Shown here piece by piece: positions 1 to 64,000 of a DNA stretch of 64,000 bases (positions are counted from its first letter, which is position 1; each line of letters starts with the position of its first letter). The notes under the pieces are model-generated. The model saw nothing but the letters and a program-made list of their open reading frames with translations. It was not told the DNA's origin and did not search any database. Source of the stretch: Escherichia phage AidaStucki_Bas93; the sequence record PQ850593.1. One strand, 5' to 3'. Made by a program: the position numbers and the translations under genes.

Positions 1-1542
1 ATGTCATTAGATAAACAAATTTATGAAGCTCTAACTGGTAACAACCTTAGTGTAGACGAAAAGAAAGCACTATTGAATATGTTGAAAGAGCGTGACCAAT
101 GGAGGAAGTATAATAAGATTTTGTCTTTCAAGGCGTATGACTTCCAAAAGAAATTTTATGCAGCAGGATTGAATCATCGCTTCAGATTCTTGTGTGCAGC
201 GAACCGTGTTGGTAAATCTTATAGCGAGGCATACGAGTTTGCTTGTCATGTCACAGGTCGCTACCCAACTTGGTGGACAGGGTATAAATTTAAAAGACCT
301 ATCTTAGCATGGGCAGTTGGTATTACAGGGGATTCAACAAGGAAGGTATTGCAAAAGGAGTTGTTTGGTACACCTATCGGAAAGGATACAAATTTATTAG
401 GGACAGGTGTCATTCCTCGTGATGCTATCGTCATTGATACGATAGAACGAGATGGTAACAAACTTCAAATCGTACAAATCAAACATCAAAATGAGAGAGG
501 AGAATTTGACGGTTTAAGTACATTAGAATTCCGTTCAACCCAACAGGGTGAACACACATTGATGGGTGCAACAGTTGACTACATTTGGTTAGACGAGGAA
601 GATCCATACGAGTCTATGGCTATATTCGCACAGTGCGTCACACGTACACTCACAACTAAAGGTCTAGTTACAATTACAGCTACACCAGAGAATGGTTTAA
701 CTGAACTGGTAGATAAATTTATGAAAGGTGAAGGAGATGAGAACACAGGTTCTCTATATTTCCAGAATGCTTCTTGGTGGGATGCTCATGTAGACCTAGG
801 TGGACACATCACTGACCAAGATATAAAAGATATGACTGAAGGTATTCCAGCGTGGCAGTTAGAGATGCGTTCAAAAGGTATGCCATTGTTAGGAAGTGGT
901 TTGATTTATGATATATCGGATGACATAATTAAATGTGAACCATTCGAAATTCCTGATACGTGGAAACGTGTCTGTGCAATTGATATTGGTATTGATCACC
1001 CAACTGCTGCTGTTTGGACAGCTTACGACGCAAACACGGATACTATCTATGTCTACGACTCATATAAAGAAGGTGGCTTTACTCCAGTGTATCATGCTCC
1101 AGCTATTAATGGTCGTGGTCAGTGGATTCCTGTCATCCTGCCGCATGATGCGGACAATATTGAGAAAGGTAGTGGTTCATCTGTTGCTCAATTCTATAAG
1201 AATGCAGGGGTTAATGTACAGAGTGAGACCTTCTACAACAAAATTGGAATGGATGGTAAAAAGAACTTCTTTGTAGAACCGGGAATCACAGATATCCGAG
1301 AAAGAATGATGAGTGGACGCTTTAAAATCTTTAACACAGCCGCTAACGCTAAGCTATTCGAAGAGAAAGCTAGATATCACCGTAAGGTTGGTAAGATTAT
1401 TAAAGAACACGATGACTTAATGGATGCAATGCGCTATTCAGCGTGTTCCGTTACACATCGTGGTCGCTCTAAGCATGATGCTAGCTACGGAAGCGCTTCT
1501 TTGTATGAGGCAAACGTAAGCAGATGGAATCAGAGCTACTAA
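1..1542 (+). CDS. terL: terminase large subunit
   Basis: 513 aa. Walker A-like AANRVGKS and Walker B-like IWLDEED, with a C-terminal nuclease-like half. First gene of the head module, directly upstream of the portal. The ORF begins at window base 1, so the true start could lie upstream. Confidence 0.88.
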   Translation: MSLDKQIYEALTGNNLSVDEKKALLNMLKERDQWRKYNKILSFKAYDFQKKFYAAGLNHRFRFLCAANRVGKSYSEAYEFACHVTGRYPTWWTGYKFKRPILAWAVGITGDSTRKVLQKELFGTPIGKDTNLLGTGVIPRDAIVIDTIERDGNKLQIVQIKHQNERGEFDGLSTLEFRSTQQGEHTLMGATVDYIWLDEEDPYESMAIFAQCVTRTLTTKGLVTITATPENGLTELVDKFMKGEGDENTGSLYFQNASWWDAHVDLGGHITDQDIKDMTEGIPAWQLEMRSKGMPLLGSGLIYDISDDIIKCEPFEIPDTWKRVCAIDIGIDHPTAAVWTAYDANTDTIYVYDSYKEGGFTPVYHAPAINGRGQWIPVILPHDADNIEKGSGSSVAQFYKNAGVNVQSETFYNKIGMDGKKNFFVEPGITDIRERMMSGRFKIFNTAANAKLFEEKARYHRKVGKIIKEHDDLMDAMRYSACSVTHRGRSKHDASYGSASLYEANVSRWNQSY

Positions 1543-1546
1543 AGTA

Positions 1547-1576
1547 AGGGGAGGTTTGTCCTCCCTTCTTTTATTT
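1547..1576 (+). terminator. putative Rho-independent terminator or attenuator after terL
   Basis: 8-bp GC-rich stem (aaggggagg/cctccctt), 5-nt loop, then cttttattt. Confidence 0.45.
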
Positions 1577-1602
1577 AAGCTATCAACCGAGGGAGAGAAT
1601 AG

Positions 1603-3846
1603 ATGGCTAAGCAAAAATATAGTGAAGAGGTGTTGGACGAGTTACGTGTTGACCTTCAACGTCGTTTTAATTACGCTCAAGGTTACGTTGACATGGCTGT
1701 TAAGGGCTATGCTCGTGAAGCTTGGGAATATTTCTATGGTAACTTACCTGCACCAGTAACTGCTGGCAGCTCTAGTTGGGTAGATCGTACTGTTTGGGAG
1801 TCTGTTAACGGTACGCTGCAAGATATTATTAACGTATTCTGTTCTGGTGATGAAGCAGTTATTTTCGTAGCTGATAACCAACAGGATTCTGATGCTGCTG
1901 ACGTAGCAACTAAATTAGTTAATCAAATTCTTCTGCGTGATAATCCGGGATACAACATTATCTCTTCTGCTGCACAAGAATGTCTGGTTACTCGTAACTC
2001 TTTTATCAAATATTATTGGGATGAGCACACTTCTACCCAAACCGAAGAAGCTGAAGGTGTACCACCGGAGGCATTGGCTGCATATGTTCAGGGATTAGAA
2101 GCTGGTGGACTCAAGAATCTGGAAATCTTCACTGAAGAAAACGAAGATGGTACAGTAGATGTTAAAGTTACTTATGAACAAACTGTTAAACGTGTGAAAG
2201 TTGAATATGTTCCTTCAGAGCAAATCTTTGTTGACGAACATGCTACCTCTTTTGCAGATGCACAATATTTCTGTCATCGTGTACGTCGTTCTAAAGAAGA
2301 TCTGGTTGCTATGGGCTTCCCTAAAGACGAGATTGAAGCATTCAACGACTGGACAGATACGATGGATACCACTCAATCTACAGTTGCTTGGTCTCGTACT
2401 GACTGGCGTCAGGACATTGATGCTGACATTGGTACAGATACCGAAGATATCGCTTCTATGGTTTGGGTTTATGAGCACTACATCCGTACTGGTGTTCTAG
2501 ATAAGAATAAAGAGTCTAAACTCTATCAGGTTATTCAAGCTGGTGAGCATATCCTTCACACTGAAGAAGTAACTCATATTCCGTTTGTAACCTTCTGCCC
2601 ATATCCGATTCCGGGTTCCTTCTATGGTCAGTCAGTCTATGACATTACGAAAGATATTCAGGATTTACGTACCGCGTTAGTTCGTGGTTATATTGATAAC
2701 GTCAACAATGCTAACTATGGTCGATACAAAGCACTCGTTGGTGCATACGATCGTCGCTCTCTGCTTGATAATCGTCCCGGTGGAGTGGTTGAAATGGAAC
2801 GTCAGGACGCTATTGACCTGTTCCCATACCATAACCTACCTCAAGGTATTGACGGCCTATTAGGTATGTCTGAGGAGCTTAAAGAGACACGTACTGGTGT
2901 AACTAAACTTGGCATGGGTATCAACCCTGACGTGTTTAAGAATGATAACGCTTATGCAACTGTAGGCTTGATGATGAATGCTGCACAGAACCGTCTCCGT
3001 ATGGTATGTCGTAATATTGCTCACAACGGCATGGTTGAATTGATGCGTGGTATTTACAACCTTGTCAGAGAAAACGGTGAAGTTCCTATTGAGGTACAAA
3101 CCCCTCGTGGTATGGTTCAGGTAAATCCGAAACAATTACCAGCTCGTCACAATCTTCAAGTTGTGGTAGCTATTTCTCCTAATGAGAAAGCAGAACGTGC
3201 ACAGAAATTAATTAGCTTGAAACAGCTGATTGCAGCAGATGCACAGTTAGCACCTCTCTTTGGTTTGGAGCAAGACCGTTACATGACTGCACAGATCTTT
3301 GAGTTGATGGGTATTAAGGACACTCATAAGTACTTACTGCCTCTGGAACAGTATCAGCCTCCTGAGCCGTCTCCGATGGAAATCCTCCAGCTCGAGATGA
3401 CTAAAGCACAGGTTGAGAACGTACAGGCTTCCTCTCAGAAAATGATTGCTGATGCATTCGACCAACGTGAACGTACTACATTCGAACAGCAGAAAGCTGC
3501 GGATGAGTTAAGTCTGCGTCAGGAAGAGTTGCAGTTCAAGCAAGAAAATGCAGCAGATGCTATGACTCTGGAAAACCGTAAAGAAGATAACAATGCAACT
3601 CTGGAACAAGCAAAGCACAAGTTAGCTCTTATGCAACAGCAGGTCCGTCAGTATGAGTCTGTACTGAAAGAATTGCAGATGGTTATGGAGCATCAGGTAG
3701 ACCAAGAGAAGATTGTTCAGCAATTTCGTGTTCAGGATAAAACTTTGGAACTCCAAAAGAAAGAAGCTAATGTAACTAAGAAAGAGCAACAAGCCTCTCT
3801 CAAAGATTCACGGATTCCAGGCAAACGTCTTGGAAGTAAAAAGTAA
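1603..3846 (+). CDS. portal protein
   Basis: 747 aa. Lies immediately after terL, has portal-typical size, and ends in a long Q/E/K-rich helical tail. SD gagggagag lies upstream. Confidence 0.85.
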   Translation: MAKQKYSEEVLDELRVDLQRRFNYAQGYVDMAVKGYAREAWEYFYGNLPAPVTAGSSSWVDRTVWESVNGTLQDIINVFCSGDEAVIFVADNQQDSDAADVATKLVNQILLRDNPGYNIISSAAQECLVTRNSFIKYYWDEHTSTQTEEAEGVPPEALAAYVQGLEAGGLKNLEIFTEENEDGTVDVKVTYEQTVKRVKVEYVPSEQIFVDEHATSFADAQYFCHRVRRSKEDLVAMGFPKDEIEAFNDWTDTMDTTQSTVAWSRTDWRQDIDADIGTDTEDIASMVWVYEHYIRTGVLDKNKESKLYQVIQAGEHILHTEEVTHIPFVTFCPYPIPGSFYGQSVYDITKDIQDLRTALVRGYIDNVNNANYGRYKALVGAYDRRSLLDNRPGGVVEMERQDAIDLFPYHNLPQGIDGLLGMSEELKETRTGVTKLGMGINPDVFKNDNAYATVGLMMNAAQNRLRMVCRNIAHNGMVELMRGIYNLVRENGEVPIEVQTPRGMVQVNPKQLPARHNLQVVVAISPNEKAERAQKLISLKQLIAADAQLAPLFGLEQDRYMTAQIFELMGIKDTHKYLLPLEQYQPPEPSPMEILQLEMTKAQVENVQASSQKMIADAFDQRERTTFEQQKAADELSLRQEELQFKQENAADAMTLENRKEDNNATLEQAKHKLALMQQQVRQYESVLKELQMVMEHQVDQEKIVQQFRVQDKTLELQKKEANVTKKEQQASLKDSRIPGKRLGSKK

Positions 3847-3855
3847 GGACGTCGA

Positions 3856-4092
3856 ATGAACATTAGGCATCAATTCAATAAAGAGCACGCCGCCGCTTTG
3901 GCGGCTCTCAACCTTAACGGCAGTCTTGACGCAGCATTAGAGGCATTGAAAGAGAGACTCATGACAGAAATAGTTCAAACTGAACCTCATGAGAATAAGA
4001 AACGCGAAGATTGTTATCAAAAGTATAAAATGGTGGGTAGCTTAAAAGAGGTCATAAAAGCTGCTATCAATAGTGCAGGAGATGTTTCATAA
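3856..4092 (+). CDS. hypothetical head-module protein
   Basis: 78 aa. Lies between portal and scaffold; its stop overlaps the next start (ATAATG). Confidence 0.5.
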   Translation: MNIRHQFNKEHAAALAALNLNGSLDAALEALKERLMTEIVQTEPHENKKREDCYQKYKMVGSLKEVIKAAINSAGDVS

Positions 4093-5177
4093 TGCCACAA
4101 GATAATTATATTGACCCGAACGATTTTAAATCTTTCCTCCAACTGGATGACCTGAAGGGTTCTTTCAAAGAAGAACTTGGTCGATTAGAATCTGAACAAG
4201 AACCAGAAGTGGACATTGACGATGAGTTCCCGGAAAAAGATGGTGACGATTTCGACTTTGATACCGACCTTCTCGGTGAAAGCGATGAGCTTAAGTTCGA
4301 AGATGAAGATGGTTGGGAAGATCGTGATGAGGAAGGCGAAGTCGAAGAAGATGGGGACAACTCTGACGAAGGTGATGAAAACGCTGAAGTAGAAGAGGAA
4401 GACTCAAGCGATGCAGGATATGGAGATGATTCTGCTGACGGTGAAGGTGAAGTCTTTGATGTAGACTATGAAACCGTTATCACCCTTCCTGATGGACGTG
4501 AGATGACTATTGAAGAACTCTCCAATGGCTATCTTACTGGTGCTGATATGGCTGAACGTGAGACTACTCTTCAGCGTCACATGGAAGCATTTGAGGAACG
4601 TGTAGTAGGTTTGAAGGATGTATTAGAATTAGCGTCTTTAGAAGCAGACCGAGTAATTGAGGATTACAACGGTTTTGATTGGGACAAGCTTGCAGTAGAA
4701 GATCCTCAAGCATATGTTGAAAACAAACGTTTCCTAGAGAAGTATACAGCTCGTCGTAACCAGCTTGAACAGGCTCAGATCCGTATTAAGCAGGAAGCAG
4801 CAGCTAAAGAGCAGGAAGCTTTCCAAGCCAAGAGCATTGAATGTGTTAATATTCTGAAACGTGAGATTCCAAATTGGGATGAAAACTTATATCAAAACTT
4901 AATGCAATACGCAATTGACTTAGGTGCTACTGAAGAAGAAGTATTGAAGGAAAACCGTCCGTCTATTTTCCTAGCCCTTCACAAAGCATACCAATTTGAT
5001 AAAGGTAAGCAGCAGGTGATGGCTAAGATTAAACGTCCCGGTGCTCCACGCAAGGTTGTGAAGTCTGATGCTGCAAAGTCTCGCACTTCCAATAAGCCAG
5101 ACAACGCTAAGGTTGCCAAGGCATTCGCAGAGGGTCGCGTTAGTCACGAAGACGCATTCAAATTCCTCGTAGATTAA
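4092..5177 (+). CDS. scaffolding protein (putative)
   Basis: 361 aa. Very acidic D/E-rich N-terminal third followed by a helical, coiled-coil-like region. Lies directly upstream of the major capsid gene. Confidence 0.6.
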   Translation: MPQDNYIDPNDFKSFLQLDDLKGSFKEELGRLESEQEPEVDIDDEFPEKDGDDFDFDTDLLGESDELKFEDEDGWEDRDEEGEVEEDGDNSDEGDENAEVEEEDSSDAGYGDDSADGEGEVFDVDYETVITLPDGREMTIEELSNGYLTGADMAERETTLQRHMEAFEERVVGLKDVLELASLEADRVIEDYNGFDWDKLAVEDPQAYVENKRFLEKYTARRNQLEQAQIRIKQEAAAKEQEAFQAKSIECVNILKREIPNWDENLYQNLMQYAIDLGATEEEVLKENRPSIFLALHKAYQFDKGKQQVMAKIKRPGAPRKVVKSDAAKSRTSNKPDNAKVAKAFAEGRVSHEDAFKFLVD

Positions 5178-5218
5178 TCGACAAATTAATTATTTAATAG
5201 TATAGGAGCTAACATAAC

Positions 5219-6280
5219 ATGGCTAATCCAACTTTATTTGTATCGTATGACCAGAATGGTAAAAAACTTTCTTTTGCTAACTGGATTTCTGTTCTGTCCC
5301 CTCAGGATACCCCGTTCGTATCTATGACCGGTAAAGAGTCTATCAACCAGACTATCTTTAGCTGGCAGACCGATGCACTGGCAAGCGTTGACGGTAATAA
5401 CGCACACGTCGAAGGCTCTCGTGCTGAAGACGGCGAAATGAAACCGACTGTTATCAAATCTAACGTTACTCAGATTCTGCGTAAGGTTGTTCGTGTTTCT
5501 GATACTGCTAACACCACCGCTAACTACGGTCGTGGTCGTGAACTGATGTATCAGCTGGAGAAGAAAGGTAAAGAGATCAAGCGTGACCTCGAGAAAATCC
5601 TTCTGTCCGGTCAGGCTCGTACCGATGTTCTGGCTGACCAATACCTGACTAACTCCGCAACTGATCCTGCAGCTGTTGGTCTGAACGACACCCACGCAGC
5701 TCGTAAGACTGGTGCTTTCCAGTTCCTGTGTGCACACAACGGTGTTTCTGCTGGTGTTGTTAAGAAAGAAAATGGCCCTGCTGATCCGGATACTGGTGCA
5801 GTAACTGTTAAAGTTGCACAGAATGCTTCTAACCCGACCACTAACGTTGGTTTTGATGAAGCTGATATCTTTGATATGACTCTGCAACTGTACACTGCTG
5901 GTTCTGAAGCAGATATCATCATGATCAACCCTGCTCATGCTAAGATCTTCGCTGGTCTGCAAGAAAACACTCAGGGTTCACGTAAGCGTATCTTTGAGAA
6001 CACCAAGCAGTTCATCTACGAAGTTAACAGCATCACTGACCCGCTGGGCCAGAACTACAAAATCATCGTTAACCGTTGGATGCCTACCGATGCAGTTTAC
6101 TTCTTCCGTAGCGCTGACTGGACTCAGATGGTCCTGCGTGCTCCGAAACGTACTGAACTGGCAAAAGATGGTTCTTATGAGAAGTGGATGATTGAAATGG
6201 AAGTTGGTCTGCGTCACCGCAACCCTTATGCTTCCGGAGTTCTGTTCACTGCTGCGGGAAAGTTGGATCCGCAACAGTAG
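5219..6280 (+). CDS. major capsid protein (SU10/phiEco32-type, HK97 fold)
   Basis: 353 aa. N-terminal ISVLSPQDTPF motif as I recall for this capsid family. Highly biased codon usage, strong SD (taggag), and position after the scaffold gene. Confidence 0.85.
   Translation: MANPTLFVSYDQNGKKLSFANWISVLSPQDTPFVSMTGKESINQTIFSWQTDALASVDGNNAHVEGSRAEDGEMKPTVIKSNVTQILRKVVRVSDTANTTANYGRGRELMYQLEKKGKEIKRDLEKILLSGQARTDVLADQYLTNSATDPAAVGLNDTHAARKTGAFQFLCAHNGVSAGVVKKENGPADPDTGAVTVKVAQNASNPTTNVGFDEADIFDMTLQLYTAGSEADIIMINPAHAKIFAGLQENTQGSRKRIFENTKQFIYEVNSITDPLGQNYKIIVNRWMPTDAVYFFRSADWTQMVLRAPKRTELAKDGSYEKWMIEMEVGLRHRNPYASGVLFTAAGKLDPQQ
6256..6262 (+). promoter_or_regulatory. candidate -1 programmed ribosomal frameshift heptamer G GGA AAG
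   Basis: X XXY YYZ heptamer in the capsid zero frame, 16 nt before the capsid stop. The -1 frame is open from 6196 and runs into the Ig-like ORF. Confidence 0.5.
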
Positions 6281-6285
6281 ACAGT

Positions 6286-6798
6286 GTGACTGTTAGCCCT
6301 GCGTCTGTAGAAAGTCTAGAGACAGGGGCTACTCAGCAGTTTACTGCAAGCGCTGAGAAGAGTGACGGCTCTACCGAAACAACTGGCTTTACTTGGTCAG
6401 TAACAGGAGGCGGTTCTATCACTCAGTCTGGTTTGTATACTGCTCCGAGTGCGGCTCAATCCACTGATGTATCCATTACTGCGACTTTAGAGGGTGTTTC
6501 TGGTACAGCAACCATTTCTGAAATTGTTGATCCTGCCCCTACTATTGTAGCTAAGGGTCCAATTACAGGTAAAACTGGTGGTTCTTCCACTAACTTCACT
6601 ACCATGTTTACTGTAACTAATTCTACTGCTGCGGATTACACGTTTGTTGTAACCCCTGCAGAAGCTGGTACAGTAAGCGCTGCTGGTGCGTTAACCTTAG
6701 ATGATGCTGCAAGTGGCGAAGTTACTGTTCAAGCAAGTTTGACAGCTGACCCGTCCATCAATGCAACATGCACTTTTACTGGTGTAACACCTGCTTAA
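6286..6798 (+). CDS. tandem Ig-like (Big_2-type) domain ORF, probably a C-terminal extension of the capsid protein
   Basis: 170 aa starting VTVSPASVESLETGATQQFTA (Big_2 signature). Its only start is a GTG with no SD, 6 nt after the capsid stop. The domain signature (ATVDSVTVSP) continues upstream of that GTG in the same frame. Confidence 0.7.
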   Translation: MTVSPASVESLETGATQQFTASAEKSDGSTETTGFTWSVTGGGSITQSGLYTAPSAAQSTDVSITATLEGVSGTATISEIVDPAPTIVAKGPITGKTGGSSTNFTTMFTVTNSTAADYTFVVTPAEAGTVSAAGALTLDDAASGEVTVQASLTADPSINATCTFTGVTPA

Positions 6799-6805
6799 AA
6801 CTAGA

Positions 6806-6829
6806 CCCTGCCTTCGGGCGGGGTTTTTT
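6806..6829 (+). terminator. Rho-independent terminator
   Basis: ccctgcc-ttcg-ggcgggg stem (UUCG loop) followed by tttttt. Confidence 0.7.
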
Positions 6830-6857
6830 CGTTTTAAGACCTATACAAGCCAGCGTG

Positions 6858-6866
6858 TAATGTATA
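6858..6866 (+). promoter_or_regulatory. TAATGTATA element (phage-sigma-type middle/late promoter)
   Basis: Exact TAATGTATA 34 nt upstream of the 6900 start and just after a terminator. It matches the consensus I recall for phiEco32 gp36 holoenzyme promoters. Confidence 0.6.
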
Positions 6867-6899
6867 TTCTTTGTCTACATATAACAAGGAGGACAACCT

Positions 6900-7652
6900 A
6901 TGGCAATGCCAGATGTTCAATACCCCATCAATACCTATGGGTGGCTAAAGAAGGCCGTGGCCCTCTGGGCAGATAGGGACGATGACGAATTTGTTAATCA
7001 AATTCCAAACTTTATTAACTTTGCAGAGAAAGAGATTTATCGTAACTTACGTATCCCTCCTCTGGAAAAAGAAGTGTACTTAGATATTAAAGATGGAGTA
7101 GCTTACATTCCTCCTGATTACTTAGAAGCTCAATGGATGATGAGAGCCAAAGATGGTACAATCTTCCAAGTAACATCTCCTGAAGAGATTAGCTATCGTA
7201 GACAGCATGGAACAATTAACCCATCTCATTGGAATAACCAACCTGTTAACTTTGCTCGTTTCGGTAGTCGTTTCATTTTCTACCCTAGCATCGAAGCAGA
7301 CACTCCGTACTATCCTGATGATGGAAGTCCTTTGATTCCAGCAGAAAACTCAGTAATTCTTAGTTATTATGCAGACCCACCGGAATTTCATGAAGATACA
7401 GATACCAGTGCTATCCTTACTATTGCACCAGAACTTCTTCTGTATTTCACTCTACGTCATGCTTGCTTGTTTGTTCAAGATGATAATGGAGTTCAGAAAT
7501 GGTCAGCATTAGGGAAAGCTATCCTTGATGAAATGGTAGAACAGAATAAGAAACAAGAGTACTCAGGTTCACCTATCGCAATTCCGAATAACATGACTCG
7601 ACTTCAGAGCAGCTTGCCTGATATTTATGGTATTCGTACTTCTCGTGTATAA
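6900..7652 (+). CDS. virion structural protein (possible head-tail adaptor)
   Basis: 250 aa. First gene after the capsid operon terminator and promoter. N-terminal region resembles head-tail connector/adaptor families. The function call is weak. Confidence 0.4.
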   Translation: MAMPDVQYPINTYGWLKKAVALWADRDDDEFVNQIPNFINFAEKEIYRNLRIPPLEKEVYLDIKDGVAYIPPDYLEAQWMMRAKDGTIFQVTSPEEISYRRQHGTINPSHWNNQPVNFARFGSRFIFYPSIEADTPYYPDDGSPLIPAENSVILSYYADPPEFHEDTDTSAILTIAPELLLYFTLRHACLFVQDDNGVQKWSALGKAILDEMVEQNKKQEYSGSPIAIPNNMTRLQSSLPDIYGIRTSRV

Positions 7653-7661
7653 GGAGATAAT

Positions 7662-10220
7662 ATGATCGTTTATAATAACCAAGCACCTGATGCAGTGAAT
7701 AACGTTGGGCAGTTTGGTGCTACTGAAGGCTCTATCGGAGCTTACAAGCAAGCGGCAGAATATGCAGCTGATTCTAAGTATTGGTCACTGTTGGCAGAGG
7801 CTAAGTTTGGTACAGTTGATGACTTGATTGCTCAGGTTGAGATTCTATACAAACAAGGTGTTCTATTAAGAGAAGATATTGAAGACTTAAAACAAGACTT
7901 CATTGCACAAGATGCTCGTTTGATGAACCTCATTGCTCAAACTAACGCAGCTGTAGCTGATGCAAATAATGCAGTTGCTCTGATTAATCAGAAACTTGTA
8001 GAAGTTCAGAATCAACTCGACGTTCTGTTGGGAATGTCTGTTGACGTAACTACACTTCCTCCGGGAACTCCGGCTACTGGCTCTTTTAATCCGAACACTG
8101 GTGTAATCTCTCTGGGTATCCCAGAAGGTGATCCCGGAAAGGATGGTTCTGTTACTGACCTATCTGCTGCTCCTACCGGTACACCGGAGCTGGGGGACAT
8201 CGGTTTCTATGTTGACAAAGATGATAACATTGTTCACAAAACAACTCTCGAAGATATTGCAAACCTGATCCCATCTGTTCGTTCTGTTTCAGTTAACGAT
8301 GGCCCTGCGCTTGATGGTGAAGTTGCTCTTACACTCAACAAAGAGACGGTAGGTCTTGGGAACGTTTTGAACGTGGCTCAGTACAGCCGCCAAGAGATTA
8401 ATGATAAGTTTGACAAAACAACTAAAACCTACCAATCGAAAGCCGAAGCTGATGCGGATGCTCAATACCGACAGGTAGGAGAAAAGGTTTTGGTGTGGGA
8501 CTCAACGAAGTATGAATTCTATACTGTTGCAGCGAATAAAACCCTTACTCCGGTTAAAACAGAAGGTCGTATCCTAACTGTTAACTCCCGTGCTCCTGAT
8601 TCAACTGGTAACATCGATATCGTAATCCCAACAGGAAACCCATCTTTGTATTTAGGGGAGATGGTAATGTTCCCTTATGACCCAGCTAAAGCTGTCTCCT
8701 ATCCGGGCATTCTTCCTGCGGACGGTCGTTTGGTGTCAAAAGAATCTGCTTTGGATTTAGGCCCATCCCTTATCAGTGGACAACTCCCTGTTGTTTCTGA
8801 AACAGAGTGGCAAGCTGGTGCTAAGCAGTATTTCTCTTGGGGTAAATTAGCCGATGGCATCACTGATGCAGATTCTACTAACTATATCAATATCCGTCTT
8901 CCTGATTGGACAGGCGGTGAGGCTATTCGATCCCCTGATTCTGTAAAAGATAGTGCATATAAAGGTAATGTTCAAAGTCAGGTCCCTTATGTAGTCACTG
9001 TAAATAACCAAGCTCCTGATGAGATTACAGGTAACGTCAATATCTCCAGATCTATCTTAGGTGCTGCTGCTGCTGGTGCAAACTCTGATATAACATCTCT
9101 CGCAGGGCTTACAACAGCGCTTTCTGTCACTCAGGGTGGAACAGGTGCAAAGAATTCCAATGATGCTAAGGTAAATTTAGATTTAGACAGAATAGAGCAA
9201 GGTTCTGGAGAGACTAAGATCCTATCTCCAAATAAAGAAACCTACATGTTTGTTGATAATGACGGGTGGGGTTGTTACCGTACCACGGCTGGGTTGGTCG
9301 GTACTGTAGCTTTGTCAGTTGAGAGAGGGGGCACTGGAGCAACAGATGTTGCTAGTGCAAGAGATAATCTAGGACTTAAATCTCTTTCTACATTAGATAT
9401 TGTTCCAGTAACAAAAGGTGGTACAGGTGCTAGTGATGCTGCCGGTGCAAGGTTTAATTTGGGGTTGGGAAATGTTTCTACTCTGGACAACGTACCAATC
9501 GCTAGTGGTGGTACAGGTGCTAGTGATGCTGCCGGTGCCCGAAGCAACCTCGGAGCGCTGAGTAACACTCCAGCAAACACAGGTGCAGGTAATACTGGTG
9601 CGCGAGTCCAACATGCCACCGGAAGAGGTCTGTTTACTTTAGACATGTTTAACTGCTACTGGTATATGCAGCCAGAGGATACTAACTTCTGGGTTGCCCA
9701 CGGTGTGTCATATGCAGGGCCTAATGGCGAAGCCTCAGAGTATGGTCGTATATCTTACGCAATAAAGATTGCAGATGGAACAACAAAATATGTCCATTGT
9801 CTTACAAACAAAAACACCATCATTGATACAGGCGGATTTATCAAAGCGGCATCTCCGGTAGTTAACATTTATGCCAACGGTCGGTATGAAACGAACGATG
9901 AGTCTGAGGGGGTTAGTGTCATCCGGCAGGGTATTGGTGAATATCTGATTACCGGTTGCCTCGGTCTTAACTCTGATGCAAGATGGGGTGGGGTGGATGG
10001 GGGGTTTGAAATCCCAACAGATCGCAACAAGCAACCTAGGATTTGGCTGGACTATGAGGTTAAAGAAGATGGTTCTATTTTAGTTAAAACCTATCACAGA
10101 ACTCACCCAACCTCTCCAGTTTTTGCTAGAAACGAGATAGAAGGTTTTTCTGATGGGGACCCTATTGATATTCCAAGTGATGCTTTTATCTCAGTTCGTG
10201 TAGAGATGCCAGCTGAGTAA
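7662..10220 (+). CDS. tail fiber protein
   Basis: 852 aa. N-terminal coiled coil, then four tandem GGTGA(x)nAR(x)NLGL repeats (aa about 495-640) typical of phage fibers. Confidence 0.7.
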   Translation: MIVYNNQAPDAVNNVGQFGATEGSIGAYKQAAEYAADSKYWSLLAEAKFGTVDDLIAQVEILYKQGVLLREDIEDLKQDFIAQDARLMNLIAQTNAAVADANNAVALINQKLVEVQNQLDVLLGMSVDVTTLPPGTPATGSFNPNTGVISLGIPEGDPGKDGSVTDLSAAPTGTPELGDIGFYVDKDDNIVHKTTLEDIANLIPSVRSVSVNDGPALDGEVALTLNKETVGLGNVLNVAQYSRQEINDKFDKTTKTYQSKAEADADAQYRQVGEKVLVWDSTKYEFYTVAANKTLTPVKTEGRILTVNSRAPDSTGNIDIVIPTGNPSLYLGEMVMFPYDPAKAVSYPGILPADGRLVSKESALDLGPSLISGQLPVVSETEWQAGAKQYFSWGKLADGITDADSTNYINIRLPDWTGGEAIRSPDSVKDSAYKGNVQSQVPYVVTVNNQAPDEITGNVNISRSILGAAAAGANSDITSLAGLTTALSVTQGGTGAKNSNDAKVNLDLDRIEQGSGETKILSPNKETYMFVDNDGWGCYRTTAGLVGTVALSVERGGTGATDVASARDNLGLKSLSTLDIVPVTKGGTGASDAAGARFNLGLGNVSTLDNVPIASGGTGASDAAGARSNLGALSNTPANTGAGNTGARVQHATGRGLFTLDMFNCYWYMQPEDTNFWVAHGVSYAGPNGEASEYGRISYAIKIADGTTKYVHCLTNKNTIIDTGGFIKAASPVVNIYANGRYETNDESEGVSVIRQGIGEYLITGCLGLNSDARWGGVDGGFEIPTDRNKQPRIWLDYEVKEDGSILVKTYHRTHPTSPVFARNEIEGFSDGDPIDIPSDAFISVRVEMPAE
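9417..9538 (+). repeat. 32-bp perfect direct repeat inside the tail fiber gene (9417-9448 and 9507-9538, 90-bp period)
   Basis: ggtggtacaggtgctagtgatgctgccggtgc occurs twice and encodes the GGTGASDAAGA repeat units. Confidence 0.9.
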
Positions 10221-10229
10221 ATAAAACAT

Positions 10230-10249
10230 GCTCCCTTCGGGGAGCTTTA
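10230..10249 (+). terminator. putative terminator hairpin
   Basis: gctccc-ttcg-gggagc followed by tttat. Short U tract. Confidence 0.45.
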
Positions 10250-10262
10250 TGGAGGATTATAA

Positions 10263-12140
10263 ATGTCTAGAGAATTAATGCCCAAATCTGGGATAATGAT
10301 GCCTCATGTGGTAGTTACTAGAGATGCCGCAGTTGTGGGTGTGTCTACAGTTGATGGCGTGGCAGGTGCTGTTAATTTAACAGATAAATATCTACAAAAG
10401 TCTGATGCTGAAGCAACATATCAAACGAAAGCAGAAGGGGCTACTAAGCAATATGTAACCGATGCTATTAACCCTATTATGACAAATGCTCTGTTTAAAG
10501 ATGACCCTTTTGTCAATAATGATACACCTATCCGCTCTGGTGGCGGTAATGGTGTTGAATCAGTGGATATGATTAAAGTTACCCCCGAGAACTCTATCAA
10601 ACTAGGGAGTTATGCTTCTTCTGTTCAGGGGGTTGAGATTCACTCTGCTGGTCGTGTTCAGGTTGTTGATCAGAATGATGGTGGAGTAGAAACTAAGTAT
10701 CCTATCTATTCTAAAAGGTATCGTCCTGAGATTGAGGATTTGCCTTTCGCTGCAATTGGTTCTTATGTCAAGGATTCTCAAGGTCGTACTGTTGGTGTTA
10801 CTCGTACAGGGATTAACTCTGATATCAAACAGCTTACTCAGAAGGTGACTTTCACTCAACCAGTTACTGTTCCTGATGCAGTTGGAGATTATGATGCAGT
10901 TACTTTGAGACAGCTTCGTAACAGTGGTGGTGGCTCTGGCGGTCCTACCATGAGCGGTATTTCTAACTTTGGTATTGGTGATTTTCATTTACGTGACAGC
11001 CGTGCTTTCATTCCCGCTTTTGAAGTAACCTCTGATGGACAGCTTCTCAGTCGTTCAGAGTATCCAGACCTTTGGGCTTATGCTCAACTGTTGACACCTA
11101 TCTCGGATGCTGATTGGTTGGCTGATCCTCAGAAACGTGGTAAATACTCAACAGGTGATGGTTCTACTACTTTCCGTGTCCCTGACCGAAATGGTGTCCA
11201 ATCAGGTTCAATTAAAGAGTTGTTTGGGAGAGGGGACGGAGGATCTTCCTCTAACAATGGTACAATCTACGAAGCAGCAGCGCCAGACATTGGAGGGGCA
11301 GCAGCTGGCGTATCTCAAGGTACTTATGCGCAAATTTTTGGTACAGCATCAAGAGGTGCGTTTTTCGCAGATAACGGTTTATATCCACAAGGTCAAGGTG
11401 AAACTATTCCGGGCGGAGCTGGTGCTACAGAAGGTCGTCAGAATACTCTGAATTTCCTAGCAAGTAGATCTAATGCTACTTATGGGAGATACGGTGTTTC
11501 AGATAACATCCTCCCTCGTAACTTTATTGGTGTTTGGACTATCCGTGCGCATGGTGGTTTTACGGCAGCTAACACTTCTTGGTCTGTGATTAATAGTGGC
11601 ACTACTGTACCTCCACCTAACGCGGTTGTTTACGGCGGTCAAGTTTCCAGTGAGTACAGAGTCAACGGTGCACTACGTGTAGGCTCAAGCATCATGACGC
11701 GCTATACGGAAAATGGAGAAATTATCCCGATTGTTCGTGTTACTGATAACCGTACAGGTACGTCATCGTCTTATGACAGACCACTCCGTGATGCTTATCA
11801 GGTTACCAATACTGGAACAGGGGGTCGGTCACTTAACATCGTTAAAAACAATACTCGCGGTTGGCAAACTATATCGTGCCGTTTTCCTGTAACATGCCCT
11901 CCTAACTCAGCTACAAACTGGAACTGGAATTTTGTAAGCGAAGGAGCAACACCATTCGTCAACTATCCTGGGATATCGGCTAATGGGGAAAGTAGTAACT
12001 CTGCGGACTGGTTGGTTCAGGTGGAAGGTATTACAGGTAGTCAGTGTGCAGGCTTTATTCACAACAAATCATCAGCAACTTTGGTAGTATGGGTGATGTT
12101 AATCGCACACGGCATAATTGCCTCAACCTGGGAGGGATAA
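10263..12140 (+). CDS. tail fiber protein with phage tail-collar domain
   Basis: 625 aa. The segment LLSRSEYPDLWAYAQ...GDGSTTFRVPDRNG matches the tail-collar motif. Confidence 0.75.
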   Translation: MSRELMPKSGIMMPHVVVTRDAAVVGVSTVDGVAGAVNLTDKYLQKSDAEATYQTKAEGATKQYVTDAINPIMTNALFKDDPFVNNDTPIRSGGGNGVESVDMIKVTPENSIKLGSYASSVQGVEIHSAGRVQVVDQNDGGVETKYPIYSKRYRPEIEDLPFAAIGSYVKDSQGRTVGVTRTGINSDIKQLTQKVTFTQPVTVPDAVGDYDAVTLRQLRNSGGGSGGPTMSGISNFGIGDFHLRDSRAFIPAFEVTSDGQLLSRSEYPDLWAYAQLLTPISDADWLADPQKRGKYSTGDGSTTFRVPDRNGVQSGSIKELFGRGDGGSSSNNGTIYEAAAPDIGGAAAGVSQGTYAQIFGTASRGAFFADNGLYPQGQGETIPGGAGATEGRQNTLNFLASRSNATYGRYGVSDNILPRNFIGVWTIRAHGGFTAANTSWSVINSGTTVPPPNAVVYGGQVSSEYRVNGALRVGSSIMTRYTENGEIIPIVRVTDNRTGTSSSYDRPLRDAYQVTNTGTGGRSLNIVKNNTRGWQTISCRFPVTCPPNSATNWNWNFVSEGATPFVNYPGISANGESSNSADWLVQVEGITGSQCAGFIHNKSSATLVVWVMLIAHGIIASTWEG

Positions 12141-12141
12141 T

Positions 12142-12351
12142 ATGGTCACTACAAATGTTAATTACGCTAAGACGGCTGAAATGAGACTTGCAACATGTGT
12201 AACTAAAATACAGGAATGCACAGCAATGGCGAGTTTCGTTGATGAATATAAGGACAAACTGGTCGAGTGGCAGAACTACTACATTGCTGCAAAACCTTTG
12301 AGTGATGCAGGAAAGTTTGAAGAGCTTTTCAACATCCCACTTCCCGACTAG
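12142..12351 (+). CDS. hypothetical protein (possible fiber assembly factor)
   Basis: 69 aa from the internal ATG, which is preceded by gggaggg. Lies immediately after the fiber gene. Confidence 0.4.
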   Translation: MVTTNVNYAKTAEMRLATCVTKIQECTAMASFVDEYKDKLVEWQNYYIAAKPLSDAGKFEELFNIPLPD

Positions 12352-12407
12352 TCTGGCAAGTAATCTACAGTCCTGCTATGATGCTCTGATTAACGGAGGA
12401 TGAAATC

Positions 12408-12566
12408 ATGGCAGGACGTCAAGTTACCTACACAACCCGTAGCTTAGGCGAGATTGTGAATCGCCTTGATCCTAAACGTTTAACGGAACCCAAAATAGTT
12501 TATATTCTGGATAACAGGAAGAGGGTCAAGAAGATTCTAATCTTTCTGATCCACGACTTTCGCTGA
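12408..12566 (+). CDS. small hypothetical protein (52 aa, below the ORF-track cutoff)
   Basis: ATG preceded by ggagga. Translates to MAGRQVTYTTRSLGEIVNRLDPKRLTEPKIVYILDNRKRVKKILIFLIHDFR. Confidence 0.35.
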   Translation: MAGRQVTYTTRSLGEIVNRLDPKRLTEPKIVYILDNRKRVKKILIFLIHDFR

Positions 12567-12699
12567 ACAAAGGACTGGTGACCCCGGTTTAATCACAAAC
12601 TGGAGGTGGTTTTAATAAGGGACTTGAACACTAATGGAGGTGTTAATATTTTTGTTAAAATTGCATCATCTATAGCAGAACTTAAGTCTGATAAATAGT

Positions 12700-12727
12700 C
12701 TACTGCCCCTTCGGGGGCTTTAGTAGT
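12700..12727 (+). terminator. putative terminator hairpin
   Basis: ctactgcccc-ttcg-ggggc..tagtag stem followed by ttt. Confidence 0.45.
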
Positions 12728-12791
12728 AAGTATGTTCAAGAGGTAATGAAACTACTATATCACAAAAGGAATACACATAGGAGATACGAAG

Positions 12792-13010
12792 ATGAAAATG
12801 ATGAAACAAATCAGTTATGGGCTAGCTTGCGTTGCTACCGGTTTTGTTGTGTCAGTGGCTGTTCCTGTTAACGCAGTGCATCCTCTGATAACACAGCCTG
12901 CACCAGTTGAGAAGTTAAGTGCATCTTGTAAGCAGCGTACAATTCAGAATAATCTTGTGGTTATTTGTCCGGACTCTGATTCTAGTGCTCTGAGAAACAT
13001 GCTTCAGTAA
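12792..13010 (+). CDS. small membrane/secreted protein next to the endolysin (holin or lysis-regulator candidate)
   Basis: 72 aa. One N-terminal hydrophobic segment (ISYGLACVATGFVVSVAVPV). Lies directly upstream of the lysozyme gene. Confidence 0.45.
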   Translation: MKMMKQISYGLACVATGFVVSVAVPVNAVHPLITQPAPVEKLSASCKQRTIQNNLVVICPDSDSSALRNMLQ

Positions 13011-13039
13011 TTTAGAGCTAACTGGAAGGGAGGTGAAAA

Positions 13040-13531
13040 ATGGATAATGTCGCATTGCCACCGATACAGCTGAGCTTAAGCCCAGACGGGATGGAATTCA
13101 TCATGAAGCATGAAGGTATGAGAACTCGTGCTTACAAAGATTCCGCAGGTATCTGGACGATATGTGTTGGGGCTACGCGCGATATGAATGGGTATCCAGT
13201 TAGACAGGGATTAACGTATTCTATAGAGGATTGTCTAGCTCTGCTAGATAGAGACACACAAGACTCTGTTCGTGCCACTCAGAAAAATATTAGGGTTCCT
13301 TTGTTAACCCACGAGTTTGATGCTCTCACCTCTTTCAACTTCAACGTTGGTGGTGAGGCTTTATCAACTTCTAAACTTAGGAAAGTTATTAACGGAGATG
13401 TGAAGGGTGATGTTTATTCCGAATTTCTTCGTTGGGATAAAATAACGGTAAGGGGAGAGAAGCAGAGAAGTCAGGGTCTTCATAACAGAAGGGTTGCAGA
13501 AGCTGATCTTTACACCGAAGGTAAATATTAA
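13040..13531 (+). CDS. endolysin, GH24 (T4/lambda-type) lysozyme
   Basis: 163 aa. Catalytic-region motif HEGMRTRAYKDSAGIWTICVG. SD gggaggtg. Confidence 0.85.
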   Translation: MDNVALPPIQLSLSPDGMEFIMKHEGMRTRAYKDSAGIWTICVGATRDMNGYPVRQGLTYSIEDCLALLDRDTQDSVRATQKNIRVPLLTHEFDALTSFNFNVGGEALSTSKLRKVINGDVKGDVYSEFLRWDKITVRGEKQRSQGLHNRRVAEADLYTEGKY

Positions 13532-13543
13532 TGGAGGTGCCTT

Positions 13544-14347
13544 TTGGCTATCGAAACTAATGCGGTAGTTGTTACCGATTTAAACCCGCTCTATCCTAGA
13601 GACAGGGATTACATCTACGAAGGGGCGGCTCAAATCCGCCTCATTAAACAAACATTACAGAACACATTCCCAAATGTTACAGAGCCAGTTCAGTTGGACT
13701 CAGATTCTCTCAATATTCTGGCTAGCAAAGTTACCTTTACTGGTGACTCTATGGATGTTGGTGGGTTGATGATCAAGAATGCCACTCCGGGTACAGGTGA
13801 TAGCGATGTTGTCACTAAAGGCCAGATGGAAGCTTTCATGCAGAACTGGATGGCTAATAAGCTTTACAGGATTGGCTCTTACTATATCACTGAAGAAGAT
13901 ATTAACCCCGGTGATAGTTCTTCTCTTGGTTTTGGCTCTTGGACTAAAGTGACTGGTGTTATTATGGGTACTGGTGTAGTAAACCCTGATGGCTCTGTTC
14001 CTAATGCTCAGAGGGTTGAATTCCAAGCAGGTGGTACTGGTGGTCGTGTATTCAATACCATTCGTACAGAGAACGTACCTTTGATGACAGTTAATGGCTC
14101 CAGCTTCTCTTTATCCAGCAACACCCACAGTCACAACATGGTATTTGGTCGTGGAGATGCTAGTGGTCATAACAGCTCACCTAACTGGTATAGTCCGGGT
14201 GGTGGTTACAGTCAGAGAACTGATAATGACACTCACACTCATACAATCTCTGGTAGTGTAAGTCTTGGTCGTGATGATATCTCTCGTCAACCTATTAACA
14301 CTTTGCCACCATTCAGAGCGGCTCACATTTGGAGACGTATTAGTTAA
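13544..14347 (+). CDS. tail fiber/receptor-binding-like protein
   Basis: 267 aa with a TTG start after ggaggtg. Fiber-type N-terminus (IRLIKQTLQNTFPNV). C-terminal HxH repeats (HSHNM, HTHTISG) as in fiber metal sites. Confidence 0.55.
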   Translation: MAIETNAVVVTDLNPLYPRDRDYIYEGAAQIRLIKQTLQNTFPNVTEPVQLDSDSLNILASKVTFTGDSMDVGGLMIKNATPGTGDSDVVTKGQMEAFMQNWMANKLYRIGSYYITEEDINPGDSSSLGFGSWTKVTGVIMGTGVVNPDGSVPNAQRVEFQAGGTGGRVFNTIRTENVPLMTVNGSSFSLSSNTHSHNMVFGRGDASGHNSSPNWYSPGGGYSQRTDNDTHTHTISGSVSLGRDDISRQPINTLPPFRAAHIWRRIS

Positions 14348-14356
14348 GGAGGAATT

Positions 14357-17300
14357 ATGGCGCTGTATCCAATAAAGTCACTAGGTGCTGTAGGCGTTAT
14401 CGCTGATCAGGCTCCGACAGACTTAGCTCCTAATGCTTTCACTAATGCTATAAATGCTCGATTTGTTGAGCAGAGAGTGTTTAAGACGGGGGGCAATGCC
14501 CCTCTTTCTTATGTAGATGAAGATAAGGATTTAACCCCTCTGTCTTTCGTGTCTATGCCTTTCGATTATTATAGCGCAGGTAATAGCTTTCTTGTTGTAG
14601 GTACGAATAAGAAGTTATATAAACTGACAGATGAAAGCTTGACTGACATTAGCCGTAAGGTTGCTACAGTCACTAAGAAGGCTTCTGCCTCAATTAAGAT
14701 CTATCCAGTTGTTTCTCAAATCGTTCCTAAAGAATCAACTATTTCAATGAACTTCAATCAGACTAAGAATCTAGAAGTTTCTCTTCTTCCTGCTGATGCT
14801 AACAATACCGACCTTGTTTGGGAGGTTAGTAATTCAACCTATGGAAGTATTGCAGTAGACCCTAATGATTCTAAACTTGCTACTCTAACATCTTTTGAGA
14901 GAGAGGGGAATCTTGTAGTAACCATCTCTACTGCTGATGATTCTGTAGTGGCTCAGATTGCTGTGAACATTATAGATGGTGATTCGGGAATCTTCTTGAG
15001 TCAGGACACTGTTACTATCCGTAAAGGAGGGACTACCACTCTTACGGCTGTTACTGGTAAAACCCCTGTTACTTGGTCTAGCAGTAATGCTTCTATTGTA
15101 TCCGTAACCCCTAACGCTAATTCTCTAACTTCTGTTATTACTGCTAATGGTGAGGGCAACGTAACAATCACTGCCGATAATGGAACGAAGACTGCTTCTT
15201 GTGAGGTTGTTTCTATACCTCAGATTGATAGCATCTCTTTAAGCCAGTCGGATGTTATTGTAAGCAGAGGTTCTCAGTACATCTTAACTGCTACCCTTTC
15301 TCCTGCTGATGCCCCTAATCAAAACATTACTTGGACCTCTTCTAATCCAAATATTGCAACAGTATCAGGGACTAGTACACAAGGGACGATCAATGCCTTA
15401 CTTGCTGGATTTACTGAGATTACGGCTACCACTGAAGAAGGTAACAGAGTTGCTGTCTGTACTGTACGAGTAGATTTAGCTGGAAGGGCGATGAGAACAA
15501 GTGCTATGGCATTTGCTGCACCTGCATCAGAACCAATTGAATCACAAGAGGAAGAAGTAGTAACTTCTCCTGAAAGTGAAGAGACGGTTTATTTTGCTGA
15601 TCCTGTGTCTGGTATCGATACGTCAGGGATGTATGAAGGTAATAACTTCTACGACTACTCTAACGTGAACGACATTGAAGGTTTTGCAAGAGCTTCTTTA
15701 CTAGAAACCCCTTTGTCATCCGTAACCTTGGATGTTGTCAGTGCTTCTCTTGATGTTGGTGAGGAAATAGTTATTACAGCTACAGCTTCTCCAGAAGGTG
15801 AGTATTCCTATCAGTGGTCTGTCGATAAGACTGGTTATGTTTCTACAACTTCAGTTACTGGTAAATCTATCAAACTGGTTGCTCTTCGTAAAGGAGAGAT
15901 TAACGTAACATGTACTGTCAGTCAGATGACCCAGAAAGATTACGATGCTTTTGATGACTACCCTTGGTATCACGCTGTTATCTCTAACTGTGCAGTTGCT
16001 ACAACTCACTATGAAACTCCTCAGGTAAAAGAGTTCGAATCAGAATACTTTGTAGACCTTCCGGGGTGGGGTGAGCAAACAGTTGTTGATAGTGATGGAA
16101 ACCCTTCAGTCAAAAAGTTTAACTGGAAATGTGAGAGAGTAAGATCTTTTAACAACCGTCTTTTTGCTCTGAATATGAGAGAGGCTAATGCTTCTGGTGT
16201 TACCACTAACTACCCTCTTCGTCTTCGTTGGTCTAATTTTGCCAACGAGAACAAAGCTCCTACTTTATGGGATGACTTTGCCTATGATCGAGTTGTGTCT
16301 TCGGACTTGGCTTCTAACATCGTAGGACAGACTCAGGCTTTAGAAAATGGATATGCTGGTTACATCGACTTAGCTGACTCTAACGGCAGCTTGATTGATA
16401 TCCTACCTCTTAAAGATTACTTGTTCGTTTATACAGAGTTTGAAACGTACATTGGTTCTCCAACTAATAACACGTACCAACCTCTGATGTTCAAGAAACT
16501 CTTTAACGATTCCGGTATCCTTGCTCCTGAGTGTGTAGTAGAAGTTGAAGGTAGTCATTTCGTAGTTACTCAGAACGATGTAATCTTACACAATGGTGCA
16601 ACTAAGAAGTCAATCGCTTCTAACCGTGTTAAGAATATGCTAATTAATGAGATATGTCTGGTTAACCCTTTAGCTACTCGAGTACATTTGCATCAGGATA
16701 AGAAAGAAGTTTGGATTCTGTACGTAGGTCCGGGAGAACCAAAAGAAAGCTTCGCTTGTACTAAAGCTGCTGTATGGAACTACGAGTTTGATACTTGGTC
16801 CTTCCGTACTATTCCTTATGCTCAGTGTATCGGTCTAGTTGACCCTCCTGTTTTAGAGAGAGGTCCAATCTGGTCTGACTTCCAAGAGATCACTTGGGAT
16901 GACCAATCTATCAAAGAACTCGTTTGGAGAAAGGATGCAACAAACTTTAGACAGAGGGTTACGATAGTAGGTTCGTTCTTGAGGGGGTTCTATCAAGTGG
17001 ATGTAGGTGCTCTTGATTATTTCTATGATAGGCTTAATGATAAGATTATAGAAAAACCACTGGAGATGAGGTTAGAGAGAACTGGCATTGATTTTGATAA
17101 CATCACTAATGAGTGGAATCAAAAGCATATCAATAGGTTCAGACCTCAGACGACAGGTTCTGGTACGTATACTTTTGAGGCGGGTGGTAGTCAATTCTCT
17201 AACGAGTATGGTCATCCACATACATCCAAGACGTATACGATTGGTGTTGATAGGCATGTCTCGGTGAGACTGAACCATCCATACCTTTTCTATAATGTTA

Positions 17301-17374
17301 TAGATAATGATGTTAACAGCAATGCTGCTATCAATGGATTAACGATAGAGTTTGCTGTTGGCGGGCGGAGATAA
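14357..17374 (+). CDS. large tail structural protein with several Big_2 Ig-like domains
   Basis: 1005 aa. At least three Big_2-like repeats (for example ITWTSSNPNIATVSGTSTQGTINALLAGFTEITATT). Confidence 0.7.
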   Translation: MALYPIKSLGAVGVIADQAPTDLAPNAFTNAINARFVEQRVFKTGGNAPLSYVDEDKDLTPLSFVSMPFDYYSAGNSFLVVGTNKKLYKLTDESLTDISRKVATVTKKASASIKIYPVVSQIVPKESTISMNFNQTKNLEVSLLPADANNTDLVWEVSNSTYGSIAVDPNDSKLATLTSFEREGNLVVTISTADDSVVAQIAVNIIDGDSGIFLSQDTVTIRKGGTTTLTAVTGKTPVTWSSSNASIVSVTPNANSLTSVITANGEGNVTITADNGTKTASCEVVSIPQIDSISLSQSDVIVSRGSQYILTATLSPADAPNQNITWTSSNPNIATVSGTSTQGTINALLAGFTEITATTEEGNRVAVCTVRVDLAGRAMRTSAMAFAAPASEPIESQEEEVVTSPESEETVYFADPVSGIDTSGMYEGNNFYDYSNVNDIEGFARASLLETPLSSVTLDVVSASLDVGEEIVITATASPEGEYSYQWSVDKTGYVSTTSVTGKSIKLVALRKGEINVTCTVSQMTQKDYDAFDDYPWYHAVISNCAVATTHYETPQVKEFESEYFVDLPGWGEQTVVDSDGNPSVKKFNWKCERVRSFNNRLFALNMREANASGVTTNYPLRLRWSNFANENKAPTLWDDFAYDRVVSSDLASNIVGQTQALENGYAGYIDLADSNGSLIDILPLKDYLFVYTEFETYIGSPTNNTYQPLMFKKLFNDSGILAPECVVEVEGSHFVVTQNDVILHNGATKKSIASNRVKNMLINEICLVNPLATRVHLHQDKKEVWILYVGPGEPKESFACTKAAVWNYEFDTWSFRTIPYAQCIGLVDPPVLERGPIWSDFQEITWDDQSIKELVWRKDATNFRQRVTIVGSFLRGFYQVDVGALDYFYDRLNDKIIEKPLEMRLERTGIDFDNITNEWNQKHINRFRPQTTGSGTYTFEAGGSQFSNEYGHPHTSKTYTIGVDRHVSVRLNHPYLFYNVIDNDVNSNAAINGLTIEFAVGGRR

Positions 17375-17378
17375 CAAC

Positions 17379-17405
17379 AAGGGGCTTCGTGCCCCTTTTA
17401 TTGTT
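17379..17405 (+). terminator. Rho-independent terminator
   Basis: aaggggc-ttcgt-gcccctt followed by ttattgttttt. Confidence 0.65.
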
Positions 17406-17418
17406 TTTGGAGGAACTT

Positions 17419-18387
17419 ATGGGTGCAGGTGGTTTTCGTAAGAACACTGGTCGCAATAACACCACACTCCCGTACAACGTTGGGTTTCTCAATAATGTAC
17501 AGGACACAGAAACTTATAACGTAGCCGTTTATGATGAACTACAGAAAGTCAGCACAGCTACTAACCAAATGTTCCAAGCTATAGATGAAATTCACGAAGA
17601 GATTGATGTTCGTATCAAAGCTCTTCATGCGATGAATCTACAATTTGATGAGCTTGAGAATAGAATTACTACAGAGATAGAAACAGCTATTGCAGACATT
17701 CAAACACAGATGGGGAACCTCTCCACTGATGATATTTGGGATAACTCTGTTCAACCTCCGGTAAAGCTAGAAAGCACAGTATCTGGCTTTAAGACAAGTA
17801 TTGAAGGTAACACAACTAAAATACAGACTGTCGAAGGTATTGTTAATGATCAAGGTCAAGAGATTGCTTTAGTTCAGACAGAGATTCAAAACATTAATGG
17901 AAGCCTCTCTCAGTATATGAAGCTCTCTGAGTATGAAGCTACGTGGGGTGTTAACTCTACAGTCAACGGAAGATATGCTGGGGTCAAGTTAACTAACAAC
18001 GGAACAAACAGCCAATTCCAAGTAACAGCTAACAAATTTATTGTTGGTGATGGCAACTCTGGTAACACTCCCTTCGTGTTTGAAGGTGGGCGAGCTAGGA
18101 TGGAATTCGCTGACATAAAGAACGTCAATATCACAACAGCTCAGATTGCTAATGCTAGGATTCAGTGGGCACAGATTGATAACGTATCCATCTCCAACGC
18201 CCAAATTCAGAACTTGTCAGCGGATAAAATCACTGCTGGTTCTATGTGGGGTTCTAACTGGAGACTTACTGTTGGGGGTGACTTTGTTATGGGCGGCACA
18301 GGTGGGGCACAATTGTGGATGAATGGGAACAGGATAGACTTCTATGATGGAAGTGGTGCTCTGAGAATTAGGATAGGGAGTTGGTGA
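17419..18387 (+). CDS. tail-associated protein
   Basis: 322 aa from the ATG after ggagg. Coiled coil plus IANARIQWAQIDNVSISNAQIQNLSADKITAG repeats, which are common in tail tip/fiber proteins. Confidence 0.5.
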   Translation: MGAGGFRKNTGRNNTTLPYNVGFLNNVQDTETYNVAVYDELQKVSTATNQMFQAIDEIHEEIDVRIKALHAMNLQFDELENRITTEIETAIADIQTQMGNLSTDDIWDNSVQPPVKLESTVSGFKTSIEGNTTKIQTVEGIVNDQGQEIALVQTEIQNINGSLSQYMKLSEYEATWGVNSTVNGRYAGVKLTNNGTNSQFQVTANKFIVGDGNSGNTPFVFEGGRARMEFADIKNVNITTAQIANARIQWAQIDNVSISNAQIQNLSADKITAGSMWGSNWRLTVGGDFVMGGTGGAQLWMNGNRIDFYDGSGALRIRIGSW

Positions 18388-18388
18388 T

Positions 18389-19408
18389 ATGGCATATGGA
18401 ATATGGTGTCAACCGGTAGGTCCGGGGCCAGCCGCCCCTGCCTCTCTTTTTATAGATAGTAATTTAACATTTCCACAATATCTAGGAGCATACAATATAT
18501 CTCCTTCGTGGAGTGCTAGAAATGCTTCTTTTAACGTAGGCTCTTTTGATGGTCAAGGTGAGTTATTAATTGTCCCGACTAGTAGACTTATTCAAGATTA
18601 TTATGTAGGGACAGATTTAATGCCCAGTTTTAGTTATGTAACAGGTATAGGGACTTCTGGACAAACAGTAAATATTAACATAGAGCCTGCTGGAGCTAGT
18701 GGTAACAATAACAGAAACTTCCCAATGTCTTTCCAAGCATATAAACTCTGGCCTAGAGGTAATAGAAGCTACGGAATAACTTTCTCAAACTCAGCAGATT
18801 TCTTTTCTATCTCTGATAGTGGGGTTGTTGGTCAGTGTGTTTGGGCGTACAGAGGGGCTGTAGGAGACGGTTTTACTGTCCCTAATGCTGGCCCCAACGC
18901 TCTAGTATTTGCCAACTGGAATCAGGGTGGGGTGTGTGCTTCTTACAACGCAAGCAACGGTCAAATGATCATAACCCACGATAGATCAAACCAGTCTGGC
19001 AGTAACAGAGGTGCAGTAATATATGATATGAGAATTGCTGTTTTTGCTAGTGGTGTGGGTGTACCAGAACATAATGGAGGTCTGAATATATACTCTCCCG
19101 GAACTACAACTTGTGTATTCTCTACTTACAGGACTCCGTTTGCTATCAGCAGGTTCTTCCCATCTAGTGGGGGTTATACAGGTCTAGGCATTCCTATGAT
19201 GTGTATGAATGTCACTAATGGAGCCATAACAGCGCAAGGTGGTGGATGGATGTGGGTTCATGAAAGATCTCATACAATGAGTGGTACGTCAGTAGGAACA
19301 GGCTTTGGCCCACTCGTGGCTAACTGGACTGACCGATACCCAATCAACGTTAACATAAACCTAGGATTCAATTACCCAATGTTGGAAGGTTCTTTAATTT
19401 ATGCATAA
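18389..19408 (+). CDS. hypothetical virion protein
   Basis: 339 aa. Translationally coupled to the neighbouring tail genes. No motif recognised. Confidence 0.4.
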   Translation: MAYGIWCQPVGPGPAAPASLFIDSNLTFPQYLGAYNISPSWSARNASFNVGSFDGQGELLIVPTSRLIQDYYVGTDLMPSFSYVTGIGTSGQTVNINIEPAGASGNNNRNFPMSFQAYKLWPRGNRSYGITFSNSADFFSISDSGVVGQCVWAYRGAVGDGFTVPNAGPNALVFANWNQGGVCASYNASNGQMIITHDRSNQSGSNRGAVIYDMRIAVFASGVGVPEHNGGLNIYSPGTTTCVFSTYRTPFAISRFFPSSGGYTGLGIPMMCMNVTNGAITAQGGGWMWVHERSHTMSGTSVGTGFGPLVANWTDRYPINVNINLGFNYPMLEGSLIYA

Positions 19409-19417
19409 GGAGATATT

Positions 19418-20200
19418 ATGGCAATTAGAATGGGTATCGAAGAACTAGACCCAATGGTGCAACAGGCTTCAAAGAAGTATGGAATACCAGCTGCTTTGAT
19501 TCATGCTGTAATCCAAAGGGAGTCTAGTGGTCGTCCTACGGTGGCCTCTGGAACTGGTCCTGTAGGTTTAATGCAGATCAGTAAAGGAGTAGCCAAAGAT
19601 TATGGTTACAAACTAGAAGATAGACTTGACCCGGCAAAGAACATTGATATGGGTGCTCGTTACATCAGAGACAATCTGAAAGCTTTTAATGGTGATGTTA
19701 AGAAAGCGATGGTTGGTTATTCAGAAGGTATTAGTGGTGCTAAGCAGATGTTCGCTGGTAAAAGAGGTTTTACTTCTCAGGCTCTTGACTCAATGAATAA
19801 CAAACACTTTCTCCCTTTCTATGGTGACGCATCTTCTCAGATTGCTAACCCTATTGGAGCTTTACAAGCTGTTCAGCCCGTCAACCAGTTCAGTTCGGGC
19901 TATTTAGATAGAGAGAAGGCTGCACAAGCTCCAACCCAGGCAGAGATTGCTGCTTCTAAGACAGGTGCTTTAGGCGGTAATCCTGTAGGGTTTTACTCTG
20001 ATGAAGTGCAGGAAGGTGAAGACCAGAAGCCCCAACAGAACTTTGGTAATGCAGTATTAGGGTTGGCTGCTATGCTTGCTGGTAAACCTCCTACCTCTCA
20101 AACAGTTCAGAGGGCAAGTGCACCTCATGCAGCAGGTTCTCAGTACAGCCCACAAACACAAGCAGTGCTTAGACGTCTGGCTAGCATTGGTGTTAAGTAA
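19418..20200 (+). CDS. internal virion protein with lytic transglycosylase (SLT) domain
   Basis: 260 aa. Carries VIQRESSGRP...GLMQIS, the SLT catalytic Glu-Ser motif and GLMQ box. Confidence 0.8.
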   Translation: MAIRMGIEELDPMVQQASKKYGIPAALIHAVIQRESSGRPTVASGTGPVGLMQISKGVAKDYGYKLEDRLDPAKNIDMGARYIRDNLKAFNGDVKKAMVGYSEGISGAKQMFAGKRGFTSQALDSMNNKHFLPFYGDASSQIANPIGALQAVQPVNQFSSGYLDREKAAQAPTQAEIAASKTGALGGNPVGFYSDEVQEGEDQKPQQNFGNAVLGLAAMLAGKPPTSQTVQRASAPHAAGSQYSPQTQAVLRRLASIGVK

Positions 20201-20219
20201 TAATCGTTAAGGAGGACTT

Positions 20220-21272
20220 ATGTCTTTATTTGGAAAATCAGCTTCTAGCAAAACCACAGTGGCTCCTTCCTCTCAGGTTGATGCCCTGCTGAAGCAGATT
20301 GTTGCTAATGCTCAGAATATGCAGAACAACGATCAGGGATTCATTTCCCAACAGCTGGCTGGGTTTAATGGCAACCAACAAGGTGCTCTGAACAACTTGG
20401 CAGCTTCTACTACTCAAAAGCAATTGGCTGATATGTACACACCTCGTACACAGCAAGGGCTAGACCAACTGAATTCTCTTGCCCAGCAGTATCAGAATAT
20501 TGTTAATGGTGGTGGCCTGACTGCTGACGGTGTTAATAACTTTAGTAGAGGTTTAAACAACTCAGCTCTTGCTCAAGCTACCAGTAAAGCAGCTTCCAAT
20601 GTATCTCTTGGAAATGGTTCTGACTCAGGATCTCTTCGTAGAGCTGCTGCTCAGGGTGCTGCTCTTAATGGTGCTAATACAAATCTCTCTCGTACCATCA
20701 ATGGTAAGAACATGGGAATTAGTGCTCTTCAACAAGATCAAAACTTCCAGAGAGGTTTGCTTGGTGCTCAGTCTGGTTTAGCTGGACAGAACCTCAATCT
20801 CGGTGCACAAGGTGTTCAGGCAACTCAGCAAGCTATCCAGAATCAACTCATGGCTGGTAATTTACAACAGCAACAAGCTCAAGATCAAGCAGATATCAAT
20901 TGGCAGAATACTATTGGTTCTCGGCAGTATGGGTGGAATCAGCTTAATAATCAGCTTAATGTATTAAACAGTGTAAGCCCGATGGCTGGATATACGATTA
21001 AGAATGCTGCTCCGGGTATCAATACAGGACAACAGCTCCTAGGTGCTGGTATTACTGGTTTAGGTATTGCAGGTCGTTTGGGTGCTTTCTCTCCTGACCA
21101 ACAGACTCAGAATGCTTGGAGTTCCTATAACAATTCAGGCGGGCAATCTGGAATGGCTGGTCCTATGATTGGGGGTTCTAATCTTTCTCAACAGAAAGGT
21201 CAGTCTAACTGGTTATCCACAATGGGTAATAATATCTTAGGTGGTGTCTTAGGGGCATTCGGAGCAAACTAA
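20220..21272 (+). CDS. Q/N/G-rich internal virion protein, paralog A
   Basis: 350 aa. The N-terminus MSLFGKSASSKTT and GFNGNQQGALNNLA are shared with the next gene. Confidence 0.5.
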   Translation: MSLFGKSASSKTTVAPSSQVDALLKQIVANAQNMQNNDQGFISQQLAGFNGNQQGALNNLAASTTQKQLADMYTPRTQQGLDQLNSLAQQYQNIVNGGGLTADGVNNFSRGLNNSALAQATSKAASNVSLGNGSDSGSLRRAAAQGAALNGANTNLSRTINGKNMGISALQQDQNFQRGLLGAQSGLAGQNLNLGAQGVQATQQAIQNQLMAGNLQQQQAQDQADINWQNTIGSRQYGWNQLNNQLNVLNSVSPMAGYTIKNAAPGINTGQQLLGAGITGLGIAGRLGAFSPDQQTQNAWSSYNNSGGQSGMAGPMIGGSNLSQQKGQSNWLSTMGNNILGGVLGAFGAN

Positions 21273-21284
21273 AGGAGATTTGAT

Positions 21285-22253
21285 ATGGCTTTATTTGGAG
21301 GAGGGAATAGTAAAACTACTTCCCAAATGATTCGCCCTGAATACATTCAACAGTATATTGACCAGCTTAACCAACTGATTGGTAATACTAGTTCAGGGGA
21401 TTATGTTTATCGTGACAATGTAGGGTTTAATAATAACCAGACAGAAGCTCTTAACAACTTAGCACAATCTGGTGCTCTAGGGACTCTCTCGCAGCAATAT
21501 ATGGATGCAGCAGGTCAAGGGTTAGGTTATCTGGATAATGCCTATAAAGGTTATCAGAGCCTTTCTGGACAAGGCGGAGTTACTGGAGAACAGATTGGTG
21601 CTCTTGCTGGTCAACTATATGATGACGATGCTGTGCAAGCAGCTATTACAGCTAATAATGAACAAGTTCAACAAAACCTAGCACGTAATGCTCTTCCTCA
21701 GCTAGCTCAACAATATGCTGGTCAGCAGGGTTCAGGTGCTCGTATGGCTAAATCTTTTGCTCAAGGCGATGCTCTGAATCAGATGCAAGGACAAGCAACA
21801 GATATTACCAACAGTGCCTATAATTCGGCTATCAGTCAAGCTGAAAGCATTCTCTCTGGTAATAGACAGAATCAGGCAGCTGCTCTCTCAGGTCTTTCCA
21901 ATATTGGTTCTAACCTTTCTAACTTAGGTCAGCAAGGTGCTAATTTGTCTCAACAGCAAATGTTGAATCAATGGAATGCAGGGTTGCAGCAACAACAGCA
22001 ACAACAGAATGAATATGATAATGCCTACCAGAATGCCCAGAATGCAGCTAACTGGGGATGGCAGGATATCAATAACCAACTCGGTGCAGCAGGTGTACTT
22101 AACGGTGCTCTTGGACAAACTACAACTACCAAAACATCTGGTGGTGGCGGTGGCTTCTTAGGTGGAGCTATGAGTGGTGCAGCGGCAGGTTCTTCCTTTG
22201 GACCTTGGGGTGCATTGGCAGGGGGCGTAATCGGTGGGTTGGCTAGTAATTAA
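21285..22253 (+). CDS. Q/N/G-rich internal virion protein, paralog B
   Basis: 322 aa. Carries MALFGGGNSKTT and GFNNNQTEALNNLA. The C-terminus is a glycine-zipper hydrophobic tail (GGGGFLGGAMSGAAAG...GGVIGGLA). Confidence 0.5.
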   Translation: MALFGGGNSKTTSQMIRPEYIQQYIDQLNQLIGNTSSGDYVYRDNVGFNNNQTEALNNLAQSGALGTLSQQYMDAAGQGLGYLDNAYKGYQSLSGQGGVTGEQIGALAGQLYDDDAVQAAITANNEQVQQNLARNALPQLAQQYAGQQGSGARMAKSFAQGDALNQMQGQATDITNSAYNSAISQAESILSGNRQNQAAALSGLSNIGSNLSNLGQQGANLSQQQMLNQWNAGLQQQQQQQNEYDNAYQNAQNAANWGWQDINNQLGAAGVLNGALGQTTTTKTSGGGGGFLGGAMSGAAAGSSFGPWGALAGGVIGGLASN

Positions 22254-22266
22254 TTAGGAGACAAAT

Positions 22267-23922
22267 ATGCAACAGACAACTTACGCTCAGGTCAGAAGTC
22301 GTGACCCGAGAAATACTTTCTATGGTGTTAATCCGGGAGCGGCTTCGGCCTCTCCTTATATGGCTAGACCTATTCAGACAGCAGATGTTTCTATGTACCG
22401 ACGTCCTTCTGTACCTCCATCTCTCGCAGGTCTTATCTCTCAGGCAGAAGAAGATCAGAATGCTATGGTGAATCCGGGATTCCAGCAACGTCTTATGGAA
22501 CAACAGAATCGAGGAACCCCAACAAGTCTTCAGGGTATTGATATTGGAGCACCAGCCCCTGTAGCAGCTAATCCTAATTTATCCACTGATCAGGGTTTAC
22601 AAGATGCTGGACTTATGCCTAGCGACCCTCTTCCGGTAACGCCTCCTACTAAACCGCTAGAAGATGGCCCTATGGAGTTTACTCCTTCTCAAGTGGAACA
22701 GGCACAAGGTGTTGTTACTACTCTTGCTCAAGGTCAGGACACTGGAGACGGAATGGCTGGGGCTACTCGTATTAAAGATCAGGAACGTGTTAATAATGAT
22801 ATCATGCAAATTGCTAAAGCTAAAGACCCTTCCGAAGCTTGGAATAAACTACAGAAAGAACCTTTCTATCAGAATTCCAGTTTCTATACAGGTTTGATGG
22901 GTGTAGGTCTTTCTATCATGTCAGGTAAATCTCCTATCGAAGCATTCCAAATTGGTCAGGGAATGGCTAATCAAGATGAGACTAAGAAGCAACTAGAAGC
23001 TAACCGTGATGCTCTGATTGAACAAGGTTTCTCTCAAGATTCAATTGCAGCTGCTATTGCTAACGGAGATCCATCTCTTCTGAAGATGAAAGCTGTAGAC
23101 CCTGCTCAGAAAGAAGCGTTGTATGCTGCTCGTGAAGAACGACAGAATGCTGAATGGGACAGACGTCAACAGATTCAAGAGCAGACTATGCGTGAGCGTG
23201 CTGAGGAAACTCGTCGTGCCGCTGAAGAAAGGGCTAATATGAACTTTGAACGTCAGAAAGAGTTGATTGGATATCGTGATCAAGTTAAGGCTGAACGTGC
23301 CGAACAAGCTGCTCAGAGTTTTAACTTTAACCCGAAAGAAGTTCGTCTTGCTCAGAATACAGCTGAAGGTACGGTTGCTAAGCAGTGGGCAGAGAAAGGT
23401 GGCCTGTTTAACCAGTCTAACAAAGACTTGGATTTGGCTGACAAAGCAGTTAAAGATAAAGATTATCAGACAGCTCGTTCTGCTTACATGCAGGCTATTA
23501 TGAACTCCGCAAGGGCTGAAATCGGTGCTACTCGTTCTCTTACCGAAGAAGACTTGGGGCACTTTGCAGAAGACCCATCAATCTTCATTCGTGTTGGCAA
23601 CAAGTTTGCACTGAAATCTGGATGGCGTCCTACTGATTCTGCTCTTGCTTATGCTCGTAAGCAAGCTAACGTTGGTCACACCTCTGCAATGAAAGGTGTT
23701 GCTGATGCTAAGAGAGCTACGATTGAAGCTTACATCGGTTCTGGTATGGATAAGAAGAGAGCTACTGCATTGGTTAACCGTGCAATCCCTTCTGGCGGTT
23801 TCTATGATCCTCTCGGTGTTTTCTCTGAGGAAGCAGAAGAGGCAGTTGGTGGTGCAGCAACCAATCCTAAACTGAATGGTGCTTTATCAGCTGTTGAAGA
23901 CACTAGCTGGTTCACTGAGTAA
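22267..23922 (+). CDS. internal virion/ejection protein (putative)
   Basis: 551 aa. Assigned by position within the internal-protein block. Charged helical middle region. Confidence 0.4.
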   Translation: MQQTTYAQVRSRDPRNTFYGVNPGAASASPYMARPIQTADVSMYRRPSVPPSLAGLISQAEEDQNAMVNPGFQQRLMEQQNRGTPTSLQGIDIGAPAPVAANPNLSTDQGLQDAGLMPSDPLPVTPPTKPLEDGPMEFTPSQVEQAQGVVTTLAQGQDTGDGMAGATRIKDQERVNNDIMQIAKAKDPSEAWNKLQKEPFYQNSSFYTGLMGVGLSIMSGKSPIEAFQIGQGMANQDETKKQLEANRDALIEQGFSQDSIAAAIANGDPSLLKMKAVDPAQKEALYAAREERQNAEWDRRQQIQEQTMRERAEETRRAAEERANMNFERQKELIGYRDQVKAERAEQAAQSFNFNPKEVRLAQNTAEGTVAKQWAEKGGLFNQSNKDLDLADKAVKDKDYQTARSAYMQAIMNSARAEIGATRSLTEEDLGHFAEDPSIFIRVGNKFALKSGWRPTDSALAYARKQANVGHTSAMKGVADAKRATIEAYIGSGMDKKRATALVNRAIPSGGFYDPLGVFSEEAEEAVGGAATNPKLNGALSAVEDTSWFTE

Positions 23923-23942
23923 GACCTAAGTCCTGCCTTCCA

Positions 23943-23951
23943 TAATGTATA
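23943..23951 (+). promoter_or_regulatory. TAATGTATA element (phage-sigma-type promoter)
   Basis: Exact match 39 nt upstream of the ATG at 23990. Confidence 0.6.
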
Positions 23952-23989
23952 TAGGAGGTAGGACATTTTTATTTATAAAAGGAGACGTT

Positions 23990-26900
23990 ATGGCTAACAT
24001 TAAACCGTGGGAAGAAGCTTCCAAAGCTCCTGCGTATCTGAATGCCTCTCCGGAGCAACAGGCTCAAATGAGAGAACAATATAAGGCAGCAGGTGGCTTT
24101 ATTCCTGAGGAACAACCAGTAGCACAACCACAACAAGAAGAACGTGGTGTTATAGGTGAGTTTGCTCAAGGTGTGTCAAATGCTCTTCAATCTGGTGGTG
24201 CAAACATTGCAGCTAGTGCTGCTAAAGGTATTGGTGGTTTAGTTGAGATTGGTGAAGACCTAATTGGAGCACAAACTAGTTATGGTAAGCGTATCCAAGA
24301 GAACTCTCAGAACCTTCTGAAAGAACGTATGGATAAGATTGAGGATGGGATTGGTAAAACTGCTGGGCAATATGCTGGGGTTGTTGGTGATATTGGTTTG
24401 ACAGTTACTAATCCGTTAGCTGCCGCTGCTATCATCGCAGGTCGTGAGACAGGTCGTGCATATGCGGATCAAACCCCTGAAGAGGGAGAAGACAAGTCTG
24501 TTCTGGATGCAGCCTTAGTTGGTGGTGCTAACTATGCAGCTCAGAGAATTCTTCCGGGTGCTGTTGGTACAGCTGAATCTACACTTGGTCGTATCGGTCA
24601 GAACGTTGTTACTAACGCAGTGGCTGGTGCTAAAGGCGGTGCTCTTGTAGGTGCTGCTGAAGCTCAGAACAAATATGGTGATGACACAACCTTTGCTAAT
24701 GTCTTAGAAGGCGCTATTGAAGAAGGTGCTATTGGTGCTGCATTCGGTGGTGCAGTGGGTGGTGTTCACGGTTTGATCAGCCGTCCAGATTCTGCTGTCT
24801 TCAAGAATACTCCAGAATATGCAAAGACTGACATTGCTGCTGACGATGAGCTGATTCGTAGTGCTAAGACTGTTGATGAACTGAAAGAAGCCTACTCTAA
24901 AGCTGAAACTGCTAACGCCGCTTCCGCTCTTAATCTTCTGGATGAGAATGGATTCCGTATTACTGATGCTGTTGCTGTAGATTCTCCTGCTGCTCAGCGT
25001 ATTCTTAATACAGACCAAGCTCGTGCTGAGAAAGCTGCTTCTGTTCAGAAAGAACATTCTAATATTCCGGGCCTTAATCCTTTGGCTTCTCCTGCTAAGA
25101 CTCGTGGTAAAGCATTCGCTGATAATGAGCACAACCAGAAGCAAGCTGTTGCTATGAAAGATGCAATGGCTGACTACACCAAGGATAACACGAAAGCTCT
25201 TACAGATGTTCTAGATAACCTAGACCGTGAATTAACTGCTTACCGAGCTGCTGATGATTTTACTGGCAATCCACTTGATGTCAAGAATCGCACACAAGCT
25301 GACCGTGACTTCGTTGATGCTTATAAGACTTTCTATAATGAAGCAAATCGATTCAAAGCTCGTGATGGTGAAGACTTTAACAACTTTGTAGAGAAAGCTA
25401 CTGAGCTACGGAAGATGGCTGATAACGTTTCTCCAGAGATGAAGAAAGCTATTAGTGGGTTGAAGAAACTGAAAGGTATGCCTGAAGGTTTTAACCCTAT
25501 TCAAGATGCTTATACTCTGAACAATGCAGCTAAGTTCATGAGCAACCAAGACCGTGGTTGGACTTCCCTGACCGATGATGGATTCCGTGAGGCTTCTTCT
25601 CCTAGTCTGGTTATGAACACACTCGGTGCTGCTAAGTATGCTCTGAATCGCTTCTCTTCTCAGCGTGCTCGCTCTCAACGTGTTAAGCAACAAGAAGCTA
25701 ACAGCGAAGCTATCCGCTCTCTGGCTCGTGGTGATTTGGAAGTTGCTCGTGCTAAATCTACTGCTGATGAAGCTCGTGCTAAAATGGAAGAAGAACCAGT
25801 TGTTGATGACATTAAATTTAAGACGCAAAATGACGTGGAAACCGAACCGGTTCGGGAGCCTTCTTCTAGTACTGTGACGGAAGAAAATCTTCCTTCTTCC
25901 ACTCCTCAAGAAGCCCCTCTTACAGCTCGCGATTTAGTTGCTCAAAGACGTGCAGTTAAGCAGGCAGAACAGCGTCGTGCTCAAGAAGAGGCCGCACAGG
26001 CTCCAGAACCCACTGTAGAGGAACCAACAGTCAAAGCCGAGCCATTACCTGCCCGTGCTCCTAAAGCTCCTAAGGAGTCTATACAGGACGTTAAACCGGC
26101 AAGTGGTGTAGAACGTTTAGCTGCCATGTCTAGTGCTGCTCGTCAGGCTACTATAGATCGTGCAGAACGTTTTGCTCGTTCTCTGTACTCTCAGACTGCT
26201 AAGGCTAAGGCCACTGCTGAAAACTTCTTGGCTTACAAGGGAAGTTATAGGGAGTTGATGCGTCGGATTCGTCAGGAAGATAATGCTATCAACACTGAGC
26301 GTCATGAAGAGATGGCTCGTAATCAGCTAGCTTCTCAGCAAGGTATTGCTACTGCTAAGAACAACACTGTACGAACTAACTTTGCTGAATGGGTTAAGGA
26401 ACGTGGTCTGCCAGAAGACATTGCTACTAAGGCATTACGTGCTGAAGAGAAGGGTTTAGGTGGGAACGTGACTAACTTAGATAGTCTGAAACGTCGTGCT
26501 GAAAGGTTGTATCAGAAGCAGCGTGAGGATGAGTTTGATAGACTGTATCAACAGGCTCTGGAAGAGAATAAAGCTTTTGATAAGAAGAATGCTCCTAAAC
26601 TGGCTGACCAGAAGAAAGAGCTTCAATCTGAGATTGACACTTTGATTGATTCAGAACCTTTACGTCCTGCTCAGAAAGATGCTGTGCGTAAACTGATGAA
26701 TGACTTTGTAGATGAGAAGTTTAAATCTTCAGAGAAGGCTGGTAGGGAAGAAGCTTTGGAAGTAGGTCAGATGAAGGATATTTGGGATGGGTTTATTAAC
26801 ACCTATAACAGAGAAGTGAATGCCTTCAACAAAGCTAACAAGAACTCTCAGTATGAGGCTGCTGCTAAACACTTGCAGGCTCGTGAGGAGCGTCTTATCT

Positions 26901-28297
26901 CTTTACGTAACAGAGCAGAAGCTCGTGCTCAAGCGAAAGCTACAGCAGAAGCTGAACGTCAGTTACTCGAAGCTATTGCTGGTCAGAAGACTGAGATAGA
27001 GAAGATGTTTGATGAGTTACCTAAACCTGTCCGCGAGGCTCAGGAAAGCCGTACTCTGAAACAGCTTGCAGCTCACCATGATAAGAACTCCCCTGTTCCT
27101 CCAGAACGTTTCCGTAGTATTATCGAACGTATCCACAACGCCGAGTCAGATTACCTTGATCGTCAGCGTCGTTTAACTGATGCAGAAGAAGATGCTCGTC
27201 AGGCTAAGTGGAACAAAATGTATGAGCAAGCGGAAGAGATGGACCGTAAGTTTGAGATAGACAAAAGGGTTAAGCGCAGTGAAGAGCTTAAAGCGGCTCA
27301 GAAGCGTGAGAATGACCTTATGGCGGTACAACGTCAACGTGACGACATCCATCGTCGCCTGATGCATACTTTGGAGGATAGGGGCATATCTAAAGAGGAT
27401 GCTGAAGCATTTGCTGGTTCCTACATGGATAACCGTTATGCACTTCTTGATAAGCCTATGACTCCTACTGAACATCAGAATGCTCGTTCTCGTATTGAGG
27501 CTGATGTTGAGAAGTTTGCTAAGAAGTACGAATCAATGACTCCTATTGAGAAAGAGATTGTTAAGGTTACTGGAGATACTGAAGGTAAGCTTGATAACTT
27601 GGATGCGGATACTAGGAAGGCTATTGAGGAGGCTCAGAAGGTGGACTCTGATATTAAGAAACTGCAAGAGGAAGAGATGGAGATGGAGAAGATTCGTTCT
27701 GCTCTGCCTGATGATGAAAGATCTCAAGCAAATTCTGATATCTTGGAAAGCATTAAACAGCAGGAAGAAGCCTTTGCTGATAAAGCAGAGAAAGCTTTCT
27801 TGAATGGGAAGAGCTTGGATGAGTTGGCTAGTGTGGCTGAAGTTTTAGACAGGGTTCATGGTGCAGACAAGGCTGGTAACAACCGTCGCTTTGTACGTGC
27901 ATTGCAGACTGCTGCTGAAAACAAGAAGAAGTATGGTGATAATCCGGTAGCTTGGTTTAGTGCTGATGATTATTCTGCTATTGCTAAACTTGGTGCTTCT
28001 TCCGCAGGTGGTAACAAATCTAGAGCACTGGAGAAAATCTTTGGTTCTACAGCTGAACAAGCTAAGAGTAAGTTGCTTGGCAGGGATGATGTAGCGAAGA
28101 TGAGACGTGTAATTGAAGAGAACCCTGATATTAAGATTCCTTCTTACAAGACAACGAATCGTACTGAGTACTTGCAGTTCTTGGAGAAGTTTAATGACGA
28201 AGGGAAGCCGAAGATTAAACGTGGCTCATTGTCAGAGAAGCTTGAACGCAGTAAGCGTCAATCGAGACTCCGTGTAAGAGTTCGATCTAAGGAGTGA
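23990..28297 (+). CDS. giant internal virion protein (1435 aa)
   Basis: Start chosen at the ATG after aaggag. Gly/Ala-rich N-terminus, then about 1100 aa of highly charged helical sequence. Last gene of the late module. Confidence 0.55.
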   Translation: MANIKPWEEASKAPAYLNASPEQQAQMREQYKAAGGFIPEEQPVAQPQQEERGVIGEFAQGVSNALQSGGANIAASAAKGIGGLVEIGEDLIGAQTSYGKRIQENSQNLLKERMDKIEDGIGKTAGQYAGVVGDIGLTVTNPLAAAAIIAGRETGRAYADQTPEEGEDKSVLDAALVGGANYAAQRILPGAVGTAESTLGRIGQNVVTNAVAGAKGGALVGAAEAQNKYGDDTTFANVLEGAIEEGAIGAAFGGAVGGVHGLISRPDSAVFKNTPEYAKTDIAADDELIRSAKTVDELKEAYSKAETANAASALNLLDENGFRITDAVAVDSPAAQRILNTDQARAEKAASVQKEHSNIPGLNPLASPAKTRGKAFADNEHNQKQAVAMKDAMADYTKDNTKALTDVLDNLDRELTAYRAADDFTGNPLDVKNRTQADRDFVDAYKTFYNEANRFKARDGEDFNNFVEKATELRKMADNVSPEMKKAISGLKKLKGMPEGFNPIQDAYTLNNAAKFMSNQDRGWTSLTDDGFREASSPSLVMNTLGAAKYALNRFSSQRARSQRVKQQEANSEAIRSLARGDLEVARAKSTADEARAKMEEEPVVDDIKFKTQNDVETEPVREPSSSTVTEENLPSSTPQEAPLTARDLVAQRRAVKQAEQRRAQEEAAQAPEPTVEEPTVKAEPLPARAPKAPKESIQDVKPASGVERLAAMSSAARQATIDRAERFARSLYSQTAKAKATAENFLAYKGSYRELMRRIRQEDNAINTERHEEMARNQLASQQGIATAKNNTVRTNFAEWVKERGLPEDIATKALRAEEKGLGGNVTNLDSLKRRAERLYQKQREDEFDRLYQQALEENKAFDKKNAPKLADQKKELQSEIDTLIDSEPLRPAQKDAVRKLMNDFVDEKFKSSEKAGREEALEVGQMKDIWDGFINTYNREVNAFNKANKNSQYEAAAKHLQAREERLISLRNRAEARAQAKATAEAERQLLEAIAGQKTEIEKMFDELPKPVREAQESRTLKQLAAHHDKNSPVPPERFRSIIERIHNAESDYLDRQRRLTDAEEDARQAKWNKMYEQAEEMDRKFEIDKRVKRSEELKAAQKRENDLMAVQRQRDDIHRRLMHTLEDRGISKEDAEAFAGSYMDNRYALLDKPMTPTEHQNARSRIEADVEKFAKKYESMTPIEKEIVKVTGDTEGKLDNLDADTRKAIEEAQKVDSDIKKLQEEEMEMEKIRSALPDDERSQANSDILESIKQQEEAFADKAEKAFLNGKSLDELASVAEVLDRVHGADKAGNNRRFVRALQTAAENKKKYGDNPVAWFSADDYSAIAKLGASSAGGNKSRALEKIFGSTAEQAKSKLLGRDDVAKMRRVIEENPDIKIPSYKTTNRTEYLQFLEKFNDEGKPKIKRGSLSEKLERSKRQSRLRVRVRSKE

Positions 28298-28306
28298 TAA
28301 AAGAAA

Positions 28307-28337
28307 AGCCCTCAAGGAGAAAATCTCTTTGAGGGCT
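28307..28337. terminator. bidirectional terminator between the convergent modules
   Basis: About 14-bp hairpin (agccctcaaggaga-aaa-tctctttgagggct), flanked by an A-rich tract on the left and ttatttgttttt on the right. Confidence 0.75.
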
Positions 28338-28347
28338 TTATTTGTTT

Positions 28348-28602
28348 TTAGATTAAATCATAATACTGAATAATGTCAGAGAGTTTGAACTCTCGAATCT
28401 CATCTTTCTCTATATCTATCGCTGTCATAATCCAACAAGGTTTGCCACCGTTATGAAAACGGGAGCTAGCAACGGAGGTTCGGAGTGGAATAACGGACCG
28501 GTCAGCAACCTCGCCTCTCCAATTGCGATAGCGAAAGCGAAGCACTTGTTGCGTAGATTTTTGATCATCATTCATTTCCTTTCTTGAATTGTTTTCTTGC
28601 AT
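28348..28602 (-). CDS. small protein with WYL-like pattern
   Basis: 84 aa. The pattern RFRYRNWRGEVADRSVIPL...CWIMTAIDIEKDEIREFKLSDI resembles WYL/SH3-barrel domains. The start is uncertain (28602 or 28575). Confidence 0.35.
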   Translation of the reverse strand: MQENNSRKEMNDDQKSTQQVLRFRYRNWRGEVADRSVIPLRTSVASSRFHNGGKPCWIMTAIDIEKDEIREFKLSDIIQYYDLI

Positions 28603-28969
28603 CGTTTTCCATCTTTGTTTTTAGTTTATGACAAGGGTCTTTACACAGAACCTGAAAACCTTCTTTCTCACACAGAGCACGAGAGATGATTTCATCCCAA
28701 GTTGCTTCATGGTCAAGAGGTACTATAGGCTCTATGTGGTCAATAGCCATATCCTTTACAGGGTGGTCAGAACCACACATGGCACACCTAAAGTGCATTG
28801 CCAGTCTACCTGTCTTTGGATTAATCTTCTGCTCTGTCTTGGCTTCTGCTAGTGCATCGAACATGGGCTTCCACTTTCTAGTCAGAGAACGAATCCCTGA
28901 CTTAATGAAAGAGTTGTAACGAGCTTCAGTCCAAGTTCCACTACAGCGTGTCTTCTCAGACTTCGCCAT
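28568..28969 (-). CDS. HNH endonuclease
   Basis: 133 aa. Carries CAMCGS...AIDHIEPIV...CKDCHKLKT (Cys pairs plus the His-Asn-His core). Confidence 0.75.
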   Translation of the reverse strand: MAKSEKTRCSGTWTEARYNSFIKSGIRSLTRKWKPMFDALAEAKTEQKINPKTGRLAMHFRCAMCGSDHPVKDMAIDHIEPIVPLDHEATWDEIISRALCEKEGFQVLCKDPCHKLKTKMENDARKQFKKGNE

Positions 28970-29135
28970 AATCAGCTTCTTCCCAAACTCGTTTGTTTAC
29001 ACGATGACTCACTTTGCCCTCACGAGGAATACGACCTGTCCTCTGATCAAACAGTTGATGTTTAATCTTTTGATCTTTACGAGATTCACGATTGGAGGAG
29101 TTTTCATCATATGAACGATAATCAAATTTACCCAT
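28956..29135 (-). CDS. small hypothetical protein (59 aa)
   Basis: ATG after aagga. Begins MGKFDYRSYDENSSNRESRKDQK. Overlaps the HNH start by 14 nt. Confidence 0.4.
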   Translation of the reverse strand: MGKFDYRSYDENSSNRESRKDQKIKHQLFDQRTGRIPREGKVSHRVNKRVWEEADYGEV

Positions 29136-29148
29136 TATAATATCCTTA

Positions 29149-29967
29149 TTACCAAGATTTATCTAACCATGTCCAGTCGAACAGGTCTTCCGGAGCCTGA
29201 CCAACAAAGAGAAGCCGAGCATTCTCAAGCATTTTCTCTTCATCTTCAGTATCGAACTTCTTATAATATTCCATTCGTACTATATGATACATGGTCCACT
29301 TATCTGTAACCCCAGCCAACAACTTAGCTGCTGCTTTCTTCCCTATCCCTTGACGTCGAAGCTGGAGCTTACCGCCCCACATCACTTCTTTACGTTCACC
29401 ACATCCGGGAATATTATCTGTTCCATCTCCAATCAGCATCTGATAGAAGAAATTTTGCCATGAAACTAAATCAGATACGTAGTGAGGAGGAACCTCTTTT
29501 TGTCTTTCTCCACAAGCCCAACGGTAATGCCATCCGGGAGTTATTAACAAATCTTTGTCTCTAGTACAGATGATAGTGTTCTTATCTCTACGTTGCCTTT
29601 CAGCTAGTGCATCATCAGCCTCTCTCCCAAATACATCTATGTATTCATACTTACCTTTAATATAATCACCGACATTTTGCCAGTGAAAAGGTCTTTCTCC
29701 GGGAGGTCTGTTTGCTTTGTAGTCTTGCTGCTTAGCAACATCGAAACGGAAGTTACCGCCTTCGCTGAAGTAGAACACAACCTTACTGCAACCTGAGCGA
29801 GCAATGATAGTATCTATCTTGTACTGAAGTCGTTCAATCATGAAATTATAATCAACTGGAACACGTCCTGTGTCAAGAAAGGGATGCTCCTGAGTAAGGG
29901 CACCCACTTCATATCGAAGAACATCTCCGTCCACAATCGCTACTTCTGGATAAGATATATCACTCAT
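29149..29967 (-). CDS. 5'-3' exonuclease / flap endonuclease (FEN, RNase H-like)
   Basis: 272 aa from the ATG after ggagg. PIN-like N-terminus (VAIVDGDVLRY) and H3TH motif (GIGKKAAAKLL). Confidence 0.8.
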   Translation of the reverse strand: MSDISYPEVAIVDGDVLRYEVGALTQEHPFLDTGRVPVDYNFMIERLQYKIDTIIARSGCSKVVFYFSEGGNFRFDVAKQQDYKANRPPGERPFHWQNVGDYIKGKYEYIDVFGREADDALAERQRRDKNTIICTRDKDLLITPGWHYRWACGERQKEVPPHYVSDLVSWQNFFYQMLIGDGTDNIPGCGERKEVMWGGKLQLRRQGIGKKAAAKLLAGVTDKWTMYHIVRMEYYKKFDTEDEEKMLENARLLFVGQAPEDLFDWTWLDKSW

Positions 29968-30403
29968 GATTTCCTCCATGGTGTCGGATAAGGTGACAAT
30001 TAGCACAGAGCATGACACATTTATCTAACTCTGCCTTAAGTTTAGGCCAGTACCGATAGTATGAAGGGTTTTCGTCTTTTGTTTGTTCATCCAGATGATG
30101 GAACTGCATAACACAAGGTGGGTATTCTTTTTTACAATCTAAGCAAACACCTCCCATGTATTCTATTGCTTTTATCTTAAGATCTCTATTTGCCTTATTA
30201 GCAACCTCTTGCCGTCTTTTTCTATTGGCAGCATACCAAGCTCTTTTCTTTTCTGCGGTACAAATCCTACAAGTTCCAGTAACACCCTTAGTACACATCT
30301 TATTGGGGTGATATTCTGTTATGGCTTTTTCAACCCCACAAACGTTACACACCTTAGTATCAGCATCCACTATAGCTACTTCAGGGAGCTTAACGTCTTC
30401 CAT
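29960..30403 (-). CDS. HNH endonuclease whose first 15 aa copy the FEN N-terminus
   Basis: 147 aa. Multiple CxxC pairs and CANCHLIRHH. The N-terminus MEDVKLPEVAIVDAD parallels the FEN MSDISYPEVAIVDGD. Confidence 0.75.
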   Translation of the reverse strand: MEDVKLPEVAIVDADTKVCNVCGVEKAITEYHPNKMCTKGVTGTCRICTAEKKRAWYAANRKRRQEVANKANRDLKIKAIEYMGGVCLDCKKEYPPCVMQFHHLDEQTKDENPSYYRYWPKLKAELDKCVMLCANCHLIRHHGGNHE

Positions 30404-30404
30404 A

Positions 30405-30928
30405 TTATTCTCCTAATAACTTACGAATTTCAATACGGAAATTATCATACTCTTCAGGGTATTCAAACCCACATTCAAGAAGAGCATAGTGAACAACCTT
30501 CAGCAAATCCTGAACCTTATTCTTATCTTTGTGTCGATAAGCATATTTGATCATGTTGGTTTGTTGAAAGTTCAACTGAGGGTTTGCATGATAAAACTCG
30601 ATAGGTTGAATCTTCTTGCTATCAGGGTTATAGTGGGAACCTCCCACCATAGAAACTAATGCTGGGTTACCTTGAGATGCCATTTCTAACTTCTCCGTGT
30701 GGTCATGTGAGTAGTCTACTGGAGAGGTTTTGTTACCAGTAATTTTAGGTAAAATCGCTCTAACTGTTTCTATGTACTTACCGCCATCAACATTAATTTG
30801 AAACTCCACAAGTTCATCCTGTAGTTCATACCCTGATAAGCTTGATAGTTCCTCTAGCTCGTCTCTGAGGAAGTTTGTGTGCTTTCTTTGGGTTGCAAGC
30901 GCTTTCTTTAAAAGAACTATTTCTTCAC

Positions 30929-30932
<4 letters not shown>
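30405..30932 (-). CDS. DUF3310-like protein
   Basis: 175 aa. The C-terminal half (GGSHY...IQPIEF...NMIKYAYRHKDKNKVQDLLKVVHYALL) fits the DUF3310 pattern as I recall it. Confidence 0.55.
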
Positions 30933-32222
<1,290 letters not shown>

Positions 32223-32470
32223 AATGCATCTCTTTATAAATAGTTTCCGTGTTCTTCTTCCAGTTAGATAAACCGGTAAGAACCCTCTGAGCAACTTCAT
32301 CAGCTGCCTTACTTCTTTCAATCTCTAACTCTTGTTGATGCTTTTCTTTATCCAGATTGTTACTATCTGTTCTGTACTCATTAAACTTCATTCCGCCAAA
32401 GAACACCAGAGCAGAGAAGATAACAAATCCTAGATTATCACTTAAAGTGCTTTGCATATTGACCCCAACG

Positions 32471-32493
32471 AAAAAAGCCACCCGAAGGTGGCT
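32471..32493 (-). terminator. Rho-independent terminator after the SSB gene
   Basis: On the - strand: agccacc-ttcg-ggtggct followed by tttttt. Confidence 0.7.
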
Positions 32494-32514
32494 AAGCTAT
32501 AACAAGGAGAGTTA

Positions 32515-33261
32515 TCAGAAAGGCGAATCGTTATCGTCTTCATAAGTAGAAGCAGGTTCTTTATCAATCGTAGGGATCGAAGGGGTAGCTTCTTTCTGTT
32601 CTGTTTCAGAAGCACGAGTAATTTCACGACCAGCCAGAGGTATGTTCTTAGCGTCATTAGCTTGAGTAAGCAGGTTGCGCTGGAACGGGAACATCAGTTG
32701 ATAAGATGCTACGTTCTCATCGGTTTCAGCATACGGTTCGAAGAATACCAGAGGACTACGAGCTTCACCAACTGCTGCACGATATTTGGTTGGGATTGGA
32801 GAAATGGTTTTGATGGAGTTTTTAACTTCACCAGCTTTGTTAGTGTAGGAGTTAACCAGAATGTTAACAGGCTGACCTAACAGCACATCCTTAAACCAAG
32901 ACAGATCACCTTTCAGTGCTTGAATGCTTGGGTCAATCATCTTGCAAAGATCAAGGATACCAGAGTTCTTAGCTCGTGGGTTTACATCATAACTCTTGAA
33001 CTGGCAAGCAGGACGTGGTTCTAATGCCTTACCATCGGAATCTTTACCCGTAGCATCAACACCAATCAGCTCGAAAGCCAAATCCATACGGAAAGCTGGA
33101 TTCTTAGGAGTTACTGCTTTGGTCTTCGGGTCAATCCAAGGGTCGCGATTGTGAACACCCAAACCTACTACACGAACAATACGTGCTTCGTATTCACCAT
33201 CAGGGATTACATCGTAGTTAGATTTACGGGAAGAAGTTGCGATAGTTGGAATCATGCTCAT
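32515..33261 (-). CDS. single-stranded DNA-binding protein (T7 gp2.5-like)
   Basis: 248 aa. Acidic C-terminal tip YEDDNDSPF, which is typical of SSB tails. Placed behind a strong promoter and leader. Confidence 0.65.
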   Translation of the reverse strand: MSMIPTIATSSRKSNYDVIPDGEYEARIVRVVGLGVHNRDPWIDPKTKAVTPKNPAFRMDLAFELIGVDATGKDSDGKALEPRPACQFKSYDVNPRAKNSGILDLCKMIDPSIQALKGDLSWFKDVLLGQPVNILVNSYTNKAGEVKNSIKTISPIPTKYRAAVGEARSPLVFFEPYAETDENVASYQLMFPFQRNLLTQANDAKNIPLAGREITRASETEQKEATPSIPTIDKEPASTYEDDNDSPF

Positions 33262-33319
33262 TGTTAATTTCCTTATTTAATTTGAAAGATTGTTGCTCTC
33301 TTTGAGCGGTTATGTATAA

Positions 33320-33328
33320 TATACATTA
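33320..33328 (-). promoter_or_regulatory. TAATGTATA element (phage-sigma-type promoter) driving the SSB operon
   Basis: Exact match on the - strand, about 60 nt upstream of the SSB ATG. Confidence 0.6.
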
Positions 33329-33391
33329 CGCTTATACCGATAAGAGTACTATATAATATAAGTATCTTTGGTAGTAGATATAACACACTAG

Positions 33392-33400
33392 TAATGTATA
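33392..33400 (+). promoter_or_regulatory. TAATGTATA element on the + strand, divergent from 33320-33328
   Basis: Exact match. There is no + strand ORF, and no ATG at all, for about 280 nt downstream. Confidence 0.45.
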
Positions 33401-33407
33401 TATTGTA

Positions 33408-33566
33408 TAGCTGATAAAGTTATTGCAGGCTTGTACATTGGGCAATTCATAGAATCCCTTGCAAGTACCGAAGGGCAGGAGCCACCTGCGAGATAAAAAT
33501 AGAGAATTAAGGAATCCTTGATTTAGGTTGTAGGGACTCCTAGGGACTTTGATTCTCTATTTAAAA
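33408..33566 (+). ncRNA. candidate structured non-coding RNA
   Basis: Lies downstream of the + strand promoter element. Has a long-range 7-bp stem (33423-29 with 33485-91) and an 11-bp stem (33497-33507 with 33552-33562) enclosing a tagggact direct repeat. Contains no ATG. Confidence 0.25.
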
Positions 33567-33681
33567 GAATAAATAATTACTATATCTAATACTAAACAGA
33601 CTGAAACAAAGATAAGAAACTTCTTATAAATACTCATTACTTATCATCTAAATAGTTAACTAATCTCTGATATAAAGAAGT

Positions 33682-33870
33682 TTAAATCAAGCATCCATCA
33701 CAAACATAGTCTCCACTAAGAGACTCTTGTAACAAACGATTTTGTTCCTCTGAATATAGAGAATTTACTAATTCTTTTAACTCTGAAAGAGTGATGAAAT
33801 CAATAGTATTTCCATTATCTAAAATAGAAGAGTTAAGTAAATATTCATTGTCTTTAATTTTATTAATCAT
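33682..33870 (-). CDS. hypothetical protein
   Basis: 62 aa. ATGA-coupled to the upstream small ORF. Confidence 0.45.
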   Translation of the reverse strand: MINKIKDNEYLLNSSILDNGNTIDFITLSELKELVNSLYSEEQNRLLQESLSGDYVCDGCLI

Positions 33871-34007
33871 TCTTCATTTCCTTTTACTTCAGCGTAGACT
33901 TTGATAATGCCCTTAAGAACTTCCTTAGAAGCAATAGCACTTTCTTCAGAGGTGTGAATAGTAGAAAACTCTTTCTTTCCAATCTTGTAAGTGTGAACCC
34001 AAATCAT
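33867..34007 (-). CDS. small hypothetical protein (46 aa)
   Basis: Begins MIWVHTYKIGKKEF. Both start and stop are coupled to neighbouring genes. Confidence 0.35.
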   Translation of the reverse strand: MIWVHTYKIGKKEFSTIHTSEESAIASKEVLKGIIKVYAEVKGNEE

Positions 34008-34009
34008 AC

Positions 34010-34171
34010 TTATTCCTCGTATTCCCAATTTCTTTCATAATATCCAGAGTTATAATTTAGAGCGCATCTCTCAGCCTCCTCTATGTCATCAGTGTTTAGG
34101 ATATTTACCCACCCACCAACTTCATCAAAACCTTCTTCTACTTCATTAAACCATACGCTATACTTTTTCAT
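34010..34171 (-). CDS. small hypothetical protein (53 aa)
   Basis: Begins MKKYSVWFNEVEEGFDEVGGW. ATGA overlap with the upstream gene. Confidence 0.35.
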   Translation of the reverse strand: MKKYSVWFNEVEEGFDEVGGWVNILNTDDIEEAERCALNYNSGYYERNWEYEE

Positions 34172-34560
34172 CGAATCACCAAAGGCTCTTCAGAGTACAC
34201 AGGAGCGGCTATTTCTACAGGAGGTGCTGCCCTAAGGTCATTAAGTCTTACGCCCTTCAGCATTCCATCTAGGTGGTCCTTTTTGGGTATTCCAACAGGG
34301 AAGTCGTCAATCCAGATATCTACAAAGAAACCTAACTGGCGACATACGTCATCTTTCTGAACACCATTGCAAAAGATGATAGGAATCTGCAAACGCTCTG
34401 CATCAATCTTAATGTCGTGATTATCATACCCATTAGGCTCTGCAAAGCGGTAAGTTACAAAACGTACATCATAACCTTTGGCTTGCATTAATGCCACCAC
34501 AGATCGCCACAGCTCTTTATCTGAGGTGTAAGTATCATCGTAATCTAAACCAATATTCAT
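34168..34560 (-). CDS. HAD-like phosphatase / nucleotidase (putative)
   Basis: 130 aa. N-terminal IGLDYDDT resembles HAD motif I (DxD). SD aaagga. Confidence 0.4.
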   Translation of the reverse strand: MNIGLDYDDTYTSDKELWRSVVALMQAKGYDVRFVTYRFAEPNGYDNHDIKIDAERLQIPIIFCNGVQKDDVCRQLGFFVDIWIDDFPVGIPKKDHLDGMLKGVRLNDLRAAPPVEIAAPVYSEEPLVIR

Positions 34561-34574
34561 GTTGAATCCTTTTA

Positions 34575-34602
34575 GACAAGAAAAGCCGCCCTAAGGCAGC
34601 TT
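34575..34602 (-). terminator. Rho-independent terminator
   Basis: On the - strand: aagctgcc-ttag-ggcggctt followed by ttcttgtc. The wobble pair forms only on the - strand. Confidence 0.55.
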
Positions 34603-34607
34603 CTTAT

Positions 34608-34784
34608 TTAACTATTCACTTTAGCTTCAAGTGTTTCATTTTCAATACTCAAGTCAATCACTACGCCAGTAAGCTCAACGACTGCTTGGCGAAGGGCGTC
34701 TTTACCCATAGAATGTACTTGAGATAAGAAGAAAGCTTTACCTTCTTCCGTGGATAGGGTTTCTTTTAATTCAGAAGCAGTCAT
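34608..34784 (-). CDS. small hypothetical protein (58 aa)
   Basis: Begins MTASELKETLSTEEGKAFFLSQ. Fills the gap between the flanking genes. Confidence 0.35.
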   Translation of the reverse strand: MTASELKETLSTEEGKAFFLSQVHSMGKDALRQAVVELTGVVIDLSIENETLEAKVNS

Positions 34785-34798
34785 TGATATTCCTTATT

Positions 34799-34966
34799 TT
34801 ACATTGTATAAATTCGCATGATTGTACCACCATCAGCTTCAATAGTAGAAACAACTTCATCTCGTTCTTCATCCGTGTACACTAGTACACTTTTAAACGA
34901 GCCAGTCACATCTGTGTACAAAATGTTGTACTTGGGAGGTGGTTTACGGTAAATACCTTCCATCAT
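34799..34966 (-). CDS. hypothetical protein
   Basis: 55 aa from the ATG that overlaps the upstream stop (ATGATG). Confidence 0.4.
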   Translation of the reverse strand: MMEGIYRKPPPKYNILYTDVTGSFKSVLVYTDEERDEVVSTIEADGGTIMRIYTM

Positions 34967-35082
34967 TCTTTCTCCTCTCGTTCTTTCCACAGTTCAGCAA
35001 GCTCTAGGTAGAACTCAGCTTCATCAGGACGTCCTTGTTCATTACAGATGGCGCTTTGACGATAACACCAATCCGATGGCAT
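34963..35082 (-). CDS. small hypothetical protein (39 aa)
   Basis: Begins MPSDWCYRQSAICNEQGRPDEAEFYLEL. Weak call. Confidence 0.25.
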   Translation of the reverse strand: MPSDWCYRQSAICNEQGRPDEAEFYLELAELWKEREEKE

Positions 35083-35160
35083 CTCTTCCACTTCAATCTC
35101 CTTGTTATGAACTAATCAATAAGACTAGTTCATTTGTATTTCAATCTTTCAGTTCTGAAT

Positions 35161-35654
35161 TTAGTGTGTATGCATCCAATTTAACCCAATCTGACAATCA
35201 GAAGCCAGAGGACATTCCATGTTCAAGTACTCACCAGCCTTCTTAACACAAAGCTCGGTGTACTCTTTGAGTTTCTGTACATCATTACGGTTCACTGAGA
35301 ACTGGCCCTCATCGTGCATATCAATTACCTTAGCACAACGAACTCCATCTTTCTCAATCCACTTGTTAAGGAACATCATAGCATATTTCATAACAACAGC
35401 ACCAGCACATTGCAGGAGTGTGTTAAGGGCTTTATGAACCATAACCTTACCAGTGGCATCCCGTCTCATTGTAATCTTACGACCATCAACGCCAATCAAA
35501 TACCCTTGAGCAGCTTTCTCTGTCATACGATCAATGAGGATTGCAATACATGGGTTCTCTGCCAAGAAGCGTGCTCGCATCACTGAACCTTCGTCAGCTC
35601 CACCACCTACGATTGAACCAAGTTTAGCATCACCAGCACCATAGTTAAACGCAT
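35161..35654 (-). CDS. DNA polymerase (family A, T7 gp5-like), exon 2
   Basis: Encodes (Y)AFNYGAGDAKLG (second half of motif B) and VIDMHDEGQF (motif C). There is no in-frame ATG before the motif, and an in-frame TGA lies 3 codons upstream of FNYGAG. Confidence 0.8.
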
Positions 35655-36360
35655 CTCATATATTCGACAAGAGCCGCAACACTCTCGCCCGTTCTCTTAT
35701 GAACTGCTACATGTCGCCATGTAGGATAGACTATATCATCACCCTCTATCGAGGGGTTGGGCGCTTCCACCGGCATTAGCTTCCGGCGTACTCCTTTCGG
35801 ATAGTCGTTGCACCTTCAAGTATTCTATAGCTGTTTCTAATCGGCTAACATCATCTTTCAATAGCCCTAAAGCTCTGTTGCAGTTGTGACACAACAGACC
35901 GCGTATTACTCCGGATTCATGGCAATGATCAACCACAAGTTTAATTCTGTGATGTGTTGCCATTACAAACCCTTCGCCCTTACAGATAGCACACTTCCCA
36001 TCCTGATCAGCGTACATCTTTTCGTAATCGCTGGCTGTGATTCCATAAATTCGTTTGAAGTAGGAATTTCTCCAGCCCCTATCTTTGCATTCATCAGAGC
36101 AATAATGTTCAGATGGTGCATTTGGTTGAAAATCTTTTGAGCAATTACGACAAGGTTTTGGATTGAACCGACCTTGAGGGTATTTACTTGCCTCAGCAGT
36201 CTGTTCTTCTTTAGTTTTAGTTACAGTTGTATATTCCATAAGCACCTCCATGTTGAGTTGCTATAGAATACTTGCTTGGCTCAGGATTGTCTACTAGAGA
36301 GTTTCCCTGAGTTCACCCAATTTAATCGACGAGATTACTCTCGAAGTATCCATTTACGTC
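35655..36360 (-). mobile_element. putative group I intron (706 nt) carrying an HNH homing endonuclease
   Basis: The 5' splice site follows a U and the intron ends in G. P1 can form (exon UAUCU with intron GGAUA, U-G wobble at the splice site). GNRA-capped hairpins are present (cgaga-GTAA-tctcg; ctacatg-GCGA-catgtag). Joining the exons restores TFIYAFNYGAGD. Confidence 0.7.
35739..36239 (-). CDS. HNH endonuclease (Endonuclease VII-type), intron-encoded
   Basis: 166 aa from the ATG after ggaggtg. Carries CAICKGEG...LVVDHCHESGVIRGLLCHNCNRALG. Confidence 0.8.
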   Translation of the reverse strand: MEYTTVTKTKEEQTAEASKYPQGRFNPKPCRNCSKDFQPNAPSEHYCSDECKDRGWRNSYFKRIYGITASDYEKMYADQDGKCAICKGEGFVMATHHRIKLVVDHCHESGVIRGLLCHNCNRALGLLKDDVSRLETAIEYLKVQRLSERSTPEANAGGSAQPLDRG

Positions 36361-37711
36361 AGATAAACGTTTTAGCGTTGTCACGAGTAGGAAGACCAGC
36401 AAGTTTCTGGTTGTGGGAGTGGATATCACCTTCAAGAAGGATATCACGATACATAATAGCAGAAGCTAAACCACGTTCTGCCAGAGCTTTCTTAGCTGGA
36501 TTATTCTCTTCGATTGCTTCAGCAAGCATATCCCTACACTCTTTAATGAGGTAGTGAGCGAGCATACGAAGTTCAAGTCCAGAACCATCATACCCTAAGA
36601 ATACTTCTTTACCAGCGGGTATGTAATATTTGTAAGCACCTACAGGCTTATCTTTCTTCCCCGGCTTACCTTTCTCGTAAATTACGTTAGTACCTTTTCG
36701 TATATAACAACCATCAGGAACAACGTTAGTAATAACGAAAGGACGAGAGTGATCACTGTCTGAATTATAGTCAGACTCAAACAAACTGCGACACTCATGA
36801 CCAAACAAACCACGAGAGGGAATATTAACCACGATACGATGTTTGAATCGAAAAGTTGGCGTAGCGCAGCTGTTAGCTTCTGCCGAAAGTTTACCATCTT
36901 CGCGTTCCTTTGCTATGAGTCCACTGATAAGACCTAGCCTGTGAGCCGCTACAACGCGCCTCTTAAGCAAACTTCCAACACTCCCTAGCTCGCCCCCTAA
37001 CCCTTCTTCAAGAGTCTCCTCGAGGTTTGTAGGAGCTGTAGGCCACTTGTTTGAGGTAGCTAGTGCTATCTTAATCTCATCAAACGTGATAGGTCTACGT
37101 CGGTTAGGGTTTAAACCTAAACCAAACACATAAGCCTTCATATAGTTCTTAGTCTTAAACCTAAAATGCTTCTCTAAGAACCTCCTAATATCTGCGTCAA
37201 CCATCTCGGCTGTCTGCTTCTGTTTAGCATTACCTCGCATCCAAGCTGAATACCACGCTTGGTATGTTCCATACTTTCGTATATCTTTCTTGATTTCAAA
37301 AGTATTCCAAGGTTTCTTTGATACGTTAAACTCTGGAGGAAGAAAACCCTCATCCATAAGGGCTTCTTTAACTCGTGCATCTTTCGATGGGTCAAAGTCC
37401 ACGTATTCAACACAGGTGAATGCTCCACCAATGTCTTCTCTCTTAAGGCCAACTCTATCACAATAGGCTTGAGGCCACTTCTGTAAAGCTCCAGACTTCT
37501 TAAATGGCTTCATATAAGTAGAGCCATCTAATCTCATCTTAGGTAAGAGAGGGATCAGTTCTTTGTCGATATTAACAATAATCTCTTTAAGGAGGTGAAC
37601 ATACCACCGAGCATTTCTTCGGTTGAAACTCACTCCGTGCTTCGCTTGCTTAGAGATTATATCAGCGACAGTCATCTCTGTCAAAAATGGGAGAGCGTCC
37701 GGGTTGCTCAC
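36361..37711 (-). CDS. DNA polymerase (family A, T7 gp5-like), exon 1
   Basis: GTG start after aaggag. Ends ...LAGLPTRDNAKTFI, the first half of the O-helix/motif B, followed immediately by TGA. Confidence 0.85.
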
Positions 37712-37727
37712 TTTATACTCCTTTAAA

Positions 37728-38150
37728 TTATTGGTAAAGTAAATCTGTAAATGCTTGGTTGTCTTCTACTACATCTAACAAGGTTGCTTCGTTACTATAA
37801 GACCTAACCGTCCCGTTGACAACTGTCCGAGTAGGAGAGGGAGGTGGTGTATGGTTAGCCCTAGCTTCGCGAGGTTGCTCTCGTACTAAATGAGCCATAG
37901 CCATTTGGTTAGCGACTTCTTCTCTTTCTCGAATAGCTCTCTGAATATAAGCTAGCTTCATGCCCCAAGCTTCTTCAAATTCTTGAGGATGTTTGTCACT
38001 GATAACCACATATTGACGTTCAGGGATACCAGAGCGAATCTCTGATAAGAGTTCACAGAACAAATCCAGTTCGTGTTCAGTGAGATTCATTTCGATATCA
38101 TCCCACTTGAGAACTAGGAAACGGTTTTGATATCTAGTCGGTAATGACAT
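37728..38150 (-). CDS. hypothetical protein
   Basis: 140 aa. Compact spacing with the neighbouring genes. Confidence 0.5.
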   Translation of the reverse strand: MSLPTRYQNRFLVLKWDDIEMNLTEHELDLFCELLSEIRSGIPERQYVVISDKHPQEFEEAWGMKLAYIQRAIREREEVANQMAMAHLVREQPREARANHTPPPSPTRTVVNGTVRSYSNEATLLDVVEDNQAFTDLLYQ

Positions 38151-38153
38151 AGC

Positions 38154-38408
38154 TTAACCTTTAGGGAATGGGATGAGGTTTTCTACTGCAACACGGAATT
38201 CTTTCTCTACATCTTTATTCTTATAAGAAATGAATTTCCCATCAGTACCACGGAGGATTACGTTAGTGCGAGCTGTTTTTGGGTTATGACTGATTTGGTT
38301 TGCAATGAGACTAATGTTGAGTTTAGTGTTGTGGTTATTGGTGAATTTCCACTTAGCCAGACGATTAGTCATTACATCAATGATAGTTACAGTTTTTACA
38401 ATAGACAT
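38154..38408 (-). CDS. hypothetical protein
   Basis: 84 aa. First gene after the terminator at 38443-38471. Confidence 0.5.
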   Translation of the reverse strand: MSIVKTVTIIDVMTNRLAKWKFTNNHNTKLNISLIANQISHNPKTARTNVILRGTDGKFISYKNKDVEKEFRVAVENLIPFPKG

Positions 38409-38442
38409 AGTTATTACCTAAGAAGTTTAGTTTGGTTTATAT

Positions 38443-38471
38443 AAAAGAAAAGGCCACCCATTTGGGTAGCC
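38443..38471 (-). terminator. Rho-independent terminator
   Basis: On the - strand: ggctaccc-aaat-gggtggcc followed by ttttctttt. Near-identical to the terminator at 60350-60382. Confidence 0.7.
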
Positions 38472-38476
38472 TCATA

Positions 38477-38794
38477 TTACGATGAGCTTAAAGCTCCTTT
38501 GCGTGCTCCAGCTGCCTTCCCAGTTCGATCTCCACTTTTGCCGCCAGCTGAACGATTTCCGCTGACTGTTTCAACACGTAAGTTGCTTGACGCATTAGAG
38601 CCTCCTGACTTGATAGCTCGTTTGTGTCCAACGTCTTTACCTCTGACAGCAGCTTTTCCATCGCGCTTTTCAACGATGCGACGTGCACGGTGGCGCTGAG
38701 CATCTCCGCTCTTGCTACCAATTCCCGTTTCACCCCTTGCGATGGCGGTACGTCTTTCTTGTGCATAATCTCTCTTTCCTACATGGTCTGCCAT
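38477..38794 (-). CDS. basic Gly/Arg/Lys-rich protein with a degenerate HNH-like H..N..N motif
   Basis: 105 aa. Carries KDVGHKRAIKSGGSNASSNLRVETVSGN. The locus is visibly GC-richer than its flanks and is bracketed by its own promoter element and terminator. Confidence 0.45.
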   Translation of the reverse strand: MADHVGKRDYAQERRTAIARGETGIGSKSGDAQRHRARRIVEKRDGKAAVRGKDVGHKRAIKSGGSNASSNLRVETVSGNRSAGGKSGDRTGKAAGARKGALSSS

Positions 38795-38830
38795 TTAGAA
38801 CTCCTTAATATATCAGTGTACACTAAGGAG

Positions 38831-38839
38831 TATACATTA
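38831..38839 (-). promoter_or_regulatory. TAATGTATA element (phage-sigma-type promoter)
   Basis: Exact match on the - strand, 37 nt upstream of the ATG at 38794. Confidence 0.6.
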
Positions 38840-38848
38840 TGAATGATG

Positions 38849-39037
38849 TTAAAACTCTGCTAAGTATTTAATATCAGAGGCATATACCTCATCAAAGGAA
38901 ATAACTTCTCCATTGTAAAGAAGTTCTATCTTCAATATACCAGAGCATTTGGTGTCTTTAGAATCAACCCTGATAGAGAGCTTATCAACTATCTGAGCTT
39001 TAATCTCTTCTATCATTAACTCTTGAGTGTTATTCAC
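38849..39037 (-). CDS. hypothetical protein
   Basis: 62 aa if the GTG after ggaggg is used. The start is uncertain. Confidence 0.35.
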   Translation of the reverse strand: MNNTQELMIEEIKAQIVDKLSIRVDSKDTKCSGILKIELLYNGEVISFDEVYASDIKYLAEF

Positions 39038-39215
39038 TCCACCCTCCCGGTGGTACAAAATCATCAGGAACGTCAATGATAGTAGGTTCTCCATTATTCA
39101 TGCAGGTGTCTTCATTGAACTCTTCACACTCAAAGCATGCTCGTTCGATATTTTTGTAGAAGTCGATGGTTGCTGAACCATCACCACAATCTCGGATAAC
39201 TAGAGCTACTTTCAT
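39030..39215 (-). CDS. hypothetical acidic Cys-rich protein
   Basis: 61 aa. ATGA-type coupling to phoH. Confidence 0.45.
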   Translation of the reverse strand: MKVALVIRDCGDGSATIDFYKNIERACFECEEFNEDTCMNNGEPTIIDVPDDFVPPGGWSE

Positions 39216-39955
39216 TTCTCTTGTCCTTTTTCCATTGCTTTAACAATAGCTTTACAGAAACCAGAACGAACAATGTCATCTGATTCACCATCTACAATCT
39301 CAGCGAACTCATACAGATCATGTTCATCAATAAAGTTAGTAGCCCAAGTAAGACCACTCTCACGACCACGCATGTCATGCTGGTTAGTATCACCCATGCA
39401 GAACAGTTGAGAGGTTTCTCCCAATCGAGTCATGATTGAGAAGGCTTCATCTTTAGTGGTGTTCTGGAATTCATCAACAATAACAACAGCATCATTGAAA
39501 GAACGACCACGGAGATATTCCAGAGGTACGAACTCAATATTACTGTTACCAAGCTGGCATTCATAGAACCCCTTACCATATCGCTGAGTAATAACATCGA
39601 TGATAGGCATCAGGTATGGTTCAAACTTCTCACGCATCCCTCCCGGAAGTAACCCAAGAGAGTTGCCCATACCAACTGAAGGACGGCTAAGAATGATCTT
39701 CTGAATCTTACCACTCTTCAGAGCATCGATAACTGTAGAAGTGATTACATAGGTCTTACCACAGCCCGCAGGAGCGTCTGTGAACACCACTTGTTTAGTC
39801 TTGATAGCATTGAGTAGCTCAGATTGAAACTGATTCTGAGGAACCACTGGCTTCGCTAAAACAACCTCTTCATACTCACGCTTACCTTTCTTAGTGACCA
39901 AGGCTTCACGACGTAAATCTTTACGAGATTCTCTACGGGACTGTCTACGGCTCAT
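39212..39955 (-). CDS. phoH: PhoH-like ATPase
   Basis: 247 aa. Walker A (APAGCGKT) plus LSRPSVGMGNSLGLLPGGMREKFEPYLMP, the PhoH signature region. Confidence 0.85.
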   Translation of the reverse strand: MSRRQSRRESRKDLRREALVTKKGKREYEEVVLAKPVVPQNQFQSELLNAIKTKQVVFTDAPAGCGKTYVITSTVIDALKSGKIQKIILSRPSVGMGNSLGLLPGGMREKFEPYLMPIIDVITQRYGKGFYECQLGNSNIEFVPLEYLRGRSFNDAVVIVDEFQNTTKDEAFSIMTRLGETSQLFCMGDTNQHDMRGRESGLTWATNFIDEHDLYEFAEIVDGESDDIVRSGFCKAIVKAMEKGQEK

Positions 39956-40137
39956 TTGCGCTCTCCTAGCTCTTCGTAATTAAATACAGAGGTTCGACAA
40001 TCTTTACATGTTGTTGTATAGACTCGAACATTAATGTACTTCTTGTTCTTCCCTTTGGTTGGAGAGCCTTTAGCAAGCTCTCTGATAACCTTGTTACTTG
40101 AGTGAAGGTTTGTGCCTTCGCATTTAGAGCACTTCAC
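39952..40137 (-). CDS. zinc-ribbon protein
   Basis: 61 aa. CSKC...CKDC pairs. GTG start overlapping the upstream stop. Confidence 0.45.
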   Translation of the reverse strand: MKCSKCEGTNLHSSNKVIRELAKGSPTKGKNKKYINVRVYTTTCKDCRTSVFNYEELGERK

Positions 40138-40304
40138 TCAGGCTCACCAACAGTAACTTCCCATACAACTTGAGAGATGATATTGTTGATCTGTTTGATT
40201 TGCTCGTAAGTCAGTTGCATACCTTTCATCTTCCGAGAGGCATTGCTTCGTGCTCTTCGCTGACGGTAGAAGTTATTCTTTTTAGTAGAGTGTAATCTAC
40301 TCAT
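40134..40304 (-). CDS. small basic hypothetical protein (56 aa)
   Basis: Begins MSRLHSTKKNNFYRQRRARSNASRKMKG. ATGA coupling to the upstream gene. Confidence 0.35.
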   Translation of the reverse strand: MSRLHSTKKNNFYRQRRARSNASRKMKGMQLTYEQIKQINNIISQVVWEVTVGEPE

Positions 40305-40358
40305 TTCACAAGCTCCACTTCTTCAATACTGTACCCTTCAAAATACTCACCATCTTGA

Positions 40359-40715
40359 TCATACTGGTTGATTGCTCTTGTTAGTACCCACACTTTCATT
40401 ATTCTTCTCTTTATGAAGTCTATAAACAGCTGTCGCCATGCAAGCAACAGCTTCATTGTGTGGGAGATGCATCCCTGTAGAACCATCCCAATCTTTGAAC
40501 TCATTGTCAAAGACTCCGGTAGGCTCTGGATACAGAGCTTGCAGCTCAACCAAATCATTAGCAACTTGTTGCCATTTATCATCAGACCAGATAGGGTCAT
40601 CCAACCAGTAATACAAATAGGAATGGATGATTAATTGCCTTCTGTGCCGATTAATTACTTCAGCGGGACTTATCTCACTTCCATTTGAAGTCCTAAATGT
40701 ATTACTGTCAATCAT
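40359..40715 (-). CDS. protein resembling domain Ia of NAD-dependent DNA ligase
   Basis: 118 aa. LIIHSYLYYWLDDPIWSDDKWQQVANDLVELQALYPE parallels the LigA N-terminal pattern HH.YLY...D.P.I.D.EYD.L...L..LE...PE. Confidence 0.4.
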   Translation of the reverse strand: MIDSNTFRTSNGSEISPAEVINRHRRQLIIHSYLYYWLDDPIWSDDKWQQVANDLVELQALYPEPTGVFDNEFKDWDGSTGMHLPHNEAVACMATAVYRLHKEKNNESVGTNKSNQPV

Positions 40716-40717
40716 GA

Positions 40718-41374
40718 TTAATTATTCCAAGTAGTTGATAAGGCTTTCCAAGAGATAGGATAAAGTTTCTTCATTTCTTCATCAATAGTTTGTGCAAACA
40801 GTCGGACCTCATACTGAGCGTGCTCTGACAGACGTTGACGGCACACATCTGACCAGCCATATAGAGAGCCAGTCCACACCCACTCAGTGATCATCCCCTG
40901 AGGAAGAACAAATCGAGCTTGCTCTGGTGCAACAAATTCAATCAACTTATCATATGCTGCTAGAGAGGATTCATATGCATCGTTAATCAGCATTAATGCT
41001 TCAGCTCGTTCTCCATCGATGAGTTGAATCCCTGAACCTGCATGGAGGTCCGAAGGTCTCGCAAAAATCTCTTTAGGGATGAAGACTTCAACTGCTCCAT
41101 CTTTATACCGACGGGACATTTCGTTCCACGAGAATCCAACCTGATGCTTGCCCAGCTGTCTCGCAATTGCGATAGGTGCTTTGCATCGGAAACTGACTTG
41201 TGGGTGTCGGAATGGAGTAACATGCTTTTCTCTTGCGAGGAAGTTGATGAGACGTTCATCACGTTCATTTAAATCACCTTCACGGGTTACGCCAAAGGAA
41301 ACTCGAGCTGCGTTTACTACGCTACGATCACTTCCCATAGCTTCGATTAATGTTGCTTGTAGTTGTTCATTCAT
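40718..41374 (-). CDS. thyX: flavin-dependent thymidylate synthase ThyX
   Basis: 218 aa. Has the ThyX motif context (RHPQVSF, EMSRRY = the RHRxxS-type serine region) and ThyX-like length and architecture. Confidence 0.8.
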   Translation of the reverse strand: MNEQLQATLIEAMGSDRSVVNAARVSFGVTREGDLNERDERLINFLAREKHVTPFRHPQVSFRCKAPIAIARQLGKHQVGFSWNEMSRRYKDGAVEVFIPKEIFARPSDLHAGSGIQLIDGERAEALMLINDAYESSLAAYDKLIEFVAPEQARFVLPQGMITEWVWTGSLYGWSDVCRQRLSEHAQYEVRLFAQTIDEEMKKLYPISWKALSTTWNN

Positions 41375-41389
41375 CCGTGAATATCCTTA

Positions 41390-41665
41390 TTATTTATTGC
41401 TCAGTGCTGTGTCCAAAAATGCTTTCAGGTTTGCTTCAGTCTGCATACCAGAGAGGCTGTAATGTGCGCCACTATTCCGGTCAGGCACAACGAAAGCAGG
41501 AATGCTTCGTACACCATACTTAACAGCTTGTTCACGACCGTCACCCTCAAGGATATTAATCTCTTCCACTTCTACATCGAACTCCTTAACAACCTTCTCA
41601 AAGATAGGAGCCATTGCTTTACATGGAGCACACTGATCACTATAAAACTTAATTACTTTAGACAT
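41390..41665 (-). CDS. thioredoxin
   Basis: 91 aa. CAPC active site in the context FYSDQCAPCKAMAP. Confidence 0.8.
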   Translation of the reverse strand: MSKVIKFYSDQCAPCKAMAPIFEKVVKEFDVEVEEINILEGDGREQAVKYGVRSIPAFVVPDRNSGAHYSLSGMQTEANLKAFLDTALSNK

Positions 41666-41673
41666 GTAAATCC

Positions 41674-41853
41674 TTATGCAGTCAGGAGGTGAAGCAGGAA
41701 TGGGATAACAACAGCTACGACAACCATGATAGTTGATGCTGTTTGAATCTCACCTTTCTTGTCAGGGGTTTCTTCGATAAGCTTACCAGAAGCCCAATAG
41801 ATACCACCACCAATAAAGATAGCCCAAATACCCCATACGATAGCTGATAACAT
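41674..41853 (-). CDS. small two-TM membrane protein (59 aa, below the ORF-track cutoff)
   Basis: MLSAIVWGIWAIFIGGGIYWASGKLIEETPDKKGEIQTASTIMVVVAVVIPFLLHLLTA. SD aagga. Its stop overlaps the thioredoxin SD. Confidence 0.5.
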   Translation of the reverse strand: MLSAIVWGIWAIFIGGGIYWASGKLIEETPDKKGEIQTASTIMVVVAVVIPFLLHLLTA

Positions 41854-41870
41854 ATATCTATATCCTTATA

Positions 41871-41901
41871 AAGAGAAAACCCCGTCTATTCCTAGACAGG
41901 G
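41871..41901 (-). terminator. Rho-independent terminator after the Dps-like gene
   Basis: On the - strand: ccctgtcta-ggaa-tagacgggg followed by ttttctcttt. Confidence 0.7.
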
Positions 41902-41911
41902 CTTGAGTTTT

Positions 41912-42475
41912 TTAGTAAGACACATCACCACTTGAGTGGGACATGTTGCTCTTGACAAAGTAGCAATACTTGCCAAGACCTTCATTAATTTCTTGAAGCA
42001 TACTTTGATCGACTGGATAAGTGGCTAAATCGCCATCAAACTCATCCATCTTCTCAATAATACACAACAAGGTCATGCACATATCAGAGAGCATACCGTC
42101 CATGTCTAGATCAGCGTTACCCTCTGAGAACCAAGCATGAGAGAGGTAGTTAGCTGCTGTAGCATCCACTTTAACACAGTGGTAACGCATACGTTCAGCA
42201 ATACGATCTCCTACTTGTCGTGCGTAATCTTCCAGCTCGTCAAACATACCATGAACACCCTGAAATCCTGCACCAGAGACGTTCCAGTGGTAGTTTTTAG
42301 CTTTGATGTGCAAGAGTTCCATATTAGCTTGTAAGCAGCTCAGGATGTGTTCTAGGCTGTTTCCGCTAATCATGCCTTGCATTGTTTCAAGGCGAGAGAT
42401 TGAAAGCTCAGACCGGTCTAACATGCTGTAGCTGTCACGACCAATCTCAGGTAAATCAAAGACATTCTTATGCAT
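41912..42475 (-). CDS. Dps/ferritin-like protein
   Basis: 187 aa from the ATG after ggag. Carries the Dps ferroxidase signature YHWNVSGAGFQGVHGMFDELEDYARQVGDRIAER. Confidence 0.7.
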   Translation of the reverse strand: MHKNVFDLPEIGRDSYSMLDRSELSISRLETMQGMISGNSLEHILSCLQANMELLHIKAKNYHWNVSGAGFQGVHGMFDELEDYARQVGDRIAERMRYHCVKVDATAANYLSHAWFSEGNADLDMDGMLSDMCMTLLCIIEKMDEFDGDLATYPVDQSMLQEINEGLGKYCYFVKSNMSHSSGDVSY

Positions 42476-42797
42476 TTGGGTTTTCTCCATCAAGTTCAAC
42501 TGAGTTAGCAACGTTACGTGCAATATTGTCCATTACCTGCTGGGTAATTACGATGCAGTTCTGTGGGTCTACTGACTTAGAACGCCCCATTTCTGGGTCA
42601 TACACCTTAACACGCTTAGCAGTTGAACCTGTAACCTGAAGAACCTTCAACAGATATCCCTGATTACCGATAGACCAAGCAACAACATCACGATTCTTGA
42701 TAAAGCGACCAAGCATATCACGATGATAAAACTGTTGCATCACCTTGGATTTTGTAATCTCTTCAGTGGGCGGGGCCACTTTACTCAAATCTAACAT
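42468..42797 (-). CDS. hypothetical protein
   Basis: 109 aa. First gene downstream of the promoter element at 42837-42845. Confidence 0.5.
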   Translation of the reverse strand: MLDLSKVAPPTEEITKSKVMQQFYHRDMLGRFIKNRDVVAWSIGNQGYLLKVLQVTGSTAKRVKVYDPEMGRSKSVDPQNCIVITQQVMDNIARNVANSVELDGENPNA

Positions 42798-42836
42798 AAC
42801 TCTCTCCTGTAAAATACAAACTCTTATTGTACTCTA

Positions 42837-42845
42837 TATACATTT
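42837..42845 (-). promoter_or_regulatory. AAATGTATA element (one-mismatch variant of the phage-sigma-type promoter)
   Basis: - strand, about 40 nt upstream of the ATG at 42797. Confidence 0.5.
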
Positions 42846-42869
42846 GAGAGTTACCATATCTACTACCAA

Positions 42870-43079
42870 TCAGTAGTGAACTTTTCCGCTAATATAAACA
42901 CGACCAGAGGAATACTCTTTGGCCTTATGGATACTGATACTCTTAGTTAAATCTGTATTGAACATAGACTTTTTAAAATCTCGAGCCTGTTGACGAGTAG
43001 GAAGTGCAGTCATGGTCATACCACCTGATGCCCACTTAATCTTTGCTAACCAAAACTGTCTCATAATGATTGGCCTCAT
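42870..43079 (-). CDS. hypothetical protein
   Basis: 69 aa. Abuts the dcd stop. Confidence 0.4.
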   Translation of the reverse strand: MRPIIMRQFWLAKIKWASGGMTMTALPTRQQARDFKKSMFNTDLTKSISIHKAKEYSSGRVYISGKVHY

Positions 43080-43613
43080 TTACACACCTTTAGATGCAAC
43101 TACACCTTCAGAGTTATTATAACGACCCTTCACTGCATAGGAATGCTCCCCTGCATGAGAGTGCTCAAACATGACCATCTGACCAACACGCATACCAGCA
43201 CGAACTCGTAAGCTGTGGTGCTTTGTTACGTTATGAAATTCAAATGTCAGCTTACTGCTATTAAATCCAGCGTCTGCCCACCCAGCGTGGAGGTGGTTCA
43301 AACCACAACGAGCCATAGATGAACGCAGGACAAACAGGCTTGAAATGTTATCTGGAAGGTTAAACTCCTCCATAGAGTGAGCCAAGAAGAACTGACCCGG
43401 AGTGATAACCAAACCCTCTTCAGGAATTTTTACTTCCTTCCACTGAAGATTCTCTTTCGCATCAATATCAACGATGCCATCAGCCTGTTCTTCAACAAGG
43501 ATAGTATCACCAATACGGATATCCACACTAGCAGCGTTAACATACTTATGCTCCGCATCCAGATAGCCATTGTCAATTACATCATGCAGTTCAATACTTC
43601 CTAGTAAACTCAT
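43080..43613 (-). CDS. dcd: dCTP deaminase family protein
   Basis: 177 aa. Pattern AASVDIRIG...SSMARCGL...AGWADAGFNSSKLTFEFHN...GQMVMF is typical of the Dcd/dUTPase-fold family. Confidence 0.7.
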   Translation of the reverse strand: MSLLGSIELHDVIDNGYLDAEHKYVNAASVDIRIGDTILVEEQADGIVDIDAKENLQWKEVKIPEEGLVITPGQFFLAHSMEEFNLPDNISSLFVLRSSMARCGLNHLHAGWADAGFNSSKLTFEFHNVTKHHSLRVRAGMRVGQMVMFEHSHAGEHSYAVKGRYNNSEGVVASKGV

Positions 43614-43622
43614 TCTTATTCC

Positions 43623-53831: not shown

Positions 53832-54638
53832 TTATGCTACCTGAAGGCGTTTAATCTGCTGGTCCGCTTCTTTAACGTTATTACCGTTAATGATTTCATG
53901 AAGCTTCTCAATCGGAAGGCGAGAGTGCAATGCCATCAGAGTGGACATGTCACACTGCTGAACAACCTTGTCAACCTGATCATAAACAAACTTACGGTTT
54001 TCACGATCACTAATCCAGAAGTTAGACAGGGAACGATATTCAATACCATAGTCCTTGTAGCGGATTGCAGATGCTTTACCGTAGAGTTCTTTACGGCGAG
54101 TGTCTTTATCCATAATAACTGCTGGGAGGGATAGGAAGTAGTCACACAGCACACCCAGCATCATCTGAGTTTGCAGGGTGATATCCAAAGCACCAACTAC
54201 GCCAAGATGTACGTGACCACCGGCAGTACGAAGCCCCTTATTTTGAGAAGTCGGGGATGGGTTCTTCTGACCAGTGAAAGCGTTGAAATCAGGAGTACAT
54301 CCAAAGATGAACGCTGATTCATTGAAAGTCTTCATCTCTTCTTCAGTGAAGATGTGAGAGCTAACACCCGGAGCTGTTTCCATGTCCAGTTTGTTCAGGA
54401 CATTATTGGTGAGATCGATACCACGTTGCATGTTGTCATTAAACGCTTCAAAACCACTCTGTGGGTCAATATCAAACTCAGCCAGTACGTTGTCCTCTTG
54501 AAGACGAACATCCTTAGCCAGAGCGATCTTATCGTCCTTAGAACAACCTAACAGACCAGCTACAGAAGTGATGATTCCTTTGCTGGTACGAACGAACATT
54601 TCCGGATCCGATCCTATTAAGAATTTGCGCTTAGTCAT
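53832..54638 (-). CDS. phiEco32-type COOH-NH2 ligase (type 2)
   Basis: 268 aa. N-terminal FLIGSDPEMFV and GGHVHLG resemble the family named after phiEco32. Confidence 0.55.
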   Translation of the reverse strand: MTKRKFLIGSDPEMFVRTSKGIITSVAGLLGCSKDDKIALAKDVRLQEDNVLAEFDIDPQSGFEAFNDNMQRGIDLTNNVLNKLDMETAPGVSSHIFTEEEMKTFNESAFIFGCTPDFNAFTGQKNPSPTSQNKGLRTAGGHVHLGVVGALDITLQTQMMLGVLCDYFLSLPAVIMDKDTRRKELYGKASAIRYKDYGIEYRSLSNFWISDRENRKFVYDQVDKVVQQCDMSTLMALHSRLPIEKLHEIINGNNVKEADQQIKRLQVA

Positions 54639-55602
54639 TGTAATACTCCACTAGTTCAGAAAAGAGAGATGAGATTGTGTTACCGATTTCTTCAGGATTA
54701 AGACCAGAATCTATTCCAGTACGCTGAATTATTCGTGCTGTAAAGTTTTGTACTGTAATGTTTTCCAACTTATTATCTATTGCTTCACGTTTGTGACCAT
54801 AACAGTTGGACCAGAGTTTTAACCACTCTGACATTGTTTCATACTCATCTGGATCTTGATCTTTAGCACGAGCAAATCTTCGTAAGACATCTGTGTTGTG
54901 GTTACGAACATAACCATTCTCGTTGTCACCAACACCGAAGGGGTTTTGAACCCATACTTGCTTCGTGTATTCATCAGAGTCAACAACCAAAGGAAGGAAT
55001 GCTGCTGCTGACATATTGTTGTCAATAACAACAGACGTGCTTTCACTACTCCCATTGGAAGCTCCTCGTTGAGACCACCTACCAAAGAAGTCACGACCCA
55101 ACCCAGCTAACAACAGAGCGATGCCAATGCGTTTACGCTTCAGCCACTCTTCCCTGTCTTCAATTCCTTCTGCTAGGAAATCCATTCCACGATACTGCCC
55201 TTCCAAAATGCTACGGAAGAGCATAAGTCCTGTGAAGATTTGATCTGCTGGATGCTCACGGAGGTTGACAGCTACGCTATTCGCTGAAGTGATTGTGAAT
55301 ACATCGCGATAGCAAGACATGGAGTTCATAATATCTGCTGTTTCAACCAAGTTCTTTTCAATATAAGATGCATCATGACCGTGAAAAGAGTGAGTCCAGT
55401 AATTCAGCATCTCCAGTTGCAAGTTGATATCACGGTTGAAGCGTCTATAACGCCCCTCTTCCATGATAACTTCGCCATTAATATCGCTTACACATTGGCC
55501 TTGCATGTAGTTGTGAATACCGAAGCACCCACGACCTAAGAACTTCTGTTCCCCTAAATCTTGTTGAAGATTCAGAGGTACGATCGTTGTGGAGATTGAC
55601 AT
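54631..55602 (-). CDS. hypothetical protein of the amidoligase cluster
   Basis: 323 aa. 8-nt overlap with the downstream gene. Confidence 0.5.
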   Translation of the reverse strand: MSISTTIVPLNLQQDLGEQKFLGRGCFGIHNYMQGQCVSDINGEVIMEEGRYRRFNRDINLQLEMLNYWTHSFHGHDASYIEKNLVETADIMNSMSCYRDVFTITSANSVAVNLREHPADQIFTGLMLFRSILEGQYRGMDFLAEGIEDREEWLKRKRIGIALLLAGLGRDFFGRWSQRGASNGSSESTSVVIDNNMSAAAFLPLVVDSDEYTKQVWVQNPFGVGDNENGYVRNHNTDVLRRFARAKDQDPDEYETMSEWLKLWSNCYGHKREAIDNKLENITVQNFTARIIQRTGIDSGLNPEEIGNTISSLFSELVEYYND

Positions 55603-55612
55603 AACTAACCTT

Positions 55613-56809
55613 TTATTTTCCTAAAAATAATCCGCTCATAATACCATCCCACTCAGAGGATGGAATCACTGAATACTCCGAACTTTGGTCCAGAGTTCCA
55701 CTACTAAATCTCTGAACAATGTTATAGATGTTGAACAGGTCTTTAGCCTCAGTACGGATACCGTAGACTAATTTATCAGATGTTCTTTCATCTTTAGATA
55801 CCCGACGAGCAAAATTAACCAGAAGGTTGTCACATTTAAGCGTTTCTGACCCACTCTCTACCAAATCAGGGTGCATCACAGGCAAGAACATCGAGTTATT
55901 GACTCGCAACTCTGCTGTTTCGTCATTCTCATAATGAATCCACTTAAAGTCTTCATCACGGAAGTGACCACAACCGTCTCTGTACGACTGCTGACGCCAA
56001 GGCACTTTAAATGCTTTAGCATACTTATCAGCCATGCCAACTGTAAACAACGACGCTGGGAAGATGCAAGCATCCCAATCATTACCGACCAGAGTTGCTT
56101 TCGTTTCACCCAAGAGGTTAGTATAAGTGCTAATCATTCGGGAATAAATATAAGCCTGAAGGATTGTCCAACCTTCAATCAACCATTTATGAAGGAAGGT
56201 TTCAACTTGACTCTCTTCGTCTTCGCAATAGAAGGTTCGGTCTAGCATTAAATAGAACAGACAACGATCAGCAGGGATGTTCTCAGTTGCTACACCCATA
56301 AAACCTTTCTCGTGCCAGCGTAAACAGGAGGGACGATCTTTGTCCACAAATGCTTCCATAGCTTCCAGTACAGCACGAGGTGAGGTTTGGTATTCAGGGT
56401 TTTTACTATTCCAACGATCAATGTTGTTCTTAGGAGGTGTGTCTTCATCTTCATACGAACACCAACTTAAAGCTTCAGATACGTGCTTTTCATCACACCA
56501 ATGCCTAAAACCTAACATCTTCATGTGAGTTCCGGAGTTCCAGATATGCTTGATTTTACACATATCCATCTCTCGGCTTAACAGGAACTCTTCCCCATCA
56601 GCGCTACGAACGTTAGCTTCTTCATTCCACACTCGAACGTGCATATTCCACCCATAAGTTGCCTCATACGTGTTAGGGTCGAAGTATTCATATTCGTCAT
56701 CATCTTCATCAACGCCACCGTTATAGTTGCGGAGCTGAAGGAATCCATAGCAAGGAGGATAGACCGTTAAAACTCTACCTTCAATATCTTCTAATGTTAC
56801 TGGAAACAT
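55613..56809 (-). CDS. hypothetical protein of the amidoligase cluster
   Basis: 398 aa. Cys/Trp-rich. No motif recognised. Confidence 0.5.
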   Translation of the reverse strand: MFPVTLEDIEGRVLTVYPPCYGFLQLRNYNGGVDEDDDEYEYFDPNTYEATYGWNMHVRVWNEEANVRSADGEEFLLSREMDMCKIKHIWNSGTHMKMLGFRHWCDEKHVSEALSWCSYEDEDTPPKNNIDRWNSKNPEYQTSPRAVLEAMEAFVDKDRPSCLRWHEKGFMGVATENIPADRCLFYLMLDRTFYCEDEESQVETFLHKWLIEGWTILQAYIYSRMISTYTNLLGETKATLVGNDWDACIFPASLFTVGMADKYAKAFKVPWRQQSYRDGCGHFRDEDFKWIHYENDETAELRVNNSMFLPVMHPDLVESGSETLKCDNLLVNFARRVSKDERTSDKLVYGIRTEAKDLFNIYNIVQRFSSGTLDQSSEYSVIPSSEWDGIMSGLFLGK

Positions 56810-56820
56810 TATACCAACCT

Positions 56821-57183
56821 CTATTGGTTTTTAATCAACTCAATAGACTTACGGATATAAAGAATATCTCGGAAGTTTCTGTAGTTGTTCATAAATTGAT
56901 GCTTCTGGAACTCAGCTTCTTCCAGAGCTTTCTTTGCGTCTGCATAGCCCTTACGAGCAAGATATACAACACGCTCTGGTAACATGTTTGCACGATGGAT
57001 TAGATACTTGTGAGCTTTCATGTTGCTTTGCTCACGAGCAATCTTACCTTTAGCAACTTTGATACCATTTGCAATCCAAGCAAGTTCTTGCTCAAGCTCA
57101 TCGTTGGACATTCCACCGAGGTTTGATGCAACCTTGTTCAGAGTTTCAATATTAACGTTGCCCTTGATGGGACGTGTATTCAT
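56821..57183 (-). CDS. hypothetical helical protein
   Basis: 120 aa. Confidence 0.45.
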   Translation of the reverse strand: MNTRPIKGNVNIETLNKVASNLGGMSNDELEQELAWIANGIKVAKGKIAREQSNMKAHKYLIHRANMLPERVVYLARKGYADAKKALEEAEFQKHQFMNNYRNFRDILYIRKSIELIKNQ

Positions 57184-57185
57184 AC

Positions 57186-57338
57186 TTACTCCTGTTGTTT
57201 ACACTCGTCAATAACCCACTGATAAGTGGATTGCCCAGAAAAGAAACACTGAATAAATCCAGACGTTCTCTGCGTTACCAGTGCTAGTGCACAAATCACT
57301 ACCGCTGCTGCTAGCAGTTTTAAATCTAATTTAGACAT
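57186..57338 (-). CDS. small membrane protein (50 aa)
   Basis: From the ATG after agagagga. Begins MSKLDLKLLAAAVVICALALV, a single TM or signal segment. Confidence 0.45.
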   Translation of the reverse strand: MSKLDLKLLAAAVVICALALVTQRTSGFIQCFFSGQSTYQWVIDECKQQE

Positions 57339-57357
57339 ATTTCCTCTCTTTGAATTT

Positions 57358-57382
57358 AAAAAAGGACTCTCCGAAAAGAGCC
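57358..57382 (-). terminator. Rho-independent terminator
   Basis: On the - strand: ggctct-tttcgg-agag(t)cc followed by ttttttaaa. Confidence 0.6.
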
Positions 57383-57446
57383 AAGCTTTAAATCCAAAAA
57401 AGATATTACCCAATATCTGTGGATAACCTGCTCTTAAAATATCTAT

Positions 57447-57486
57447 CCGACGGATGTTTGAGGAACACTCCTCGCCCTAGCATCGG
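57447..57486 (-). ncRNA. conserved structured RNA core, copy 1 (stem-CUAGGG-hairpin-AACAUC-stem)
   Basis: - strand: CCGATG|CTAGGG|cGAGGAgtgtTCCTCa|AACATC|CGTCGG. Homologous to 60722-60755, with compensatory changes in both stems. Confidence 0.35.
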
Positions 57487-57568
57487 CCCCATACGGGAAA
57501 TAAATTAAGATTAGGTTAGTTGAGTCAGAATAACTCACATAGCCTTCTCCGGAAGAAGGCTATAGATG

Positions 57569-57802
57569 TTACTCGCCTTTCTTAGCACGATCTTTGGCAG
57601 TTTTGCCAGTGCGGATGCGGTGTGAAACGTTAACCAGAGTGCCGCCATCAACTACGGTAACGCTCTTGTTTTTAGCCAGATCAAACACAGCCTTCTCTGT
57701 GCCACCCAAGCGAATTTGCTTAGGCTCACTGAAGGTTTGGGTTGATTTGGATTGGAACTGGAACGGTTGACGGATTGCATCAATTGCACTTACTTTAGAC
57801 AT
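57569..57802 (-). CDS. hypothetical early protein
   Basis: 77 aa. SD aagga. Confidence 0.5.
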   Translation of the reverse strand: MSKVSAIDAIRQPFQFQSKSTQTFSEPKQIRLGGTEKAVFDLAKNKSVTVVDGGTLVNVSHRIRTGKTAKDRAKKGE

Positions 57803-57908
57803 AGGGGAAATTCCTTAAAAAGTCATGGCTGCGTAGAGGGAATTCCCTACGCAAATTGGGCCGCCTAAAAAGAGGCGTCATAGTACTAAAAGGAGGAGAG
57901 AAGAGGGC

Positions 57909-58025
57909 TTATTTAGCTACCTTTTTCTGACCATTTACGAACCAGATAATTGTGCCATCAGGCTGCCGTTGACCGAAGCCTTTAATAGTTAGCATGTCTT
58001 CCGAAAACTCTTTAAAAGTAATCAT
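57909..58025 (-). CDS. small hypothetical protein (38 aa)
   Basis: Begins MITFKEFSEDMLTIKGFGQRQPDGTIIWFVNGQKKVAK. SD aagga 8 nt upstream. Confidence 0.3.
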   Translation of the reverse strand: MITFKEFSEDMLTIKGFGQRQPDGTIIWFVNGQKKVAK

Positions 58026-58102
58026 TTACTTATCCTTACATTAGAGTTAATATGATCTCTGCTTTGGCAAACTTCTCACCAACTTCGAGAGTATCAGCAA
58101 TC

Positions 58103-58348
58103 CTACTCCTGAACCACAGACATACGAATCATTTCCACCGGAGTGTCACCCTTCATAACACCCAGCACACCAGACATAAGGTTAACTGTGGTAATCCAGT
58201 CTTTTTCTACAGAGATTTTGCTGGACACATTGGCAACACGCATATAATACTGAGGTGATGCTGAACCTCGCTGGACTACGAAAGGATTTCCGGGGATGAT
58301 AGTATCCAGCGGATGTGTGTTATCTTTAATCTTAGGGATAATTTTCAT
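58103..58348 (-). CDS. hypothetical early protein
   Basis: 81 aa. Confidence 0.45.
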   Translation of the reverse strand: MKIIPKIKDNTHPLDTIIPGNPFVVQRGSASPQYYMRVANVSSKISVEKDWITTVNLMSGVLGVMKGDTPVEMIRMSVVQE

Positions 58349-58356
58349 CTTGATTC

Positions 58357-58668
58357 CTATTTAAGTTTGAGGCTGATATTAAGGTGCATACACGCCCTGT
58401 TCTGTACAGCGGCATAACTTCTGCCGAGCATGTCTGCCATTCTCTGAATAGGCATGAACCCAGCATTACGAATAACAAACTGATCTTCTTCTTCCGTCCA
58501 CTTGACACGAAGAGTAGCTCTGGAAATTTTGAACTTGGTACAGGCTGTGTTAACAGCATTCTCTGTAACATTCATAATCTGAGCAACCTCTTGAACCGAG
58601 TACTCTTTGATCAGTCTCCGAAGATTTTCAATCTGCATCGGAGTCCATATAGTTCTTCGTGCTTTCAT
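58357..58668 (-). CDS. DNA-binding protein with two Myb/SANT-like HTH repeats
   Basis: 103 aa. Two repeats: WTPMQIENLRRLIKEYSVQEVAQIMNVTENAV and WTEEEDQFVIRNAGFMPIQRMADMLGRSYAAVQNRA. Confidence 0.55.
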   Translation of the reverse strand: MKARRTIWTPMQIENLRRLIKEYSVQEVAQIMNVTENAVNTACTKFKISRATLRVKWTEEEDQFVIRNAGFMPIQRMADMLGRSYAAVQNRACMHLNISLKLK

Positions 58669-58688
58669 ATACCCTCCAATTAAACATT

Positions 58689-58718
58689 TATATAAGACTT
58701 GCTTAGATAAAGATTCAA
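58689..58718 (-). promoter_or_regulatory. candidate host sigma-70 early promoter
   Basis: On the - strand: TTGAAT-N18-TATATA, about 20 nt upstream of the ggaggg SD of the Myb-like gene. Confidence 0.35.
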
Positions 58719-58963
58719 TAAAATAGGGGGAGGGGACGAATCCTCCCTTATCCTATTAATTAGTATTGCATGTAAGATCTAACAATCGGTTTCCTTTGTA
58801 GGAATAAGCGTTATGCTCATCCAGCACTAAACTCCCGCCCCCTTAGTGGGCTGGGTTATTAAAGGGTAACGCCCTTATGGGCTAGTTACGTGAATGTTAG
58901 TTTGATAGGAGATCTGAAGTCCTATCTCAAAGGACTCTCGTAAGAATCCTTCACGATAAGCTC

Positions 58964-59161
58964 TTAATATACTAATCCGTGTAAGAGAAACACTCTCTTA
59001 GTTAACTCTGCTTTAGCTCTGTAATAAGCCGTAGAACCTAACAGGCGGCTCTTAACAAAGAACTTGATGTCATTGCTTACGTCTTGTATTAAACGCTCCT
59101 GTACAGCTTCTGAGGAGCTATTAATTGAATCAATTAACACCTTTGTAGATGTGTAATTCAC
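58964..59161 (-). CDS. hypothetical protein
   Basis: 65 aa from the GTG after ggag. The longer track ORF overlaps the lipoprotein gene. Confidence 0.4.
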   Translation of the reverse strand: MNYTSTKVLIDSINSSSEAVQERLIQDVSNDIKFFVKSRLLGSTAYYRAKAELTKRVFLLHGLVY

Positions 59162-59162
59162 A

Positions 59163-59444
59163 TCACCACTCCTTACCGGTTGTAGTTGTAGAGCCACCAC
59201 ACCACTGTGCATTAGATAAGGTTTTAGTCTCCTCATCCATTGCTGCACCATTCATGCATGAGATACCATTGTAACGCATATCAATTTCGCCAGAAGGAAC
59301 CTTCTCACCTTTATGCCAGCGAGATACACAAATACCTTCCACTGCTACTGCACACCATCCATCAGGACGGCTCTGTACACAGCCTGTAAGGGCCACACAG
59401 ACAAGGAAGATACAGATTAAGGATATTACACCACCCCAACTCAT
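59163..59444 (-). CDS. small lipoprotein
   Basis: 93 aa from the ATG after ggaggtg. Signal peptide plus lipobox (MSWGGVISLICIFLVCVALTGC). The mature part is Cys-rich. Confidence 0.6.
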   Translation of the reverse strand: MSWGGVISLICIFLVCVALTGCVQSRPDGWCAVAVEGICVSRWHKGEKVPSGEIDMRYNGISCMNGAAMDEETKTLSNAQWCGGSTTTTGKEW

Positions 59445-59455
59445 AACACACCTCC

Positions 59456-59559
59456 AAGAGCTTCTAGCGAGGATGACAGGGTTCGAACCTGCATACTCCA
59501 ATTACTTCTTTAACGACCGCTTAGAAGGCGGGGAAGATACATCCTCGCTAGAAGCTCTT
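59456..59559. repeat. 20-bp perfect inverted repeat flanking the tRNA-like element
   Basis: aagagcttctagcgaggatg (59456-59475) is the exact reverse complement of 59540-59559. Confidence 0.95.
59468..59546 (-). tRNA. tRNA-like element, possibly a non-canonical tRNA-Arg(UCU)
   Basis: 7-bp acceptor stem (GAGGATG/CATCCTC). Canonical T arm (GCAGG-TTCGAAC-CCTGT). A hairpin CCGC-CUUCUAA-GCGG with U33 and anticodon UCU. I could not draw a D arm, 23 nt lie between the anticodon arm and the T arm, and no CCA is encoded. Confidence 0.45.
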
Positions 59560-60064
59560 ATTTATTATTGAAACCCTTGCTCCAGTAATACTTACCATTG
59601 CAAGACCTACTACAAAAATGATTTTGGTTTTCTTTGTGGACCTTGTTACTCCTTCTCTCAAAAGATGTGCCACAATTACTGCAAACCAAAGTTATGACCA
59701 CACCCTTAGGTCTGTTCTCTAAGGTCTTCTTTAAGTGATCATTTGTGCTTAGAATCTGAAGGTTAGATATCTCATCATTGGTTGGATTTTGATCAACATG
59801 ATCTACCTCTTCCTCTGTAGTGAGATATCTTCCTATGTGGCAGGACATTAAGTACCTAGCATAAGAAACAGTAGACCTGTCTTTATCAGAGTTGTAAAGA
59901 TCTACAACCCTTCTCCCCTCTCGATTTTGACGAAGATATCCCCACCTCCAGTCATTGCAGTAGGGATAATCTAATTGTATTTTCAAATTACCTCCTGCTC
60001 TATCCATTGAGCTAAGAGCGCTTAATTTATTTAGATCATATCTCGCTTGGTGATAGGACCACAC
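59558..60064 (-). CDS. HNH homing-type endonuclease
   Basis: 168 aa. Carries EVDHVDQNPTNDEISNLQILSTNDHLKK (HNH_3-like) and a C-terminal Zn ribbon (CSNC...CSRSC). The start is uncertain (GTG 60064 lacks an SD). Confidence 0.65.
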   Translation of the reverse strand: MWSYHQARYDLNKLSALSSMDRAGGNLKIQLDYPYCNDWRWGYLRQNREGRRVVDLYNSDKDRSTVSYARYLMSCHIGRYLTTEEEVDHVDQNPTNDEISNLQILSTNDHLKKTLENRPKGVVITLVCSNCGTSFERRSNKVHKENQNHFCSRSCNGKYYWSKGFNNK

Positions 60065-60084
60065 ACTTTACATTCATACCAACC

Positions 60085-60336
60085 TTAAGCACATGCAGGG
60101 AGTGTGATGATTTCAGGTTTACCTTCGAACTCTTCAAACAAACCCAAGAATGTAGGGCTATACGTACCAGTACAAACAAACTCATCAAAGAGTTCATTGT
60201 ATGAGGGCTTAATCTTCCAAGCCCACACATAGCCCATCTTATCAATTGCAATGTAACGAGTGTTTAGAGGAACAGTCATCATCACACCATCAACTTCGAC
60301 CACTTTAGTGATTGGTGCAGCTTGGAAGTTTTTCAT
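60085..60336 (-). CDS. hypothetical early protein
   Basis: 83 aa. Confidence 0.45.
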   Translation of the reverse strand: MKNFQAAPITKVVEVDGVMMTVPLNTRYIAIDKMGYVWAWKIKPSYNELFDEFVCTGTYSPTFLGLFEEFEGKPEIITLPACA

Positions 60337-60349
60337 ACTTTACCCTTAA

Positions 60350-60382
60350 TTAAAACAACAAAGGCCACCCGATTGGGCAGCC
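60350..60382 (-). terminator. Rho-independent terminator
   Basis: On the - strand: ggctgccc-aatc-gggtggcc followed by tttgttgtttt. Confidence 0.65.
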
Positions 60383-60393
60383 TTTTTTATTTG

Positions 60394-60534
60394 TTAACTG
60401 TTATAGATCCAATTACCTTGCTTGTTACGGATAGTGGACATTGCATGAACCCAGAAGCCTTCCAGTTTCAGAGCACCATTAGTTACTGCATCCATACGTT
60501 CAGGGCGGTTCATACGTTTGGTTGATACTTTCAT
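60394..60534 (-). CDS. small basic protein (46 aa)
   Basis: Begins MKVSTKRMNRPERMDAVTNGALKLEGFWVHAMSTIRNKQGNWIYNS. Followed directly by a terminator. Confidence 0.35.
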   Translation of the reverse strand: MKVSTKRMNRPERMDAVTNGALKLEGFWVHAMSTIRNKQGNWIYNS

Positions 60535-60721
60535 ACCTATCTCTCTCTTTGTTAGTGGAGGCATTATTGCCAGTTGATATAGCAGATAACCCTATTAAAA
60601 GGACTACCGACTATCTAAACTGGTGAAGACTCCCTACCCCTAGAGAGTCTCCTGAATCCCAAACCAATATGTACCCCTACATATCGGAAAGTCTACCGAA
60701 AATTAACAGGTTTTAGTCTAA

Positions 60722-60755
60722 CACCGGATGTTCGAGCAAGCTCTCCCTAGCGGTG
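60722..60755 (-). ncRNA. conserved structured RNA core, copy 2
   Basis: - strand: CACCG|CTAGGG|aGAGcttgCTCg|AACATC|CGGTG. Same architecture as 57447-57486. Confidence 0.35.
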
Positions 60756-60835
60756 TGGCATATGCCTGATTTAATAAGTTAATGAGGAACACCCTCACAT
60801 AGCCCTCTGATAAGCACAAGGGCTATAAGTCGGTG

Positions 60836-61132
60836 TTACTTGTCGGCTTCAATCTCTTGATGCTTAGCTATAGCTACTCTCAAGTCCTCATTAGCACGAG
60901 TAAGGCGTAATACTTCATGGTTGAGATTCTGAAGACGCTTGTTTCTATCTTCAACTTGCGTAATAAGATCATTAAGAGTTTCTTTAACTTTCTCACTATA
61001 CATCTCATCCACTCGGACTAGAGATTTGTACATTCTCTCCCAGCTTGCTGCTTTGTTCCTAAGGATAATAAATCCTATAACGCTGATAGTTAAACAGCTT
61101 ACAAAAAGGAATTTATATATCTCTAAAGTCAT
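60836..61132 (-). CDS. membrane-anchored coiled-coil protein
   Basis: 98 aa. N-terminal TM (FLFVSCLTISVIGFIIL) followed by a heptad-rich helix. Confidence 0.5.
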   Translation of the reverse strand: MTLEIYKFLFVSCLTISVIGFIILRNKAASWERMYKSLVRVDEMYSEKVKETLNDLITQVEDRNKRLQNLNHEVLRLTRANEDLRVAIAKHQEIEADK

Positions 61133-61331
61133 ATTATTTACCCTTTATCAGAGATTAAAAGTAATATTATTTAAGTAAGTTATATTTAGTAAACTTATTT
61201 TCTAAGAAATTTTCAAAGGGTCTATATACAGAGCATTACCCATAGTCCCAGAACACTACCATCTTTTTCAATAAATTTACTAAGTGGTTGGTTTATAAAG
61301 GAATTTAGTTTGTCAAATCTGGCACTAGAGA

Positions 61332-61721
61332 TTATTCCCTAGAGCTATTATCGAACACTAAATCACCACAATACATAGGATTGGCATACCATTTTGGCAC
61401 CCCTTCGCTCTTACTCTGAAAGTAAGTCCCACTATACAGCGGAACATAATTCTTCTTAAGGGCACGTTTAGCAAGTCGCTCGCTTTCTCCAATGGCTTGC
61501 TTAGTCATCGGATTTTTATCACGAATCAGCTTTACATAACGTTTATAAGGTTTCTCCTGTTTTAATAGTACCGGAATCCACTCAAACTGGTTCTTTTGTC
61601 TTATCACCTGTTCAGCGGTCAGTTTTCGTTGGGCCATTCTATTTATCACGGTATCCGCAACTAAAGCCTTACATGCGGTTGGCTGATTCCCTGCCTCATA
61701 ATAAATAGTCAATGTCAACAT
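61332..61721 (-). CDS. SleB-like cell wall hydrolase (Hydrolase_2 family)
   Basis: 129 aa. IYYEAGNQP...LVADTVINRM...QKNQFEW fits the family pattern. The ATG has no nearby SD; an AGGAGGT lies 25 nt upstream, so the start is uncertain. Confidence 0.55.
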   Translation of the reverse strand: MLTLTIYYEAGNQPTACKALVADTVINRMAQRKLTAEQVIRQKNQFEWIPVLLKQEKPYKRYVKLIRDKNPMTKQAIGESERLAKRALKKNYVPLYSGTYFQSKSEGVPKWYANPMYCGDLVFDNSSRE

Positions 61722-61770
61722 TAGCTGGGCCGTTGTTATCAGAACTTGCTACCTCCTGTTTTACGGGCAT

Positions 61771-61796
61771 AAAAAAGCCCCAGCCGTAGCCGGGGC
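61771..61796 (-). terminator. Rho-independent terminator
   Basis: On the - strand: gccccggc-tacg-gctggggc followed by tttttt. Confidence 0.75.
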
Positions 61797-61857
61797 AAAC
61801 CTGAAAGCAACGCATGACCATTGCTATAAATACACTCGCAAATGCACTTACAGCAAC

Positions 61858-61881
61858 GCAAAAAGCCGCTCAAAGGCGGCT
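61858..61881 (-). terminator. Rho-independent terminator (upstream member of a tandem pair)
   Basis: On the - strand: agccgc-ctttga-gcggct followed by ttttg. Confidence 0.55.
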
Positions 61882-61961
61882 ATGTGGAAGCTTCAAATGG
61901 GGAGAGGGCACGACGCGGCAGAAAGAGCGTCATAGTACTAAAAGAGGGGGCTGCATTCCTA

Positions 61962-62405
61962 CTACTTAACCCTTGCTTCTTTGATGGGGTCAATGTATTT
62001 TTCAACTCCCCACTTGCGTTTACTGTCAGCGTAGAAAACATCAGGTGCACACTGGCTTGTCTTAGGAAATGCTTGCGGGTCTTTCGTGCTACCTTTAAAC
62101 TTCTGTTTACCACGGGTGCGACCATTACAGAAGATCTCTAACTTCTTCTCTTCTTCTGTTTTAGCTCCACCGCTCCGTAATAAAGAGCGTTTATGATCGG
62201 CTAACAATAACGCATCAGCACGATGGACACGATGACCTAAACGTTTTGCCACACTGGAAGGAATAGGAGATTCAGCTTCAGCCTTTGCAGCACGACGTTT
62301 TAAACTACGCTTGCTAATGTGATTAGTTGCCTTTGGTTTCTCTTTCTCCAATTCAGAAATAGAAAAACAACGCCCGCCCTTCATGCTGATTTTAGATTTA
62401 GCCAT
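61962..62405 (-). CDS. basic hypothetical protein
   Basis: 147 aa. Lys/Arg-rich. Confidence 0.45.
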   Translation of the reverse strand: MAKSKISMKGGRCFSISELEKEKPKATNHISKRSLKRRAAKAEAESPIPSSVAKRLGHRVHRADALLLADHKRSLLRSGGAKTEEEKKLEIFCNGRTRGKQKFKGSTKDPQAFPKTSQCAPDVFYADSKRKWGVEKYIDPIKEARVK

Positions 62406-62474
62406 TATCTTATTCCTTTCAGTGATAAGTTATATCGGGCAAGCCCATCAAGGCGATAGGCTTGAACAAATAAC

Positions 62475-62684
62475 TCAACCAAGTAAACCAAATGATTTCC
62501 AACTACGCAGTAAGATCGTACCATCATCCATAGTTACGCATAATTTTAGTAGTCGCTTACTGGTACTGCTCACCGTTGTGATTCGTCCGGTTGTGCATTT
62601 ACCTTTATTGCTATAAAGATATATAACACGATGGCCTAACAAGCGGGAAGGAGCTTTCTTAAATTCTGAGATGTTAGTGATCAT
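62475..62684 (-). CDS. hypothetical protein
   Basis: 69 aa. Confidence 0.4.
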   Translation of the reverse strand: MITNISEFKKAPSRLLGHRVIYLYSNKGKCTTGRITTVSSTSKRLLKLCVTMDDGTILLRSWKSFGLLG

Positions 62685-62902
62685 TATCCATATACCTTAA
62701 CATGATTGATTCGACGTGAATGATGATAAGAAGACTCAACAGCCATTGCCTTTAATTCTTCTTTTCGTTGGTTAGTGTGTACAATATCCCAATGATTATG
62801 ATCGTGTTGGCGCTGTAATATCTTACTACATTTGCGATGGTTTCCCGTGCTGCGACGTTTCTCACAAATAGGACACTTGCCAAAATTATTACTGAATATC
62901 AT
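62684..62902 (-). CDS. small Zn-binding-like protein
   Basis: 72 aa. CPIC plus a His-rich region (HRKC, HDHNH). Confidence 0.4.
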   Translation of the reverse strand: MIFSNNFGKCPICEKRRSTGNHRKCSKILQRQHDHNHWDIVHTNQRKEELKAMAVESSYHHSRRINHVKVYG

Positions 62903-63117
62903 TTTCTCAATCCTAACTTTCTTAAGACACGGCCTAACGTTGTTTCTTGGGTGATAGTATACCTGACCGCTTCACGTTCCAACGTTTCAATCTTCATTGG
63001 CGACGGATACCATTCACCGGTAAGCATACACCTATACTCAACGCCATACTTTTTAGATAGGCGGTAATGTTGACCGTTGACAAGATTCCTATAAATCGTG
63101 GTATGCGTCGTTAACAT
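62899..63117 (-). CDS. hypothetical protein
   Basis: 72 aa from the ATG after aaggtg. Confidence 0.4.
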   Translation of the reverse strand: MLTTHTTIYRNLVNGQHYRLSKKYGVEYRCMLTGEWYPSPMKIETLEREAVRYTITQETTLGRVLRKLGLRK

Positions 63118-63171
63118 AATCGTCACCTTTGATTAGATTCTTTGATTAGTACACTGAATCAATGCACTGAT

Positions 63172-63207
63172 AAAAGAAAAGGCGCTACCCGTTAAAGATA
63201 GCGCCTT
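63172..63207 (-). terminator. Rho-independent terminator
   Basis: On the - strand: aaggcgcta-(11-nt loop)-tagcgcctt followed by ttcttttatc. Confidence 0.7.
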
Positions 63208-63229
63208 ATGTTTATTTAGATTGTCTTAC

Positions 63230-64000
63230 TTATGCCGCCTGACGTGCCGCCATAATTTCAGCCGCTTTGCGCAATACTTCTTCTTCTTCTGCTTTCGCCG
63301 CTTGTTCGGTACGGGTAGCAACCGTTGAAGAGATACGACCGCGCAGATTATCTAACTTCTCTTGCATAGCTGCGATGGTCTTTTCCATTTCATCAGCGTA
63401 TGAGTCCAGTGATTCTAGTTCCTTGCTCGATGCGTTCATCAGATAATCATCCGAGATCGCTACCGTCGAGGCCGTGACTTTCTTGATCAGTGAGTCAAAG
63501 GATTTTTTAACCTTCCCTACTTCTTCACTTAAGGCAATAGTGTTATCACTGGTAGCGCCGTTGCGCTCGTCAGCCAGCAATTTAGCTTCAATACGGATTG
63601 CATTCAAGCGGTCAACTAAAGCGTAAATATCCTGATTAAAATCTTCCTTGTTTTTCGCCGGGATTTGCAGGTGTGCCGCCACGTTGTCATTGCAACCTTT
63701 ATAGAAGTTAGGATTATCTACTTCAATTGCACGACCTAACGCAAAGTTTTCGAAAGCATTTGACCAGCGAGCGCGGTTTTGTTCCATTTTGGCCTTAATT
63801 TGCGCTTCTTTCGCATCTTCTTTCGCTTTCGCTTCACCTTCCAGATTAATCCATTTTTTACGACCGTTTGCCGCACCAGTATTAAACTTGATTGGAGTTA
63901 AGAAAGTAATTGCAGTGGCAATAACATCCATATCGCGGAAACGTTCAGTTAACAGAAAATCGACCGCCGCTTGCAATACATCTAACTTTTTACCGTTGCT
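63230..64000 (-). CDS. coiled-coil hypothetical protein, 5' end outside the window
   Basis: The frame stays open to base 64000 (SNGKKLDVLQAAVDF...). The track start at 63976 is a TTG. Ala/Glu/Lys-rich helical C-terminus. Confidence 0.5.
   Translation of the reverse strand, partial: SNGKKLDVLQAAVDFLLTERFRDMDVIATAITFLTPIKFNTGAANGRKKWINLEGEAKAKEDAKEAQIKAKMEQNRARWSNAFENFALGRAIEVDNPNFYKGCNDNVAAHLQIPAKNKEDFNQDIYALVDRLNAIRIEAKLLADERNGATSDNTIALSEEVGKVKKSFDSLIKKVTASTVAISDDYLMNASSKELESLDSYADEMEKTIAAMQEKLDNLRGRISSTVATRTEQAAKAEEEEVLRKAAEIMAARQAA

What the first reader, a model, noticed from the sequence alone, without database searches (positions are those of the whole stretch)
59456..59559. A tRNA-like RNA with acceptor, T arm and UCU anticodon-type loop lacks a D arm and is clamped by a 20-bp perfect inverted repeat
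In the sequence (- strand): the order is GAGGATG-UA-UCUUC-[CCGC CUUCUAA GCGG]-UCGUUAAAGAAGUAAUUGGAGUAU-[GCAGG UUCGAAC CCUGU]-CAUCCUC-G. That gives a 7-bp acceptor stem, U8, a canonical T arm, and a 7-nt loop with U33 and UCU (Arg, reading AGA/AGG). Only 7 nt lie where the D arm should be, and 23 nt lie where the variable loop should be. That 23-nt stretch contains GUAAUUGGAG, which looks like a displaced D-loop. I tried alternative registers and found no cloverleaf. The acceptor helix continues outward to 20 perfect base pairs (59456-75 with 59540-59), ideal for RNase III-type processing. No CCA is encoded. An HNH endonuclease gene ends inside the repeat, and a partial third copy of the arm (cacgataagctctta) lies at 58952-58966. 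Inference: this could be an unusual functional tRNA-Arg, or a tRNA mimic or decoy (for example against anticodon nucleases or tRNA-targeting defences). It could also be a rearranged pseudogene left by endonuclease-mediated recombination.
Basis: partly seen in the sequence, partly recalled or inferred. Interest (0 to 1): 0.6.

Follow-up and report, generated by a model that had tools for sequence, protein, structure and literature searches.

The report
Phage tRNA-Arg with swapped D-arm strands
The flagged sequence is a gene for an arginine tRNA whose D-arm halves sit in swapped order along the chain; it belongs to a large, phage-only, almost unannotated class of such rearranged tRNAs, and here it travels with a homing endonuclease that has destroyed the phage's ordinary tRNA-Arg gene.

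Summary
Window 59468-59546 (- strand) has a 7-bp acceptor stem, a T arm and a CUUCUAA anticodon loop, with no D arm in the usual place. A perfect 20-bp inverted repeat clamps it.

It is not a pseudogene. The same architecture occurs in 172 distinct sequences from viral contigs and in at least 261 GenBank phage records (Felix O1-like, phi92-like, Vequintavirinae, Kuravirus, jumbo phages). It is essentially absent from 185,579 cellular genomes.

Covariation proves an extra 3-bp helix (CNN/NNG; here CUUC/GAAG) that encloses the anticodon arm. After it comes a D-loop-like UAAYUGGA...AU that runs straight into the T stem. This equals a canonical tRNA with segments 10-21 and 22-47 exchanged.

All 116 members with A at "position 20" carry Arg anticodons. 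All 56 members without it carry Ile, CAU or Val anticodons and A73. Phages that hold the UCU form almost never hold a canonical tRNA-Arg(UCU). The best reading is therefore a functional tRNA-Arg(UCU).

In this window the gene is cargo of an HNH cassette inserted at nucleotide 27 of the resident canonical tRNA-Arg gene; the 27-nt remnant is at 59995-60021. The clamp replaces an encoded CCA, as in 10 of 13 CCA-less relatives, and is probably a processing helix. I found no prior description. Charging and expression are untested.

The parts
59468..59546 (-). Gene for the swapped-D-arm tRNA-Arg(UCU), 79 nt from acceptor nucleotide 1 to discriminator G; no CCA encoded
   Evidence: Rfam tRNA 29.7 bits. 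Own covariance model R1 94 bits, against 35 bits or less for canonical tRNAs. Ungapped alignment with 40 other distinct family members.
59540..59546 (-). Acceptor stem 5' strand GAGGAUG (pairs with 59469-59475)
   Evidence: All 7 pairs covary in alignment A1; 99.3% of cells paired.
59533..59536 (-). Helix X 5' strand CUUC (equivalent to D-stem positions 22/23-25 plus 26). It runs directly into the anticodon stem.
   Evidence: Columns 11-13 pair with 40-42. C-G is invariant; the second pair is UA30/AU8/GC3 and the third is CG34/UA4/GC3, with none unpaired. In the 172-member set, 98.3% of cells are paired against 21-38% in slid registers, with 16 helix types.
59516..59532 (-). Anticodon arm: stem CCCGC/GCGGU (first pair is a C-U mismatch), loop CUUCUAA, anticodon UCU at 59523-59525
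   Evidence: Four of five pairs covary. The loop is identical in 40 of 41 family members.
59509..59515 (-). Bulge CGUUAAA on the 3' side between the anticodon stem and helix X (variable-loop 44-47 analogue)
   Evidence: CGUUAA is invariant in the 41-member subfamily. Other subfamilies have 3-5 nt here: AGAAA, UGAAA, AGUA, AGAA.
59505..59508 (-). Helix X 3' strand GAAG (equivalent to D-stem positions 10-12/13)
   Evidence: Same as for the helix X 5' strand. The window's CUUC/GAAG differs from the common CUC(A)/(C)GAG by compensatory changes.
59493..59504 (-). D-loop-like segment UAAUUGGAGUAU running straight into the T stem. Proposed equivalents: A14 A15 Y16 Y17 G18 G19 A20 ... A21 U48.
   Evidence: G42 U43 A44 A45 and G48 G49 A50 G51 U52 A53 U54 are invariant in A1. 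Only the two positions that are variable in canonical D loops vary. The 'AU' before the T stem is kept in all common variants of the 172-member set, although the search pattern left it free.
59476..59492 (-). T arm GCAGG-UUCGAAC-CCUGU
   Evidence: 99.5% of cells paired; three pairs covary.
59547..59559 (-). Clamp, 5' arm extension AAGAGCUUCUAGC. It begins with the last two bases of the HNH stop codon.
   Evidence: Part of the perfect 20-bp inverted repeat. Ten of 13 CCA-less family variants have a clamp of 12-21 bp with unrelated sequences; the 28 CCA-encoding variants have none.
59456..59468 (-). Clamp, 3' arm extension GCUAGAAGCUCUU. It starts at the discriminator G, which pairs with C59547.
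59558..59986 (-). Free-standing HNH homing endonuclease gene (TTG start 59986, RBS AGGAGG 59996-59991, stop 59560-59558)
   Evidence: phrog_14913 HNH endonuclease, E 3e-54, full-length from residue 1 of the TTG-started protein. Pfam HNH_3 is weak at 21.5 bits. Present or absent among near-identical kuraviruses.
59995..60021 (-). 5' remnant (acceptor strand, complete D arm, nucleotide 26) of the resident canonical tRNA-Arg(UCU) gene, truncated by the HNH cassette
   Evidence: Identical to the first 27 nt of the phage LAMP tRNA-Arg and its upstream flank. Homology ends where the HNH RBS starts.
59163..59444 (-). Downstream lipoprotein gene (RBS GGAGG 59451-59455, directly after the clamp). Backbone homology with relatives resumes here.

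Best explanation
**What it is.** The element is a gene for a non-canonical but functional tRNA-Arg(UCU).

**Chain order.** Along the chain it reads:
1. acceptor 5' strand
2. U8-A9-U
3. one D-stem strand (CUUC)
4. anticodon arm
5. a 7-nt bulge
6. the other D-stem strand (GAAG)
7. a D-loop-like UAAUUGGAGUAU
8. T arm
9. acceptor 3' strand
10. discriminator G73

This equals a canonical tRNA in which segments 10-21 and 22-47 have changed places (a non-circular permutation).

**Proposed fold (inferred).** The short helix can stack on the anticodon stem as the D stem normally does. The G18-G19-like bases can still reach the T loop. The core bases U8, A14, A15, A21 and U48 are all available.

**What is shown.**
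- The secondary structure, by covariation.
- Membership in a phage-restricted class.
- Retention of the ArgRS identity set: A20, C35, U36, G73.
- The gene takes the place of the canonical tRNA-Arg(UCU) that related phages carry.

**What is inferred.** The RNA is cut out of the HNH-tRNA-lipoprotein transcript, with the 20-bp clamp serving as the processing helix (RNase III, then RNase P and 3' trimming). It receives CCA from the host enzyme and is charged by host ArgRS. It then reads AGA (and AGG), codons this phage uses about four times more often than E. coli.

**How it got here.** The gene arrived as cargo of a free-standing HNH homing endonuclease. That endonuclease inserted at the D-arm/anticodon-stem junction of the resident canonical tRNA-Arg gene. 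The cargo tRNA restores the function that the insertion destroyed. It also lacks that junction, so it should be immune to re-cleavage (inferred).
For: **Structure**
- 41 distinct ungapped homologues were aligned. All acceptor pairs covary, as do 4 of 5 anticodon-stem and 3 of 5 T-stem pairs.
- Helix X (columns 11-13 with 40-42) is 100% paired, with UA/AU/GC and CG/UA/GC exchanges.
- In 172 distinct members, helix X is 98.3% paired against 21-38% in slid registers. 163 of 172 are fully paired, against a shuffle mean of 48 and maximum of 63. There are 16 helix types.
- The search pattern that found the helix variants did not constrain the 5' strand.

**Identity elements**
- A at the position-20 equivalent goes with Arg anticodons in 116 of 116 members (UCU, CCU, ACG, GCG, UCG).
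- Non-A goes with UAU, GAU, CAU or UAC plus A73 in 56 of 56 members. The anticodon was unconstrained in both scans.
- The published ArgRS identity set is A20, C35, U/G36 and A/G73, with A20 the main determinant for the E. coli enzyme (PMC9976931).

**Gene-like context**
- 63 of 116 Arg members encode NCCA.
- In phi92-type phages the gene sits inside the tRNA array behind its own TTGACA-18-TATAGT promoter, like its neighbours.
- Contig L157 carries three swapped Arg isoacceptors (CCU, ACG, UCU) side by side.

**Substitution for the canonical gene**
- Of 63 family loci, only one also has a canonical tRNA-Arg(UCU), while Arg(ACG) or Arg(UCG) are common.
- The phi92 and SSBI34 arrays have 15 and 10 canonical tRNAs and no Arg.
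- This window has no other tRNA.
- Kuravirus relatives have a canonical tRNA-Arg(UCU) at exactly this locus.

**Codon demand**
- AGA is 9.3 per thousand codons and 17% of Arg codons in 36 long ORFs.

**Phage restriction**
- There are 3 hits, all in MAG contigs, in 596 Gb of cellular genomes.
- At least 261 GenBank phage records hold it.

**Cassette**
- The 27-nt remnant and the junction are shown.
- The HNH gene is identified.
- Bas94 keeps the same tRNA without an HNH gene.
Against: - No expression, end-mapping, charging or decoding data exist; everything functional is inferred.
- Thermodynamic folding contains helix X in only 9 of 172 members, so the helix rests on covariation alone.
- The 3D equivalence to a canonical L-shape is reasoned, not modelled.
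- The window's anticodon stem starts with a C-U mismatch.
- The clamp pairs the discriminator and leader, which by itself should hinder RNase P and 3' processing.
- No CCA is encoded.
- The Rfam score is barely above threshold and ARAGORN rejects it.
- 17 of 116 Arg-type members have U73 and one has C73, which is not the preferred E. coli ArgRS discriminator.
- No selective reason for the swap is shown.
Confidence: 0.7

Rival explanations
1. It is a tRNA mimic or decoy, not a decoder. The RNA is made and looks enough like tRNA-Arg to bind a host factor (an anticodon nuclease, ArgRS, or a modification or defence protein) and titrate it, but it does not deliver arginine on the ribosome.
For: - The topology is non-canonical and the bulge CGUUAA is strictly invariant, which could be a protein-binding surface.
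- Phage tRNAs are known to counter tRNA-cleaving defences, for example Septu cleaving tRNA-Tyr (PMC13096335, listed).
- The clamp and missing CCA in this window would disfavour charging.
Against: - Identity elements co-vary with the anticodon class across two amino-acid identities: A20 with Arg in 116 of 116 members, non-A20 plus A73 with Ile/Met/Val in 56 of 56. A decoy for one nuclease does not need this.
- More than half of the Arg members encode CCA.
- The distribution is complementary to canonical tRNA-Arg(UCU).
- Three Arg isoacceptors occur in one array.
Confidence: 0.14
2. It is chiefly an mRNA punctuation or stability element. The clamped tRNA-shaped fold serves as a processing or termination signal that separates the HNH message from the lipoprotein message. 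The tRNA-like body matters only as an RNase P/RNase III recognition shape.
For: - It lies between two ORFs, with the stop codon inside one arm and the next RBS right after the other arm.
- Clamps recur with different sequences next to protein genes.
- Several clamps are followed by T runs.
Against: - Most family members have no clamp and sit in tRNA arrays with CCA and their own promoters.
- The anticodon loop and identity bases would not need conservation for punctuation.
- Bas94 keeps the tRNA after losing the HNH gene and half of the clamp.
- No terminator-like site is called at the clamp in the window.
Confidence: 0.08
3. It is a rearranged pseudogene or recombination scar left by endonuclease activity, or a DNA-level inverted-repeat element with no RNA role.
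For: - The locus is a hot spot of HNH-driven replacement, with true tRNA remnants.
- ARAGORN rejects the sequence.
Against: - The same 79-nt layout, without a single indel, is found in 41 distinct sequences from unrelated phage groups, with compensatory changes in every helix.
- 172 distinct members exist overall.
- The inverted-repeat sequences differ between lineages while pairing is kept.
Confidence: 0.02

Closest known systems
Canonical bacterial and phage tRNA-Arg(UCU) (E. coli argU type; the tRNA-Arg of kuraviruses LAMP, Bas92, O18-011 at the same locus)
   Same: - 7-bp acceptor stem
- 5-bp anticodon stem with the same CUUCUAA loop
- GUUCGANYC T arm
- G18-G19-A20 motif and G/A73
- same genomic slot and presumed job of reading AGA
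   Different: - The D-stem strands and D loop are not contiguous. The order is 22-26, anticodon arm, variable-loop analogue, 10-21, 48, instead of 10-21, 22-26, anticodon arm, 44-48.
- ARAGORN finds none of the 172 members.
- Model R1 separates them by about 60 bits.
D-armless mitochondrial tRNAs (e.g. metazoan mt-tRNA-Ser(AGY/UCU); review PMC7609411)
   Same: Few nucleotides lie between the acceptor stem and the anticodon stem. The tRNA reads AGN codons.
   Different: - Those tRNAs truly lack a D stem and the G18-G19/T-loop contact, and they work with specialised mitochondrial factors.
- Here the D stem and D-loop motifs are retained but relocated.
- The hosts are ordinary bacteria.
tRNA mimics with permuted connectivity: TYMV tRNA-like structure and bacterial Y RNA (YrlA) (PMC11472068)
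   Same: A tRNA-shaped fold is reached with a different strand order. The TYMV TLS is aminoacylated.
   Different: - The TLS builds its acceptor arm from a pseudoknot at a viral RNA 3' end.
- YrlA is a circular permutation with no anticodon or charging.
- Here the acceptor, anticodon and T arms are standard, and only the D region is exchanged.
Circularly permuted tRNA genes of Cyanidioschyzon merolae and other algae (Soma; cited in PMC10085705)
   Same: The gene order of tRNA segments differs from the canonical order.
   Different: - There the whole gene is circularly permuted, and processing through a circular intermediate restores a normal tRNA.
- Here the 5' and 3' ends are in normal order and the exchange is internal, so no simple processing could restore the canonical order.
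Non-circularly permuted hammerhead and hairpin ribozymes (PMC10085705)
   Same: A natural RNA family in which internal segments changed order while the presumed 3D arrangement is kept.
   Different: It is a different RNA class. That paper states that no non-circular permutations were known in natural RNAs before it, and it does not report tRNAs.
Free-standing homing endonucleases in phage tRNA regions (T4 SegB, PMC2330249)
   Same: An endonuclease gene sits beside tRNA genes and drives preferential inheritance of the adjacent tRNA region.
   Different: - Here the endonuclease is HNH rather than GIY-YIG.
- It is inserted inside the target tRNA gene.
- It carries a structurally different replacement tRNA.

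Membership tests
tRNA (canonical cloverleaf, Rfam RF00005) | 7-bp acceptor stem closing the molecule, with discriminator | tested here: met
   59540-59546 pairs with 59469-59475. All 7 pairs covary in A1.
tRNA (canonical cloverleaf, Rfam RF00005) | T arm with GUUCRANYC loop and 5-bp stem next to the acceptor 3' strand | tested here: met
   GCAGG-UUCGAAC-CCUGU; 99.5% of cells paired in the family.
tRNA (canonical cloverleaf, Rfam RF00005) | Anticodon arm with a 7-nt loop, U33 and purine 37 | tested here: met
   Loop CUUCUAA. The stem is 4 bp plus a C-U mismatch in the window.
tRNA (canonical cloverleaf, Rfam RF00005) | D arm as a hairpin between positions 9 and 26, 5' of the anticodon arm | tested here: not met
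   Only UAUCUUC lies there. Rfam aligns 4 nt against 15 model positions. ARAGORN finds 0 of 172 members.
tRNA (canonical cloverleaf, Rfam RF00005) | Score at or above the family's gathering threshold | tested here: met
   29.7 bits against 29; marginal.
tRNA (canonical cloverleaf, Rfam RF00005) | Stable processed RNA with 3' CCA that is aminoacylated and used by the ribosome | not testable with these tools
   No expression or charging data. CCA is not encoded in the window but is encoded in 73 of 172 members.
tRNA-Arg identity for bacterial ArgRS | A20 in the D loop, C35, U36 or G36, A73 or G73 (PMC9976931) | tested here: met
   Window: GGA with A at 59497, C59524, U59523, G59468. A20 goes with an Arg anticodon in 116 of 116 members. 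The equivalence of the relocated A to position 20 is an inference.
Swapped-D-arm tRNA class (defined here) | 3-bp covarying helix CNN/NNG enclosing the anticodon arm, with 0-1 nt on the 5' side and a 3-8 nt bulge on the 3' side | tested here: met
   Window CUUC/GAAG with a 7-nt bulge.
Swapped-D-arm tRNA class (defined here) | UAAYUGGN...AU segment between that helix and the T stem, with UAU after the acceptor 5' strand | tested here: met
   Window UAAUUGGAGUAU and UAU. R1 score 94 bits.
D-armless mitochondrial-type tRNA | D arm replaced by a short unstructured connector, with no D stem and no G18-G19/T-loop contact | tested here: not met
   A covarying D-stem-like helix and an invariant GG motif are present.
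Circularly permuted tRNA gene | 3' half of the tRNA encoded upstream of the 5' half, with ends joined through a circular intermediate | tested here: not met
   The acceptor 5' and 3' strands are in normal order at the ends of the gene.
Free-standing HNH homing endonuclease cassette | HNH nuclease domain | tested here: met
   phrog_14913 E 3e-54. Pfam HNH_3 at 21.5 bits is below its 24.8 cut-off.
Free-standing HNH homing endonuclease cassette | Presence/absence polymorphism among close relatives, with flanking homology and a disrupted target | tested here: met
   LAMP has the intact target. The window, 1-6af and O18-011 have the 5' remnant followed by HNH. Bas94 lacks HNH.
Free-standing HNH homing endonuclease cassette | Site-specific cleavage of the HNH-less allele and gene conversion in co-infection | not testable with these tools
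   Needs enzyme assays or crosses.
RNase III processing helix | About two turns of uninterrupted double-stranded RNA in a transcript | tested here: met
   20 perfect base pairs; the fold is kept in the MFE.
RNase III processing helix | Staggered cleavage in vivo that depends on rnc | not testable with these tools
   Needs end mapping in wild-type and rnc hosts.

The most novel reading that the evidence does not exclude
These would be the first natural, translationally active tRNAs with a non-circularly permuted core (D-stem strands exchanged). They form a large class confined to phages that standard tRNA finders miss. The class covers at least Arg (five anticodons) and Ile, CAU and Val, all clients of class Ia synthetases. 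The exchange may persist because it hides the gene from tRNA-gene-targeting homing endonucleases, or hides the RNA from host tRNA nucleases.
Probability: 0.5. Interest if true: 0.9.

Novelty: new variant of a known kind. Interest (0 to 1): 0.85.

Why it matters
- **tRNA architecture.** If the RNA is charged and decodes, the cloverleaf order of helices is not obligatory for a bacterial-type tRNA. ArgRS, EF-Tu, RNase P and the ribosome would all accept a core built from differently connected strands. That bears on tRNA evolution and on the design of orthogonal tRNAs.
- **Phage annotation.** Hundreds of sequenced phages, including Felix O1-like and phi92-like ones, carry a tRNA gene that is unannotated or hidden under spurious ORFs. 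Their AGA and AUA decoding capacity is therefore underestimated.
- **Homing endonuclease biology.** The locus is a clean example of a homing endonuclease that destroys a tRNA gene and brings its own replacement.
- **An experimental question.** It gives a direct test of whether the rearrangement protects against nucleases that recognise tRNA genes or tRNAs.

Tried and rejected
1. **Long variable arm with a GNRA loop (CCGA-GUAA-UUGG).** This model shows no double-sided changes, is 74% paired, and is broken in the window.
2. **RNAalifold helix GUUA 33-36 with UAAY 43-46.** All its columns are invariant, so it has no support from covariation. It is incompatible with other subfamilies, whose bulges are AGAAA, UGAAA or AGUA. 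It is left open only as a subfamily-specific pseudoknot.
3. **The architecture is Arg-specific.** A control scan with non-A at position 20 rejected this; it found Ile, CAU and Val members.
4. **TAAGAGCTT as a general signal, or as a third copy of the clamp.** Five matches were found against 0.4 expected. Two lie inside long ORFs (21439 on the non-coding strand; coordinates compared with the ORF table). The 58951-58966 copy is backbone sequence shared with Bas92 and Bas94.
5. **A sigma-70 promoter just upstream in the window.** None was found, so co-transcription with HNH is assumed.
6. **Thermodynamic support for helix X.** It is weak: 9 of 172 members.
7. **Cultured-phage homologues of the Ile-type members.** None were found at blastn sensitivity. 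The ACG type was found only in two Microbacterium phages.
8. **Literature.** Nine full-text searches and four papers read for this purpose gave no description of such tRNAs. The library is incomplete, so prior description cannot be excluded.
9. **Pfam on the two commonest Cys-rich neighbour families.** No domain was found. PHROGs gives only unknown-function or endonuclease-like families.
Full report
**1. Observation**

Read on the - strand, window 59546-59468 is:

GAGGAUG-UAU-CUUC-CCCGC-CUUCUAA-GCGGU-CGUUAAA-GAAG-UAAUUGGAGUAU-GCAGG-UUCGAAC-CCUGU-CAUCCUC-G.

- The inverted repeat 59456-59475 / 59540-59559 is 20 nt and 100% complementary.
- With the clamp, the region folds at -50.1 kcal/mol, z = -5.1.
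- ARAGORN finds no tRNA in the whole window.
- Rfam's tRNA model hits 59468-59546 at 29.7 bits (threshold 29). It does so only by deleting the D arm and inserting 20 nt before the T arm.
- The upstream ORF's TAA (59560-59558) overlaps the repeat arm, and no CCA follows the discriminator.

**2. Genomic setting**

The window is a Kuravirus-like (phiEco32-type) coliphage. Outside this locus it is 99.8% identical to phage Bas92.

Relatives carry one ordinary tRNA-Arg(UCU) at exactly this place, but with unrelated sequences:
- LAMP type
- Bas92 type, with a 3' remnant of the LAMP-type gene behind it
- O18-011 type

All three are found by ARAGORN.

The window's odd element recurs at 98.7% identity in phages 1-6af, 1-6bf and FH3, and at 97% in Bas94.

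**3. A conserved family**

Weaker DNA matches led to phi92-like phages, where the element lies inside the tRNA array and is sometimes annotated 'tRNA-OTHER'. They also led to Vequintavirinae and to another kuravirus.

Three pattern scans of IMG/VR gave 41 distinct sequences that align over 80 columns without any gap. Counting pairs on that alignment gave:

| Helix | Columns | Result |
|---|---|---|
| Acceptor | 1-7 with 72-78 | 7 of 7 pairs covary |
| Anticodon stem | 15-19 with 27-31 | 4 of 5 pairs covary |
| T stem | 55-59 with 67-71 | 3 of 5 pairs covary |
| Helix X | 11-13 with 40-42 | C-G invariant; UA30/AU8/GC3; CG34/UA4/GC3; no unpaired cell |

- A fourth helix-X pair (14-39) forms in 10 of 41 sequences, including the window (CUUC/GAAG).
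- The rival model, a GNRA-capped variable arm, has no compensatory change and is 74% paired.
- A covariance model built from the family scores members at 92-104 bits (window 94) and canonical tRNAs at 35 or less.

**4. What the structure means**

Helix X encloses the anticodon arm. Its 5' strand runs with 0-1 intervening nucleotide into the anticodon stem. Its 3' strand is reached through a bulge and is followed by G-UAAYUGGAGUAU and then the T stem.

| Family element | Proposed canonical equivalent |
|---|---|
| UAU after the acceptor stem | U8, A9 and a linker |
| CNN(N) | D-stem 23-25 and nucleotide 26 |
| Bulge | 44-47 |
| (N)NNG-U | 10-13 |
| AAYUGGA | A14 R15 Y16 Y17 G18 G19 A20 |
| Final A-U | A21 and U48 |

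This equals a canonical tRNA in which blocks 10-21 and 22-47 have been exchanged.

- The positions that vary in the relocated loop are the ones that vary in normal D loops.
- The 'AU' before the T stem is kept in all common variants, although it was unconstrained in the searches.
- In other subfamilies the bulge is 4-5 nt, the length of a normal variable loop without position 48.

The 3D equivalence is my inference from established tRNA tertiary structure (U8-A14, R15-Y48, G18/G19-T loop, 9 and 45/46 in the D-stem groove). It was not modelled.

**5. The class is much larger and carries identity signatures**

I scanned for TATC, then 22-36 nt, then GTAAYTGGA, then 7-10 nt, then GTTCGA, and ran a control scan with non-A after GG. 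Together they gave 172 distinct sequences with at least 6 of 7 acceptor pairs and at least 4 of 5 anticodon-stem pairs.

Helix X in this set:
- 98.3% of cells are paired, against 21-38% when the partner is slid.
- 163 of 172 are fully paired, against a shuffle mean of 48 and a maximum of 63.
- There are 16 helix types.

Anticodons and identity elements:

| 'Position 20' | Members | Anticodons | Discriminator |
|---|---|---|---|
| A | 116 | UCU 86, ACG 16, CCU 11, UCG 2, GCG 1 (all Arg) | G 57, A 41, U 17, C 1 |
| not A | 56 | UAU 45, CAU 6, GAU 3, UAC 2 | A73 in all 56 |

- A20, C35, U/G36 and A/G73 are the published ArgRS identity set, with A20 the main determinant for the E. coli enzyme (PMC9976931).
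- Such coupling of anticodon class with identity bases is what aminoacylated tRNAs show. A scar or a simple structural signal would not need it.
- Contig L157 has three swapped Arg isoacceptors in a row. L036 has swapped Arg-ACG and swapped Arg-UCU beside a canonical Arg-UCG.

**6. Substitution for the canonical gene**

- Among 63 loci holding the UCU form, some with 22-26 tRNAs, canonical Arg(ACG) or Arg(UCG) genes are frequent. A canonical Arg(UCU) occurs once, in L020.
- The phi92 and SSBI34 arrays have 15 and 10 canonical tRNAs and none for Arg.
- In phi92-type phages the gene has its own TTGACA-18-TATAGT promoter 12 nt upstream, as does the next tRNA.
- The window phage has no other tRNA.
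- The window phage uses AGA at 9.3 and AGG at 3.8 per thousand codons. From my own knowledge of E. coli codon tables, the host values are roughly 2 and 1 per thousand.

**7. Distribution**

- A strict pattern found only 3 hits in one genome per 185,579 bacterial and archaeal species, all on MAG contigs.
- At least 261 GenBank phage records hold the UCU form. They include Felixounavirus (Felix O1a among them), phi92-like, Vequintavirinae, Kuravirus, 320-375 kb jumbo coliphages, 110- and 145-kb Klebsiella phages, and a Streptomyces phage.
- In these records the gene is nearly always unannotated, labelled 'tRNA-OTHER', or covered by a spurious CDS.
- ARAGORN detects 0 of 172 members.

**8. The clamp**

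| 3' end class | Distinct UCU-subfamily variants | Acceptor helix extension |
|---|---|---|
| NCCA encoded | 28 | none |
| No CCA | 13 | 12-21 bp in 10 of 13 |

- The clamp sequences differ in each lineage while pairing is kept. This argues for selection on the helix.
- Clamped copies tend to lie next to protein genes:
  - HNH_3 genes in the window, L005 and L022
  - an endonuclease-like ORF in L013
  - an RNA ligase in L015
- Bas94 has the window's tRNA without the HNH gene and with a decayed 5' arm. The tRNA is therefore kept without an intact clamp.
- I read the clamp as a processing or insulation helix for a tRNA embedded in an mRNA. RNase III is the obvious candidate, followed by RNase P, 3' trimming and CCA addition. 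This is inference.
- No terminator-like site is called there.

**9. The HNH cassette and a real scar**

- Upstream of the HNH ORF, window 60021-59995 is identical to the first 27 nt of the LAMP-type tRNA-Arg (acceptor strand, whole D arm, nucleotide 26) and to its upstream flank.
- Homology stops at the D-arm/anticodon-stem junction. There AGGAGG and a TTG start (59986) begin the HNH gene.
- The TTG-started protein matches an HNH phrog from its first residue.
- 1-6af and O18-011 show the same kind of junction. O18-011 carries a canonical replacement tRNA instead.
- Backbone homology resumes at the lipoprotein RBS, right after the clamp.
- The mobile unit is therefore RBS-HNH-tRNA. It replaced the 3' two thirds of the resident tRNA gene.
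- The swapped tRNA has no D-arm/anticodon-stem junction, so it should not be a target. This is inferred, and since O18-011 manages with a canonical tRNA, the swap is not required for immunity.

**10. Comparison with what is known**

- The element works like a tRNA-Arg(UCU).
- It fails one defining feature of the canonical cloverleaf: a D hairpin 5' of the anticodon arm.
- It is not a D-armless mitochondrial-type tRNA, not a circularly permuted tRNA gene, and not a TLS or Y RNA-type mimic (see the membership table).
- Reviews of non-canonical tRNAs (PMC7609411) and of RNA permutations (PMC10085705, PMC11472068) do not list such tRNAs. Nine searches of the paper library found none. The library is incomplete, so novelty is probable, not certain.

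**11. Open points**

- Why the strands are swapped.
- Why only class Ia identities were seen. This could be due to common descent or to the sequence anchors used in the scans.
- What the invariant CGUUAA does.
- Whether the clamp helps or hinders maturation.
- Thermodynamic folding rarely predicts helix X (9 of 172).

**Verdict**

This is a real, conserved, phage-specific tRNA variant. In this window it is most likely a functional tRNA-Arg(UCU) delivered by a homing endonuclease. Function is unproven.

Noticed in passing
window 59995-60021 (- strand): A 27-nt 5' remnant (acceptor strand, complete D arm, nucleotide 26) of a canonical LAMP-type tRNA-Arg(UCU) gene. It is cut off exactly where the HNH gene's RBS begins. 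The long ORF call 59558-60064 reads through it; the true HNH start is probably TTG at 59986.
   Followed up: yes
L001 (Bas92) about 2170-2215; L006 (HC-25922) about 1590-1750: These are 3' remnants of older tRNA genes left behind the current tRNA. Bas92 keeps the 3' half of the LAMP-type tRNA-Arg. HC-25922 has two 3' tRNA ends (…GGTTCGAATCCTTCCGTCCCGACCA and …GGTTCGATTCCAGATAGTCCACCA) after its swapped tRNA. The locus has been overwritten repeatedly.
   Followed up: partly
IMG/VR loci L192-L310 (e.g. L193, L220, L239): The same swapped architecture occurs with U, G or C instead of A at the position-20 equivalent. These members carry anticodons UAU (45), CAU (6), GAU (3) and UAC (2), all with A73 and mostly without encoded CCA. 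No match was found in cultured phages for a representative.
   Followed up: partly
L157 1193-1532; L036 2689-2764 and 4029-4108: One 45.5-kb viral contig carries three swapped tRNA-Arg genes (CCU, ACG, UCU) within 340 nt. Another carries swapped Arg-ACG and swapped Arg-UCU next to a canonical Arg-UCG.
   Followed up: partly
L020 1522-1692: This is the only locus where a canonical tRNA-Arg(UCU) sits directly beside a clamped, CCA-less swapped tRNA-Arg(UCU). It may be an intermediate in replacement, or a case where both are kept.
   Followed up: no
neighbours of swapped tRNAs in 168 dereplicated loci (e.g. L102 3265-4281, L115 3635-4672): The two commonest neighbouring ORF families (29 and 26 loci) are Cys-rich proteins with no Pfam domain (phrog_23051; phrog_22215). 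The second shares a phrog with an endonuclease-like ORF next to the clamped tRNA of L013. Both are possibly undescribed homing endonucleases of tRNA arrays.
   Followed up: partly
L015 1075-2094; L010 2847-3857: An RNA ligase (PF09414 with a PHA02142 OB domain) and a DUF2828 protein lie immediately downstream of clamped swapped tRNAs.
   Followed up: no
window 58951-58966, 21439-21453, 48744-48758: TAAGAGCTT(C/A)T recurs five times in the window against 0.4 expected. Two copies lie inside long ORFs, and the 58951 copy follows a stop codon like the clamp arm. Its meaning is unclear and it may be chance.
   Followed up: partly
L090 (phi92 RefSeq NC_023693) 7875-7954: The phi92 reference annotation has no feature at the swapped tRNA. 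It lists 'hypothetical tRNA' features elsewhere, one of them inside the nicotinamide phosphoribosyltransferase gene. In several Felix O1-like records the swapped tRNA is covered by a 'hypothetical protein' or 'HNH endonuclease' CDS.
   Followed up: no
GenBank MG065639, MG065645, MG065656, MG065689: Records named 'Campylobacter phage' A150, A145, C3 and A110a (146 kb) match the element exactly as phi92-type coliphages do. Their host assignment may be wrong.
   Followed up: no
alignment A1 columns 33-36 and 43-46 (window 59514-59511 and 59504-59501): RNAalifold pairs the invariant GUUA of the bulge with UAAY of the D-loop-like segment. With helix X this would form a pseudoknot. There is no covariation to test it, and it is absent from other subfamilies.
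   Followed up: partly
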